A model generated the notes under the pieces. The model had not been told where the DNA came from. It searched no databases and saw only the letters and a program-made list of their open reading frames with translations. 64,000 nt of DNA, taken from positions 23,562,001 through 23,626,000 of the forward strand of contig OZ249436.1 of NCBI GenBank assembly GCA_965235115.1, read 5' to 3'. This DNA comes from Laetmonice hystrix (taxonomy: Eukaryota). Both the position numbers and the translations under genes were made by a program. This document shows positions 1 to 64,000 of the stretch, piece by piece; the first letter of the stretch is position 1; every line of letters begins with the position of its first letter.

Positions 1-2975
1 GCCATATTCACTACCAGGGTTTATTCGAACATAGTTGAATGCCAACAGTTAAAAACTAGCATAACAGATCGCAAAGCGATACTGGGATCCCATTCACCTC
101 GAGCATTGCTTTTGCAATGGGGTAAGTATGTGGGTGAATCTTTCTGCATACAAGTTCCCTGTCAAGGTAGATCAGATTAAAAATAACTTTAACCATTTTC
201 AAGTAATATGGCTGAGAAAATGCTGTATACATCGTAATATCATAGGTCACATGACCTGAACAAAATAATGGTGTGACACAAAAGAGCATATAATACTTTC
301 TAGTATAATATTAATGTTTGATAATAACATATGCCTCTAAAACCAACAATTTACCAGTTACAACCCTGGAAAAATATAGGTGACGTCGTTATGACGTCAT
401 ACGTCATGTGACCTCAAAAATACAGGTGCATAATGAAAGACCATCGATGAGTTTCTATTAGTGTACTGTTTAATGGTAACTCTAGCTCTATCTTTAACCA
501 TTGACAAGTTATAGCACTGAGAAAATATCAATAACATCCTTTTTTAGCCCTTACAAACTATAGGGTACCTCCCTGTGGTTTTAATAAGTAACAGTTCAAT
601 CCAGCATGAGCATGTCAGAAAGTATGGCTTTGTGGCTTCCATCGGAAGGGTCCGGGGTTCAATCCCGGGACAAGTCACTTTTTTTTTTATTGTTTTTCCC
701 TCTCCAAATTTTTAAAAATGGTCACGTGACCTAAAAAAAATCTATAATAAAAGAGCTTCCTATCTGTCTTCAATAGTCACTTAAGGCCTATCTGGCTCTG
801 TTTCTAACATATTGCCATGAATGTGTGAATTGACCCATGTACCAAATTTCAAGGGCTCATGTTTGGCTTTAACTTCACCCATTTACAAATTACAGCCCTC
901 ACAAAGTATAGGTTCACTGCCTGTGGTAATCAGCACCATTTCAATCCAGTTTGAGCATGTCAGACAGTGTGGCTTGGTGGCAAGATGTGTGACTACCATG
1001 GAAAGGACCTGAGTTCAATCCCGGGTCTGGTCACGTTATTAATTTTTTTGATTTTTCCAGTCTAATTTTAAAAAATGGTCACGTGACCTAAAAATTATAT
1101 AATAGAACAGCATAATATATGAATTCCTATCTGTCTTCAATAGTAACTTAAGGTCTATCTGGCTCTGTTTCTAAGATATTGCCATGAATGTGTTAATTGA
1201 CCCACGTACCAAAGTTCAAGGGCTCATATTTAGGTCAAAATGGGGGAGATCAAAATTCTGTGTCCGTAACTTTTTGAAACTCCCCATGTAGTCTCCCTAA
1301 ACTCAATTTTGACTCAATTCGACTAAAGTTCTGGAGCGTGAAGTTGCAACTTCATCCATCTATTTTAGATATGATCTTAATACCGCTTCAATTGTGAGTC
1401 TCAATAGCTGAATGTGTAATATACCCGTCAAACATGCTGTAGATCATGGGTTCGTATCCCACTATGTAAAAGTATTTTTTATCAGATACTTTTCGTATTG
1501 TAAATGTCCAAATGCAAATTTTCATTTTTAGTAAAACTATTGAGCTATATATATTTTTTTTTCAATTTGATGGTCACTCATAGGACCTAAAAGAGGGGCT
1601 CTGTGACCCTTTCACAAGAAATCAATTATATCTCTTGCGGTTTTCAACAGATCTTTATGAAACTAGTTGTGCTTTTAAAGCAGTTAGGATGTTGACCCAA
1701 ATTTTAGCACACAATATTATTGAACTACATATTATTCTGAAAACCAACCCCACAGCTGAACGCTGACTCACTCCTTCCAATGAGTTCCCATACACTGTGG
1801 GGTTTAGCCCAATATGGTTTAAATATGTTGATATAAGTTACGTGACCTAAAAGTTTCACTATTTCAAGGGCTCTGACCACACAACTGAGTGCAAGTAAAA
1901 TATGTGGGCTGGTTCCTTAGTATATTTTTTTACCAATATGTTACTGATGAATTTTGACCTTCGTAAGGACTGGGTCACAGGTCACATCTCAGATAAATGT
2001 ACGATTTTGAACTAGACCTCTTCCAATTATCCTAATCAAATTTGACATAATGGTTCCACAAAAGAATGCGCTCTCCATATCAATCGTCGTCGTGTAGCCT
2101 ATGGGTCAACAGGCTTACAAAATGTCTGTATGTATTTTAGGGAAATGGGATCAATGATTGCAGGCAATCATGCTGACTAGTTATTATTATCGTCGTAGTT
2201 AGACAATGGCCGTTTCTCAGTTTTCAGTTTTCAAGGTATTTGGATGAAACTTACAGGGGAAGTTGACCATATCATGACTACCTCTCCACATCAAGCAGTA
2301 CGTCATGGGCCGTCATGCTTCCGAGTTATGATGTGTTATACACGTCAAAAAGCACTTCACATTGTCAACTGTCAAGACCAAACAAATAGGAATAGGGCAA
2401 TTATCTCTCAGATACTGGAAAAGGAATGGTTCCTTAATACTTTTTTATCAAAGTTTCGCTGATGCCCTTCGCCCTTCTTAAGGAATGGGTCACATGTCAT
2501 ATCTCACATAAATCTACGATTTTGAAGGAGCTGTCTTCAAATGAGTGCCAAATTGCACAGAATGATTGCTCGTAGATATCCGCAGAAGTTGTAGCATGGA
2601 TTTAGCGATATGACGTATATTGGCGGAGTCGTGTGACATCAAAGTTTGATTTTGTGGCCACTTTATCAGACATCGGTCATATCTCTGGCAGTTTTCAACA
2701 GATCTTAATGAAAATTGTTGTGCTTAAAGAGGGTGGGATGATAAGCCAAATTTATGAAAATTTTCTCCTGTGACGTCACTTTTTCGCGTCATGACGTCAT
2801 TCACCTATTCTAGATAGGACTTTCGTACTTTGCGGTCTATGTGTCTCAATAGCTGAGTGGGTAACATAAACGACCGAAAAGCTCGAGATCTCGGGTTCGA
2901 ATCCCATTAAAGGATGGTATTTTTATCTGAAATTTTCCCTATTCTTAACGTCAAAATACAAATTTTAATAACTAG
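1..2975. mobile_element. Patchwork of non-autonomous Helitron/Helentron-like (HINE-like) element bodies
   Basis: 3' end GGGAAATGGGAT + hairpin ATGATTGCAGGCAATCAT + CTAG (2177-2180), followed directly by (TTA)n and another body. TGACGTCA-rich sequence resembles 22284-23480 and 44776-52479. Internal ~350 bp duplication (590-900 vs 935-1230). Confidence 0.6.
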
Positions 2976-3586
2976 TCTGCAAAATATCTAAAAGATCGGA
3001 CAGAAATTATGCGAGTATTTTCAAATTCAAAACAGCTATTGTCAAAAAATCCAATATCAAAGGAAAACACTTATTTCAGTTTATGCCCAATGTGGCATCT
3101 TCCTTCACGACTAAACGAAGCCCTTTCTTCCAAACAGAAATGCTTTTACGTATTTCTTTCACCGATATCTTCTCCCATGACATAATAGGGAGCTGAAGTA
3201 GGTCACGAGATGTTGCGTTACAACGCGATAAAAGTCGGTTTTGTTGACACGTCATTATCGCTCATGCTTGTTTAGCATTGCGCCGGCCATAGGGAACGGC
3301 GATTGCCAACTTCAACTTGTGATTTTTCTATAATTATGCTGTCCTTTGTAATGAAACCTTCCCCGATATTTGTATCAACCTGTTTTATGCTTGAAGAAAT
3401 AATTTTTATACATAACAACACGAAAATCTTCAAGACTAGGCCGATCTTTGGAACGATGTCTCTTCATCCTATGTTAAACCAATGGGGAAATTTGTGACGC
3501 AACAATTGTGTGTCAACATTGACGCTCCATTTGTACCTCCTATCCAGAAAATCCATAACCGTGCCACGAGACTTCGGCTCCCTATT

Positions 3587-4779
3587 AACGCCTGCTCGGT
3601 CAATTTGTCTCTCAGTCCCCGATAAACTTTCTCCTTCAGATAGTTCCATATGGCATAATCCATGAACATGATATAGGTCATTGCACAGTTTTGATATCTA
3701 ATTTTTTGACATGTTGATCTGGATCTAATTAATTTATACTGGCAGCCTCCCTTACCTGCCGGGGATGTTATCGATATCTACTGCATAACCAACTTACCAG
3801 ATAACGAACTTATACAAATAACAATTTAGTTGTGCAACTAACACCAGGACAATCACAAGGAACACATTAGCAACAATATTACTTGATAACAAAACACAGC
3901 TCATCAGAAAGTGTTTATTCAGACAGAAGGAAGGAACGCATATAAATAACGCTGCAAATTTCATGGGGAACAAGTAATGGTGCATCATTAACAATCTAAA
4001 CTTGGCAACATGAAGGTGTACATGCAGAACTGATGTAAACTTGATAAGGAGGAAGGGCGCATCAGTAACAATGTAAACTGGATGTCTATATTATAATAGC
4101 AGCACAGCATCGATAACAAAGCTGAAAAAAGAAGGGTCCTGTGCTTTAACGCCTGCTCGGTCAATTTGTCTCTCAGTCCCCGATAAACTTTCTCCTTCAG
4201 ATAGTTCTATATGGCATAATCCATGAACATGATATAGGTCATTGCACAGTTTTGATATCTAATTTTTTGACATGTTGATCTGGATCTAATTAATTTATAC
4301 TGGCAGCCTCCCTTACCTGCCGGGGATGTTATCGATATCTACTGCATAACCAACTTACCAGATAACGAACTTATACAAATAACAATTTAGTTGTGCAACT
4401 AACACCAGGACAATCACAAGGAACACATTAGCAACAATATTACTTGATAACAAAACACAGCTCATCAGAAAGTGTTTATTCAGACAGAAGGAAGGAACGC
4501 ATATAAATAACGCTGCAAATTTCATGGGGAACAAGTAATGGTGCATCATTAACAATCTAAACTTGGCAACATGAAGGTGTACATGCAGAACTGATGTAAA
4601 CTTGATAAGGAGGAAGGGCGCATCAGTAACAATGTAAACTGGATGTCTATATTATAATAGCAGCACAGCATCGATAACAAAGCTGAAAAAAGAAGGGTCC
4701 TGTGCTTTAACGCCTGCTCGGTCAATTTGTCTCTCAGTCCCCGATAAACTTTCTCCTTCAGATAGTTCCATATGGCATA
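3587..4779. repeat. Near-perfect 561-bp tandem duplication (2.1 units) containing a mariner-like transposase scrap
   Basis: Units start at 3587, 4148 and 4709. Identical ORFs lie 561 bp apart. Minus strand reads MDYAIWNYLKEKVY. Confidence 0.92.
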
Positions 4780-4852
4780 TGGAACTATCTGTACATTTAC
4801 ATACAGTACTCTTGATTCCCTGATTAACTTGAGTGTATTGATTTGTTGACAG

Positions 4853-4969
4853 GTGGGCCAGGCCGGAGGGGGGCGGTTGGGCCTACAGGGGCGTCTGGTT
4901 TCCCGGGAGCTCCCGGCCGGACAGGCGCCCCAGGCTTTGACGGCCTCCCAGGAACACCAGGAGCCATGG
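4853..4969 (+). CDS. Collagen exon, 117 bp (GGPGRRGAV...GTPGAM)
   Basis: ttgacag|GT ... ATG G|gtaag; 13 Gly-X-Y triplets. Confidence 0.95.
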
Positions 4970-4986
4970 GTAAGGATCATCTGATA

Positions 4987-6031
4987 TATCGGGTGGGCCT
5001 AAAATTTTTGGAACACTCTTTTTTTGACTGTAACTTCTATAATTTTACCCCAATATCATAATATTCGGCAGATCATATCATCTGGTTAATTGGGGCATGT
5101 GGTACAAATTTCAGATAACTAGGTCAAAATGTATAAAAATAGGGCCATTTTAAAAACTACATGTCAAAAATTGCAATGCCGGACCAGGCGTCTTCGGCAG
5201 AGTTGGTCCCGCTGTGTCTGGAACACTTTACTTGACTATAGCTTCTACAATTTTCATAGTTTGTCACTGATATTTAGGGCATCATGTTATATGGTTAATA
5301 TCATTTTGTGGTGAACATTTTAGGCAGATAGGCCAAAAACTCTTTATGCGGAAACAAATTAAACATCACATGTCGAAAAATGCAATGCCAGAGAGCCATG
5401 TAAGTGTCACCTAGCTATTTCAGTTAAAATGAAAAGGTGATTGATGTGACCCCATCCTGTTCACTGCTCACACACAGCCCTTAGTCTTTTTTTCAATATC
5501 CCGGCTGACTTCCTGACTTCTTCTAGAGTAATTCCCTCCCACCTTTCCCGAATTTTCTCCTTCAGTTCGTTCTCGATGAACTTTTGTTTGCGACCTTTAT
5601 AGACTTTTTCATACAGGGAATCCCAAATGGTGTAATCCATGGGGTTCAAGGCGGGACTGGCCACCAGTTTTTGGCAGGGGGCATTTCATGCATTTGACGT
5701 CACGTCATTCAGACACAGTGGCAACAACCCTGCCTTAATTGGGACACACACCAAGAAAACTGGGTCATTCAACGTGACGTTTTTCAGGGCAGTTTCCCGC
5801 TTAAAAGACATGTGGCTTCACGCTATAATGACTCTGGTCCGGCATTGCAATTTTTGACACGAATTTTTAAAAATGGCCCCATTTGTAGACGTTTTGACCT
5901 ATCTGAAATTTGTACCACCGACCCCAAATAACCAGATGATATCATGTTCCAAATATTATGCCACTGCAGTAAGAATTATAGAAGTTACAGTCAAGAAAAT
6001 AGTGTTCCAAAATTTTTAGGCCCACCCAATA
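4987..6031 (-). mobile_element. Tc1/mariner-superfamily deletion derivative with ~200 bp TIRs
   Basis: TATCGGGTGGGCCTAAAATTTTTGGAACAC ... GTGTTCCAAAATTTTTAGGCCCACCCAATA. Transposase C-terminal relic SPALNPMDYTIW...KKRLRAV at 5461-5664 (-). Confidence 0.85.
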
Positions 6032-6214
6032 CTGACTGCTCTACAAACAATCATCTAAAAAATTAAGGCTGATATAAAATTAACTGTAGTACCCATGTAG
6101 TGGACGTAATCAACTTGTGTTTCTCTGGCATAATCAACTTGTGTTTATCTTGGGCGCCATGCAGTGTTTAACAATGGTAAATTGACCAAGTTAATAAGTT
6201 ATGGATCATGACAG

Positions 6215-6322
6215 GGACGACCGGGTTTCAAGGAGCCCCCGGCCAGGATGGTGTCGATGGATTCCCGGGCAGGCCCGGCCGAACTGGCAATGACGGCTTC
6301 CCTGGCCGTACAGGGGCCACAG
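6215..6322 (+). CDS. Collagen exon, 108 bp (GTTGFQGAP...GRTGAT)
   Basis: gacag|GG ... ACA G|gtgag; 12 triplets. Confidence 0.95.
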
Positions 6323-6959
6323 GTGAGCACAGGTGGCCATGTAACACTCAAAGCTTATTTTGATATGAAATCGAATCTAAACTCCAGAAAAACTTTCTCC
6401 GAAATTACACAAATATTTCTGGAGGTTTTGACTCGTGTGACACTTCTGTAACCATTTTCTGACTTTGCAATTGTTCAGCCAGTAGGCCTAAATATTGAAA
6501 TTGTGAAATGAAACGGAGAGTGAAACCGTGAGCTGCCACTATTCTAACAATATTAAAACCCTGCAATCAGAAAATCTTTTTAATATTTTAAAGGCCCACT
6601 TGGGCACAGATTGGCTTTTCTCCTCTCTGACAGTGTGAAGCGACCCTAAATATAATTTCTTACCAGTGACATTGGGCTGACAGACGTCTTTTTACTGTGT
6701 ATGCAATAAAAGCAGATTGAAGCGGTGCCCACCGTTTAATTCTATCTTCGCGCCATATTTTGATAAGCAGGCCATTAGATCTCTAATAGAGCCCTTTTGT
6801 GTTGTTTATAGAGAGGTACTAAATGCACATGACCCATTCACGCGATTAAGAAGCAGTTCAAGCAAATGTCTAAATATGTCTGCATTACATTCAGTATAAC
6901 ACAAGCATTCAGCCGACTGTAGGAAAGCTGTTCGAATTCTCGAGTTATATTCTGAATGT

Positions 6960-7804
6960 AGGACTTTTGCCCGCTGGACATTTGCACCACAGACTTTTTG
7001 CCCCCCCCCCCTCCCGGACCTTTACTCCCTAGACTTTTGCCCACTGGACTTTTGCCCCCGAGTACTTTTGCCCCATGAGGACATTTGCCCGCTAGGACTT
7101 TTGCCCCCAAGGACTTTTGCTTCCTACAGCAGTTCAGTTCAATTTAGTGAATCAGTTCATCTTCAAAGCTAATTCCAAAGCTACACCTCGTATGCAGTAC
7201 CTCCACCGGATAGCACTGAATTTCAGTTGGCAGATGAATTCATTCATCATGGTTAATCAACCATTAATCTAGAGTTAAAGCCCATTTTCATGTATCCTAC
7301 AGGGCCGATACATGTATTTTGTCTAATCATACACCCACATAGGTGTCATTAAAAATGGGGTTGAGTTCAAGATTTCAAGTAATGGTGAGCATCATGTTAT
7401 CAAACACGGTATACTTGCAAAGAAAACATATTTTAATACATGATTGGTATTCATGTTGAATATGGATTATTGATGAATAAAGCCAGTTCATAATGTATCA
7501 AGTTCATTTATGTTTTTTCTTCAAGGTTCTCTGTTGTAATCAACATTATTTTACAGTAATCTGGATTGTGTTCAGTACCAATGTTGTGCACAGATCCCAT
7601 GCGCATAGGAATACATTTTGCCCACAGAGTTATGCACCAAACAGAGAGGGGGGCAAAGGTCCCTGGGGGCAAATTTCCTCAGGGGCAAAAGTCCCTTGGG
7701 GGCAAAAGTCCAGGGGGCAAAAGTCCAGGGGGCAAAAGTCCGGGGGAAAAAGTCGGGGGGGGGGGAGTCCAGGGGGGGACAAAGGTCCAGCGGGCAAAAG
7801 TCTT
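6960..7804. mobile_element. Foldback-like MITE with ACTTTTGCCC subterminal tandem repeats
   Basis: GACTTTTGCCCGCTGGAC at left and its inverse at right; mirrored arrays at 6961-7120 and 7645-7803. Confidence 0.8.
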
Positions 7805-7913
7805 GTCACCCTTGCGGATGTCCCTTGTTTATCGATCAAATTCAATGATAGACCACATCACCAAGAGGGTTTGAAGGACTTAGGTTTTGTCCTGTTTTCA
7901 CCTTTTACCTTTA

Positions 7914-8164
7914 AGGACAAGTGCTAGTGTGAGGCCAAAAATTTTGTTTGAGACAGATTTTTTTTTAATTTTGCAGATAAACAGAGCATGTTGTTCTCTT
8001 TCAAAATTCAGCAAAAAAATGATACCTCACCGGCTTAGTTTTTTTGTTAGGAGCGTTTGAAGTTGGTATTTTCTTCATGTTAATGAATACAGTTTGCAAT
8101 TTTTTATTTTTTTTATATTTTTTTTACTTTTTTTTTTGTCAGAACGGTGTTATGACAAATAGAA

Positions 8165-8195
<31 letters not shown>

Positions 8196-8341
8196 GACAG
8201 AAAAAACATTTTTGACTTTGAACATTTTCACTGGTGTAAATGAGCAAAAAGTGAAAATGTTCAAAATCAAACTTTTTTTTTTTTTTTTTTACCACTTCTA
8301 TAACTTGGAGACCGTTATGACAAATAGAAATGGTAAAAAAC

Positions 8342-8372
<31 letters not shown>

Positions 8373-8550
8373 AAACAGTAATTATTAATTAACATGACGA
8401 ACATATCAATTTCAAACGCTCTTAACAAAAAAAGTAACCCGGTGAGGTATCATTTTTTTGCTGAATTTTGACAACATACTCTGTTTATCTGCAAAATTAA
8501 AAAAAAATCTGTCTCAAAAAAATTTTGGGCCTCACACTAGCACTTGTCCT
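7914..8550. mobile_element. Almost fully palindromic MITE (possibly Kolobok-like)
   Basis: AGGACAAGTGCTAGTGTGAGGCC ... GGCCTCACACTAGCACTTGTCCT with long inverted arms; TTAA on the left flank only. Confidence 0.8.
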
Positions 8551-8638
8551 GTCTTGTAGATATTTCATTGAGGTGTCCATATAGGTCCCTGATGCGTGTC
8601 ATTTAAATTCAGTTTCAGTCCCTGTGTTTTGTTGTCAG

Positions 8639-8755
8639 GTTTACAGGGCAGTCCGGGGGTACCAGGCCAGGAAGGAGCAACCGGCTCCCAGGGGCTGTCT
8701 GGGTCCTCCGGCAATGACGGACTGCCAGGAATACCGGGACTGAATGGACAAACAG
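8639..8755 (+). CDS. Collagen exon, 117 bp (GLQGSPGVP...GLNGQT)
   Basis: tgtcag|GT ... ACA G|gtacg; 13 triplets. Confidence 0.95.
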
Positions 8756-9440
8756 GTACGCTTATCCCACAGATGCTGTCAACATAATATGGTTACCTCT
8801 CATGGATGCCCTGTAGGCGTAATCGAGCATTATGTAGGCTATCAATGATTTTAGATTTTTCAGTGTGTAATTTACTCTGCCTACTCCAGCCACGTCTCTA
8901 GTAGGGGGGGTTGGGGGCTTAAGACCAACTTACTCATTAAAATTACAATTTCCTGGAGGAAATGACCCTAGGCCCATATAGTGCAGTACATCAACTAGGT
9001 ACCTGAGATGGTCAAGAAGCCCCCCCCCCCCTTTCAGTTGTAAAATCCTGCATCCCCTCTCCCTTCAACTGCAGTTGAGCGAGTCCTATCATATGAGTTG
9101 CCGCCACACAATTATTGGGTTACTTTTATAATCCATCCATTGTGTTACAACTGTTGTGTTGAAAATATGAGTTAAAAATCTAGGAATAACCTAACAAGTT
9201 AGGTTGGTTTTAATTATCGATGTTGGATTGGGGGAACTAGAGCTGTTTTACAGCTGTTGGGTTGAAACTTTAGGTTAAAAATGTAAAAACAGCCCAACGA
9301 GTTGGGTTGATATTAACCATGGACGTTGTGTTGGAGCAGCTGCAGCTCTTATCTTGACCCATCGTTGGGTTAATTTCTCCCAAAATATATACCAAAGTAA
9401 TATAGTTATATCAGCAAAAATTAGGGATTATGTTTCATTA

Positions 9441-10299
9441 TATCGGGTGGATAAAAAAAAACGCCCCGAAATTTAAACTTTAATATCTCAATAACTATCC
9501 ATTATAATTCAATAAAATTTCTCAGAATATAACTTCGTGATATTATCTCTTGTATGTTAAAGTTTCAGCTCAATAGCTTTGATATTAATCCCGTGGCGCT
9601 AAAAACAAAAATCAGTGTCTAAAAACACAATGCCGGAATTAGGTCAAATATCATGCAGTTGCCAGGTGTCCAATTTGACACTTATTTGATGCACCGCATT
9701 GTACCTTGGGTAAAGAAGTTTTCAATATTTAGTTTTTGCATGGTTTACAATATGTATAATGTTGTGAACCACTAGATATAATAAATTATGTGCTATTCCT
9801 AGTACTTCTAGAGAAACCCAGATGTTTAATTTGCCAAACCCTACAGAGAAACTGCAACATTAGGACGATATGACTGTAAACCAGAAGTTTAAGGGAAATC
9901 GTATCATTATCACGTTTAGCAACACGTTCAGAACGCTGCCTATTTCCCAATGATGGGAAGATAATTCCCTATCAGAGATCAGGAAGTGCATTGGCGCATG
10001 TAAAAAGAGACTGAGAGCAGTATGAAGTGAACACGGGGGACGGATTGACCACCTACTCTAGTGTGAGGCCAGGGACTCTGGTGCGACTACCACTCGCTTT
10101 AGCCCGGCATTGCACTTTTGTACAATGATTTTTGTTTTTAGTGCTACGGAAATACTATCCAAGCTATTGAGTTGTAACATTAACAACTAAGAGACAACAT
10201 CATGAAGTGATAGTAAGAAAAATTTCATTGAATTACAATCAATACTTTTTGAAATATTGGAGTTTAAAGTTCGGGGCGTTTTTTTTTATCCACCCGATA
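9441..10299. mobile_element. TA-flanked long-TIR MITE (Tc1/mariner-like), copy 1
   Basis: TATCGGGTGGATAAAAAAAAACGCCCCGAA ... TTCGGGGCGTTTTTTTTTATCCACCCGATA; inverted second copy at 21543-22282. Confidence 0.85.
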
Positions 10300-12299
10300 T
10301 ATATTCACTCTTCACTCTGCAGGACTTTAAAGGGCTATAATTGCACGCACTTTTAGAATCCCAAACTGGTTCTGTCCAACCCGAACTATATCATTTGCAA
10401 GGAACTGGCCCGATACCCGACGAATGACTCATAATAACAGAGACCACTGGGGACTCTTTTGCCTCACGACTTGTGCGCGTACCACCGAAAGTCGCCCTGT
10501 TCACACCCGACTGTGACGTCAGTAGCATGTTACTCTTCCGCCAAGAACGAAAGTGAGGCTCCATGCGCTTAAACAGGGGGATTCCCCAACATGTGCTCAG
10601 TTCTAAAAATAAACAGACATTCGTACATTCGTCTCATTACTTGCTGCAATGGTTGAATGGCAGCATGTCACGTACGGGACGTCCCTCATCTTCTGCGATA
10701 CTCCAACAAGTCAGAGCCCAGTCCTTACGTCCATACGGACTCTGACAGTCGAGTGCAAATATCCTACACCAGGCTGGCAGCGACTGCTAAAGTGCTATCC
10801 TGCCAGGGTTCTATCTCGGTCCTATCGTGCATCATCGCCTCAAAGTAAAGTTTAAACCACTTTTAGCGATGAAACTTGCTGAAAGTACACAAAAGAGGTT
10901 ACTTCAACAGATACGTTAATGTATTTTGTTGGATGTTATCTTTGTAGGTGAAATTCTCTGTTTGTTCAAATACAGCACAGCGCCGGCGACGACTGGGTGT
11001 GCATATTTCCGACCTCTATAATATGGATCCGGAACGGACTGCATAAGTAGGTGGCGCTTGTATGGGGCCTCGGCCGGTAGATAGGCATAAAATCAAAGTC
11101 GTTACCGATGCCATCTTGTCTGAATGTGTCAACAAGCAGGTGCGCGTCACGTGACACCATGGAATTCCCCCGTCCGTTCCTAGTCCTAGTTCAAATGGCG
11201 TCTCAATGCGCAAGAACCAATTAACAGTGCACGGCTGAAGAATTCATGTTAATATGTCCAGATTAGCGTACCCTTTCTCAACCAAAAGGCAGGTACCACC
11301 TAGCTAGGATTGCGTTCTGCTTTATGTTTACAGCGTTTGGGGGAAATATAGGAAAATTGTCAACATTGGATGTATTGTAATTGGTTTAAGACCTATGTTG
11401 AATTCGTGGCACACTGGTAAGATGCCTGATTCACAATTCTAAAGCCGTGATCCCACTACCCGATTTGTCTATAGTCCGTCGAATATTTGAGTCGGCCGAT
11501 TGCTAGACTGCCGCATTTCAAACAGTGTGAGCACAATCGGTGAACAAAATCGGCCAATCGAAGGCGGGCTTCAATATCAGCCTATAAAAACAGTTGGGAG
11601 CTCTGAGCAAGGGGGGGAGGGTTCGACCCCTACCCCCCCTCCCCGACACGCACCTGGAATTGTGTGACTAGGTCTATCATGTGATCGTACAATCATAGCA
11701 AGAAACCTCAAGGTAAAAGTGACACACATACTTCTAGTGCTATCTCAGGCCCACGCAGTGGCAGGTCTGGATTTTTTTTTTTGGGGGGGGGGGGGCTATG
11801 TGTTTTAATATAAAACCAGCACCCCAATGTTACATACCCATAGACAGAAAAATCATGTAGAACTTTTACTAAAAATTTTATTTATACAAGGAGTCAAGGC
11901 CGAAAAATCGATTCAACGTTGATCAGTTGCAACCTCTACACTCTAGGCCTAATATCGAGCCACTCAGGCAGTGACTGACGTTATATCTGAATAGGCCTAT
12001 CCCATGCGGGTCCAGTAGCCTCTTTCGGAAAACAAAGATTGGTGTGGGCGCCCTCTTGTAGGCTTGAGACGCAAAAGGCCCATCTCTAATACTTCAGAAA
12101 ATACTTTAGATTTAGATTTCTTTTTCCCCCACCCCAATGATCAAATAACTTTTCTCTGAATGGGCACGTAGAGGACCACATTTTCCGAGCGGTCCCACAC
12201 ACACACACACACACAAACTGTGCTGGCTACGGGCCTGGGTCTGAAGTTGATGGCATCTTGTGGTTGAATCAAGGGAGTTGAGGTGAACTGATGACATTC

Positions 12300-12410
12300 T
12301 GGTGAAGTTGCTGATGACAGGTCTGGCATGAGGGTGTCATAAGCGCCTAGTCTGGCTCTCTTCTCCAACCCTCATTATGAAGTCCAAAACAATTTTAACC
12401 CAACCATTTT
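12300..12410 (-). pseudogene. Possible PIF/Harbinger transposase N-terminal scrap
   Basis: LEKRARLGAYDTLMPDL resembles the RR..G.Y..LM.EL motif. Confidence 0.3.
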
Positions 12411-12548
12411 TAGAATGTATGGTCAGAGTAAAGTCATATGTTAATGTCGGCCTACCTACAGGGGATTTACTATTTGCACTTCATTTTGAAAATGGCTTGA
12501 TGATTTTCATTTAGCAAGCTGTGGTTGAATTTATGTGATTGTGTTCAG

Positions 12549-12656
12549 GAGTGGCTGGCTCGCCCGGGTTAGACGGACGGCCTGGCGACCCCGGGGCACC
12601 AGGTTTCCCAGGAACGGACGGGCGAACGGGAGCTACCGGATTTGCCGGAAGCCCAG
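12549..12656 (+). CDS. Collagen exon, 108 bp (GVAGSPGLD...GFAGSP)
   Basis: ttcag|GA ... CCA G|gtgag; 12 triplets. Confidence 0.95.
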
Positions 12657-12825
12657 GTGAGATATAGTTATTTACTTCAAGTGAAGATTAGCGTTGTATT
12701 GGTGAAAATAGTAAAGGGTGTTACTTGGAAGTATTTAGTGTCAAACTACATTTCTGAGAGTGAAAGATTGTGTCGCTCTAGAATATTCAAGTTCATTCAA
12801 TTTCACCATCGCCATGATGTTACAG

Positions 12826-12942
12826 GAAGTTCGGGCAACACTGGAGTGCCTGGAATACCAGGAAGGGACGGTCAACCTGGATTGGACGGAAGCCCAGGAG
12901 AACGTGGACAGCCTGGAGACCCTGGAAGGGATGGATTCCCGG
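12826..12942 (+). CDS. Collagen exon, 117 bp (GSSGNTGVP...GRDGFP)
   Basis: ttacag|GA ... CCG G|gtaag; 13 triplets. Confidence 0.95.
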
Positions 12943-13074
12943 GTAAGTATCACCAGCAGACCGTGTGGGTCTGAGAGCAGTAGGTCCCATGGAAAAGATA
13001 CAAAGCTGCAGACCCTTTGGGTCTGGGAGAAATGGCTCCCAGGTAAGGGTACACCTCCAAACGGTCTGGGTCCA

Positions 13075-13638
13075 TATCGGATGGGCCTAAAAATTTCGTA
13101 ACACTCTTTTCTTGACTGTAACTTCTATCATTTTTACCGCAATATCATAATATTTGGAACATGACATCATCTGGTTATTTGGGTTCGGTTTAAATGTCAG
13201 ATAAATTGGTCAAAACGTCTACAAATATGGCCATTTTTAAAAATCTGTGTCAAAAATTGCAATGCCGGACTGGGTCATTAGCGTGCAGCCGCACGTCTTT
13301 TATAAGCGGGAACCTGCTCTAAAATCTGAGTCCCGTTGCGTTGAATGACCCAGTTTTCTTGGTGTGTGTCCCAAATAAGGGTTGTTGGCACTGTGTCTCA
13401 ATGACGTGACGTCAAATTTATAAAATGCCCCCTGCCAAAAACTGGTGGCCAGTCCCGACTTAACCCCCCCTGGCTTACACCATTTGGGATTTCCTGTCTG
13501 AAAAAAAGTCTATAAATGTCGCAAACAAAAATTCACCAAGAACGGACTGAAGGAGAAAATTCGGGAAAGGTGGGGGGGAATTACTCTATAAAGAAGTCAG
13601 GAAGTCAGCAGGGATATTCAAATACAGACTAAGGGCTA
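13075..13638 (+). mobile_element. Truncated inverted copy of the 4987-6031 mariner-like element
   Basis: Same TIR; SPDLNP-type transposase relic on + strand at ~13440-13640. Confidence 0.85.
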
Positions 13639-13999
13639 TGTTCATGTTGTTAGGATTGGATTATATATTGTGTAAAACCAAGGAAATTGGATTTATATAT
13701 TGTATATAATCACTGGAATTGGACTTATATGGTATAATTATATAGAAGTGTATTCAGTCCTATATGTCCAGCTGAAAATATAATGCTGCCTGTGACCCTT
13801 TATCAGTACAGCACTGATAGCAGCAGGCGCAGTAGTTTGCCTAAAGATAAACAAAAGATAAGCATTAGGTTAGTGTTTGACTCATATCCAACCAGTTCTA
13901 TCTAGTTCTAACCAGTTCTATCTAGTTCAAACCACTCCCAGTTATGTAAGAATTAACCTGTGACTAATATAGTATAGTATACACCCATACTGGCCATAG

Positions 14000-14903
14000 T
14001 TAGGCCTGTCCGACTGGGTGGGGTGTTTCAATATCAGCGTAGGACTGTCCGACCGGGCGACGGACCATGTCCGACCCAGTCGGACAGGCTATGGGTGTTT
14101 CAATAAACGTTTGATTGGCGTCCGACCCGGGCGGACTGTCCGACTTTCTAGGACTACTCGGGAGTTGTCCTAGGCGGCGGTCGGACCAAAAAACATGGCG
14201 GACCAACTACTGTTTGATTCTCGACATGTCAACTTTGGCTGCCAATTTGCGAAATTCCGCCGCCCTTACTAATGTTTAAAGTGCACTCCTCCTGTCGTGA
14301 ATGTTTTCATATTTGTATTCCTACCCTTATTAGATGTATCTGATAATTATAGCATTCACAGACATCGATTGTTTACAAGTGAACCGATATTCTGCAAGCA
14401 TGTGGCTGTGCCAGATTGACCCACTTAGATTGTGACGTAATCTTCTCAAACCTCAATATATGACCCGGAAGGAAAATATTGACCTTGGATCAGGACGACG
14501 TTAGCAACGTATCTTTAGCCGAAAAGTGACACGTTTTAAATCGAATAAATATATAAAATCTGCACCTTACAGGCTAATAACGGAAGATCACACAATAAAA
14601 ATCAGTGAGAACTATTGCCGAGTGAGAAGATGTCTCAAAACATCTTTTGTACGTCACAAACTGCCAGAATATATAAGTAGATCAAGGCTTGGGGAATGCA
14701 CGTTTGTTCGACGTGGTATTGTGATGTCGCTCTTTGTCTATTGTTATGTCGGCATGGCAGCGTCGGACAGTCCGACTCCGTCGGACCATCGTCGGACATG
14801 TTTATTGCAACACCTGACGGGCACTGTCCGTCGTATGTCCGACTTTTCAAGAGACGGATGGTCCGACCGGGTCGGACAAGTCAAGTTTATTGAAACACCC
14901 CCC
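14000..14903. mobile_element. TIR MITE (PIF/Harbinger-like) rich in GTCCGAC/GTCGGAC motifs
   Basis: GGGTGTTTCAATA at 14021 and ~14093, inverse TATTGAAACACCCCC at ~14888-14903. Confidence 0.6.
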
Positions 14904-15150
14904 TGGATTCTATCACCTTACTCCTTGACGACTTTTTTGGCTCAAAGTTGTCCATAATAATGACAACTCCAAGATTGTCATATTGACAGCTTTAGTCCAA
15001 CAATAACGACGCCTACGCCCTGATCACCCTTTGACCACCCTGTAGAGTCGTCAATTGTTTATGAGAAGTCGTCAGTAAAGGCAAGACGACCCTATGACAA
15101 CCTTTTTTCATCAGTGTGACAATGCTATGACAACTATAGAGGAGTCTATG

Positions 15151-16337
15151 CAGGCCCGTAGGCTGGTCTGAAAATGGGTGGGTTACTTATCAGGGGCGGA
15201 CCCAGGATTTTCAAAACGGGGGGGGGGGGGTGCTATGGATAAAGGGCACTTTCTCACCCTCTCCCCCAGTGAGTATAGCCTAAACAGTCAAATAAAAGTG
15301 GCATAGGCCTATAGACCTATGCACATATCAACAGGGCCGTAGTTAGTAATGTCTGAGTGTGGGGGCAGTCAGGGGCGAATCCAGGAATTTGGTAAAGGTG
15401 ATGTCCCCCATGGGTGCGAGCGCCGAAGGCGCGAAGCCATGAAGGGAGGGGGTCTGGGGGTTCTCCCCCAGAAAAAAATTAAATTACAGTGCCAAATACG
15501 CGATATAGACCAGCCTTTAGGGCTATAATAGGCCTACACAATTGGACATTTAGATTTTAAATATCTTTCGTAAAATAAAAAAGGGCACTTGAGGGGGAGA
15601 GAAAAGGGCACATGGGGCGAGAGGGGGGTGCACTGCTTAGGCCTATAGAGAAATGAGTTCCATAAATTTGCATGGGATGGATCCAGAGCTATTTCTTGAC
15701 CATGCACTGATATTGAAACTTGTTTCCAATAGGCCTATACCAGTGGTTCCATCGTTTAAGAATGTGAAATGCACTAGCAAAGCCACGAACTGTAGGGAGC
15801 ACCATTGGCACGAAGCGTTTGTACTATAGGTAGTACGGGGGCATGCTCCCCCCGGCAGGAATTTTTTTAAAACTAGGAGTGAAATGATGCATTCTGGGGG
15901 CATTTTGGCTATGTTTCAGAAATCTGAGAGCAAAATTTTACTGAGCCACAGTATATACAAGGAATCTCTTTAGATTTTTAGATTGGGAAGTAACCCCCCC
16001 CCCCCCCTCGGATGGTTCTCGCCTCTTCTGAGATACCAGTGGCAGTGCAGTTCTGCCCCTGGTCAGGTCATATTGAATATGGGCGCGCTAGGGGGGTCTG
16101 AATCTGGGGTCCGGGACCTGTTCCCCCTGAAAAAAAATGAAAAACTGGAGGCCTAACAACCATACATCTGTGGTTTTTCAATTGGTGGGGCATATTTGTG
16201 CCCCCTCCTCCAAGTGAAAAATCGGCCCCGCGCCCCTGCATGGGCAGACCTTTTTACCTTGACTAGGCGGACCTGGGCTGCCTCTGCGGGTAGGTTACGA
16301 GTAACCCAATAACCCCCCCCCCCAGCCTACGGGCCTG
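15151..16337. mobile_element. hAT-like non-autonomous element with 5-bp TSD and nested related ends
   Basis: CTATG|CAGGCCCGTAGGCTGG ... CCAGCCTACGGGCCTG|CTATG; internal CAGGGGCG-type termini at 15191 and 15370. Confidence 0.75.
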
Positions 16338-16640
16338 CTATGACGACTCTTTATTTTCAGTGTATATAGCATTACCTGGTAGTGCAGTCTCAGATAGCAG
16401 TCTCACATAAAATCTCACGTACTAACCCACGCAGTCTCACATAAAATCTCACGTACTCTCACGTAAAGTTAGTGCAATCTCACCTACCCTCTCTCTCACG
16501 TAAATTAAATGAAATGACGCCATACTACCGACGCTACACCGCCGTGCAAAAATATCACCCACGTGACAAAAAACCGTAGACCATTGCGTAGATCATTACG
16601 GCAACGACTACATGTCGTTCTATTTCTTTCTATTTCACAG

Positions 16641-16748
16641 GCAGACCGGGTGGGACGGGGGCCATCGGCATGCCCGGTTTCCCCGGAGCTCAAGGAAATA
16701 CTGGAGTGTCCGGCTTCCCTGGCAGGAACGGTCAACCTGGAGCCCCTG
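16641..16748 (+). CDS. Collagen exon, 108 bp (GRPGGTGAI...GQPGAP)
   Basis: Polypyrimidine tract, cacag|GC ... CCT G|gtaaa; 12 triplets. Confidence 0.95.
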
Positions 16749-16809
16749 GTAAACATGCCTTTTTTTACCTCCATCAAGTTTATGTGTGCCCTTGTGTAGG
16801 CACAGGCCT

Positions 16810-17200
16810 AGATTCTCGAGGTCGGACATCCGGGTACCTGATGTAACTCTGCCTTAGCACCACCTAGGTCACACTCCTTAGTTACATGACCCACATTTTG
16901 ACCTGGGAGGAAAGAAAAACTAGATCACCAACTATAGCCCCGTTTGGCGCTCCAAGTCCAAGCCTGAAACAAATACAACGACATTGTCTCTAAAGTCTCA
17001 GGCTAAGACTATGCATAATTATTGCCATATTATATTTCTAGCTATGTAAAATAATAAAGAGAAATAACAACATAAATCAGTTTAGTGTCCCAAACACCAC
17101 TGCGGCCAATGGTGAGTCAATGAGGGGTTTGTTTTTCCCCTTTGCGGTGCTTGTAAGGTGAAATTACGTCAGCTACCCTGATGTCTGACCTCGAGAATCT
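16810..17200. mobile_element. MITE with ~38 bp imperfect TIRs
   Basis: AGATTCTCGAGGTCGGACATC ... GATGTCTGACCTCGAGAATCT. Confidence 0.75.
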
Positions 17201-17372
17201 TTATTTCATGCTACTTGGTTAGATTTAGCAACCTGAATTAGATCTCTAGGCTTAGAAAAAGACATAAAAGGGGGAATCAAGTGGATTACAATCTGGCAAC
17301 TATAATAGAAAATTAACGGTAAAAATATAAGCTCAATGTGCCTCTTGATCCAGTGGTTCAATCTGTTTGTAG

Positions 17373-17516
17373 GGCTAGGCGGCTCGCCCGGGGCCACCGG
17401 TCCTCCGGGCCAGCCTGGGTTCAACGGAGGTCCGGGACGTACAGGAGCAACTGGTCAGGACGGCCTTCGGGGAGGTCCGGGCACACTGGGCCTCCCTGGG
17501 AGAACTGGGTCCACAG
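17373..17516 (+). CDS. Collagen exon, 144 bp (GLGGSPGAT...GRTGST)
   Basis: ttgtag|GG ... ACA G|gtagg; 16 triplets. Confidence 0.95.
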
Positions 17517-17742
17517 GTAGGCCACATGTAACCTAGCTACTGTTACCAGATGCACTGTACTTAGATCTGTGATAAACGGTTTGGTAGGGACCTTAGTCTT
17601 AGACTCATCATACAGTATCATCTGGCAGGCTTGCTCCCTTTGTGTGGGTTGTAAGATTGTTCCAGGACAGTATACAGTATCCTCTGGCAGGCGTGCTCCC
17701 TCTGTGTGGCCTAATGGCCATCTCTGAAGTAGGCACTGCGGC

Positions 17743-18281
17743 ACCACCCTTGCACTTGTCCTTATTGTTGTGCTTCGACTCCGAAAACTGCACAGGAAAA
17801 ATTCCAGGGACTTTAGGAGATAATGGGTAACATCTAGGCTAAGATAAAATTGGTTGCCGGGGTTATGAATTACATAGGTCACAAGTTCCAAGATTTGAAA
17901 TGTGGGTTATGGAAGCGCCGAAGGCGCAAAGCCTCGAGCGGGGGGCGGGGGGCGGGGGGAGGGGGCGCTGGGGTCCATCCCCCAGAAAAAAATGAAAACT
18001 AAAATATCAAAATACCACCCTTGCACTTGTCCTTATTGTTGTGCTTCGACTCCGAAAACTGCACAGGAAAAATTCCAGGGACTTTAGGAGATAATGGGTA
18101 ACATCTAGGCTAAGATAAAATTGGTTGCCGGGGTTATGAATTACATAGGTCACAAGTTCCAAGATTTGAAATGTGGGTTATGGAAGCGCCGAAGGCGCAA
18201 AGCCTCGAGCGGGGGGCGGGGGGCGGGGGGAGGGGGCGCTGGGGTCCATCCCCCAGAAAAAAATGAAAACTAAAATATCAA
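17743..18281. repeat. 271-bp tandem duplication
   Basis: Units start at 17743 and 18014; ORFs with identical starts at 17902 and 18173. Confidence 0.92.
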
Positions 18282-18949
18282 CTCAGCGTTTTCCTGCATG
18301 GAAACGTTCATGCGGTGGGGAAGGGGAGGGCAGTGGTGGATTTAAGCTGGGGAGAGCAACCCCCGTTACGAAATAATTTTTCTTTTTTCCTCCTTTTTGT
18401 TCATACAAAACACACACACACCCCGCACCTACACCCCCCCCCCCTTGGCCCCTCGCAACACCCCCGTTTTGTCCCCCGAATTGTCCCCGACCTTTTTCAT
18501 TTGGGGAGGCCGTAAGTTACACTATTTTCCGGTATCTGGACACAAAATGTTTCCGGAAATTGCTTTAAAGCATGACAGTGTGTATATGGGGGTAATTTGG
18601 GGAGGGGGAGGGGGGATCAGTGAAAGTTTAAAGAAGAGCAAAGGAAGGAGGGAAAAGATTGGATAGCTACATTTTCAGTGGGGAGAATCACCCCCACCCA
18701 TCTGGATCTGCCCTTGTGTGGGCATTTAATATTATTAGGGCACATGGGGTGAAGCCTGTTAAATCCCACCACGCACACTTTTCATTGCGAGGTTGCCACT
18801 CCCCTACCCCCCCCCCCCCCCGGTTCCGCCGCCTATGGATATATTCCTTGTCTCCGGGAGCGCGAAGATGTGTTACCTGATAAATTTGATTTAAGAGTAG
18901 GCTACTGGGTTTGGTGTCACCCATCAAGGCACTCATACATCCATAGGGT

Positions 18950-19258
18950 GTCACGTGACAAAATTTCTGCTCTGTGATTGGACCATGTGTTCCCGACGAT
19001 AAAGTCGCGTCGGGAATAGCGCGCACACTGACAACTACAATCTTAGAAGTGGTGCACACTACACGACTGTTGTTGGGCCCGATTCATTTTTGGAATCATA
19101 CAAGACTGTGCGTCGCCGACTCGAAACTCGAAACTCGTCGTAACTCGTCGTAACTCGTCTTATCTAGTCGGCGATTACATGCACACTACACGACTTTCAG
19201 TCAGCGATTGCTCAGATTGCTGATCCCCGACTGGAATCGTGTAGTGTGCACCGGGCAT
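18950..19258. mobile_element. Truncated Harbinger-like MITE
   Basis: Repeated CACACTACACGA and inverse terminus TCGTGTAGTGTGCACCGGGCA|TAA. Confidence 0.55.
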
Positions 19259-19260
19259 AA

Positions 19261-21058
19261 TGTCACACTAGAGGCGGAATGAGCCGGAATGCCGTGGGAA
19301 TGAAAGATCTTTGTACATTCATGGATATTCAAAGTGCATTCTAGAGATTCTGACTGTATTCTGAGTGCATTCCAAATATTTGGGCCCATTCTTGTGGCTG
19401 GTTCGAATGTTTTCCTCATGTTCAAAACTTTCCAGATGCATTCGAAGTGGAGAAATATCGAACGGCATTCAAAGTGTATTCTGAATGCACTCTGACTGCA
19501 TTCTAAATATTCTTATGACATTCAATAGCATTCGAAACATTCTGATCGCATTCGAGGGAGAATCAAAATGGCAAGCCACTTCAAATCCTGCCAGAATGTC
19601 CCCAATGCGCCTCGAATGAGCCGGAATGCACCTTGAATGGATCTAGATTCCTGCCGGAAACTATTCCCATATTAAAAGAATTCAGCTGGAATGCACTTCG
19701 AATGCCGTCGGAATTTTTCGTTGCCGATCGAATGTGGCTTGAATGCAGTTGGAACGTCCCAATTGGCCCTCAAATGAGTCTGGACGTAATTCCGGACCAC
19801 CGAATCGCATAAAAACGCGGCCAGCTGCTGTTGGAACGTCACTCTGCATTGAGGAGTCGCCTGGCCAACATCACGTCATGCCGCCAAGAAAGAGGAGCCA
19901 CGGTCAAGAACTCCACCACTGGCCGCCGCCATGGACGGGGCAGAGGTGCTGCAGCCAAAGAAGCCCATGAAGAGCCGGCTCCTGTTGTGGAAGATGCCCC
20001 AGCACCTTCAGAGTCTGAAGCTGAGTCCACAGCCCCTACCCCTGCTTCCCACATGGACCTAGTGGCCGAGGTCCATCAGCCAGCAGCACAGTCCTCCTGT
20101 GACAGTGATGAGCTTCCTCCCAGTGAGGCTGCCAAGTCCCAGAAGAAGCGCAAGAGGGAGCTGGTGACGGCTGACTTCACCTTCACCTCATCGTTCCGGT
20201 CAAAAAGAGGGTCACTGTCAGTGTAAGTATTTTATTTCATTATTCTCATGTTTTCATTCTGATATGAAATTGCAACCATTGTCCACATGTTTTTACATTA
20301 CTTATGATTGGTTCTTCTCCAGATGAAGGCCAAGGTTCAAGCCAAGCCAAGCTCCGGCTGCAGCAGTAGGAGCTCCCCAGTCTGAGTCTGAGTCTTCTCC
20401 TCCTGTTTCTTCTCCTGGCCTTTTCCACATCTCTTTCAAGAAGGTCTTGCTGGAGGACGGCAATCTGGAGCAAATCAACATGCTCCAGGGCGTCCATACT
20501 CTATGGTGGTTGGGCTGAGACTGATGAAAATGTTAGATTCGGCAGCATTTTATACCCTATCGGGGACCATTCCGGCGGCATTCTTGATACACTTGGGGCA
20601 TTCGTGTTACATTCTAAGTACATTCGAAGTACCTTCTAAGTATTCAAGCCGCATTCTGTTTGAATTCTTGGACTGCATTCGAGCTGAATTCGTACAGCAT
20701 TCAAGGCACCTACCAACTAGACTTCGGGCACTATTTGGGCAGCAATCGAACTGCACTCGTACGGCATTTGAGGTTTATTCTAAATATTCTGACTGCATTC
20801 TAACAGCATTCTAAATATTCCTACTGTGTTCCAACTACATTCGAGCTGCATTCTAGAGCTAATACACCCGAAATGTGCAAGAATTATTGAAGGCGGGTTC
20901 AAAGTGCATTCTAAGTATTCGAACGCCATTCTTACAAAGCTGTAAGAATTTTGGTCAATTTGAAATTCCCTCCAGAATGTGGCGCGAATTTTGAGAAGTC
21001 TTCTTTCCGGCTGGTTCTGCTTGATTCCTGCTGATTCCGAATAAGTGTGATGGGGGTA
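19261..21058. mobile_element. Internally deleted PIF/Harbinger element with two convergent ORF relics
   Basis: TGTCACACT ... AGTGTGATGGGGGTA|TTA termini; CATTC/GAATG-rich subterminal repeats. + ORF MPPR...(19878-20190) and - ORF MDALEHVDLLQ...RRRNRRRR (20497 leftwards). Confidence 0.6.
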
Positions 21059-21542
21059 TTAGATTGTCCCAAAATAAGTGAATAAGTAGGCGAATTCGTG
21101 GTTGGCTATATTTATTTAGGAAGGTGTTACGTATACTCAATATCACCCCAGGTTTGCTCAGACGGCCGGCTTACTGGCCAGTTTTCCCACCCATTGTTAA
21201 GATTTCCGGCTTCCGCTATTGTACTATTGTATTACCTCGCGCTGGGTCCTATTGTCTTTAGACCCACTAGCCGCCAGTATGTCTGGAACTCTGTGTCACC
21301 TCACTGCACGTGCTCGACTCATTAAATATGTACAACCTTACTGTAGCAGGTCCAGCTATTGGTCAGTTTCATTGGACCAATTAAATAATCACCCAAGGTT
21401 ATAAAAGTTAATGTTCCCCTAGTATTCAGCAGAGGGAACCATCGACAACTCAGCTGTGAACATATATGTCCACTTTGGACTCTGCTATACTACTAGCACA
21501 TTATTTACACTCCAAGGAGTTAGCTAAGCTATCAAGCTAGCA

Positions 21543-22282
21543 TATATCGGGTGGATACAAAAAATGCCCCGAACTTCAAACTTCAATATCTCAAAAAGTA
21601 ATGATGGTAATTCAATGATTTTTTAAAAAATATATCACTTCATGATGTTGTCTCTTCGTTGTTAATGTTACAAGTCAATAGCTTGGACCTGGGCAGACTC
21701 TATAGTTTCTCTGTGTTCATGCCACGTCTGTCTAAACAAGACTCCTCTCTGCACTGTGCACTTATATCCCTGGCCTCACACTAGAGTAGGTGGTCAATCG
21801 GCCCCCCGTTTTCACTTCATACTGCTCTCAGTCTCTTTTTCCATGAGTCAATACACTTCCTGATCTCTGATAGGGAAATATATTCACAACATTGGGAAAT
21901 AGGCAACGTTCTGAACGTGTTGCTAAACGTGATAATAATACGATTTCCCTTGAACTTCCGGTTACAGTCATATCGTCCTAATGTTGCAGTTTCTCTGTAG
22001 GGTTTGGAACATTAAACATCTGGTTTTCTCCAGAAATACTAGGAATAACACATAATTTATTACATCTAGTGGTTCACAACATTATATACATATTGTAAAA
22101 CATGCAAAAACTAATTGCGCTTTTGGACAATGATTTTTGTTTTTAGCGCCACAGGATTAATATCAAAGCTATTGAGCTGACACTTGACACAAGTGATATT
22201 AAGAGACATTTTATTGAATTATAATGCATAGTTTTTGAAATATTAAAGTTTGAAGTTCAGGGCGTTTTCTTTTTATCCACCC
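21543..22282. mobile_element. Long-TIR MITE, copy 2 (inverted relative to 9441-10299)
   Basis: Same TCGGGTGGAT TIRs; interior is the reverse complement of copy 1; right end abuts a HINE-like element. Confidence 0.85.
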
Positions 22283-22283
22283 A

Positions 22284-23480
22284 TTATCCCGTTCCTCTGA
22301 CTGAGGAACGGGATCCTGAAATTGTACGGTTTGGGTGTACACTATTATTATTATTATTATTATCCCATTCCTCCGACTGAGGAACGGGATCCTGAAATTG
22401 TACGGTTTGGGTGTACACTATTATTATTATCCCGTTCCTCCGACTGAGGAATGGGATCCTGAAATTGTACGGTTTGGGTGTACACTATTATTTTTATTAT
22501 TATCCCGTTCCTCTGACTGAGGAACGGGATCCTGAAATTGTACGGTTTGGGTGTACACTATTATTATTATTATTATAGGCGTAGTAGTAGTTAAGGTCTG
22601 GTGATCTGGTGAATATCTCCCTCAGTTTTCAAGATATCTGAATGAAACTTTCAGGCTAGATACATCATGATATGGAGACCTCAACATATGATGGAATATG
22701 TCATATGACGTCATGACGTCATGTTATGACGTATTATATTCGGCAACTTTGAGATCACGTGGTACACTTCCAGTCAGAGATAGACAAAACTTATTTATGT
22801 CATCTCACTTAGGACTTGTTCCTTTATCATTTACCACATACATTTGACCTTTGACCTTTCTGACATACAGGTCAAGCCATAGAAAACAGTCAAAATATAT
22901 CTACTCCTTCATTTTTTGCAGAATCTTCTCCAAATTTGATTTGTAGCTTCATCATAGTGGGGCTGATCGATTAATGGCAGCTTTTTTTAAAATATGACGT
23001 CATATCGCTGCCAAGGGTCGTGGATTCGAATCCTACCCGTGGCATGATATTTTTTTTTTTTTTTTAAATATTTTCTACTTAGTTCTTAATTACTGTGGTC
23101 ATGAATTTACAGAAACACTCTACAAAATACGTGTGTGAACAGATGTGTGTGAATTTCATGACAAGCCTTCAAATCCCACCTATGTCAACACTTTTTTTTG
23201 GTATTCATTTTTATATTTTTATATTTTGAAGAAATTTTTGTGTACACAGGTGTCTAAGTGGTCTGTCGGTACCCTATGCTCTTTACTGGTCAAAATGTAT
23301 CTACTCCCTCATTTTTTGGAGAATCTTCTCCAGATTTGGAATATACCTTCTCCATAGTCTTTCTCTTATAACCCTATGCTCATTATTGGTATGATTGACT
23401 TGCTTTCACGCTATACAGAACCTTTCTAGATACATCCATAGAGGAAGGGATACCTGATTGCCTGCAATCTGCATGTCTAG
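22284..23480 (+). mobile_element. HINE-like (Helitron/Helentron) element with four stacked 5' heads
   Basis: 4x ATCCCGTTCCTC-5nt-GAGGAACGGGAT hairpin heads separated by (TTA)n; 3' GAGGAAGGGAT + hairpin GATTGCCTGCAATC + CTAG. Confidence 0.75.
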
Positions 23481-23956
23481 TTAACTATTGGACTTCAACC
23501 ATTTGTATCCTACAAGGAGTGAACTTTCACATAGTGCAGACGGCACTGAACATTTAAATATCATTGTGAGACGAACATCGACTTGGCCGCCGCCATCATC
23601 TTTAGTTCTACCGGATCTCCAGATCATCCCTTTATTCTGCCAGTTTCATCATCCGTCCACCCAGAGCCCATGTGTGTGTGTGGTCTTTGGCCTGTGTGGA
23701 CAATCAATTCCTATTTGGAATCAGCAGCTGGACAATCGGAAATTAACTGCCAATATATTTCATATCTATCGTGGAGACAGTCACACCAACAAACATAAGG
23801 TAACCCACCGGGTGCATTGTGATATATATCTGTAAATAAACCACTGTATATATTACACTATCCATGTGTGACTTGTTTTCACATTTTTCTTGTTGCGTGC
23901 GGGAGTGTTGCCGGAGGAAACCCCTCATGAGCCGCCCTGCACGTGACAGGAAGAAG

Positions 23957-23974
23957 TGGGGGCTTGTCCGGGAT
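23957..23974 (+). promoter_or_regulatory. Primer binding site (tRNA-Pro-type)
   Basis: TGGGGGCTTGTCCGGGAT just after the putative LTR end and upstream of gag. Confidence 0.85.
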
Positions 23975-24698
23975 CAATCTGATCTAAATCGATCTCCAGG
24001 CGTAAATATGAGAGCTTGTACGACAACACTAAGGTTGTTATACTGGAGGTAAAGCGGTACATCGGTAAAGGTCAAAGATCGCTTGTATGGTGGTTAACTG
24101 TATATGGTTATTTGTATCTAGGACAGTGTCCAGTAATTCAAAATGGCGTTTGTTCTACCGAATTTTGTAAAGAGCTTTGAAGAAGCAGAGAGTGCTCATC
24201 GGTTATCTCTGGTAAAAGGTCTGAAAAAGAGTGCGTTACTAGAGGTGGCGCGTATGAAGGCACAGGTGTTTGAAGTGGTAGTTGAGCATTTAACTGACGA
24301 GGAATGGTTGCCAGTGTGTGAACCTAGTGAAGATGGAAGTAGTGAGGGCGCTAGTAATGATGTCACACTCAAAAGGTTGGAAATGGAAATGAAACTAAAG
24401 GAAATGTAGTTCGTGAGAGAACGTGAACGGGAGCGTGAGTTAACTAGAGCATGTGAGGAGCGTGAGGCTGAGATCTATAGCTAGAGAACGTGAACGTGAG
24501 GAGCGTGAGTTAACTAGGAAACGTGAGGAGCGTGAGGCCGAGTTAATTAGAGAACGTGAAGAGAGTGAGTTAGCTAGAGTACGAGAGCAGCGTGAGGCTG
24601 CTAGAGAGCAGAGGGAATCTGCAGAGAGAGTAAAAATGAGAGAGTTAGATTTGAAACAGAAGAAGATCGACGTATGGTCAGACTGTAATTCTAATGCA

Positions 24699-25238
24699 GG
24701 GGCCCGTTTCACTAAGAATGTTTGTCCCCAAGCGGGGACATCCCCAAAACGGGGACATCCCGGCAACATACCCCGATGACTGTTTCACTAACAAAATGTC
24801 ACAGGTCGCCGATTGCCGCTTATGCTGATGATAATTCGCCCAGCAGAGAAACTTAAAACATGCTGTTTTAACACCATTTGTAGTCCATTTTACATTCTTA
24901 CCTTTTACAATATTTTTAACTAAAATCACAAGCTCAACTTATGTTGTGTGATTATGATAAACTAACATTCTAAAACACGTTCTTTTAGACGTCCACCATG
25001 CCCGTTCACGGTGTCAGCTAGAATCACTGTCTATTTTGACGTCAGACAATGGTTTGTTTGGACGTCACGTAGCGCTCTCTGTAACACAAACGTTGTGTTC
25101 GTGGCACTAGGCACAGAAAGCAAGATCTCTACTTTACGGTTAGACACATTTTAGCTTTTATTTATTTAAAGATATACCTATAATTAACGTTATTTTATTG
25201 GCGATTTGGCGGGGACTGCTCAGAAGCAGTCCCCGCTT
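24699..25238. mobile_element. One-ended Harbinger-like insertion in gag
   Basis: GGGGCCCGTTTCACTAA terminus; gag frame resumes at VEGYFDAF. Confidence 0.5.
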
Positions 25239-25931
25239 CGTTGAGGGTTATTTTGACGCATTTGAAAAGATGGCCACACAAATGGATTGGCCCAGAGATA
25301 AATGGTCGGTTATTTTGCAGAGTGTTTTGAAGGGTAAGGCCCAGGCCGTGTATGCTGCTATGCTGTTAGAGGACAGCACCAACTATGAGTCAGTGAAGGC
25401 TAAGATTCTCGATGCCTATGAGAAGCTCCCTGAGGCTTACCGCCAACAGTTTAGGGGGCACGTAAAATCAGACACTCAGACTTTTAGTGAGTTTGCTAGT
25501 GAGGAAGTGCAGTTTTCTGATCGTTGGGTTCGGTATTGTCGTTGTAATAAGGAGTATTATATGAGCGGCTCAGAGAGGTGTTTTTAGTTGAGGAGTTTGT
25601 CAGGAAGTTGGCGCCTGTGTTGCATACATAGGCCCTATATCTGAAAAAAGGTCGGGGCACTCAAGGAAGCAGCTATGCTTGCCGATGAGTATGCTCTGGT
25701 GCACAGGTCTCGTTTTCAGCCCAAGCCCTGGTCTAACGCCCCTCGTCCACAGAGTTCGAGGTCAGAGGTCAATAAGGTCAGAGGCCCAACCTAAGTCCCA
25801 GACCAGTTAGGAGAGCTTTCTCAGGCCTACCTACTCGCTCACCTAGTCACCCCTACTAGGTTTCCCCAGTCTCGTCCTACATGCGCCCAAGGTCAACGCC
25901 CGGCCAGGTTCAGAGTGAATGCTGGCGTTTA

Positions 25932-26886
25932 GGGGAGACCGGGGCTGGTTGTCACACTTTTTACACTTTTATATTTTTTGGGCCCCAGTAAATACGACAC
26001 TTTGTGTTAGCCTTACCATGAGCAAATATAATATCTTGGGTAGTCTCATGCATTTTATTACCCCCGTATTATAAACGGAAATTGAATAAACAAATATTTA
26101 TTCCATGATGTGACAACCAGCCCCATGATGGGGATGGTTGTCACAGTACATGGGAATGGTTAATATGGGCAGAATCGATAAATATCTTGTCAGTAATAGC
26201 TTGTCAAACACACACATTATTATGCACGCTTTGGATAATATGGGCTTGTTCGAAAATATATATAGCTTCAATTTTTATACATTTATGACAGAAAAAAATG
26301 CTCGTAAATAATTTATGTTATTGAAAAGTCAACTATTGTTCATATAAACATTGGGAAAATATGCTATCATATGTTGTTTTCATTCTACAGTCAATTGTAA
26401 AAGGGTTGCCCATATTACCAGACCTTACCCTAATAGTGATTACGATTAGGGATTTTTGTATTGGAAATGCCATTGGGGTTGGTTGTCACATGTGACCCCA
26501 AATCTAACGTGACAACCAGCCCCAGCAGACTTTGTTACATTTCCCGATCTATGTAGGCCAACTATATTACCATGGTGACTTAAGTTATATACCATTATGC
26601 AGCAAGCATATGTCTTTATTCAATTGGTTTTTTACTTCGTATCTATCTGTAGCAGTGTACTTCCAATTACAATATTAGTACAATACTCAAAAATTACTAA
26701 AAAATATTATTATATAAAAGTTGACACAACTTTTTACCCAAGATGTGCTGACGACGGAAATGACGTTTGTTGAAGTATGACAGTCTACTGCAAGAACTAA
26801 GCCGTGTCAATACTTCCCCTTGTGGCTAGTAAAGGAACTACAAAGCATGTGACAACCAACCCCTGTGACTTTTAGCCCCGGTCTCC
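25932..26886. mobile_element. TA-flanked MITE (pogo/Tc1-like) inserted just after the gag zinc knuckle
   Basis: TA|GGGGAGACCGGGGCT ... AGCCCCGGTCTCC|TA; removal restores SECWRLHGRP. Confidence 0.8.
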
Positions 26887-27077
26887 TACATGGTCGTCCT
26901 GCGGGATCCAACCCTAGACCAGTTGCTGCCACAGGTTTGCCCATTAGTGGGGTTACTTTTGAGGAGTTTGATGTAGTCCCTGCATGTGTCTAAGGATTTC
27001 CGCCCCTTTCTGTCTGACAGTGCTCAGTGTTAGTCTGAATAACGACCCTAATAGCCGGACTATTATTTGTGTGTTAA

Positions 27078-27316
27078 TGGCCCTGTCACACCTTGCCGGA
27101 TAGCATAAACGGATCATCTCCGTTTGCATGCGTTTCTTGTCCGTTCCTCGTTCGCCAAATGCGTTCCTTGTCAGGCAATGTCCGTTCAATCCGGGGAAGC
27201 ACCTGAGCGCCTCCAGTAGCAACGGAGACCACTTTCACCACCGGATGGTTAATTTTGACAAAGTTTCTGTCCGTCGCACGTCCGTTTATGCTATCCGGCA
27301 AGGTGTGACAAGGCCA
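27078..27316. mobile_element. Palindromic Harbinger-like MITE in the protease motif
   Basis: TAA|TGGCCCTGTCACACCTTGCCGGATAGC ... GCTATCCGGCAAGGTGTGACAAGGCCA|TTA; removal restores VLRDTGA. Confidence 0.85.
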
Positions 27317-27787
27317 TTAGGGACACAGGTGCTCCCATTTTTAGATGAGCCTTACTCAGGATCCAGTGTTTTGCTACGTGGTGTTGGAGGTGTACAGTCT
27401 ATTCCCCTTCACAAAGTTGTACTGGTACAGTTCTAGTTAGGGTCTTTCTCGCACTCTGATGTGACGACACAATGTTGACACCAGTGCTGGGATGAGCCCA
27501 TCCCACACTCCCAGGGAAGTAGTCCTAATGACGACGCATATCACATGTAAACAAAAGCCTCATTGTGCATCATCAAGTAGTGCCACACACAGATACTCTC
27601 ACAGAATCTGTATTTCTCACGATTTATTTTGCATATCATACAGTATTTCTAATAAAGGCTATTAAAAGTGACGTTGAGAGTGAGGGGCGGGTCAAGGAGT
27701 TTTGTTGTCACGTGGTATTTGCTGCCCTGCAACAATGGCACGTGTCCAAAACTATTGTGACGTTACAGTATCTTAGTAATGACAATA

Positions 27788-28538
27788 CACGAGTTTATAG
27801 TTCGTCAGAATCTGAGCCTCGTTTTGAAGTTGCGAGTAAACAAAGCCAGCGGCGCGCCATTAGCATTGCTGTCAATGGGGGGTTACCACGGAATGAAGCC
27901 ACTATTCCACGACCGCGAAGTTGTGACAGATTTTTCTGGCTGTGATCTTATACACATGGAGGGTAGGCCGACATGCACAGTGCTTCAAACAATGTGTTAG
28001 GCCTCGACAATTTCGTCCACAGGCTGTCGAACTGGGCGTGAGCTGCCCGTCGGGCAAGTGCACGCTTCGGCAGTGTTTGCAGACTGTCAGTGTGTCAGCA
28101 CGCGGGCATTTGGGGGCCAAACCCGGTTTAACTCAGCCTTCCCCCTCCAATCCAGCGCATAAAATGTGAATCAACATCCGACTGCCCCCCCCAATATCTA
28201 TCCCGTATGTGTTGGGAACCAACGGTGTGGAGCCCGTCTCCCCCGAGCGCTCCGCCGGCCGCTAGGCCTGGTGAGGCCACCGTGTCAGTGTCGCCAGCGA
28301 ACCGTTTAACTTTACTATTACGCCAATGTCGAGGTTTAAACCGGTTTTTTTGTCAAGTCTAATACAAGTTTTACACATTCGAACATTAGCTGTACAGATA
28401 TTGTTTGTAGAAGAGACGTAATCCCGACACAAAAATCGTGTATTTAACATAGAAATAGATAGGGAGACGGTTTGTTTACTCGCAACTTCGAAACGAGGCT
28501 TCCCGTGCGCATGCGCTCTGTCGAACTATAAACTGGTG
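27788..28538. mobile_element. ~750 bp MITE with CAC...GTG ends and TA flanks, copy 1
   Basis: TA|CACGAGTTTATAGTTCG ... CGAACTATAAACTGGTG|TA. Confidence 0.8.
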
Positions 28539-28540
28539 TA

Positions 28541-30079
28541 TAGGGACTGTAAGTCTCGGGCCGCAAATATTACTTCCGGTGACACCCTATTATCGCTTAG
28601 CATAGGCTCAGATAGGGAGTCTCTATTCAACCCATGACTACGCTTGCTGGGGTGATTATTTTGATCAGAAAGGAGGGTTAGACTGTGAAACAGAATGTAG
28701 CAAAGGCTCAGAAAAATGTTCGGTGCCCTAGCAAACTCTTAGATATTTTAAAATCAATTAATTGGAATTAAAATCGAGAGACCCAATCAGCGACGTCAGA
28801 AACAATGAACAATAGCGCTATGTCACAATGCGGCATGATGGAATGTGATCACGGCAGAGCCTAAACGTAATGGCGGCCGGTGCTTCGCTTCAGCAGTTCA
28901 AACGCCTCTAACTGCTGAAATACACAAGTGAGGACGTCAAAAGATGACATTGGGAGCTAAAATATTGAACCAAATAATGTCATATACTTGGAATTGTGTA
29001 GTAAGGCCCCTCATTTCTTAACCAAGCAGTGTTAGCGTTGGAGGTTGGCAAAGTTTTGTGACGCCACAATTCGGAGGCTCGTAATACACCAGTTTATAGT
29101 TCGTCAGAATCTGAGCCTCGTTTTGAAGTTGCGAGTAAACAAAGCCAGCGGCGCGCCATTAGCATTGCTGTCAACGGTGTTTTACCGCGGAAAGAAGCCA
29201 CTATTCCACCACCGCGAAGTTGTGACAAATTTTTCTGGCTGTGATCTTAGACACATGGAGGGTAGGCCGACATGCACAGAGCTTCAAACAATGTGTTAGG
29301 CCTGGAATATTCCGTCCACAGGCTGTCGAACTGGGCGTGAGCTGCCCGTCGGACAAGTGCACGCTTCGGCAGTGTTTGCAGACTGTCAGTGCGTCAGCAT
29401 GCGGGCATTTGGGGGCCAAACCCGGTTTAACTGACCCTTCCCCCTCCAATCCAGCGCATAAAGTGTCAATCAACATCCGACTGCCCCCCAATATCTATCC
29501 CGTATGAGTTGAGAACCAACGGTGTGGAGCCCGTCTCCCCCGAGCGCTACGCCGGCCGTCAGGCCTGGAGAGGCCGGCGTGTCAGTGTCGCCAGCGAACC
29601 GTTTAACTTTACTATTACGCCAATGTCGAGGTTTAAACCGTTTTTTTTGTCAAGTCTAATACAAGTTTGACACATTCGAACATCAGCTGTACAGATATTG
29701 TTTGGAGAAGAGACGTAATCCCGACACAAAAATCGTGTATTTAACATAGAAATAGATAGGGAGACGGTTTGTTTACTCACAACTTCGAAACGAGGCTTCC
29801 GTGCGCATGCGCTCTGTTCGAACTATAAACTGGTGTATCCGACAGTTCTAGAGTAAATTTTGAAGACACAAAACAATAGATGTGAATGCAATAGACTTTT
29901 ATAGATCAAGGATAACTGTGGAATTGAGCCTGGATAGATTCTAAAATTATTTACGGTGGTTTAGTATTTTGAATTGACCGTTTTTGTTGGGGCCTAGCCA
30001 AAGTCAATGGGGGGATTGGTGGGGTTGTCACCGGAAGTGCTAAATCTCGCACTTTCCCGTTTTGACTTACAGTCCCTAT
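28541..30079. mobile_element. TIR element (TAGGGACTGTAAGTC ends) hosting MITE copy 2
   Basis: TAGGGACTGTAAGTC ... GACTTACAGTCCCTA; an additional inverted copy of its left ~200 bp lies at ~30120-30323. Confidence 0.7.
29087..29835. mobile_element. ~750 bp MITE, copy 2
   Basis: Direct repeat of 27788-28538 with the same TIRs. Confidence 0.85.
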
Positions 30080-31194
30080 ACAACTGTTCCGTCATAATAT
30101 CGTAGTCATCCTAATAGGTAGTTTGCTCGGGCACCTAACATTTTCCCAAGCCTTTGGTAAATTCTGTTTCACAGTCTAACCCTCCTTTCTGATCAAAATA
30201 ATCACCCCAGCAAGCGTAGTCATGAGTTGAATAGAGACTCCCTATCTGGGCCTAGATCTATGCTAAGCGATAATAGGGTGTCACCGGAAGTAATATTTGC
30301 GGCACGAGACTTACATTGCCTATAGAAACTGTTCAGGCCAGTTCAGGCCTCGCCTAAACAGGGCTGTCCAAAGTTGCGGCTGCTTGGTGCGCAGCACATC
30401 CAAATCTGCGCACCAGAACTATCAACCCCAGCAAATTAGAAGCCAGGCGTATGAGCCGGGAGGGGGCAGCGGGCAGCCCCCCCCCCCCCCCAATTCGGGC
30501 AAAACAGTGGGGACAATTCAGGCAAAGCAAGCCGAACAAAAATCGGACAGAGAAATTTTGAGCAAATCAACCCCTCTGCCCCCCTTTACCAAAGAGTCGC
30601 CACACGCCCATTTTAGCAGCTATTTTACAAGAAAGGGGATGAGAGTAGGTGGCAGAGATGTTGGGAAACAGACGGCCAAGTATAATCTTTTCAAATTAAA
30701 GTCAAACCTGCTAAACTTTGCCCCAAAAAGGTACTCTCTCCGTCACGCTTACTCCTGGAAGATTAAATGCGTGGTTACAGTGCTTTGACTTTTATGGGTC
30801 ACTGGGGGACCACCAAATCAAATGCGTCACCTAGACCTGGTTCCCAAATCAATCTGTCGCTCAGTTTTTTCCTTGTCGCATTTGCGTTGTTGTTGTCGCT
30901 CCAATATGCAACATAGCGACAAATGGATAGCCGTGCTAAAGGCTCGGCCTGAACTGGCCTGACGTGTGCTGAGATAGGCCCATCTCGCACTTGGAGCAAT
31001 GCCATATGCATATAGTGACACTCTCCCTGTTGATGGTATCTCCATGTTGCTAGGCAACGACTTAGCGAGTGCTCAGTGAACCTTGTATGTCGGATGTCCC
31101 CATAGTGTCAGCAGGAGGCTGATTTACAAAAGGAATTCTCATTTCCTGAGTGTGTTGTGACCCGTGCCGCTGCCATGAAGGAACAAGGACAACT

Positions 31195-31701
31195 GGGCCC
31201 AGTTTTTTTTGTTTACTTTTGCACCGTGAGCAAGGGTGAGCTGAGCTGAGCAAGGGTGAGCAGGGCCCGTTTTTTTTGTTTACTTTTCCACCGTGAGCAA
31301 GGGTGAGCTGAGCTGAGCAAGGGTGAGCATGAGCTCATTCCCACCGTTTTGGTTTTGTTTGGGTTACTTTTTTCCATGAGACGTTTTCATGGTGAGCAAG
31401 CTTACGGAAAAACACCCCCCAAAAACGAAAACAGTGAGCAAAACGGTGAGCTCACCCTTGCTCAGCTCAGCTCACCCTTGCTCACGGTGAAAAAGTAAAC
31501 AAAAAAAACGGCCCCAGAAGCTCATGCTCACCGTTTTGCTCACCGTTTTCGTATTTTTGGGTGTTTTTCCGCGAGCTTGCTCACCATGAGCACGCCTCAT
31601 GGGAAAAAGCAACCGAAAAAAAAACGAAAAAACGGCGAGAATGAGATCATGTTCACCCTTGCTCAGCTGAGCTCAGCTCACCCTTGCTCACAGTAGAAAA
31701 G
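31195..31701. mobile_element. TGAGC-rich foldback/Harbinger-like MITE with partial duplications
   Basis: GGGCCCGTTTTTTTTGTTTAC ... GTAAACAAAAAAAACGGCCCC; GGTGAGCTGAGCTGAGCAAG repeats in both orientations. Confidence 0.7.
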
Positions 31702-34700
31702 TGTTATACAGTGGTGCCCTCTGGTGTCAATATGTCAATATGTAGGCCCTCTGGTGGTGAGGATGAAAACAAAGGACTAGGCCTGCGCCGATTGGAGCGA
31801 GGCTCGTAAACTAAAGCTTGATGGAAACTAGAACGGTGTCCGTGTTCTCGGAACCCAAATATAACATGGTGGCAGCGGTGAGTCGGCTTCAAGCTCCATG
31901 AATGCGATGCTTTGCCGCTACTCTCGGTCAGCCTACGCATCTACTGCTGCACCGGCTGGGCGAGTGGTTTTTGTTAGCGTGTTGCCGCGGAAAAGACGAA
32001 AAAAAACAAGATGGCTGCGCCGGGCGTGCGGATGCCCATGCTCAGCTGGGAGGCGGAAAGCCAAGTGGGAGCTTATGAGGAATGGAGGGACTTTCTCGAA
32101 AGTTACTTCGAAAAGATGGCATTATATCCTGCTGTCATCAGGCCTCGAAAGGTCGCGAGTTGTGGAATACTTGGGCGCTCACGCAGGAGGACAAGGCAGA
32201 CCCAGGCAGGGTATTCGGGAAATTCAAGGACCACTTAGTAGGGAAGCCCAACAAGTGGGTAATGCGCCTTGAGCTAGCGTCGCTGAAGCAGAGTGAAGGA
32301 GAGCCGCTGGACAATTTTGTGTGCCGTGTCAAGGCCAAAGCCAGTTTGTGTCAGTTCAGTGATGACGTGACCCGTGATGAGACGATTACATTCTAGTTGA
32401 TCAAGGGGATCCTGTGGCCGGAGGAAAGAGCATTCCTTATCTCGAAGGGCAATAACTTGACATTGGATGTTGTCATTAAGTCGGCACAGGAATACCAGGC
32501 AACGCTACGGGACGCATCTAGTTTCAACAATGGCAGTAAAGGTGACAGTGGGGTTGCAGCTTCCGTCAATTCAGTTACACGGGGGCGAAAAGAGACATGT
32601 AGATTCTGCGGTAGGAGGCATCCCCTGCGGAACTGCCCCGCGTATGGTAAGAAATGTGATGCATGTGGGATGTTGAACCATTTTGCTTGTGTGTGTAAAA
32701 GGAAAGGATGGGAAAATAGACAGGGTTCACAAAGGCGGTCAAGCTCTAGACACGGAAGGTCCAAAAGTAGAGATAACCGAGGTAGAGACAACCAAGGTAA
32801 AGATAACCAAGGTAGAGATGACCAAGGTAGAGGTAACCGTGGTGGCAAGAGAAATGTGTATGAATACCAAGCTGATGGTGCTCGTGACTCTGATGTACTG
32901 GATTGTGGCGAGGTTAAAGTGAGCATTGATGACATCCAGGCTGGAGAGAGACAGTCAATTATGGCAAAGTTGAACATTCGTCCGCCAAATGTATCCTGTA
33001 GAGTTACGCTTAGTGTTAAGGCTGACACTGGTGCAAACGGGAGCATTATGCCTGTCCGTTGCCTGAGACAGATGTACGGTGATAAGGGTGAATATGAGTT
33101 AAAACCTAGTAATGTTAAGCTAACTGCAGTGAATGGTACGGTGATACCCCAACTTGGTGTTATTGACATCCCAATACAGTTTGAAAACTCAGAATGGCAA
33201 ATGAACAGGTTCTATGTGTGTGAAATAGAGGGGCCCGCCATATTGTCCTGTGGGGCCACCAAGAAACTGGGTATTATAAAGGTGGCCGAGAGCCAAAACA
33301 TTTCTGTTGTTGGAAGCCAGGGTAATGCAGTGTTGACAACACCTGGTAGCCCCTCCCAAAGCTGTGTTGTGCCTATCCCAAACCAAGGTGCTCTAGAAAA
33401 GGCGTACCCTGAGTGTTTCAGTGGTATTGGATGTATGCCTGGAAAATGTGCGATTGAGCTAAAGGATGGTGCCATAGCTGTTGTTGTACCGCCCCGTAAA
33501 TACCCAATCCAATTGAAAGAGGAAATTTGTAATAAGCTTAAAGAAATGGAAGGTTTGGGGATAATCACAAAATGTCCGGATGATGAAGCATCGGAGTGGG
33601 TAAGTTCGTTGGCGTTTACGCGGAAAACTAACGCGGAAAACGAGTTGCGTATTTGTCTGGATCCGAAACACTTAAACGAGTCGATCAAGCGCACACACCA
33701 CAAAACTCCAACCCTGGAAGAGATCAGCCATAACTTTGCGGGGTCCACCGTATTCTCAAAATTAGATGCGAAACATGGCTACTGGAGCATTGTTCTTGAC
33801 GAGCCGAGCAGTAGGCTGTGCACATTCCACATATGCAACTCCGGTACTTTGATCCGACGCAACCCGCTGAAATTGAAGTTGACTCATCCCTAAAAGGCTT
33901 GGGGGCTGCACTGGTGCAGAATGGAAAGCCGATAGCTTTCGCGTTCAAAGCTCTCACGTCTGCAGAAAGCAGATATGCGAATATCGAGAGAGAGATGTTG
34001 GCAGTGGTGTATGGGCTTGAAAAGTTCCATACATATGTCTTTGGTAAAGTGGTATTCAGTGATCACAAGCCACTAGAGGCGATTCGTTTGAAACAGCTCA
34101 GCCAGGCACCGCCGCGGTTACAGCGCATTCTGTTGCGGATCGAGCCCTACGACATCCAGTTATGTTATCGTCCAGGTAAAGACATGGTCTACGCAGACTA
34201 TCTGTCTCGAATTGCTCCTTCACCGGGCCCTGAGGTCAAGCTAGCAAACCATTCATATGGTCCAAATGTCTGCCACTCAAATGGATAAGGTGCGCCAAGC
34301 TTCAGAGTGTGATTCTGAGCTACAGTCTTTGAGTGAACAGATTGTTCGTGGCTGGCCGGAGCAGGCCAAATCGGTTCCAAAATTTATCCGTGGGTACTGG
34401 ACCATGAGGGATTATTTGTCTGTTGACGATGGTCTCGTGTATTCGGGTGACCGTCTCATCGTGCCAGGATCGCTCCGTCAGGAGTACTTAGAACGTGTCC
34501 ATGCAGGACACCCGGGAATCACAAGGTACCAGCTTCGGGCAAAAGAATGCCTGTATTAGCCTGGCCTGATGGCTGATATTGAGGGAATTGTCAAAGATTG
34601 TGTGACATGTTTGCAGAATGCAAGAAGTAATGTGAAGGAACCAATGCAATCGCATGAGATACCGTCTCAACCGTGGCACACTCTGTCTAGTGATCTGTTT

Positions 34701-35876
34701 GAGCTTGGTGGTCATAAATATGTGGTGTTGGTGGACCATTATAGCAAAATGCCGTTCGTACGCGCGCTGCACACAGAAACGAGTGCAGAAACGATAAAGT
34801 TTTGCCGGGATCTGTTCTCGGTGCATGGTATCCTGAGTCGTATGTACACAGACAACAGCCCGCAGTATGCTTCTGCCGAGTTCCGGAATTTTGCTGTGGC
34901 ATGGGAGTTTGAACATATTACCTCAAGCCCCAGGTATGCCCAGAGCAATGGGGTCATTGAACGTACCGTCGCAACTGTAAAAGCCATGTTAAAAAAAGGC
35001 CCTCCAGTCGAAATCTGACCCGCAATTAGCCCTACTGTGCTGGCGAAGCACACCCTTGGATACCAGGTCCCCCAGTCCTGCAGAACTGTTGTACGGGAGG
35101 AAAATTAGGTCTAACCTACCCACAAAACAGAGTCAGACATTACTTGATCGACAGCACCATAAGAGGTTGCTTAAGAAGGGCAGGCAGTCTGAGGAGCGTT
35201 ATAATGCACATGCTGGATCAGAGCTCCCTGCTCTACGTACAGGGGGAAAAGTGTTAGTTCAGGTGCCTGACAGGTCTGAGTGGTGTCCGGGTACTGTTGA
35301 GAGTCTCTGTGATGAACCGCGTTCATATATGGTTCGTATGTCAGATGGAAGGGTATTGAGGAGAAATAGGAGGTTTCTCAAGGAGATAAGCCCTAGAGCT
35401 TCTGTGAAGTTCACGTTCGACCAAAGGCGTCAAGGCAATGCTACTGTGGAGCAGAGGCCTCAGTTGGTTGGTGTTGAGGGAGACCGGGCTAGGACAGTCA
35501 GGTTTCAGGAAAATGCAGGGATCACTCATGTGAGGCGTGATGAGCCTGTCAACCAGATGTTTAAGTCAAGCCGTAAGGCTAAGAAGCCGGTGAGACTAAT
35601 TGAGCAGTGTGAAGTTAAAGTCAGTTCTTAGAGATGTAGTTTCCTATGTCTAGATGGCATGGGGCATGCGTTTAAAGATACAATTGTGCTATCATTTTTA
35701 TTGTACTGCTATATAGGATTATATAGAAGGTTTTGGTTTGTCGTGTAGGTGGTTAGATTAGAGTATGTAAAATTGCAAAAACAGAACCCAAGAAATACTT
35801 GGAAAATCAATAAGGTTTAGTTGCTTTTATTGTAAGAAGAGGGATGTTATACAGTGGTGCTCTCTGGTGTCAATAT
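31702..35876 (+). mobile_element. Nested Gypsy (Mag-like) LTR retrotransposon, decayed
   Basis: 165-bp 5' LTR TGTTATA...TATAACA (31702-31866); PBS TGGTGGCAGCGG; gag with twin zinc knuckles; protease ADTGA. RT jumps from LCTF to RNase H at ~33830 (YxDD region deleted). Integrase, PPT, and 32 bp of the 3' LTR at 35845. Confidence 0.93.
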
Positions 35877-37829
35877 CTTGAATGCAAATTATTGAAATCG
35901 CCGATAGAAACTTTGAATCATATCTGGCGATATAGGGAACGGGAGGTGATTCACTAAGAATTCTCGCCAAATTTTCTCGCTAAATCAGCAATTTTGCTGG
36001 CGAGACGTCAGAGCACATCCCACCGTCGCCAAACGTGATCAAAATCCTACTTGCATACAGAAACTTTCACTCTTTTACACAGTACCGCGCAGTACCTTAA
36101 TCAAAGATGGTGGAGGGAGGATATGATTCAAAGTTTCTATCGGCGATTTTAATAATTTGCATTCGAGATGTTGCCGGATAATTATCAATTTAGAGAAATT
36201 TTAACTTATTAGTTGTGGCAGTTATATCACTGAAACATTACAATCGCCAGTCGCACTGTAAATTAATTGAAGGTGAAAAAGTCGGTGTGATTAAGGTACC
36301 ACAACGGTCGTGATTAGGTAGCGCAGGAGCAAAAGGGGATTAAGGTACCACAACATATACTGTGATAGGACTTTGAGGTTCTGATTTAAAATATTCGTGC
36401 GATACTTTATATAAATTATCTTTTTGTTTGTTTAATTAATCTAATGATGTCAAAATTATATGCAATTTAGGTTACCAAACACTTCACACTATTTTTAATG
36501 ACAATTTTGATGACCTATATCTTGGATGCGGTACCTTAATCGCTTACTCATGGTACCCTAATCACCCTCATAATTGATGCGGGTGGCACCTTAATCACAC
36601 CCACTTTTTCAACTTGGATTTACGGTGCCACTGGCGATTGTAAAGCTTAAGTGGTATAACCTCCATAATTAATAAGGTAAAATCTCTCTCAGTCGCTACC
36701 CAGACAGCATGGCCAACTGGGCCCCATATGGGTTTTGGCCAGACATGATGGGCTTATCTGGGCTAGGGCTACAGGTGGGCATTCTCAATGGCCCCACTTG
36801 GGGATAGCCCAGTAATTCCCCCCTTTGCAAGTTCTAAGTGGGCTTGAGGTGGGTTGTGTGTGGGCACACACAGCCCAGTACCTCCCTTCTGAGTGGGCTT
36901 TTGTCATACATGTGTGTGGGCTCACGGGTTAGTTCCCCGATTCACGCTTGGGGCCCAGATGGGCCCATAGTGGGTCATCTATTTAAGACCCTCTGAGGGC
37001 CCAGATGGGGCCTTACTGGGTTAGCCCAGTTGGGGCCCAGTTGGTGTCCATAGTGGGTCATCTATTTGGGACCCTCTGAGGCCCAAATGGGGCCTTGCTG
37101 GGTTAGCCCAGTTGGGGCCCAGTTGGCGTCCAGTTGGCGCCATAGCAGGCGCTAGGTGGCGCTGTTATCAGTGAGATTGACTAGACTGTCCGAAACACAG
37201 TCTAGGTGAACTTCTAACGACTTCAAGTAATTCGCACGTTATACAAGAACAGCTATTCATTGTGTAAAATTACGCTTTATTTTTTCGTTGATTGTGAAAA
37301 AAAACAAGATAGGGACGTAGAGATGATATTTTTTTTTAACAACCCAATATAGAAAACACCAATTTGAATTTACGACGGCGCCCGCGGACAAATTTAGCGG
37401 GGCCCCAGCTGGGTAGCCCATTTGGGGCCCAGTTGGTCGTCGTCCTGGCGCCCAGTTGGGGCCCAGCTGGGAATGTTGTCTGGGTAATTATAAGGAAGCG
37501 TCTCGGCTGATATTAACAGAAATCGCTCATAGAAACTTTGAATTGTAACCTAACCTGTGCCATCTTTGATTAAGGTACTGCGAGGTACCTTAATCGGCGT
37601 AAGCACAGTGATTTTGACGTCAGTGTTTGTCACGCACAACGAGGCTCTGTGGCAGCGAGGACTTTTAGGCAAGCGACAATGACACAATAGATACATAATT
37701 GTGAAGTTAGCTGGCGACGGTGGCGACGGTGTTAGTGAAACGGTCTGAAGGAATCATCAACATCGCCAGATTTGGCGAGAATTATATTCCCCAAAATTAG
37801 CGATCGCCAATCTTGCTGAAACGGGCCCC
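35877..37829. mobile_element. Foldback-type DNA element remnant with several internal inverted repeats
   Basis: IR pairs 35876-35925/36120-36169 and ~36190-36265/36620-36690; ATTAAGGTAC motifs; right terminus TTGCTGAAACGGGCCCC. Confidence 0.55.
36699..37484. mobile_element. CCC...GGG-ended, TA-flanked MITE (EnSpm/CACTA-like) rich in GGGCCC
   Basis: TA|CCCAGACAGCAT ... ATGTTGTCTGGG|TA. Confidence 0.75.
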
Positions 37830-38925
37830 AGACGTGTCTCACTCAGTTCCAGATGTTCTCCCCACTTTGACTAGGGAACAGCTCATTCGGGAGCAACGAA
37901 ATGATGTTGAGATTGCTACTCTTATTGACAAGGCGTTGTCTGAGGAAGAGGCTGCCGAGGTGTCGGTTTGCTATTATTTGGCGGCGGGTCTTTTGATGCG
38001 AAAGTGGAGGCTGCCAGAGGTCGCTGTGAACGAAGAATGGCATGTTTGCTCTCAGGTTGTGTTACCGCCTACTTGTAGGCCAGATGTTATGAAGTTGGCT
38101 GATGATTGTTCCATTGCTGGTCATCGTGGTGTTAATAAGACATGTGACAAGAATCTGCGTCACTTCTTTTGGCCAGGACTTAGATCTTCAGTGTCGGCGT
38201 TTGTCAAGTCATGCGACACTTGTCAAACTGTAGGGAAGCCAAACCAGTCTATTCCCTGAGCTCCCCTCAAACCCATTCCAGCGTTCCAGGAACCCTTTAC
38301 CCATGTGTTGATTGATTGTGTTGGTCACTTGCCCAAGAGTCGTGCAGGTAACCAGTATATTTTGACAGTGATGTGCATGTCATCCTGGTTCCCTGAAGCC
38401 ATTCCCCTGTAGGATATTTCTGCCAATAAGGTTTTCCAGGCTCTGGTAAAGTTCTTCACCCTAGTTGGACTTCCCAACACCCTCCAGTCAGACCAAGGAT
38501 CCAATTTTATGTCTCATGTTTTTCAGCAGGTTATGTATTGATCAAAGGAAATCCAGCGCTTATCATCCCCAGTCTCAAGGTGCAATAGAGAGGTTTCACC
38601 AGTCTATGAAGTTCATGCTGAAAACCTATTGTCATGAAAATGATCATGATTGGGATGAGGGCCTACCCCTTGTGTTGTTTGCTACTAGAGAAGCTGTATC
38701 GGATTCACTTGGTTTCAGTCCATTTGAGCTTGTATTTGGCCACACGGTACGTGGTCCATTGAAATGTTTGAAGGAGAAGTTATTGTCCCCTCAGCCGTCC
38801 ACCAGTTTGGTTGAGTATGTGTCGTCCTTCAGGGACAGATTGTATTTGGCCCGTGAGTATGCTAAGGCTCACCTAGAATCATATCAGGAGCAGATGAAAG
38901 TGTTTTATGATAGGACGTCTCGTAA

Positions 38926-39082
38926 GGGGCCGTTCAAAAGTTACGTAACGCTCGGGGGGTGGGGGGGGGGGTGTATGTCCAAACGTTACGGACAGTGCTG
39001 AAGTACCATTGCAGAGCGTTACGGGGTGGGGGGGGGGTCAGATTTGGCCCAAAATAGCGTTACGTAATTTTTGAACGGCCCC
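38926..39082. mobile_element. 157-bp Harbinger/Tourist-like MITE in the integrase C-terminus
   Basis: TAA|GGGGCCGTTCAAAA ... TTTTGAACGGCCCC|TAA; removal restores DRTSRKRSFQPGDQV. Confidence 0.9.
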
Positions 39083-41184
39083 TAAACGTTCCTTTCAGCC
39101 TGGTGATCAAGTGTTGCACTTGACTCAAAGGAAACCTTTGCAGGTCCGATTTCAAGGTCCCTATGTCCCGACGGCGGATAGGTGAGGTGGATTATGTTGT
39201 TTTGACCCCTGACGGGCGCAAGCAGCGCTGACTTAAATTTGTCATGTAAATCTACTAAAGGCTTATCATCCCCGCAACCAGCTGGCAAAAGGTCAGTCTG
39301 CTGCAGTTGCTACTGTGGTGGCCAGTAAACCTCCTCCCAGTGATGATTTCTTAGAGGGTCACCCTAGTTTCAAATTGAGGAATTCGGAAATTTTGCAGGA
39401 TTTGGATAGTCGTCTAGCCCATCTCACTCCCTCTCAGCTAAGTGAGCTGAAGGCTTTATTGTTTGAATATGCCCAGTTGTTTTCCGACGTCCCAGATCGA
39501 CCAGTCTTCTTCAACATGATGTTGATGTGGGTGATGCTACTCCAATAAAACAGCATCCTTATCGGGTCCATCCCGAAAAACAAAAGAAGATGTCAGCTGA
39601 AATCAGTTATTTGTTGGAACATGATTTGATTGAACCAAGTTCCAGTTCCTGGAGTTCTCCCTATGCTGGAGAAATTTCTGCTTTTGTCACCCCAGATGGT
39701 TTATTTAACTACAAGGTTATGGCGTTTGGTATGCGTAATGGTCCAGCCATGTTCCAACGTCTTATGAATTGGTTGATGATGTGTTAGCTAGTGGCGCCGC
39801 CTGGCGTGATCATTTGGATCGGTTGCGTGCTTTGTTTGAACATTTGCCTGAGGCTAACTTGATTGTCAATCTTGCAAAATGTGAGTTTGCCCAGGCTACT
39901 GTCACGTTCTTAGGTCATGTTGTTGGTCAGGGTAAAGTCCTTGCCCTCAAGGCTAAGGTCAAGGCTCTTGAGAAGTTCCCTCCTCCTGATGGGAAGAAAG
40001 CCCTACAGAGGTTTTTAGGTATGGCAGGCTTCCACCGAAAGTTCTGTTGCAATTTTTAACGGTGGTTGCCCCACTCACTCATCTGTTGAAGAAAAGTGTG
40101 AAGTTTGTGTGGAGTGAACGCAGTCAAGCGGCGTTTTATCGGGTCAAGGCCATGTTGTCACTATCATTCTCCAGTTCTGGCCGCCCCCAATTTCACAAAA
40201 CCCTTTATTATTGCTGTCGATCGCGACAGTTGCGACGTTGGCACTGGATCTGTGTTAATGCAGCAAGATTATTCTGGTATCGACCACGCCATAAAAAGTT
40301 TAACGAGATTTAAAGAAATTACTCCACTGTGGAGAAAGAAGCATTAGGATTAATCCTAGCATTACAACATTTTGAGGTGTATGTTAGTAGCTCGTCTACC
40401 CCCGTAATGGTCTATACAGACCATAACCCCCTCACCTTTGTACACAAGATGCGTACAAAAGACCAAAGGTTGTTAAGGTGGAGTCTGGCCCTTCCGGCCT
40501 ATAACATTGAAATCAAACACATCAAAGGTACTCAAATGTGGTAGCAGTCGCACTGTCGCGTCAACCTATTGATTAAAATGTATGAAGTTGGATTAGGTTG
40601 TGATGCAGCTCAATGCTGAGTTAAAAGGTGTATATAATATGTGTCATTTAAACTTGAGTTAGGCCGAGCCATACAAATAAACAGGCAACTGACCTCACAA
40701 ATTACTTACCTTGAACAACAATCGATGCAGCAAGAAGCTTACCTAAGGCGTCAGAACATAATCATTGAAGGAGTTCCTGAAAGACCTGGTGAAGACACAT
40801 CACAAAGGATATACCATCTTCTAGCAGACACAATGGAATTGCCCTTTCAGCAAGCAGATAAGGACAAGTGTCATCGATTTGGTCGCTCGGTTAATGACAA
40901 ACCAAACCCATAATTCTACGCTGTCTCTCGCAATCTGTCAGGGATAAAGTGTTATCAGCAGCACATAAATGTCCAGCGAAACCAGATGGAGTTTTCTTTA
41001 ACGAAGACCTCCCGGCAACACTGAAAAAAAGACGGCCAAACACGCAGAAGCCTGTGGGGCTACAGTCAAACTTTCGAGCGACTGGCTCACCATAAACGGT
41101 ATGAACTATAACTTCAAGTCTCTCTCAATGCTTCCACAAAACCTTAGCCTCTCAGCTGCACGCACAAAGCACGTTGGCAACTGT

Positions 41185-43223
41185 ATAAGGTTTTATTCTA
41201 AATTCTCTTACTTGTGTAATTTCTACAAATCGGATCTTGACGTGGACGGATCGCTTTACCCGACAATGGAACATTATTTCCAGTCTGAGAAGTGTCGTGC
41301 AGCAGGGAGGGATTACCTTGTTCATGAGATCGGGACAACTGGGGACTGTTTGACTGTAAAAAGGCTAGGAGACCCAGTAAACTCCCGTGACTGGCAGACT
41401 CAGAAATATCTCATCATGAAGAAAGGCCCTACTGCGAAGTTCACCCAGAATGACTGTTTAAAGCGTAGCCTCAGTGATTTCTTTAAAACTCGCCTTGTTG
41501 TTACTATGTCAAAGATTTATGTTTCAAAAATCATAATCCGAACGCTCGTATCTGTGGACTGCATTGTTATTTGTGTCAGACCACTGTATAATAGAGGGCC
41601 TACTTCTGCCAGTTCTGGCTGGGGATGCCTAGAAACGAGAGTCGTGACGACACAACAGGAACACGTCGGGCTAGGCCTAGGCGTAGAGAGGCATTGTCCG
41701 CCACAGCAAAGCAGATTTTACGCGTGCTTGTGAATAATCTATTTTCTTCTGATAAAACTCAAAGTCAGCTATAATGATAAACAAGCTGCCACAGGCTTCG
41801 GAAAAACTTAGGTCTTAGGGTGGAATTATTCTGTAACTTTTGCCCAAGCAAGTGCACAGTCCGAAGCTGGCCTATCCTTAGGCTTAGCCTGAATCTGACT
41901 GGTACAGTGGTAGTGTTAGTAGTACTAGACTTACTCTAGACTAGTTGACAGTGGAAGCACGTCATCACTCGGACTAGTCTAGAGAAATGTGGGCAGCACG
42001 GACATTGAGGTTTTTGAAGAGTAATTTCAGTAAATATTAAAAAAGAAGAAGAAAATGATGCTGTCCCGCCCCGCCTATATAGAGTCTAGATGTGATTGAA
42101 CGAGAAGCTTTGACAGAACGTCGATCAGCCTACCGGCACTGCAGCCCGGTTGGCCGTCAGTAGCAAGGCCGTGCATAGCGTGGCTTTCGCTAGGCCTACA
42201 TCGGAGAGGGGTCTAGGAAAGCCGAGGCCTAGATCTATACAGAAACATTTATATGTTTCGGACAATTCGAATAAAATTTACTAGATATTAAGCGGTATTT
42301 GTTTACTAGTGTGGAGTTTTAATCCGGTACGTAGGCCTAGGCTGTGGTGTTTAGGAGTGTTTTTACTTTTGACTTTTTGTTTCGTGGGGTTTCGAATTGG
42401 CGTGTTGCGACCTGCAACAAAACATAGCCGGGATAAAGCTTAGGGCCACCTGGGCCAGTTAAATTTTTGATCGGTTTCATGCACTGACCTTATAGATGAG
42501 AGGATACACGGCTTCTGTATAATGATTATAACCAGTATAAGCAAGGGGAGCTCAAGACTCGACACAAGCACTGTCCCACTGTCACTCAGTTTACTGTTGG
42601 AGTCGCCATTGCGTGTGTCAGTGCTGCACTCCCGCACTGATAAAAATTCAGGCTGCAGCCTGCCGTAGCCTCCGTAGGCCTATTTATTTCCAATGGAAGT
42701 CAACATTCATCAATTTTCAGTTGAGAACATCCGTCTCCTCACTAAAAACGGGACCTAACTCACTATACTTATCACTTTCTCGACTGGCTGTGTGCCAGGC
42801 GATAGGCTTATAATGGACGGTGGTCTGTGACAGTTCAGTGGGCGAGTTCCTGTTGTGACGTTATGGGCCATGACATCCACCAGATGGCGTTTCAGTCGAG
42901 GCCCTGTCACTTTTGCTTGGTTACGGTTGAAAATGCAGTGTCACACGGAAACGCAATTAAATAAAATATTGAAAATTGCCACAAAAATAGTACATGCTCT
43001 CAGGATTGGAGCACAATTATAACTAGAACGACTGAGGCCTGTCTTTAAAGAATAAACTGTTAATGACAGGTACTTAATGACTGCAATGTTGGTTGAATGC
43101 ACGAATAACAGGTACTAAGGTGGGGCCTGTATACTCTCCTCTGAGGAACTGAGACCCCAACCTTTTGCAGGTCATAACAAGCTTGGCAAACTGCTAATGG
43201 AAATCAGACAGGACCTAAAATAA
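41185..43223 (+). pseudogene. NADAR (YbiA-like) domain at the end of LINE ORF1, split by an insertion
   Basis: FYSKFSYLCNFY...YPTMEHYFQSEK...VKRLG...W...IMKKG..AKFTQN..LK joined to NKLLMTG..LVEC...GHNKLGKLLMEIRQDLK*. Confidence 0.88.
41462..43044. mobile_element. Kolobok-like non-autonomous DNA transposon
   Basis: TTAA TSD on both sides (41458-41461, 43045-43048); AG....GCCTCAGT imperfect TIRs; removal restores the host reading frame. Confidence 0.8.
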
Positions 43224-46046
43224 GATATTTACTTGTATCACTGTGCTCCCAAACTCGGTTGACCTTGGCCTAAAGTCAGGTTGTGTGATTGTTTGTGTAC
43301 ACCCAGTTTTTGACCAGGTCAACAGTAGCAGGTCCACTTGAAATCTTGCCCTCCGTCGGTTGACCACACTGCGCCCGTCAACCTCAAGACCTGTATTATG
43401 TTAATGATTTGGTATCGCATGTTCTGTTTATTAGTATGTTGAATTCATTGTTGCAACACTTCGGGTTGCCGAATTATTGGTCAAATGTCCTTTGGACACC
43501 GTGACCCACAATTCCTTCATTATTGAGTTAGTTTGTTATCTGTCAGCTTGTTACAAACATGTCATTCAGTGTTGTTGTGTCCAATTGAACAAGTCAGTTA
43601 TAGGAATTCCTTCTGTGGAAATTCATTCCTTGTATTTAAGTTCTCTTCCGAGTGTAGCACTCCGTACTTATATATATTGTATGTGTCATATTATAATTGT
43701 CTCCTCAGTGGTGTTTCTATAGTTTCTGGTAAATATTCAACCTTTAAGTACAGATCGAAAACAGAAATGTTAAACAACAACTGACCTGAATCACCTTTAG
43801 ACACAACATGGCAATACTACTTTGAGTATATACTATAGAACAATAGGTATAACACTCACATCTCTTGCTGTATACATATGTTTCAATTTTTGCACTTTCC
43901 CGTTTGCACTATGCTGTTAGATGAGAAAAGGATTTGATATGCCTCGATATTATGTAACTCTGGTTGGTAATTAAAACCAACTCTGTATAGCCGATATCAG
44001 CCAGAATAAAGAACTTAAACAACAACAAATGTGTTTTTCTTAAAGGTGCTATTCGTGAACAAAAATTCAATTTTTTTATTTTTAATTTTGTTGACGTTTA
44101 TGTGATCCCACCTATCATGGAAATAGATTCACAACAAAAGAAATCAAAATTTTTCATGGATAACGGCACAAATGGGGCTCTCTCAGAAGGCCTGTGGAGA
44201 CCCTGACACGCCTCACCATAGGAAATGGCTCTATCTCGGTGCGCACCGAGATAGATTTCAAATGCTGCACACAAACTAATAGAAGGTTTATCAGGCCAAT
44301 GGTATCGGTAGGAATTTTTTCTAGTACTATGTGCACAATGTATGATAGGAGAAATGCCATTCTGTGCGAGACGAATAGCACCTTTAACAAATATGATGTA
44401 ATAATACAACTATCTGACATTTATCTTGAAATGCAAATGCTTTCCATTAATAGGACGAACTCAAAGAAAATTATCTTGATAAACTGTTAGAGGCCACCCA
44501 ATGGTGACCCCAAAAATTGCTATTCATAATATTAAAACACAACTGAAACTAGTTAATAATCTAGATCGTTGCGAATTAATTATATTGGGAGATTTGAATA
44601 TTAATTATTCTGATTCTGACGCATATAAGTTGTTAGTATTGCTTGAGGAGGAATTCACTTTAAAACAAGTAACACAGACAGATACAAGGATACATAAAAA
44701 CAGTAGTACATGTACCTTGATTGACGTTATCTTTACTAATGTTAAAAATATTTTCGCGGCAGGATGTATAGAATACTAGCGCCGATGTGGCCAAGGCCAA
44801 CATCTTATATCCCATCCCCCATAAATGAACAATGAGAGGCCCATTATGATGTTAGATGTGTCTTTACATTATCGATATTGGTGTTAATCGAAAATCGCTG
44901 TCACCTAATATAAGGTTTCAATAGTAACCATAGCTCTATCTGGCCACGTTTCAGAGTTATAGCTGTTTAAATAATATTGGTGATCTATCAATGACGTCAT
45001 TATGACGTAATACGTCTACCTATGTCATCAGTATTACTGTCAATCGAAGGAGCATTTATGACTTTCTATATGACCTCAATAGTAACCATAGCTCTATCTC
45101 ACTTAGTTTCAGAGTTACAGCAATGTGTATCTGCAATAGTCAATTTTAACAACTTCAAGGTCACGTAGTTCTGCTAAAATAGGTCAAATTGTTTATTAGT
45201 GAAGTTTTCCAGTAAAGCTGCCCACAGGAAGCCTGTCATCTAAAAATTGTCAGATGTTCTCCAAAAATGGTGGAGCAGTAGCGATTTCGCCACTTTGGAG
45301 CATGTGACCTACTTTTACATGACGTCAGAGGATATAGGTCAAAATAATGGACATAAGTAAGCAGGGTCTATGCAGGATTATTATTCTATGAAAAGTTTTA
45401 GGAAACGATGGAATATGGTTTGAAGAAATGCCTCTAAGTTTAAAATACAAATTACGTCATGACGTCATGAGGTGACGTCATATGGCGTAATAATTATATG
45501 GGTCGATCTTCTCTACCCTGGTGAATGTCCCTGCCAAGATTCATTTGGATATCTCTATAAATGACTGAGATAGCGTATCTATGATGTCATTATGACGTAA
45601 TACGTCACCCTACGTCATCGGTATATGTGTCAATTGAAAGAGCATCTATGACTTCCTATACGACTTCAATAGTAACCATGGCTCTATCTCGCTTTATTTT
45701 AGAGTTACAGCAATGTGCATCTGCAATAGTGAATTTTAACAACTTCAAGGTCACGTGGTTCTGCCAAATTAGGTCAGATCGCTTATTGGTGAGGTTTTCC
45801 AGTAAAGCTGGCTAGAGAGAGCCTGTCAACCCAAAATTGTCAGATTTTATCTAAAAATGGCGGAGCAGTAGCGGTTTGGCCACTTTCGGACGTGTGACCT
45901 ACTTTTTCATGACATCAAAGGTCAAAATCATGAGGATTACTAAAAAGGGTCAATGCCCGATTATTAGGCTATGAAAGGTTTTGGGAAACTATGGGATATA
46001 GCTTCAGGAAATGCCTATAAGTCTGAAATGCAAAATACGTCATGAC

Positions 46047-48120
46047 GATTTTTCAAATTCGAGGAAAATGGGTCAAGTTTTCCATCTTAACCCCAATGGC
46101 AAAAACCAGACGTTGATATCTTTAACTGTTTTAGAGATATCACTGATTTTTTGTTGAAAATGACCTAAAAGGGCCAACTTTGAGGGGCCATAACATGAAA
46201 ACTATTGATTTTAGGGGAGCCATCTCGGTGTCAGAGACAGCTGACCCATTACCCAATCCAATGGTGTTAAAATCAAAAATTAGGTCAACTTGGCCGCCAT
46301 CTTGGATTTTTCAAATTCGAGGAAAATGGGTCAAGTTTTCCATCCGAACCCCAATGGCGAAAACCAGACGTTGATATCTTTAACCGTTTGAGAGATATCA
46401 ATGATTTTTGGTTGAAAATGACCTAAAAGGGTCAACTTTGAGGGGCCATAACATGAAAACTATTGATTTTAGGGGAGCCATCTCGGTGTCAGAGACCGCT
46501 GACCCATTACCCAATGCAATGGTGTTAAAATCAGAAATTAGGTCAAATTGGCCGCCATCTTGGATTTTTCAAATTCGAGGAAAATGGGTCAAGTTTTCCA
46601 TCTTAACCCCAATGGCGAAAACCAGACGTTGATAAATTTAACCGTTTGAGAGATATCAATGATTTTTGGTTGAAAATGACCTAAAAGGGTCAACTTTGAG
46701 GGGCCATAACATGAAAACTATTGATTTTAGGGGAGCCATCTCGGTGTCAGAGACAGCTGACCCATTACCCAATGCAATGGTGTTAAAATCAAAAACTAGG
46801 TCAACTTGGCCGCCATCTTGGATTTTTCAAATCCGAGGAAAATAGGTCAAGTTTTCCATCCGAACCTCAATGGCGAAAACCAGACGTTGATATCTTTAAC
46901 CGTTTTAGAGATATCAATGATTTTAGGTTGAAAATGACCTAAAAGGGCCAACTTTGAGGGGCCATAACATGAAAACTATTGATTTTAGGGGAGCCATCTC
47001 GGTGTCAGAGACAGCTGACCCATTACCCAATCCAATGGTGTTAAAATAAAAAATTAGGTCAACTTGGCCGCCATCTTGGATTTTTCAAATTCGAGGAAAA
47101 TGGGTCAAGTTTTCCATCTTAACCCCAATGGCAAAAACCAGACGTTGATATCTTTAACCGTTTGAGAGATATCAATGATTTTTGGTTGAAAATGACCTAA
47201 AAGGGTCAACTTTGAGGGGCCATAACATGAAAACTATTGATTTTAGGGGAGCCATCTCGGTGTCAGAGACAGCTGACCCATTACCCAATGCAATGGTGTT
47301 AAAATCAGAAATTAGGTCAACTTGGCCGCCATCTTGGATTTTTCAAATTCGAGGAAAATGGGTCATGTTTTCCATCCTAACCCCAATGGCGAAAACCAGA
47401 CGTTGATATCTTTAATCGTTTTAGAGATATCAATGATTTTAGGTTGAAAATGACCTAAAAGGGCCAACTTTGAGGGGCCATAACATGGAAACTATTGATT
47501 TTAGGGGAGCCATCTCGGTGTCAGAGACAGCTGACCCATTACCCAATCCAATGGTGTTAAAATCAAAAATTAGGTCAACTTGGCCGCCATCTTGGATTTT
47601 TCAAATTCGAGGAAAATGGGTCAAGTTTTCCATCTTAACCCCAATGGCGAAAACCAGACGTTGATATCTTTAACCGTTTGAGAGATATCAATGATTTTTG
47701 GTTGAAAATGACCTAAAAGGGTCAACTTTGAGGGGCCATAACATAAAAACTATTGATTTTAGGGGAGCCACCTCGGTGTCAGAGACAGCTGACCCATTAC
47801 CCAATGCAATGGTGTTAAAATCAGAAATTAGGTCAAATTGGCCGCCATCTTGGATTTTTTAAATTCAGGTCAAATGGGTCAAGTTTTTCATCCAAAACCC
47901 AATGGTGAAAACCAGACAATAATATCTTTAACCGTTTTCGAGATATCAATGTTTTTTGGTTGAAAATGACCTAAAAGGGCCAACTTTGAGGGGCCATAAC
48001 ATGGAAACTATTGAATTTAGGGGAGCCATCTCGGTGTCAGACACAGTTGACCTATTCCCCAAACCAATGGTGCTGAAATCGAAAATTAGGTCAACTTGGC
48101 CAACATCTTGGATTTTTCCA
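46047..48120. repeat. 258-bp satellite-like array, 8 units
   Basis: Units start at 46047, 46305, 46563 ... 47853. Confidence 0.95.
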
Positions 48121-50094
48121 ATTTGCGTCATACATGCATAATTATCGAAAAATGACGGACCTAAATTTATCAATTTAACATTGAATTCGATAGAAAATAT
48201 CAGCCACCAGATGTCCTGACTGTTCGCAGTTAGATATGAGCAAGTTAAAAAGGCATTGCTTCTGACACTGGTTGAAAGAGACTATAGCCTGTGCCAGAAC
48301 TCTCCATTCCATATACTACTCACACAATTTTGTTTCAAAGTTGCAAAATTTCGAAAGTTTAAGGTGACGTATCTAGGTCAAATTAGGTCATAGCCCTTAT
48401 CCTTTGATGTTTCATGTAAAGCTCCCCCTAGAGACACAGTCTGCTAAAAATTATGAAACTTTCACAAAAACTGAGGAAGGAGATAGGATTTAAGCATTTT
48501 TCGAACTATGACCTACTTTTTAATTAGGTCAAAGGTCAATGGTCAAAATAATTAGAAAAAGTAGAGGGGTGTATTGGTCAATTACTGTGGTATGAAACGT
48601 TTCTAGAAACTCTTATGCATGACCTCAAAAATTGAGTTTTTTGCAAAAGGAAAATTACGTCATGACGTCATGACGTGACGTCATATGACGTCATCCTTCC
48701 ACAGGTCCATTCTCTCTACCACTGTGAATGTGCCTACCAAGTTTCATTAGGATATCTTTATAAATGACTGAGATACACGTGCAAAGCCAACATCTACAAC
48801 ACCGGGAATAATAATAATAATAACTAGCGCCGATGTGGCCAAGGCCAACATCTTATATCCCATCCCCCATAAATGAACAATGAGAGGCCCATTATGATGT
48901 TAGATGTGTCTTTACATTATCGATGTTGGTGTTAATCGAAAATCGCTGTCACCTAATATAAGGTTTCAATAGTAACCATAGCTCTATCTGGCCACGTTTC
49001 AGAGTTATAGCTGTTTAAATAATATTGGTGATCTATCAATGACGTCATTATGACGTAATACGTCTACCTACGTCATCAGTATTACTGTCAATCGAAGGAG
49101 CATCTATGACTTTCTATATGACCTCAATAGTAACCATAGCTCTATCTCACTTAGTTTCAGAGTTACAGCAATGTGTATCTGCAATAGTCAATTTTAACAA
49201 CTTCAAGGTCACGTAGTTCTGCTAAAATAGGTCAAATTGCTTATTGGTGAAGTTTTCCAGTAAAGCTGCCCACAGGAAGCCTGTCATCTAAAAATTGTCA
49301 GATTTTTTCCAAAAATGGTGGAGCAGTAGCGATTTCGCCACTTTGCAGCATGTGACCTACTTTTACATGACGTCAGAGGATATAGGTCAAAATAATGGAC
49401 ATAAGTAAGCAGGGTCTATGCAGAAACATTATTCTATGAAAAGTTTTAGGAAACGATGAAATATGGTTTGAAGAAATGCCTCTAAGTTTAAAATACAAAT
49501 TACGTCATGACGTCATGAGGTGACGTCATATGACGTAATAATTATATGGGTCGATTTTCTCTACCCTGGTGAATGTCCCTGCCAAGATTCATTTGGATAT
49601 CTCTATAAATGACTGAGATAGCGTATCTATGATGTCATTATGACGTAATACGTCACCCTACGTCATCGGTATATGTGTCAATTGAGAGAGCATCTATGAC
49701 TTCCTATACGACTTCAATAGTAACCGTGGCTCTATCTCGCTTTATTTTAGAGTTACAGCAATGTGCATCTGCAATAGTGAATTTTAACAACTTCAAGGTC
49801 ACGTGGTTCTGCCGAATTAGGTCAGATCGCTTATTGGTGAGGTTTTCCCGTAAAGCTGGCTAGAGAGAGCCTGTCAACCCAAAATTGTCAGATTTTATCT
49901 AAAAATGGCGGAGCAGTAGCGGTTTGGCCACTTTCGGACGTGTGACCTACTTTTTCATGACATCAAAGGTCAAAATCATGAGGATTACTAAAAAGGGTCA
50001 ATGCCCGATTATTAGGCTATGAAAGGTTTTGGGAAACTATGGATTATAGCTTCAAGAAATGCCTATAAGTCTGAAATGCAAAATACGTCATGAC

Positions 50095-51652
50095 GATTTT
50101 TCAAATTCGAGGAAAATGGGTCAAGTTTTCCATCTTAACCCCAATGGCGAAAACCAGACGTTGATATCTTTAACTGTTTTAGAGATATCACTGATTTTTT
50201 GTTGAAAATGACCTAAAAGGGCCAACTTTGAGGGGCCATAACATGAAAACTATTGATTTTAGGGGAGCCATCTCGGTGTCAGAGACAGCTGACCCATTAC
50301 CCAATCCAATGGTGTTAAAATAAAAAATTAGGTCAACTTGGCCGCCATCTTGGATTTTTCAAATTCGAGGAAAATGGGTCAAGTTTTCCATCTTAACCCC
50401 AATGGCGAAAACCAGACGTTGATATCTTTAACTGTTTTAGAGATATCACTGATTTTTGGTTGAAAATGACCTAAAAGGGCCAACTTTGAGGGGCCATAAC
50501 ATGAAAACTATTGATTTTAGGGGAGCCATCTCGGTGTCAGAGACAGCTGACCCATTACCCAATGCAATGGTGTTAAAATCAGAAATTAGGTCAAATTGGC
50601 CGCCATCTTGGATTTTTCAAATTCAGGTCAAATGGGTCAAGTTTTTCATCCAAAACCCAATGGTGAAAACCAGACATTAATATCTTTAACCGTTTTCGAG
50701 ATATCACTGATTTATTGTTGAAAATGACCTAAAAGGGCCAACTTTGAGGGGCGATAACATGAAAACTATTGATTTTAGGGGAGCCATCTCGGTGTCAGAG
50801 ACAGCTGACCCATTACCCAATCCAATGGTGTTAAAATAAAAAATTAGGTCAACTTGGCCGCCATCTTGGATTTTTCAAATTCGAGGAAAATGGGTCATGT
50901 TTTCCATCCTAACCCCAATGGCGAAAACCAGACGTTGATATCTTTAACCGTTTTAGAGATATCAATGATTTTAGGTTGAAAATGACCTAAAAGGGCCAAC
51001 TTTGAGGGGCCATAACATGGAAACTATTGATTTTAGGGGAGCCATCTCGGTGTCAGAGACAGCTGACCCATTACCCAATGCAATGGTGTTAAAATCAGAA
51101 ATTAGGTCAAATTGGCCGCCATCTTGGATTTTTCAAATTCGAGGAAAATGGGTCAAGTTTTCCATCTTAACCCCAATGGCGAAAACCAGACGTTGATATC
51201 TTTAACCGTTTGAGAGATATCAATGATTTTTGGTTGAAAATGACCTAAAAGGGTCAACTTTGAGGGGCCATAACATAAAAACTATTGATTTTAGGGGAGC
51301 CACCTCGGTGTCAGAGACAGCTGACCCATTACCCAATGCAATGGTGTTAAAATCAGAAATTAGGTCAAATTGGCCGCCATCTTGGATTTTTTAAATTCAG
51401 GTCAAATGGGTCAAGTTTTTCATCCAAAACCCAATGGTGAAAACCAGACATTAATATCTTTAACCGTTTTCGAGATATCAATGTTTTTTGGTTGAAAATG
51501 ACCTAAAAGGGCCAACTTTGAGGGGCCATAACATGGAAACTATTGAATTTAGGGGAGCCATCTCGGTGTCAGACACAGTTGACCTATTCCCCAAACCAAT
51601 GGTGCTGAAATCGAAAATTAGGTCAACTTGGCCAACATCTTGGATTTTTCCA
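50095..51652. repeat. 258-bp satellite-like array, 6 units
   Basis: Same monomer; offset between bodies drops from 4048 to 3532 bp (two units fewer). Confidence 0.95.
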
Positions 51653-52625
51653 ATTTGCGTCATACATGCATAATTATCGAAAAATGACGGACCTAAATTT
51701 ATCAATTTAACATTGAATTCGATAGAAAATATCAGCCACCAGATGTCCTGACTGTTCGCAGTTAGATATGAGCAAGTTAAAAAGGCATTGCTTCTGACAC
51801 TGGTTGAAAGAGACTATAGCCTGTGCCAGAACTCTCCATTCCATATACTACTCACACAATTTTGTTTCAAAGTTGCAAAATTTCGAAAGTTTAAGGTGAC
51901 GTATCTAGGTCAAATTAGGTCATAGCCCTTATCCTTTGATGTTTCATGTAAAGCTCCCCCTAGAGACACAGTCTGCTAAAAATTATGAAACTTTCACAAA
52001 AACTGAGGAAGGAGATAGGATTTAAGCATTTTTCGAACTATGACCTACTTTTTAATTAGGTCAAAGGTCAATGGTCAAAATAATTAGAAAAAGTAGAGGG
52101 GTGTATTGGTCAATTACTGTGGTATGAAACGTTTCTAGAAACTCTTATGCATGACCTCAAAAATTGAGTTTTTTGCAAAAGGAAAATTACGTCATGACGT
52201 CATGACGTGACGTCATATGACGTCATCCTTCTACAGGTCCATTCTCTCTACCACTGTGAATGTGCCTACCAAGTTTCATTAGGATATCTTTATAAATGAC
52301 TGAGATACACGTGCAAAGCCAACATCTACAACACCGGGAATAATAATAATAATAATAATACAGAAGACGAAACCATACAATTTTAAAATCCCATCCCCCA
52401 TGGGGGGGATGGGATAATAATACAGAAGACGAAACCATACAATTTTAAAATCCCATCCCCCATGGGGGGGATGGGATAATAATGTAAGTGACCATTTACC
52501 TATATATATTATCAAAAAAAGAAAACATATTAAGAGAGGGAAAGAAAATATTTATTGTAGAACTTATAAACATTACAAAAAAAAATTATTTCAGGAACAA
52601 CTGAGAAATCTGGATTGGACTACTC

Positions 52626-53686
52626 GGAGACTATTACTCAAAAAATGTAGAGTATGCCAAGCTATCTCGGGATACCACGAGTGCAACAGTCATAGAATTT
52701 CTAAAAGAACAGTTCGCCAGGTATGGCATCCCGGAGCAATTCATATCAGATGGTGGGGCCCAATACGACTCAAAAGAATTCAACACATTTGCAACCAACT
52801 ATGGTTTTACACACATCAAGTCATCACCAGAATACCCATAAAGCAACGGATTTGCTGAGAGTCAAGAGAAAATCCTCAAAAACATCATGAAAAAGGCTAA
52901 ACACTCTCACCCAGACGTACACTTGAATGGCGGAACACACCAATAGAAGGGCTAGGCTCACCAGCCCAAGTCCTACATAGCAGACGCTTAAGAGCCAAAC
53001 ACAACTTGAAACCGAAACCTGTGATGGTTAACTTGTCGGATGTATTGGAACAAAAAGCACAACAGAAGCTAAACTATGACAGGAACGCCTTGCACAAGGA
53101 AAGAAAGGATCTCCAAGTCGGCGAAAAGGTGCGAATGAGAACCACAGCTGGTTGGATCCCGGCCAACGTGACACAGGTCGGACCCAACCCGCGTTCATAT
53201 CTTGTGAAGAAAGGCAATAGGACATATCGGCGCAACAGAAGAGATATACTCTCAACCAATACACCACCAAATCGCATAGTAGTTGCTGAAGACTATGATG
53301 GCAACGATACAAACCAACAACAACCCCAGAATGAGAACCTTGACAACAGACCCCAACCAGAAGTGTTGCATACCAAACAGCATGACAGAAATCACACAGA
53401 GCCCTACCAAAACCAAAACAGGTTCAGTGTTAAAAGGTACACTAGAAGCGGTCGAGAAGTGAAACCCCCTCATGGGTTTAAATAAACCTCTATGGTTACT
53501 GGTAACATAGCTTAGGGTAGAAAACACACGACACTGATTTTCTTCAATATAGAGTTTAATTAAAACGGTTTATGTAACTAGTCTAGTTAAGAATCCCTAT
53601 TTAAAGGAAGGAGATGTAACAGGAAGTGTTTAGTATAGTGAGACCTGAATAAAAAAAATAGCAGTAACTACAATATGGCGTACGAG
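52626..53686 (+). mobile_element. 3' fragment of a third Gypsy element (integrase, PPT, short LTR, PBS-like motif)
   Basis: DYYSK, FARYGIPEQFISDGGAQY, SNGFAES, PRSY...YRRNRR, TRSGREVKPP; AAAGGAAGGAGA|TGTAAC...ACTACA then TGGCGTACGAG. Confidence 0.85.
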
Positions 53687-53699
53687 TTAAACACATAAA

Positions 53700-55575
53700 G
53701 TTAAGGCTCGGGCCGACGCTGCATATCAATTCCTCGGGCAAACCTGCGCGACACTTGGGTTAGAACTTGCCCTTGATAAATGTGCCCCTCCTTATCAGAC
53801 ACAAGAATGGCGAGGCTTCACTGTTTACACAAAGACAATGACAGTACACATCCCACAAGACAAGTTGGAGGCTGTCCTTTCTGACTCTAAAGTTTGGGAA
53901 ACTAAACAAACAGCAACTCACAAGGACATACAATGCCTGGCAAGAAGACTACAACACATTAGTAAATGTGTAGTTCAAGAGTCTTGTCTGCTCTACGTAA
54001 AACACTGAACACCGGCGTGTACACATAGACAAGCATTTCCGACGGGACGTGAGATGGTTTTCACGTTTTGCGGCAGAATAAAAGGGTGTACTGCTCGTCG
54101 ACCCTGAGCTTCCCCCTTTCCACATAGAATGTGACTCCTGCCTCGAAGCCGGGGGCGGGTTTTCAGAGCTGCGATTTATATGGGAATACACACACAAGAA
54201 CGCTGAAACCGCGTCCCAAATATACACCAACATCCTCATGGCAATCAAGACTCTGCTGCCACCTGGAACAAGCGGGAAGTTGATTACAGTAAAGACGGAC
54301 AATATGGCATTCAGCTATGCGCTCGTGACCTGAAGAACAAGAGACCACATCTTAGCTCGGTGTGCCAGAGAGATCTGGTACATAGCACCGACAACAGATA
54401 ACCAGATCACCATCATACATACACCGGGGGAAGAACTGATTCTCGCTGATGCCCTCAGCAGGTGCCATAAAGACAAGAAGTACTAAGATACGGTGGATAA
54501 GATGTGTGGCGACCTCGGTCTCACAAAGATTGACCATGTCCCTCCCCAGAATATATTCACAGACAGCTTATAAACACTGATCCTGTTTCTCTAAATCGCA
54601 CTCATGCCATTATTTTTCAACATCATAACGATGAACGTGTTTGCTCTCCTTCAGATGACGGCGGTCTATACATGCAGATGTTAGCATCATATGACACTGC
54701 GACAAAAGAAGTTACAAAGAAAAACAGAACCAGGCAGGCAGACGTGTATATATTAGGTTCTGTCTCACTCATGGATTGGACTACCTCACCCCCCCCCCCC
54801 CCAGTTTTTACCACTTCGCTTTTCACACAATATTTGGCAAACTCTTTTAAAGAGACATGGCGAAACTATATCAGGCGCTAAGACATGTGTTCAAGCACAT
54901 GGTGGATCGACATCAGCTTTCGGATCGGCTCCGTTCCAGGCAGTCGTAAAAGGCACGGCTTGCTTATCTAACCATGTACCTCATCAGGCCCCGCCTATCT
55001 CACAAGATGTGATAAAAGTCATATGCGACTACATGGATCACCAAGGCAAATGCGGAGTCGTCATAAGGTCGGCTATCCTACTCGTATTTTACCTTCTCAA
55101 GACAGTGGAATGTTCTCAATACGACCGCAGAGCCTTGGGGAGGGGTTCATAGTCTCCTCCAGACGTCACGTCGGTCTATGCCAGAAGGGCGCATATGTTA
55201 CTGTGCATTCATCAAAAACGACATCAAGGCAGGAGCCTCCTATAGTACTCTTCATCCTAAGATGTCTTCATCCAGATACTGCCCCCTGCAGGCATATGCG
55301 CTAAATGTGCCGACCATCACATGAACCTGCGTTCACACTACGCCCGGCGCCCCTCTCACTGCTCAGACAACGATTGGGGCCATCAGGGCGGCTGGGCATA
55401 ATAATCCTAGTGGCCTCACCTTACATGGATTACGGCGGTGTAGCTAGTGTAGCTGGAGGAGCGACCCTCGAAGACATCGTGCCACAGGTTTTTGGCGTTC
55501 GGATTCAGTATATAACTATTTTCCGCGCTCAGTCTTCTCATCTGCCCCATCGGCGCTAGCTACATTTGGCCATTA
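53700..55575 (+). mobile_element. Decayed tyrosine-recombinase retrotransposon (DIRS/Ngaro-like): RT tail, RNase H, YR
   Basis: LGLELALDK...IPQDKL, IECDSCLEAGGG, VKTDNM, ILADALSR; then YR-like HGLR..G and FWRSDSVYNYF, with many frameshifts. Confidence 0.75.
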
Positions 55576-55584
55576 ATTATCTAA

Positions 55585-56010
55585 AGCTGGGTTTATACTT
55601 TTGACGCCGTTGCCCGCCATTATACGCCAGCATACGCACGCAGCCGGCGGCTGCCCGCGTTCGCCAGCGCATAGGTTTATAGTTTCCACGCCGGCGAGTA
55701 CACACCGTATAACGGCGCATGTCGGCATAACATTTTCCAGAGTTCAACTGTACTTTCAAGATGTGCGCTGGGATACGGCGGCAATTCAGCCAATCGAAAG
55801 TAGCCAAATTAGGTCAAATTACGATTTCACCGCAGAGCCTTGAGGATATGTCGGCGCTTGCGAGCGTTTGCGTGCGTGAGTTTAGACTTGGGGGAGTGAC
55901 GCTAGACATGCGGTCAGGTCTGCCGGCACTCCCTAGTTGACGCCGCCAACCGGCATAGGGTATGCTCGCGTATTACTGCGGCCGACGGCGTCAAAAGTAT
56001 AAACCTAGCT
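55585..56010. mobile_element. Harbinger-like MITE
   Basis: TAA|AGCTGGGTTTATACTTTTGACGCCG ... CGGCGTCAAAAGTATAAACCTAGCT|TTA. Confidence 0.85.
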
Positions 56011-56168
56011 TTATGCTGCAGGCGCCGACGTGTTGTTTGTTATATTGTTTAATAAAGTTGCCAATTTATTTTATGTATTCATCCTCACTTAATTACTAGT
56101 TTAAGTAATTTAAATCCCAAGATACACTGAAACCTCTCATGAATGTTCTATTCTAACCTTTCCTCCAG

Positions 56169-56240
56169 GGTTGGACGGTCCTCCTGGTATAATTGGAGAG
56201 AGAGGTCGTCCGGGACGAAACGGAGCACAAGGAAATCCAG
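56169..56240 (+). CDS. Collagen exon, 72 bp (GLDGPPGII...GAQGNP); 3' boundary uncertain
   Basis: cctccag|GG ... CCA G|gtcagg; 8 triplets. Gly-X-Y-like sequence continues out of frame to ~56266. Confidence 0.8.
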
Positions 56241-56612
56241 GTCAGGAGGCCTTCAAGGCCCACCGGTTGATTAATAATCTAACTAATATGTAATTGGTCA
56301 ATTCTCACGTATCGTCGACAAATGGGTTCCAAGGTTGTCAACGGAAAATTAAAATATATCATTTATCATTTTAGTCACATAAAGACAACATATTGGCGCA
56401 ATCGTCAGAGAATTTTGGCACACTAACTCTGAAAATTAACTATGTGAAAAACATCTGCAGTTGTCATTCACTTTACATGCATGAAACTGAGCGTTTGCAC
56501 GTTAAGTAAATTTATGAAGTCAAAAACTCAGAGAGGAGGATGGTGTTGTAGGTTACATTTTATTATCCCATTGGATGTTGTTCTTATGTGCGTTCGTCTT
56601 CTCTATTTTTTT

Positions 56613-57839
56613 TTATCCCTTCCCCCGATAGGGGAAGGGATCTTGAAATTGTCTGGTTTCGTCTTCCTTCTTTTTATGCCTGTAGTAGTAGTAGTAGTAG
56701 TAAACCTATACGTATATTTCAGTCATTTTTCAAGATATCTCAATGAAACTTGGGATACGTCTTGACGATGACAAACTCTGATCTCATGGTGCGTCACGAC
56801 GTCACGTGACGTCACGTCATGACGTCATGACGTGAACCGTGTTTTTGTACATTTAGGCCATTTTTGAACCTCATCTTGGGAATTTCCAAAACCCGTCATG
56901 GTGTTTTAGTCAGGCAAGGGTGTTGCATAAGTCTGACCCTTCATTTGACCTTTGACCTTTGAACTTAGGCAGACCTGGTCCCTATCTCACAAATCGCTTA
57001 AATGGTTACTCCTTCACCATTTTTTGATAAATATTGACAATATTTGGCAGAAGTATTCTCTCGGGGGATCTCCACCAGATTGCAAGGCGGATAAGTGATT
57101 TGACCTATTTTCGCTGAACCACGTGACCTGAAAGTTTTGAACTTGGGCTTGACTTGGGTCATTTGGAAGATTCTGTGCTGTAGCTCGAGAATGACTTGAG
57201 ACAGAGACATAATTTTTACTAAACCTTATATAGATTTATGTCCTCTTTGATTTGGTGCCATATTTTTTGTGCCACGTGACTTATGACGTCATCTAGAACG
57301 TCATCTACAACGTCGTCTCTTCATTAATTTGGGGCACTTCTCATGTACGGGACGATAAGCTCTGCCCTTTAATATTTACACGGTGTGGACTTTAAACTGT
57401 CTACTTTAAGATATTATAAATTTCAATTGGCAAAATATATAATTAACAATACGGAGATCAGTTATATAAGAGAAGGTCGTGAAGAGAGACAGGCAATTTG
57501 ACCACTGATCGAGTGACCTAGAAACCTGGTTTCGTGAGTGATGTCAGGGCCTCGCTCGGTGTCCGCGTGAAGGGGCCGACTGAGGACGCTGAGCCTATCG
57601 GCCTCTGTATTAATAAGTATATATTATTTCTGCCTAAAACTATGCGGAGTACTTCAGGTACATATTTAGCTCAATATTCAATTCTCGGCTAGAGGTAGGG
57701 TACTCATAGTTTAAGGTTGGCATTCTCGTTTATGTGAAACCTATTGACCTGCATTTATTGCTGATGTTATTCTTTATTGTATAAGGCATATGGGAAGGTA
57801 TAAGGTAGCTGGATTGTTGCATTTAGCTTTAACATCTAG
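56613..57839 (+). mobile_element. HINE-like element
   Basis: Head hairpin ATCCCTTCCCC-CGATA-GGGGAAGGGAT, (GTA)n, TGACGTCA cluster, 3' GGGAAGGTAT...CTAG. Confidence 0.7.
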
Positions 57840-60800
57840 TATTGAGCCATCCAAAAAAACTTAACATGCTGTAGAAACCTTGACTGTTATCAAAATGTCA
57901 GTGGTGTGGTGTTCCCAGCACCACTGTCACACCACTGACGCGTAACACCACTGACATTTTATATTAAAATAATGACTGCTTCTGACCTTTGACCATGTCA
58001 TCAAGGTTAATTGTGTTTTGACACAAGGCTACACTTACTTAATCTGCACATGTAATTTCTTAAGAATGTCTGGTATAATAAGGGTGATATTAAGGTAACA
58101 CTACTGACACCTAATTAAAATACTCAAGAGACTTGACCAATATAATTCTATTTTTTTTAAAACTTGTAAAACTTCGCTAACTGTTTCACGTGTGTCTGTG
58201 GCCAGGAAGTCGTACCGCCCTCTGGTGTTGAAAAATGGAACTTCAGGGATTAGTCATTATCTCATATGTCAGATCTAGTGTCTGATAACACCACTGACAA
58301 AAAATGCTGTGACGGCTGTTGTAGTGTAATTTTTCAGAGAATAACGTGTATGATCAATATTTTTCTTGACGGGTCACGACGGTTCGTCGCTGTGGCAATG
58401 AGTGCCCTGCAACAGCCTGCGGCGGTCGCAGACGTTCTGACAGTGCCAGAACCTCTGCGACCATCGCAAGACTCCATTCTATCCTGTGTAGATGAGCTGG
58501 GGTCAAAAACTGGGTCACAACGGTCGCGTCGCAAGGAGTTGCAAGCAGTCGCAGTGTGTGTGTTGGCCTTAAGTGAAAGTGTGCTGGCTGCCTGGATCTA
58601 TGCTGCCGTGCAATGACAAAAAGAAAGCAAATCCAACTTTCATCAAAATCTCAGTCACATGACAGAAGGAAGCACGTCCATCCAGGTGCAGTGTAGAGAC
58701 AACTTGTTTATGTCCTTTTCTCGAAACTTGAACTTTTGGACTTGCTTCCTTTTGTCATTTCACGGCGGTATAGTATAGTACCCGTGGTCGGTGTGCACGT
58801 CAAACAACTGCCACTTAGCCAAGATGCGGCAGTGATACCTTTTTAAACTTTACACACTGAAGAATATCAAAATAATATCTTCACTTTAAAATCAAAAGAA
58901 TATTTTTGAACCACCGACAGGAAACTACTGTGGCCCAGAATGATACAACTGCCAAACCTGCAAACCTCACTCTATTTGTTAATCCCTCGATTTGACACCC
59001 AAATCCCTGATTCGGACTTTGAAACCTTCGTTTTGTTAACCTGAATCTTCAATGTGACTTCAGAATTCCCACATAACGCTATACTTGTTAGAAAAGGGAA
59101 CTGTGGCTCTTTCTAATCATATAGGATTTGTTTTGATTTGTTTGACAGTTTAAGTGTGACAACAGAGTTAATTTGAAGTAAATACTTATGTATACCTGGC
59201 CCGTCTTTTGCAGTGACGCTGGTAATGTAGGTCACTCATCACGGTGGAATTAGCCACTTGTCTCCACTTTCCTTTTATAATTGCTCTATGTGTTGTTAAT
59301 TATACATTTTACTACCTGAAATTTATAACCTGTAAAGTAGACAGTTTGAAGCCCCTACCCTGTAAATATGAAAGGCCCTGGGCTTATAGTTATATCACTG
59401 AAAAAATAGGGATGACATCCTTATAAATGACGTCACAGGTCACATGGCTCCAACTTTAACCATTTACAAGTTATAGGCCTGCGAAGATATCAATGACATC
59501 CTTATAACGTCACAGCTCACGTGACCTCAAAGATAATGGTGTCAAACAAATGAGCATGTGACTTCCTATTCGTGTTCACCTTTAACTATGGCGCTAACTT
59601 CTACCATTTACAAGTTATAGCCCTGAGAGAATATTGCTGACATCGTTACGACATCTCATCTCCTTTGAGGTTTTAGGGCAGAGTGGCAGCCTATAAATGG
59701 ATTATATATGCCTACAGCCTACATGTAGGCTTCTATGGTGAAGAAATGGTGTTGGGACAATAGATTTACATCGACCATAGCTATAATTTTTATAGGAGAG
59801 TTTAATGGACCCCTAATTGGTGAGGTATTAAATTAGGCTTAGCAGAATGGAATGCCCCATCATTCACTGACGGACACCAGGCCAGTAGCCAGGTTTGTTT
59901 GCAGGGGAGGGTGGGGTGAAACTTCTGGGTATGGTGGGTGGATCTGAGAAGGGTGGGGTGGAACTTTTTGTGTCTGGCAGGGGTGATCGCCTGACCCCTT
60001 CCCCCGGCTACGGGCCTGGATACGTTCAATTATTTTATAAAGTGTACAGCAACAGGTCGTCTTGTTAAAATGCCCTGCTAATCTGAACTACAACAGTCTT
60101 GACACACACAGTCAACTCAATGTCTTTCCTCCATAATAATGTCAGCGAGGTACACTACTAATTCCCCACCCAAATAGTTGGCTTCTTTAGACTGGTATTT
60201 TAGAAATTCTCAACACCAGACAACTTTTGTTAAAACTACATATTTTATATGCTTAGCAAACAGCTCGTGATACAATTGTTTTCCATACAGTCTGTGCCCG
60301 CAGTTGTAGGCCCTGACACAACGTTTATACATGGTCTTGGTCCTGTCAGTCATGGTCTCAGGCCACTGGTGCTGTTCCGGTAGTAAAACTTCCTCCCCGT
60401 AAATAAATTGGCCTTAGCCATATTGACCAATTCAGAAACGGGCAGCTAAGTAAGAGACTATACAGTATACAGTAGTACAGTAGGCCTAATCTAGTTTTTG
60501 GTCGACACCAAGGCGCGGAGGGGGGGATTCGAATGGTTCGTACTACACCAACCCCCTCCTCCTCCCCCACCAAAACAAAATAAGGAAAGAAAGAAAGTGA
60601 AACACTCACAGGCATGATACAATTCCGAAAATTGCACCAAATATTGTCTATAGTCGCCAAATTACCCACCTGAGATCCGGATTCCATACACTCTTTTTCT
60701 CTAAAAATGTTGAGGTCACTTCGTAACAGATTTGCGTGAGCCCCGCATTTGTATCATTCAACCGCAAGTATGGTAAATAATCCATACAGAAGTGAGTTGA

Positions 60801-61266
60801 ACCAAAACCATATTACAACTTATAGTCATATAAATATGGGTATTGGGCATTTTCATGTTTAAACTTCATGGAATATCTAGGAATATTCCTTTAAAATGCC
60901 TTTATTTTTCTCAGAAATCGACGTAAATTCCTTTAAATTCCTTTATTTAAAAAAACCTTTAAATTCCTTTTTTGGGAGGGTGGTATGATGCCTGCACTCA
61001 CTTAAGCTGTGGAATCGCTTCAGCACCAATTAATATTGTTGCTAAGATACTACTTCTCAGACATGACAACAACCACCATCGGGCGCTCGGCGGCAAAAAT
61101 GGAGAATGCTCTATTAAATTTACCATCTTCTCTTTTTAGTATTTATAAATTTCACCATACCAATGAAAGTCCAATAGATTACAACTCCTGGATCCAGGCA
61201 GGTATGCTTTATGCTTTTAAAGGAGTCTTCAGCATTTATCCTTGGCCTCCATTACTTTTGTTCCAG

Positions 61267-61410
61267 GGTCACCTGGGTTTGGTGGATCGACTGGAGCCAC
61301 AGGTTCGCCTGGATTTCCAGGACGCCCGGGTATTGACGGTTTTCCTGGAAGTCTCGGCAGGACTGGAGGAACAGGCCTCCCAGGAGGCCCTGGTTTCCCA
61401 GGCCGCGATG
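61267..61410 (+). CDS. Collagen exon, 144 bp (GSPGFGGST...GFPGRD)
   Basis: ttccag|GG ... GAT G|gtatg; 16 triplets. Confidence 0.95.
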
Positions 61411-61658
61411 GTATGTCTGCCCCACTGTCTGTCTCTCCCTGCCTTGATCCATATCTCTGCTCGTCTGATTCTTACTGTATCCTAGTCGAAATCTTTCTCA
61501 GTCTGTCTCTTCTATTATACTGTGTCCACTTGGCCAATCCATTTTTTCTCCATTAATCACCAGTGGTCAATCGTTCAAATGGTGTATAGATGCGGGCTTA
61601 CCCTGAACAGCAAAATATAATAGTTAACGTGCACCTAACCATTGTTGGTTCCTTCCAG

Positions 61659-61883
61659 GGCGCACTGGTGCAGTTGGCATCCCAGGACCACGTGGGTTCC
61701 CGGGGTCACCAGGCCAAAACGGTTTTCCCGGCAGGACCGGCGCCACCGGCTTCCCTGGACCAGCCGGCATACCGGGCAGCCCCGGCCTTGATGGGGCGAC
61801 GGGCTTCCCGGGGATTCCCGGAAGTCCCGGCAGGCGGGGCAATGATGGTGATCCGGGGATTCTGGGAGCCACCGGGAATCCAG
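61659..61883 (+). CDS. Collagen exon, 225 bp (GRTGAVGIP...GATGNP)
   Basis: ttccag|GG ... CCA G|gtgag; 25 triplets. Confidence 0.95.
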
Positions 61884-62216
61884 GTGAGAGATGGCGTCAC
61901 GGCAAAAAATTAAAAATCCACTTCAACCAACCTAAAACTATTTAAAAGTCAGGTAAAGCATGTTTTCATAAATATATTAAGTATCCCTTTTATATTTACC
62001 ACTCTCGTATGAGTTGAAGAGTTTACTTTGGTAAAGATCACAACTATCACCGGTGATATTAAACCTTTCGTCACTGACCCCCATTTGTCAGTGACTTGCT
62101 TTAAAGTCGATTCTCTACGGCCACTACCAGTTAAACTGACCGCCTCTATAATAAAATTAGCTGTAGTGAAGCAACTCCCCCACAAAGAGAGAACATTATT
62201 GCCCCTCTGATGACAG

Positions 62217-62324
62217 GTTTCCCGGGGTCACCCGGCAGGCAAGGAGAACGAGGAGTATCAGAATTTGTCGGATCGCCTGGACCGGCTGGACTTCCCGGCA
62301 TCCCTGGTCAGCAGGGGGCCACTG
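62217..62324 (+). CDS. Collagen exon, 108 bp (GFPGSPGRQ...GQQGAT) with one Glu at a Gly position
   Basis: gacag|GT ... ACT G|gtatg; GAA at 62261-62263 where Gly is expected. Confidence 0.93.
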
Positions 62325-62615
62325 GTATGTTAAGAGCCTACTCATTACAATTCGACTGCAAGGGTTGCTTGTCTCGTCATCGTGTAACACTTTAATTTCT
62401 CTGCTTTTTGTGTAGTATTATCGAGTTTAAACAATGTGTGTTTCAGTTGTTTGACAGGCCCCGGTTATTGTGAGCTAATAAGCTAACACATACCTTGCCA
62501 GCATTGAGTTACCCGCAGTTTTTATTCTCCTTCACATCTCATTTTTAGTAATGTATGGACTTTCGTAATCAATCACAAAACACGTTTAATATGGGCTCTC
62601 TGGCTCGGTTTTAAG

Positions 62616-62732
62616 GGCTCCCCGGCATCCCAGGCCAACAAGGTGCTAGTGGTTTTGCTGGACAGTCAGGGTTCCCGGGTGAGAAGGGATCCAGGGGCTC
62701 GGACGGTGGGCCAGGCAGGCAGGGACTAACAG
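62616..62732 (+). CDS. Collagen exon, 117 bp (GLPGIPGQQ...GRQGLT)
   Basis: ttttaag|GG ... ACA G|gtgag; 13 triplets. Confidence 0.93.
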
Positions 62733-63018
62733 GTGAGAACGGGAACATTTTGTAGTCCAGGTTATTTCTATATTCATGAAAACAAGAAAGAAACATGACC
62801 TAATACATAAGAAGTCTTCGTGAAGAGTTAATTTTTGCTTAAGATGCACGATGCAAGATTTTGCTCATGTATACATGTTTGTATTTTGAAGTCTTCAGAA
62901 CAGTGATCCTCACTTCCTGTTCCCTGTTTTATGGACGAAGCTATCCATCACACTATAGGGAGCCCGACTTTGTTAGAATGTCAGGTGTTTCATCCTACCT
63001 GTCCGTGTTGTCTCTCAG

Positions 63019-63126
63019 GTGTTCCTGGCCAGCCAGGTGTGACTGGCGAGCCAGGCCAGAGTGGACAACAAGGGTTGCCAGGACGAGATGGTGCCACTGG
63101 TTTCACGGGCAGACCAGGCAGTCCAG
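63019..63126 (+). CDS. Collagen exon, 108 bp (GVPGQPGVT...GRPGSP)
   Basis: tctcag|GT ... CCA G|gtcag; 12 triplets. Confidence 0.95.
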
Positions 63127-63279
63127 GTCAGTACACCCATTACTCGAGAGACAAAGACTCTCGGAAGTGAACATAAATAAAATATCGCAGGAAATGCGAC
63201 ATGGCAATGTGAGGGTTTTTTTTCACTCTTAAGGTGCTTGCAACCTCCATTTCCTAATGGGTTCGTTTATTTTGCGTGT

Positions 63280-63647
63280 CTGACCTTCAAGCATGACAAA
63301 AACTATTTCTATAAAAAGGATAATTTGACCTATTTTTACTCAGTCACATGACCTCAAATTCTGGTTCTATGACCAGTTTCCCAGAAATCGGTCAAATCCC
63401 TGGAAGTTTTCAAGAGATGTTAATGATATTTGGTGGGCTTAAAGAGGGTGGAATGCTAATTCAAATTTATGGAAATTTTCTCCTGTGACGACACCGACGT
63501 CATCTACCTATTTGAAATAGGAGCATCCTACCTTCATAGTTGTGAGGCTCGATAGCAGATGTTTTCAGACATTAAACTAATTGGCTTTACCATAGTAATT
63601 ATTCATGGGGAATGGGATTAATGAGTCCTTTGAATCATGGCGTCTAG
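63280..63647 (+). mobile_element. 3' fragment of a HINE-like element
   Basis: Similar to 2700-2850; ends GGGGAATGGGAT...CTAG|TT. Confidence 0.6.
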
Positions 63648-64000
63648 TTCCTTTTAAATACGTGTAGGTCCAAGCTGACCTTGATACACCTTTTATTGAC
63701 ACTTTTTTCGCGCAGTCTTAAGTATGTATTGATCATTAATTATGTCAGTGCTCTGTGTCTCCTTCACAAGATGAACGGGGTTGACCATGTGGACCCAATC
63801 TAGCTTTAATATTGTCCAGACTTTGAGAGGGGCTTGTAGGTATTTAGAGCACTGGTCAGTTCAGGTGGCTCCACTCAGTCCGTGCCATTTACTTTGTATT
63901 TATGACAGTTAATATTCTTTGGATTTGTCAGATACTTTTCACCTGTGCTTTTGGTGTGCAGTTATTGTGCGTTATTGATGTCTCCGCAGGAAGCGTCAAG

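Follow-up and report, generated by a model that had tools for sequence, protein, structure and literature searches.

Does a NADAR domain that is read in frame from the ORF1 of a decayed LINE belong to the element, and if so, what might it do there? The window, the whole stretch of 64,000 nucleotides that was analysed, contains a LINE remnant on the plus strand, in which an L1-type ORF1 (coiled coil, RRM and CTD) has a NADAR domain at its C-terminal end. As the original prediction held, this domain is split by an insert.

The decayed LINE copy in the window

The first part of ORF1 (positions 40648 to 41035) comprises the end of the coiled coil and the RRM, is truncated at its 5' end, and aligns by tblastn to the sister ORF1 L012 at 85-91% identity in two frames. 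Likeness to the sister begins at ~40648 (blastn) rather than at the proposed start of 40577, so that only the end of the predicted coiled coil is retained and most of it is missing. Two frameshifts, at ~40905 and 41020-41035, lie upstream of the CTD, and the reading frame is unbroken only from the CTD into the NADAR domain; the in-frame fusion read from the window holds for this junction, not for the part upstream. The CTD and linker (41020 to 41199), in frame with the NADAR domain after the second frameshift, are assigned by the family-model match to L1 ORF1p, which covers residues 85-273. The N-terminal two thirds of the NADAR domain (41200 to 41461), with the first catalytic Glu at 41269-41271 and the Lys at 41290-41292, were placed by a residue map and a Pfam PF08719 match at 41002-41463 (E 1.6e-13; 51.7 bits against a cut-off of 35.1; profile positions 9-107). 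The C-terminal third (43045 to 43223) contains the second catalytic Glu at 43095-43097 and the ORF1 stop at 43221-43223, together with two predicted lesions that comparison with a sister bears out: an 8-bp insertion at ~43075-43082 and a TAA at 43116-43118 in place of a conserved Trp (TGG in the sister). Reading through this stop gives a second PF08719 match at 43083-43220, below the cut-off (E 4e-4; profile positions 118-163). The RRM pieces of the window ORF1 have no Pfam ORF1-family match, and the L1-type assignment is based on the family profile and structure model instead.

The insert (41462 to 43044, no strand assigned) is a 1583-bp non-coding dispersed DNA repeat with AG...CT ends and short imperfect inverted repeats, which we take to be Kolobok-like. 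It has 47 genome matches, 90-98% identical excluding the self match, as counted from 40 scored of 241 candidates. Sister copies lack it: L002 and L012/13 were continuous across the 41463/43044 junction, and the empty-site joint was also present in DNA-run contigs (two of three runs, one sample). TTAA copies bound the insert at 41458-61 and 43045-48 as predicted; because seven bases, TTTAAAG, are duplicated around it, its exact ends are not fixed by the window site alone.

Downstream, the spacer between ORF1 and ORF2 (43224 to 43732, plus strand) is followed by fragments of ORF2, and sister L002 is 84% alike over 43044-43732. A middle piece of the APE endonuclease (44389 to 44776, plus strand), frameshifted and missing its first ~98 residues, is 81-83% identical to sister ORF2 by tblastn and matches PF14529 below the cut-off (E 0.003). 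Past a 7.7-kb interruption, a C-terminal APE piece (52479 to 52636, its start approximate at ~52480; plus strand; tblastn and blastn to sisters) marks the end of the element. These APE pieces are all that is left of ORF2, and no RT match was found within the 64-kb window. Compared with its sister, the window copy has a dN of 0.064 and a dS of 0.084, i.e. near-neutral drift.

The NADAR LINE family and its ORF2

The source genome as a whole has 741 NADAR candidates. Reading of 36 NADAR loci revealed an RRM-CTD directly upstream of the domain in 35 and an APE endonuclease within 2 kb in 30, which speaks against a chance juxtaposition. Both ORFs are open in 13 of 20 long loci, and some LINE copies are 99.9% alike. 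All six intact ORF1s match PF08719 at 98-125 bits, their RRM parts having no Pfam ORF1-family match, and all six intact ORF2s carry APE and RVT_1. The 3' ends are poly(A) or (ATT)n in 3/3 copy pairs. These are APE-type non-LTR elements, as shown by an APE-RT ORF2 that follows ORF1, by their dispersal and by the 3' tail. The family is large, diverse and still spreading, with intact young copies whose existence removes the need for a consensus. In the database, 146 clusters among the best 150 carry the fusion as well. For 32 of 150 RRM-CTD matches, no NADAR lies alongside among the NADAR matches listed. The fusion of NADAR to ORF1 is thus real and family-wide, of which we are practically certain.

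L1/Tx1 elements have an ORF2 with a C-terminal CCHC knuckle. The ORF2 of the CR1 group (CR1, L2, Crack, Daphne, Kiri, Rex1) is an APE-RT protein of ~1000 aa with a GVPQGS-LGP motif and neither a C-terminal knuckle nor RNase H, and these features are all seen in the NADAR LINEs of the genome. Their ORF2 scored 58-69 bits against human L1 ORF2p, compared to 344 bits for an L1-type neighbour used as control, and a C-terminal CCHC pattern after the RT was found in 0 of 15 ORF2s, some of them truncated; membership of the L1/Tx1 group was rejected on these two grounds. Judged by these sequence features, ORF2 is of the CR1/L2 group, with no clade assigned within it, which supports in the intact copies the CR1/L2-like ORF2 originally proposed from the window.

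The combination of coiled coil, RRM and CTD with an ORF2 of the CR1/L2 group is shared with the type II (L1-like, transposase-22) ORF1 of CR1/L2 lineages (PMC4120745), which also include esterase and PHD types of ORF1. NADAR is absent from the ORF1 domains in Table 1 of that paper and unmentioned in a 2026 CR1-group survey; it adds an enzyme class beside esterase among the CR1/L2 ORF1 types. ORF1 exchange between lineages is common to the PMC4120745 elements and the NADAR LINEs: in one subfamily, ORF1 was exchanged for a different, likewise NADAR-bearing ORF1. For L040, a tree test of such a swap gave no significant result (p-AU 0.144), and the claim of a swap does not rest on it. The kind of fusion, which the original prediction considered possibly unreported, is already in print: the passages of PMC12477816 on these elements describe a YbiA-family NADAR in ORF1 of Tx1 LINEs of the oyster Crassostrea gigas, and a NADAR in Gypsy Pol of Ectocarpus. 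Its passages on oyster Tx1 contain no residue, selection or copy analysis, and the source-genome ORF2 differs in falling outside the L1/Tx1 group. What is added here is the LINE group, the scale, the selection and the ORF1 swap, the gain lying in scale and testability.

Structure, residues and selection of the NADAR domain

The predicted ORF1 structure has a pLDDT of 89 and a long helix at residues 47-128. It resembles L1 ORF1p (PDB 2YKP) with a Z-score of 12.2 over 182 residues, and the family ORF1 profile matches 2YKP/2YKO at E 1.7e-9. Profile and model together indicate a type II (L1-like) ORF1 with a coiled coil, one RRM and a CTD. ORF1 proteins of the L1 type form trimers that coat the RNA of their own element; by homology, the present ORF1 would likewise be an RNA-coating trimer.

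Structural comparison showed that the NADAR domain of the model has the fold of Phytophthora nicotianae NADAR (PDB 8BAU; Z 20.3, rmsd 2.2 over 160 residues) and Escherichia coli YbiA (PDB 2B3W; Z 17.3). The equivalents of E43, K50, E125, W89 and W133 are kept; in contrast to both proteins, the LINE domain is fused to ORF1 and has R79 and R93 mostly replaced. It shares with 8BAU a long loop after the WG motif, which YbiA lacks. Residues were surveyed, in 8BAU numbering, across 131 ORF1s, seven from the source genome and 124 from elsewhere; the latter are known from ORF1 proteins alone, and the ORF2 grouping covers the source genome only. The catalytic E43 is present in 131/131 and E125 in 130/131, the latter also being Glu in all 16 source-genome sequences, and position 50 is Lys or Arg in 124. 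In the pyrophosphate-binding set (R79, W89, R93, D130, W133), the two Trp and D130 are mostly kept (W89 in 127, W133 in 125, D130 in 108 of 131; Asn replaces D130 in the window subfamily) and both Arg are mostly replaced: position 79 is Arg or Lys in 41/131 (Asp in 45) and in 1/16 from the source genome, position 93 in 18/131 and 11/16, respectively.

ORF1 proteins that share E43 and E125 are only 23-35% identical, and the spacing from CTD to NADAR is 28-29 residues in 117/131. NADAR pairs have a dN of 0.15-0.39, with dS saturated in five of eight pairs and 1.8-5.1 in the others; omega is ~0.06 for NADAR, 0.04 for RRM and 0.09 for CTD. By these rates, the NADAR domain is under purifying selection across families. 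None of the three observations named beforehand as counting against the fusion was made: a PF08719 match above the cut-off is present on the window piece, the sister copies share the fusion, and both catalytic residues and selection are retained.

The Glu in the last strand (E125), rather than Asp or His, assigns the LINE domain to the YbiA (Glu) type. DarT1-associated NADAR antitoxins (BC4488) have the same fold, but their catalytic residue at this position is Asp and they are paired with a DarT1; the Glu rules out membership for the LINE NADARs, for which no partner was found. The source genome also encodes a Gypsy polyprotein with a NADAR before the RT, like the Ectocarpus case in the portion of PMC12477816 that treats it. 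It differs from that account in the position of the domain between protease and RT, His at the second catalytic position, an animal-type genome and the presence of NADAR LINEs alongside; none of 77 candidates was a long relative. A quick NADAR tree of 67 rows (15 own LINE, 34 of 146 other ORF1, 11 non-element, six phage and one Gypsy) split off the short-loop YbiA-like proteins (SH-aLRT 99) and placed the Gypsy domain within the ORF1 NADARs, a position that has no starred support, with phage rows intermixed; no donor could be named from it. For the database homologues, the taxon in the Atlas is Annelida, from one and three members only.

Proposed function and its alternatives

Glu-type NADARs release ADP-ribose that is linked to guanine N2 or cytidine, on RNA as well as DNA. 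Cleavage of G-ADP-ribose on RNA (PMC11833690) and of G/C-ADP-ribose, by a sponge enzyme among others (PMC12945103), is documented, and invertebrate RNA viruses carry NADARs within polyproteins (PMC9503650). Neither the N1-guanine ADP-ribose made by PARP15 (bioRxiv 10.64898/2026.03.31.715305) nor phosphate-end marks (PMC11833690) are cut, and the known animal PARP marks are therefore not NADAR substrates; whether animals have reversible base ADP-ribosylation of the kind that NADARs erase is an open question (PMC12945103). In-vitro NADAR activity is often a poor predictor of the cellular target (PMC11125620).

We consider the LINE NADAR probably catalytically active. Many ORF1 copies would carry an N-glycosyl hydrolase onto element RNA, where it would free that RNA, or new cDNA, of ADP-ribose linked to bases or of some similar adduct. 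Such marks would obstruct translation or reverse transcription, and their writer would be a host defence enzyme or a microbial toxin. A hydrolase acting on nucleic acid is favoured by the retention of NADAR after the ORF1 swap, the kept catalytic Glu, the selection and the fixed spacing. Against it stand the mostly replaced R79 and R93, the Asn for D130 in the window subfamily, the PARP marks that NADARs leave uncut and the ordinary numbers of PARP and Macro pieces in the genome. We give about an even chance to base-linked ADP-ribose, on the RNA or cDNA of the element itself, as the substrate; de-ADP-ribosylation borne by the RNP and countering the host would be plausible.

An active enzyme might instead cleave another N-glycosidic bond, in a soluble ADP-ribose-derived signal, a NAD-derived or damaged nucleotide, or an RNA-processing adduct, and thereby aid RNA maturation or dampen an innate signal. 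The natural targets of stand-alone NADARs are not known, soluble ADP-ribose derivatives are among those proposed, and RNA processing is suggested in a passage of PMC12477816; retention of both catalytic Glu with altered phosphate clamps fits as well. We regard this as a serious though lesser possibility, in that the RNA-coating fusion partner and fixed spacing fit a nucleic-acid substrate and all tested Glu-type NADARs act on base-ADP-ribose. The replaced R79 and R93, and the His at the second position of the Gypsy copy, could also suggest a module that binds ADP-ribose or RNA without turnover, e.g. guiding the RNP to nicks where chromatin is ADP-ribosylated, or offering an extra RNA-binding surface. 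However, a pure binder would not need the near-invariant E43 and E125 at such low identity, loss of the phosphate clamp would lower binding rather than catalysis, and His at the second position is normal in active phage NADARs, which makes this reading rather improbable.

The domain might also benefit the host: it would shield the nucleic acids of the germ line against bacterial toxins that ADP-ribosylate G or C, and carrier elements would be tolerated. NADARs of sponges, corals and sea cucumbers have been proposed to protect in this manner (PMC12945103). We think a host benefit unlikely here, given that the elements which carry the domain are selfish, dispersed, still copying and of many families, so that they are selected for success in copying, and that a domesticated single-copy form was not identified. 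The dead, near-neutral window copy would suit a one-off juxtaposition or a functionless decayed passenger, but the recurrence of the fusion across loci and database clusters and the low omega leave this a negligible chance.

Returning to de-ADP-ribosylation on the element's own nucleic acid, we tentatively suggest that invertebrate germ lines may mark and restrict retroelement RNA or cDNA by an undescribed guanine-N2 or cytidine ADP-ribosyltransferase, and that retrotransposons with no relation to each other (LINEs of CR1/L2 and Tx1 type, Gypsy) may have captured NADAR erasers and traded NADAR-ORF1 cassettes between families as interchangeable modules of counter-defence, much as phages counter DarTG1. 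The retention of an eraser with intact catalytic residues by a selfish element, in many families and under strong selection, is an indirect sign that such marks matter to the element, and its naturally intact copies are ready reagents for hunting mark and writer. Many animal 'NADAR genes' may be retrotransposon ORF1s. Searches for Scabin-like (PF22596) and DarT (PF14487) writers gave no matches in the genome, and none in 14 control genomes either, so that absence is not shown; PARP (14 exon matches) and Macro (five) pieces occur in ordinary numbers.

NADAR domain and decay of the window LINE

The assembly containing the window is eukaryotic and spans 627 Mb in 35 contigs. The LINE sits among nested, broken mobile elements, with Ty3/Gypsy pol pieces upstream (window 32397-35631 and 37801-40575), a further piece on the other side (52901-53485) and tandem repeats downstream. 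The NADAR domain originally predicted in its ORF1 was borne out by two Pfam matches, an N-terminal piece at 41002-41463 (E 1.6e-13, profile 9-107, above the cut-off) and a C-terminal piece at 43083-43220 (E 4e-4, profile 118-163, below the cut-off), which jointly span the profile. The 1.58-kb insert separating them (41462-43044) is not present in the sister copies L002 and L012/13; it is a dispersed repeat, with 47 genome matches from the best 40 of 241 candidates, and the empty junction was seen in contigs from two of three DNA runs of one sample. The two smaller lesions proposed were also confirmed against L002, which is without the 8-bp insertion and reads TGG where the window has the stop codon TAA in place of the conserved Trp. 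In this closest sister, part of the NADAR region is also present a second time, at 2539-2793, about 1 kb away.

The LINE was originally placed from 40577, but its likeness starts at about 40648. The predicted ORF1 architecture stood, but with two frameshifts before the CTD. An ORF2 does follow, but only its APE is left, in two pieces (44389-44776 and about 52480-52636); no RT was found in the window. The 7.7-kb interruption between them (44776-52478) is built from a roughly 4-kb unit in duplicate and holds an eight-copy tandem array of 258 bp (46047-48152) and 590-bp repeats rich in TGACGTCA. Like the 1.58-kb insert, a 340-bp element with inverted ends (44044-44383) is bounded by AG...CT and flanked by TTAA copies. 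It has a 97% copy in another locus, L018, and very high contig depth; we take it to be a Kolobok-like MITE. Compared with a sister, the window copy shows dN of 0.064 and dS of 0.084, almost neutral drift; as predicted, it is dead.

Family architecture, fold and ORF2 class

A CTD-NADAR search of the genome gave matches for all of the best 150 of 513 candidates (28-87% identity, the window itself excepted), many of which lie in open reading frames 430-480 codons long, and the best 150 of 741 candidates for PF08719 were all above the cut-off. We read 36 distinct loci, 29 from the CTD-NADAR search and seven more, picked non-randomly by likeness to the window. RRM-CTD lies directly upstream of NADAR in 35 of them and APE at most 2 kb away, within the stretch fetched, in 30, which agrees with the suggested position of NADAR between ORF1 and APE-RT. 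Conversely, a NADAR match directly follows at least 118 of 150 RRM-CTD matches. Among 20 long loci, one fetched off-centre, an RT frame is found downstream in 19, and both ORF1 and an ORF2 of 975-1060 aa are open in 13. Dispersed copies are 99.4-99.9% alike across about 5 kb, with poly(A) or (ATT)n ends in all three pairs, so some families were copied recently; identity among 16 ORF1s of the L. hystrix genome is 31-72%. In a library of 1.84 billion proteins, RRM-CTD with a NADAR behind it at the C-terminus is the arrangement in 146 of the 150 best clusters (50% identity level), and two Atlas clusters, of one and three members, point to annelids. The NADAR-bearing ORF1 is a real feature.

Full-length copies start with AAACATGGCGG or AAGATGGCGGC (L032:510, L033:528, L039:630, L040:476), which resemble a YY1 site, as might be expected of an internal promoter. 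Frames of unusual length (1049, 573 and 557 aa) hold RRM-CTD matches at G000:C8:8809950 (minus strand), C2:45420327, C8:12313158 and C5:32914626 and are possibly further ORF1 architectures. Database proteins P0053, P0056, P0111 and P0131 have three to seven tandem NADAR domains each and no RRM-CTD match.

A profile of 26 ORF1s matches human L1 ORF1p (E 1.7e-9) and two solved NADARs (E about 1e-31). In a structural model for one intact ORF1 (pLDDT 89), residues 270-432 align with the Phytophthora nicotianae NADAR (8BAU) with a Z of 20.3 and an rmsd of 2.2, and residues 85-273 with L1 ORF1p (Z 12.2); the model aligns with YbiA at a Z of 17.3. The CTD-NADAR spacing of 28-29 residues in 117 of 131 ORF1s suggests tight packing of the two domains. 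The family ORF2 carries APE and RT. Its match to human L1 ORF2p reaches 58-69 bits, compared with 344 bits for an L1-type neighbour, and a CCHC pattern sought after the RT was not found, which together rule out L1/Tx1 membership. By the general criteria for these groups, it presumably belongs to the CR1/L2 group. NADAR ORF1s occur on two well-separated RT clades (100/100).

The NADAR-ORF1 fusion in kind is already noted in print. PMC12477816, alone found to combine NADAR with a transposable element, reports in the portion available a NADAR of the YbiA family both in the Gypsy Pol of Ectocarpus and in the ORF1 of several Tx1 families from oyster, and proposes a role in RNA processing; the oyster families share the ORF1 position, whereas the present family lies outside L1/Tx1. 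DUF1768 with a retrotransposon gave no report in the searchable literature (which did not extend to subscription papers, Repbase Reports or bioRxiv supplements), NADAR is not in Table 1 of the partly available ORF1 survey PMC4120745, and neither PMC13343379 nor the DAM-LTR preprint uses the word. The architecture is thus not unreported, as had been thought possible, but CR1/L2-group carriers were not found in searchable print, nor were the family scale, the residue and selection evidence, an ORF1 swap, or the co-occurrence of NADARs in LINEs and Gypsy elements of one genome.

Catalytic residues, selection and possible function

Residues named for 8BAU in the available part of PMC11543638 were mapped, with an inferred offset of 2, onto 131 ORF1s, most of which share 23-35% identity with the reference. 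E43 is present in all 131 and E125 in 130, with K50 as K/R in 124, W89 in 127, W133 in 125 and D130 in 108. The R79 position holds a basic residue in only 41 (45 have D) and the R93 position in 18; judged from sequence, these replacements would count against an enzyme. Between families, NADAR dN is 0.15-0.39, the lowest of three domains compared in six of eight pairs, with dS saturated in five pairs and 1.8-5.1 in the other three. The codon-model omega, proposed as a check on the domain, is about 0.06 for NADAR, 0.04 for RRM, 0.09 for CTD and 0.07 for the coiled coil, values that are rough because dS is saturated.

ORF1p would carry NADAR as an active hydrolase on the element's RNA, and the domain would strip base-linked ADP-ribose from that RNA or its cDNA; we rank this reading first, at about even odds. 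In the accessible text of the cited papers, NADARs reverse G-ADP-ribose on RNA and leave phosphate ends untouched (PMC11833690), Glu-type NADARs, including one from a sponge, also reverse C-ADP-ribose with the Glu essential (PMC12945103), and NADARs occur within polyproteins of invertebrate RNA viruses (PMC9503650). The same kind of partial source reports that N1-guanine marks made by PARP15 are not cut by NADAR (bioRxiv 10.64898/2026.03.31.715305) and that cellular targets are narrower than those in vitro (PMC11125620). The writer of the marks is the weak link: the genome search for Scabin-like and DarT families was blank and uninformative, 14 control genomes being blank too, and PARP and Macro pieces are few. 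That base-ADP-ribosylation forms an undescribed defence against retroelements is a doubtful, if live, proposal.

Action on another N-glycosidic substrate, which would equally employ the retained glutamates, is unlikely but deserves attention. Binding without catalysis, to be set beside both the lost arginines and the near-invariant E43 and E125, is less probable still, and a benefit to the host rather than the element is a long shot. A chance joining of NADAR to ORF1 is scarcely credible beside the 35 of 36 loci with the same domain order.

A probable ORF1 exchange and a NADAR in a Gypsy polyprotein

In eight copies, likeness to element L040 (90-96%) sets in at the spacer, and its ORF1 has no DNA match in them; the RTs listed for these copies share 92-98% identity. 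In seven of the eight, their own NADAR, among the matches listed, ends 277 bases upstream of the breakpoint. Sharp spacer breakpoints joining the same ORF2 lineage to a different NADAR ORF1 lie at L040:2315 and G000:C11:16141410, C11:16148986, C1:52553849, C30:9289091, C18:12304870, C18:12379464 and C19:24666658. From these coordinates we infer a putative swap in the L040 lineage, one NADAR-bearing ORF1 replaced by another.

The same genome encodes a 1660-aa Ty3/Gypsy polyprotein (L051:15-4997; G000:C1:23019300-23024500) with protease, NADAR, RT, RNase H and integrase in one frame, the NADAR (E 1e-29) lying between protease and RT. Ectocarpus Gypsy Pol likewise contains NADAR, according to the part of PMC12477816 available. 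In the Gypsy domain, as in phage NADARs, the second catalytic position is occupied by His. A NADAR tree places this domain among ORF1 NADARs without high support and with phage rows mixed in; its best matches are ORF1 NADARs, within a comparison set that had itself been selected by an ORF1 profile. At G000:C8:28856722, a 1649-aa frame with a NADAR match of its own is a second candidate Gypsy case.
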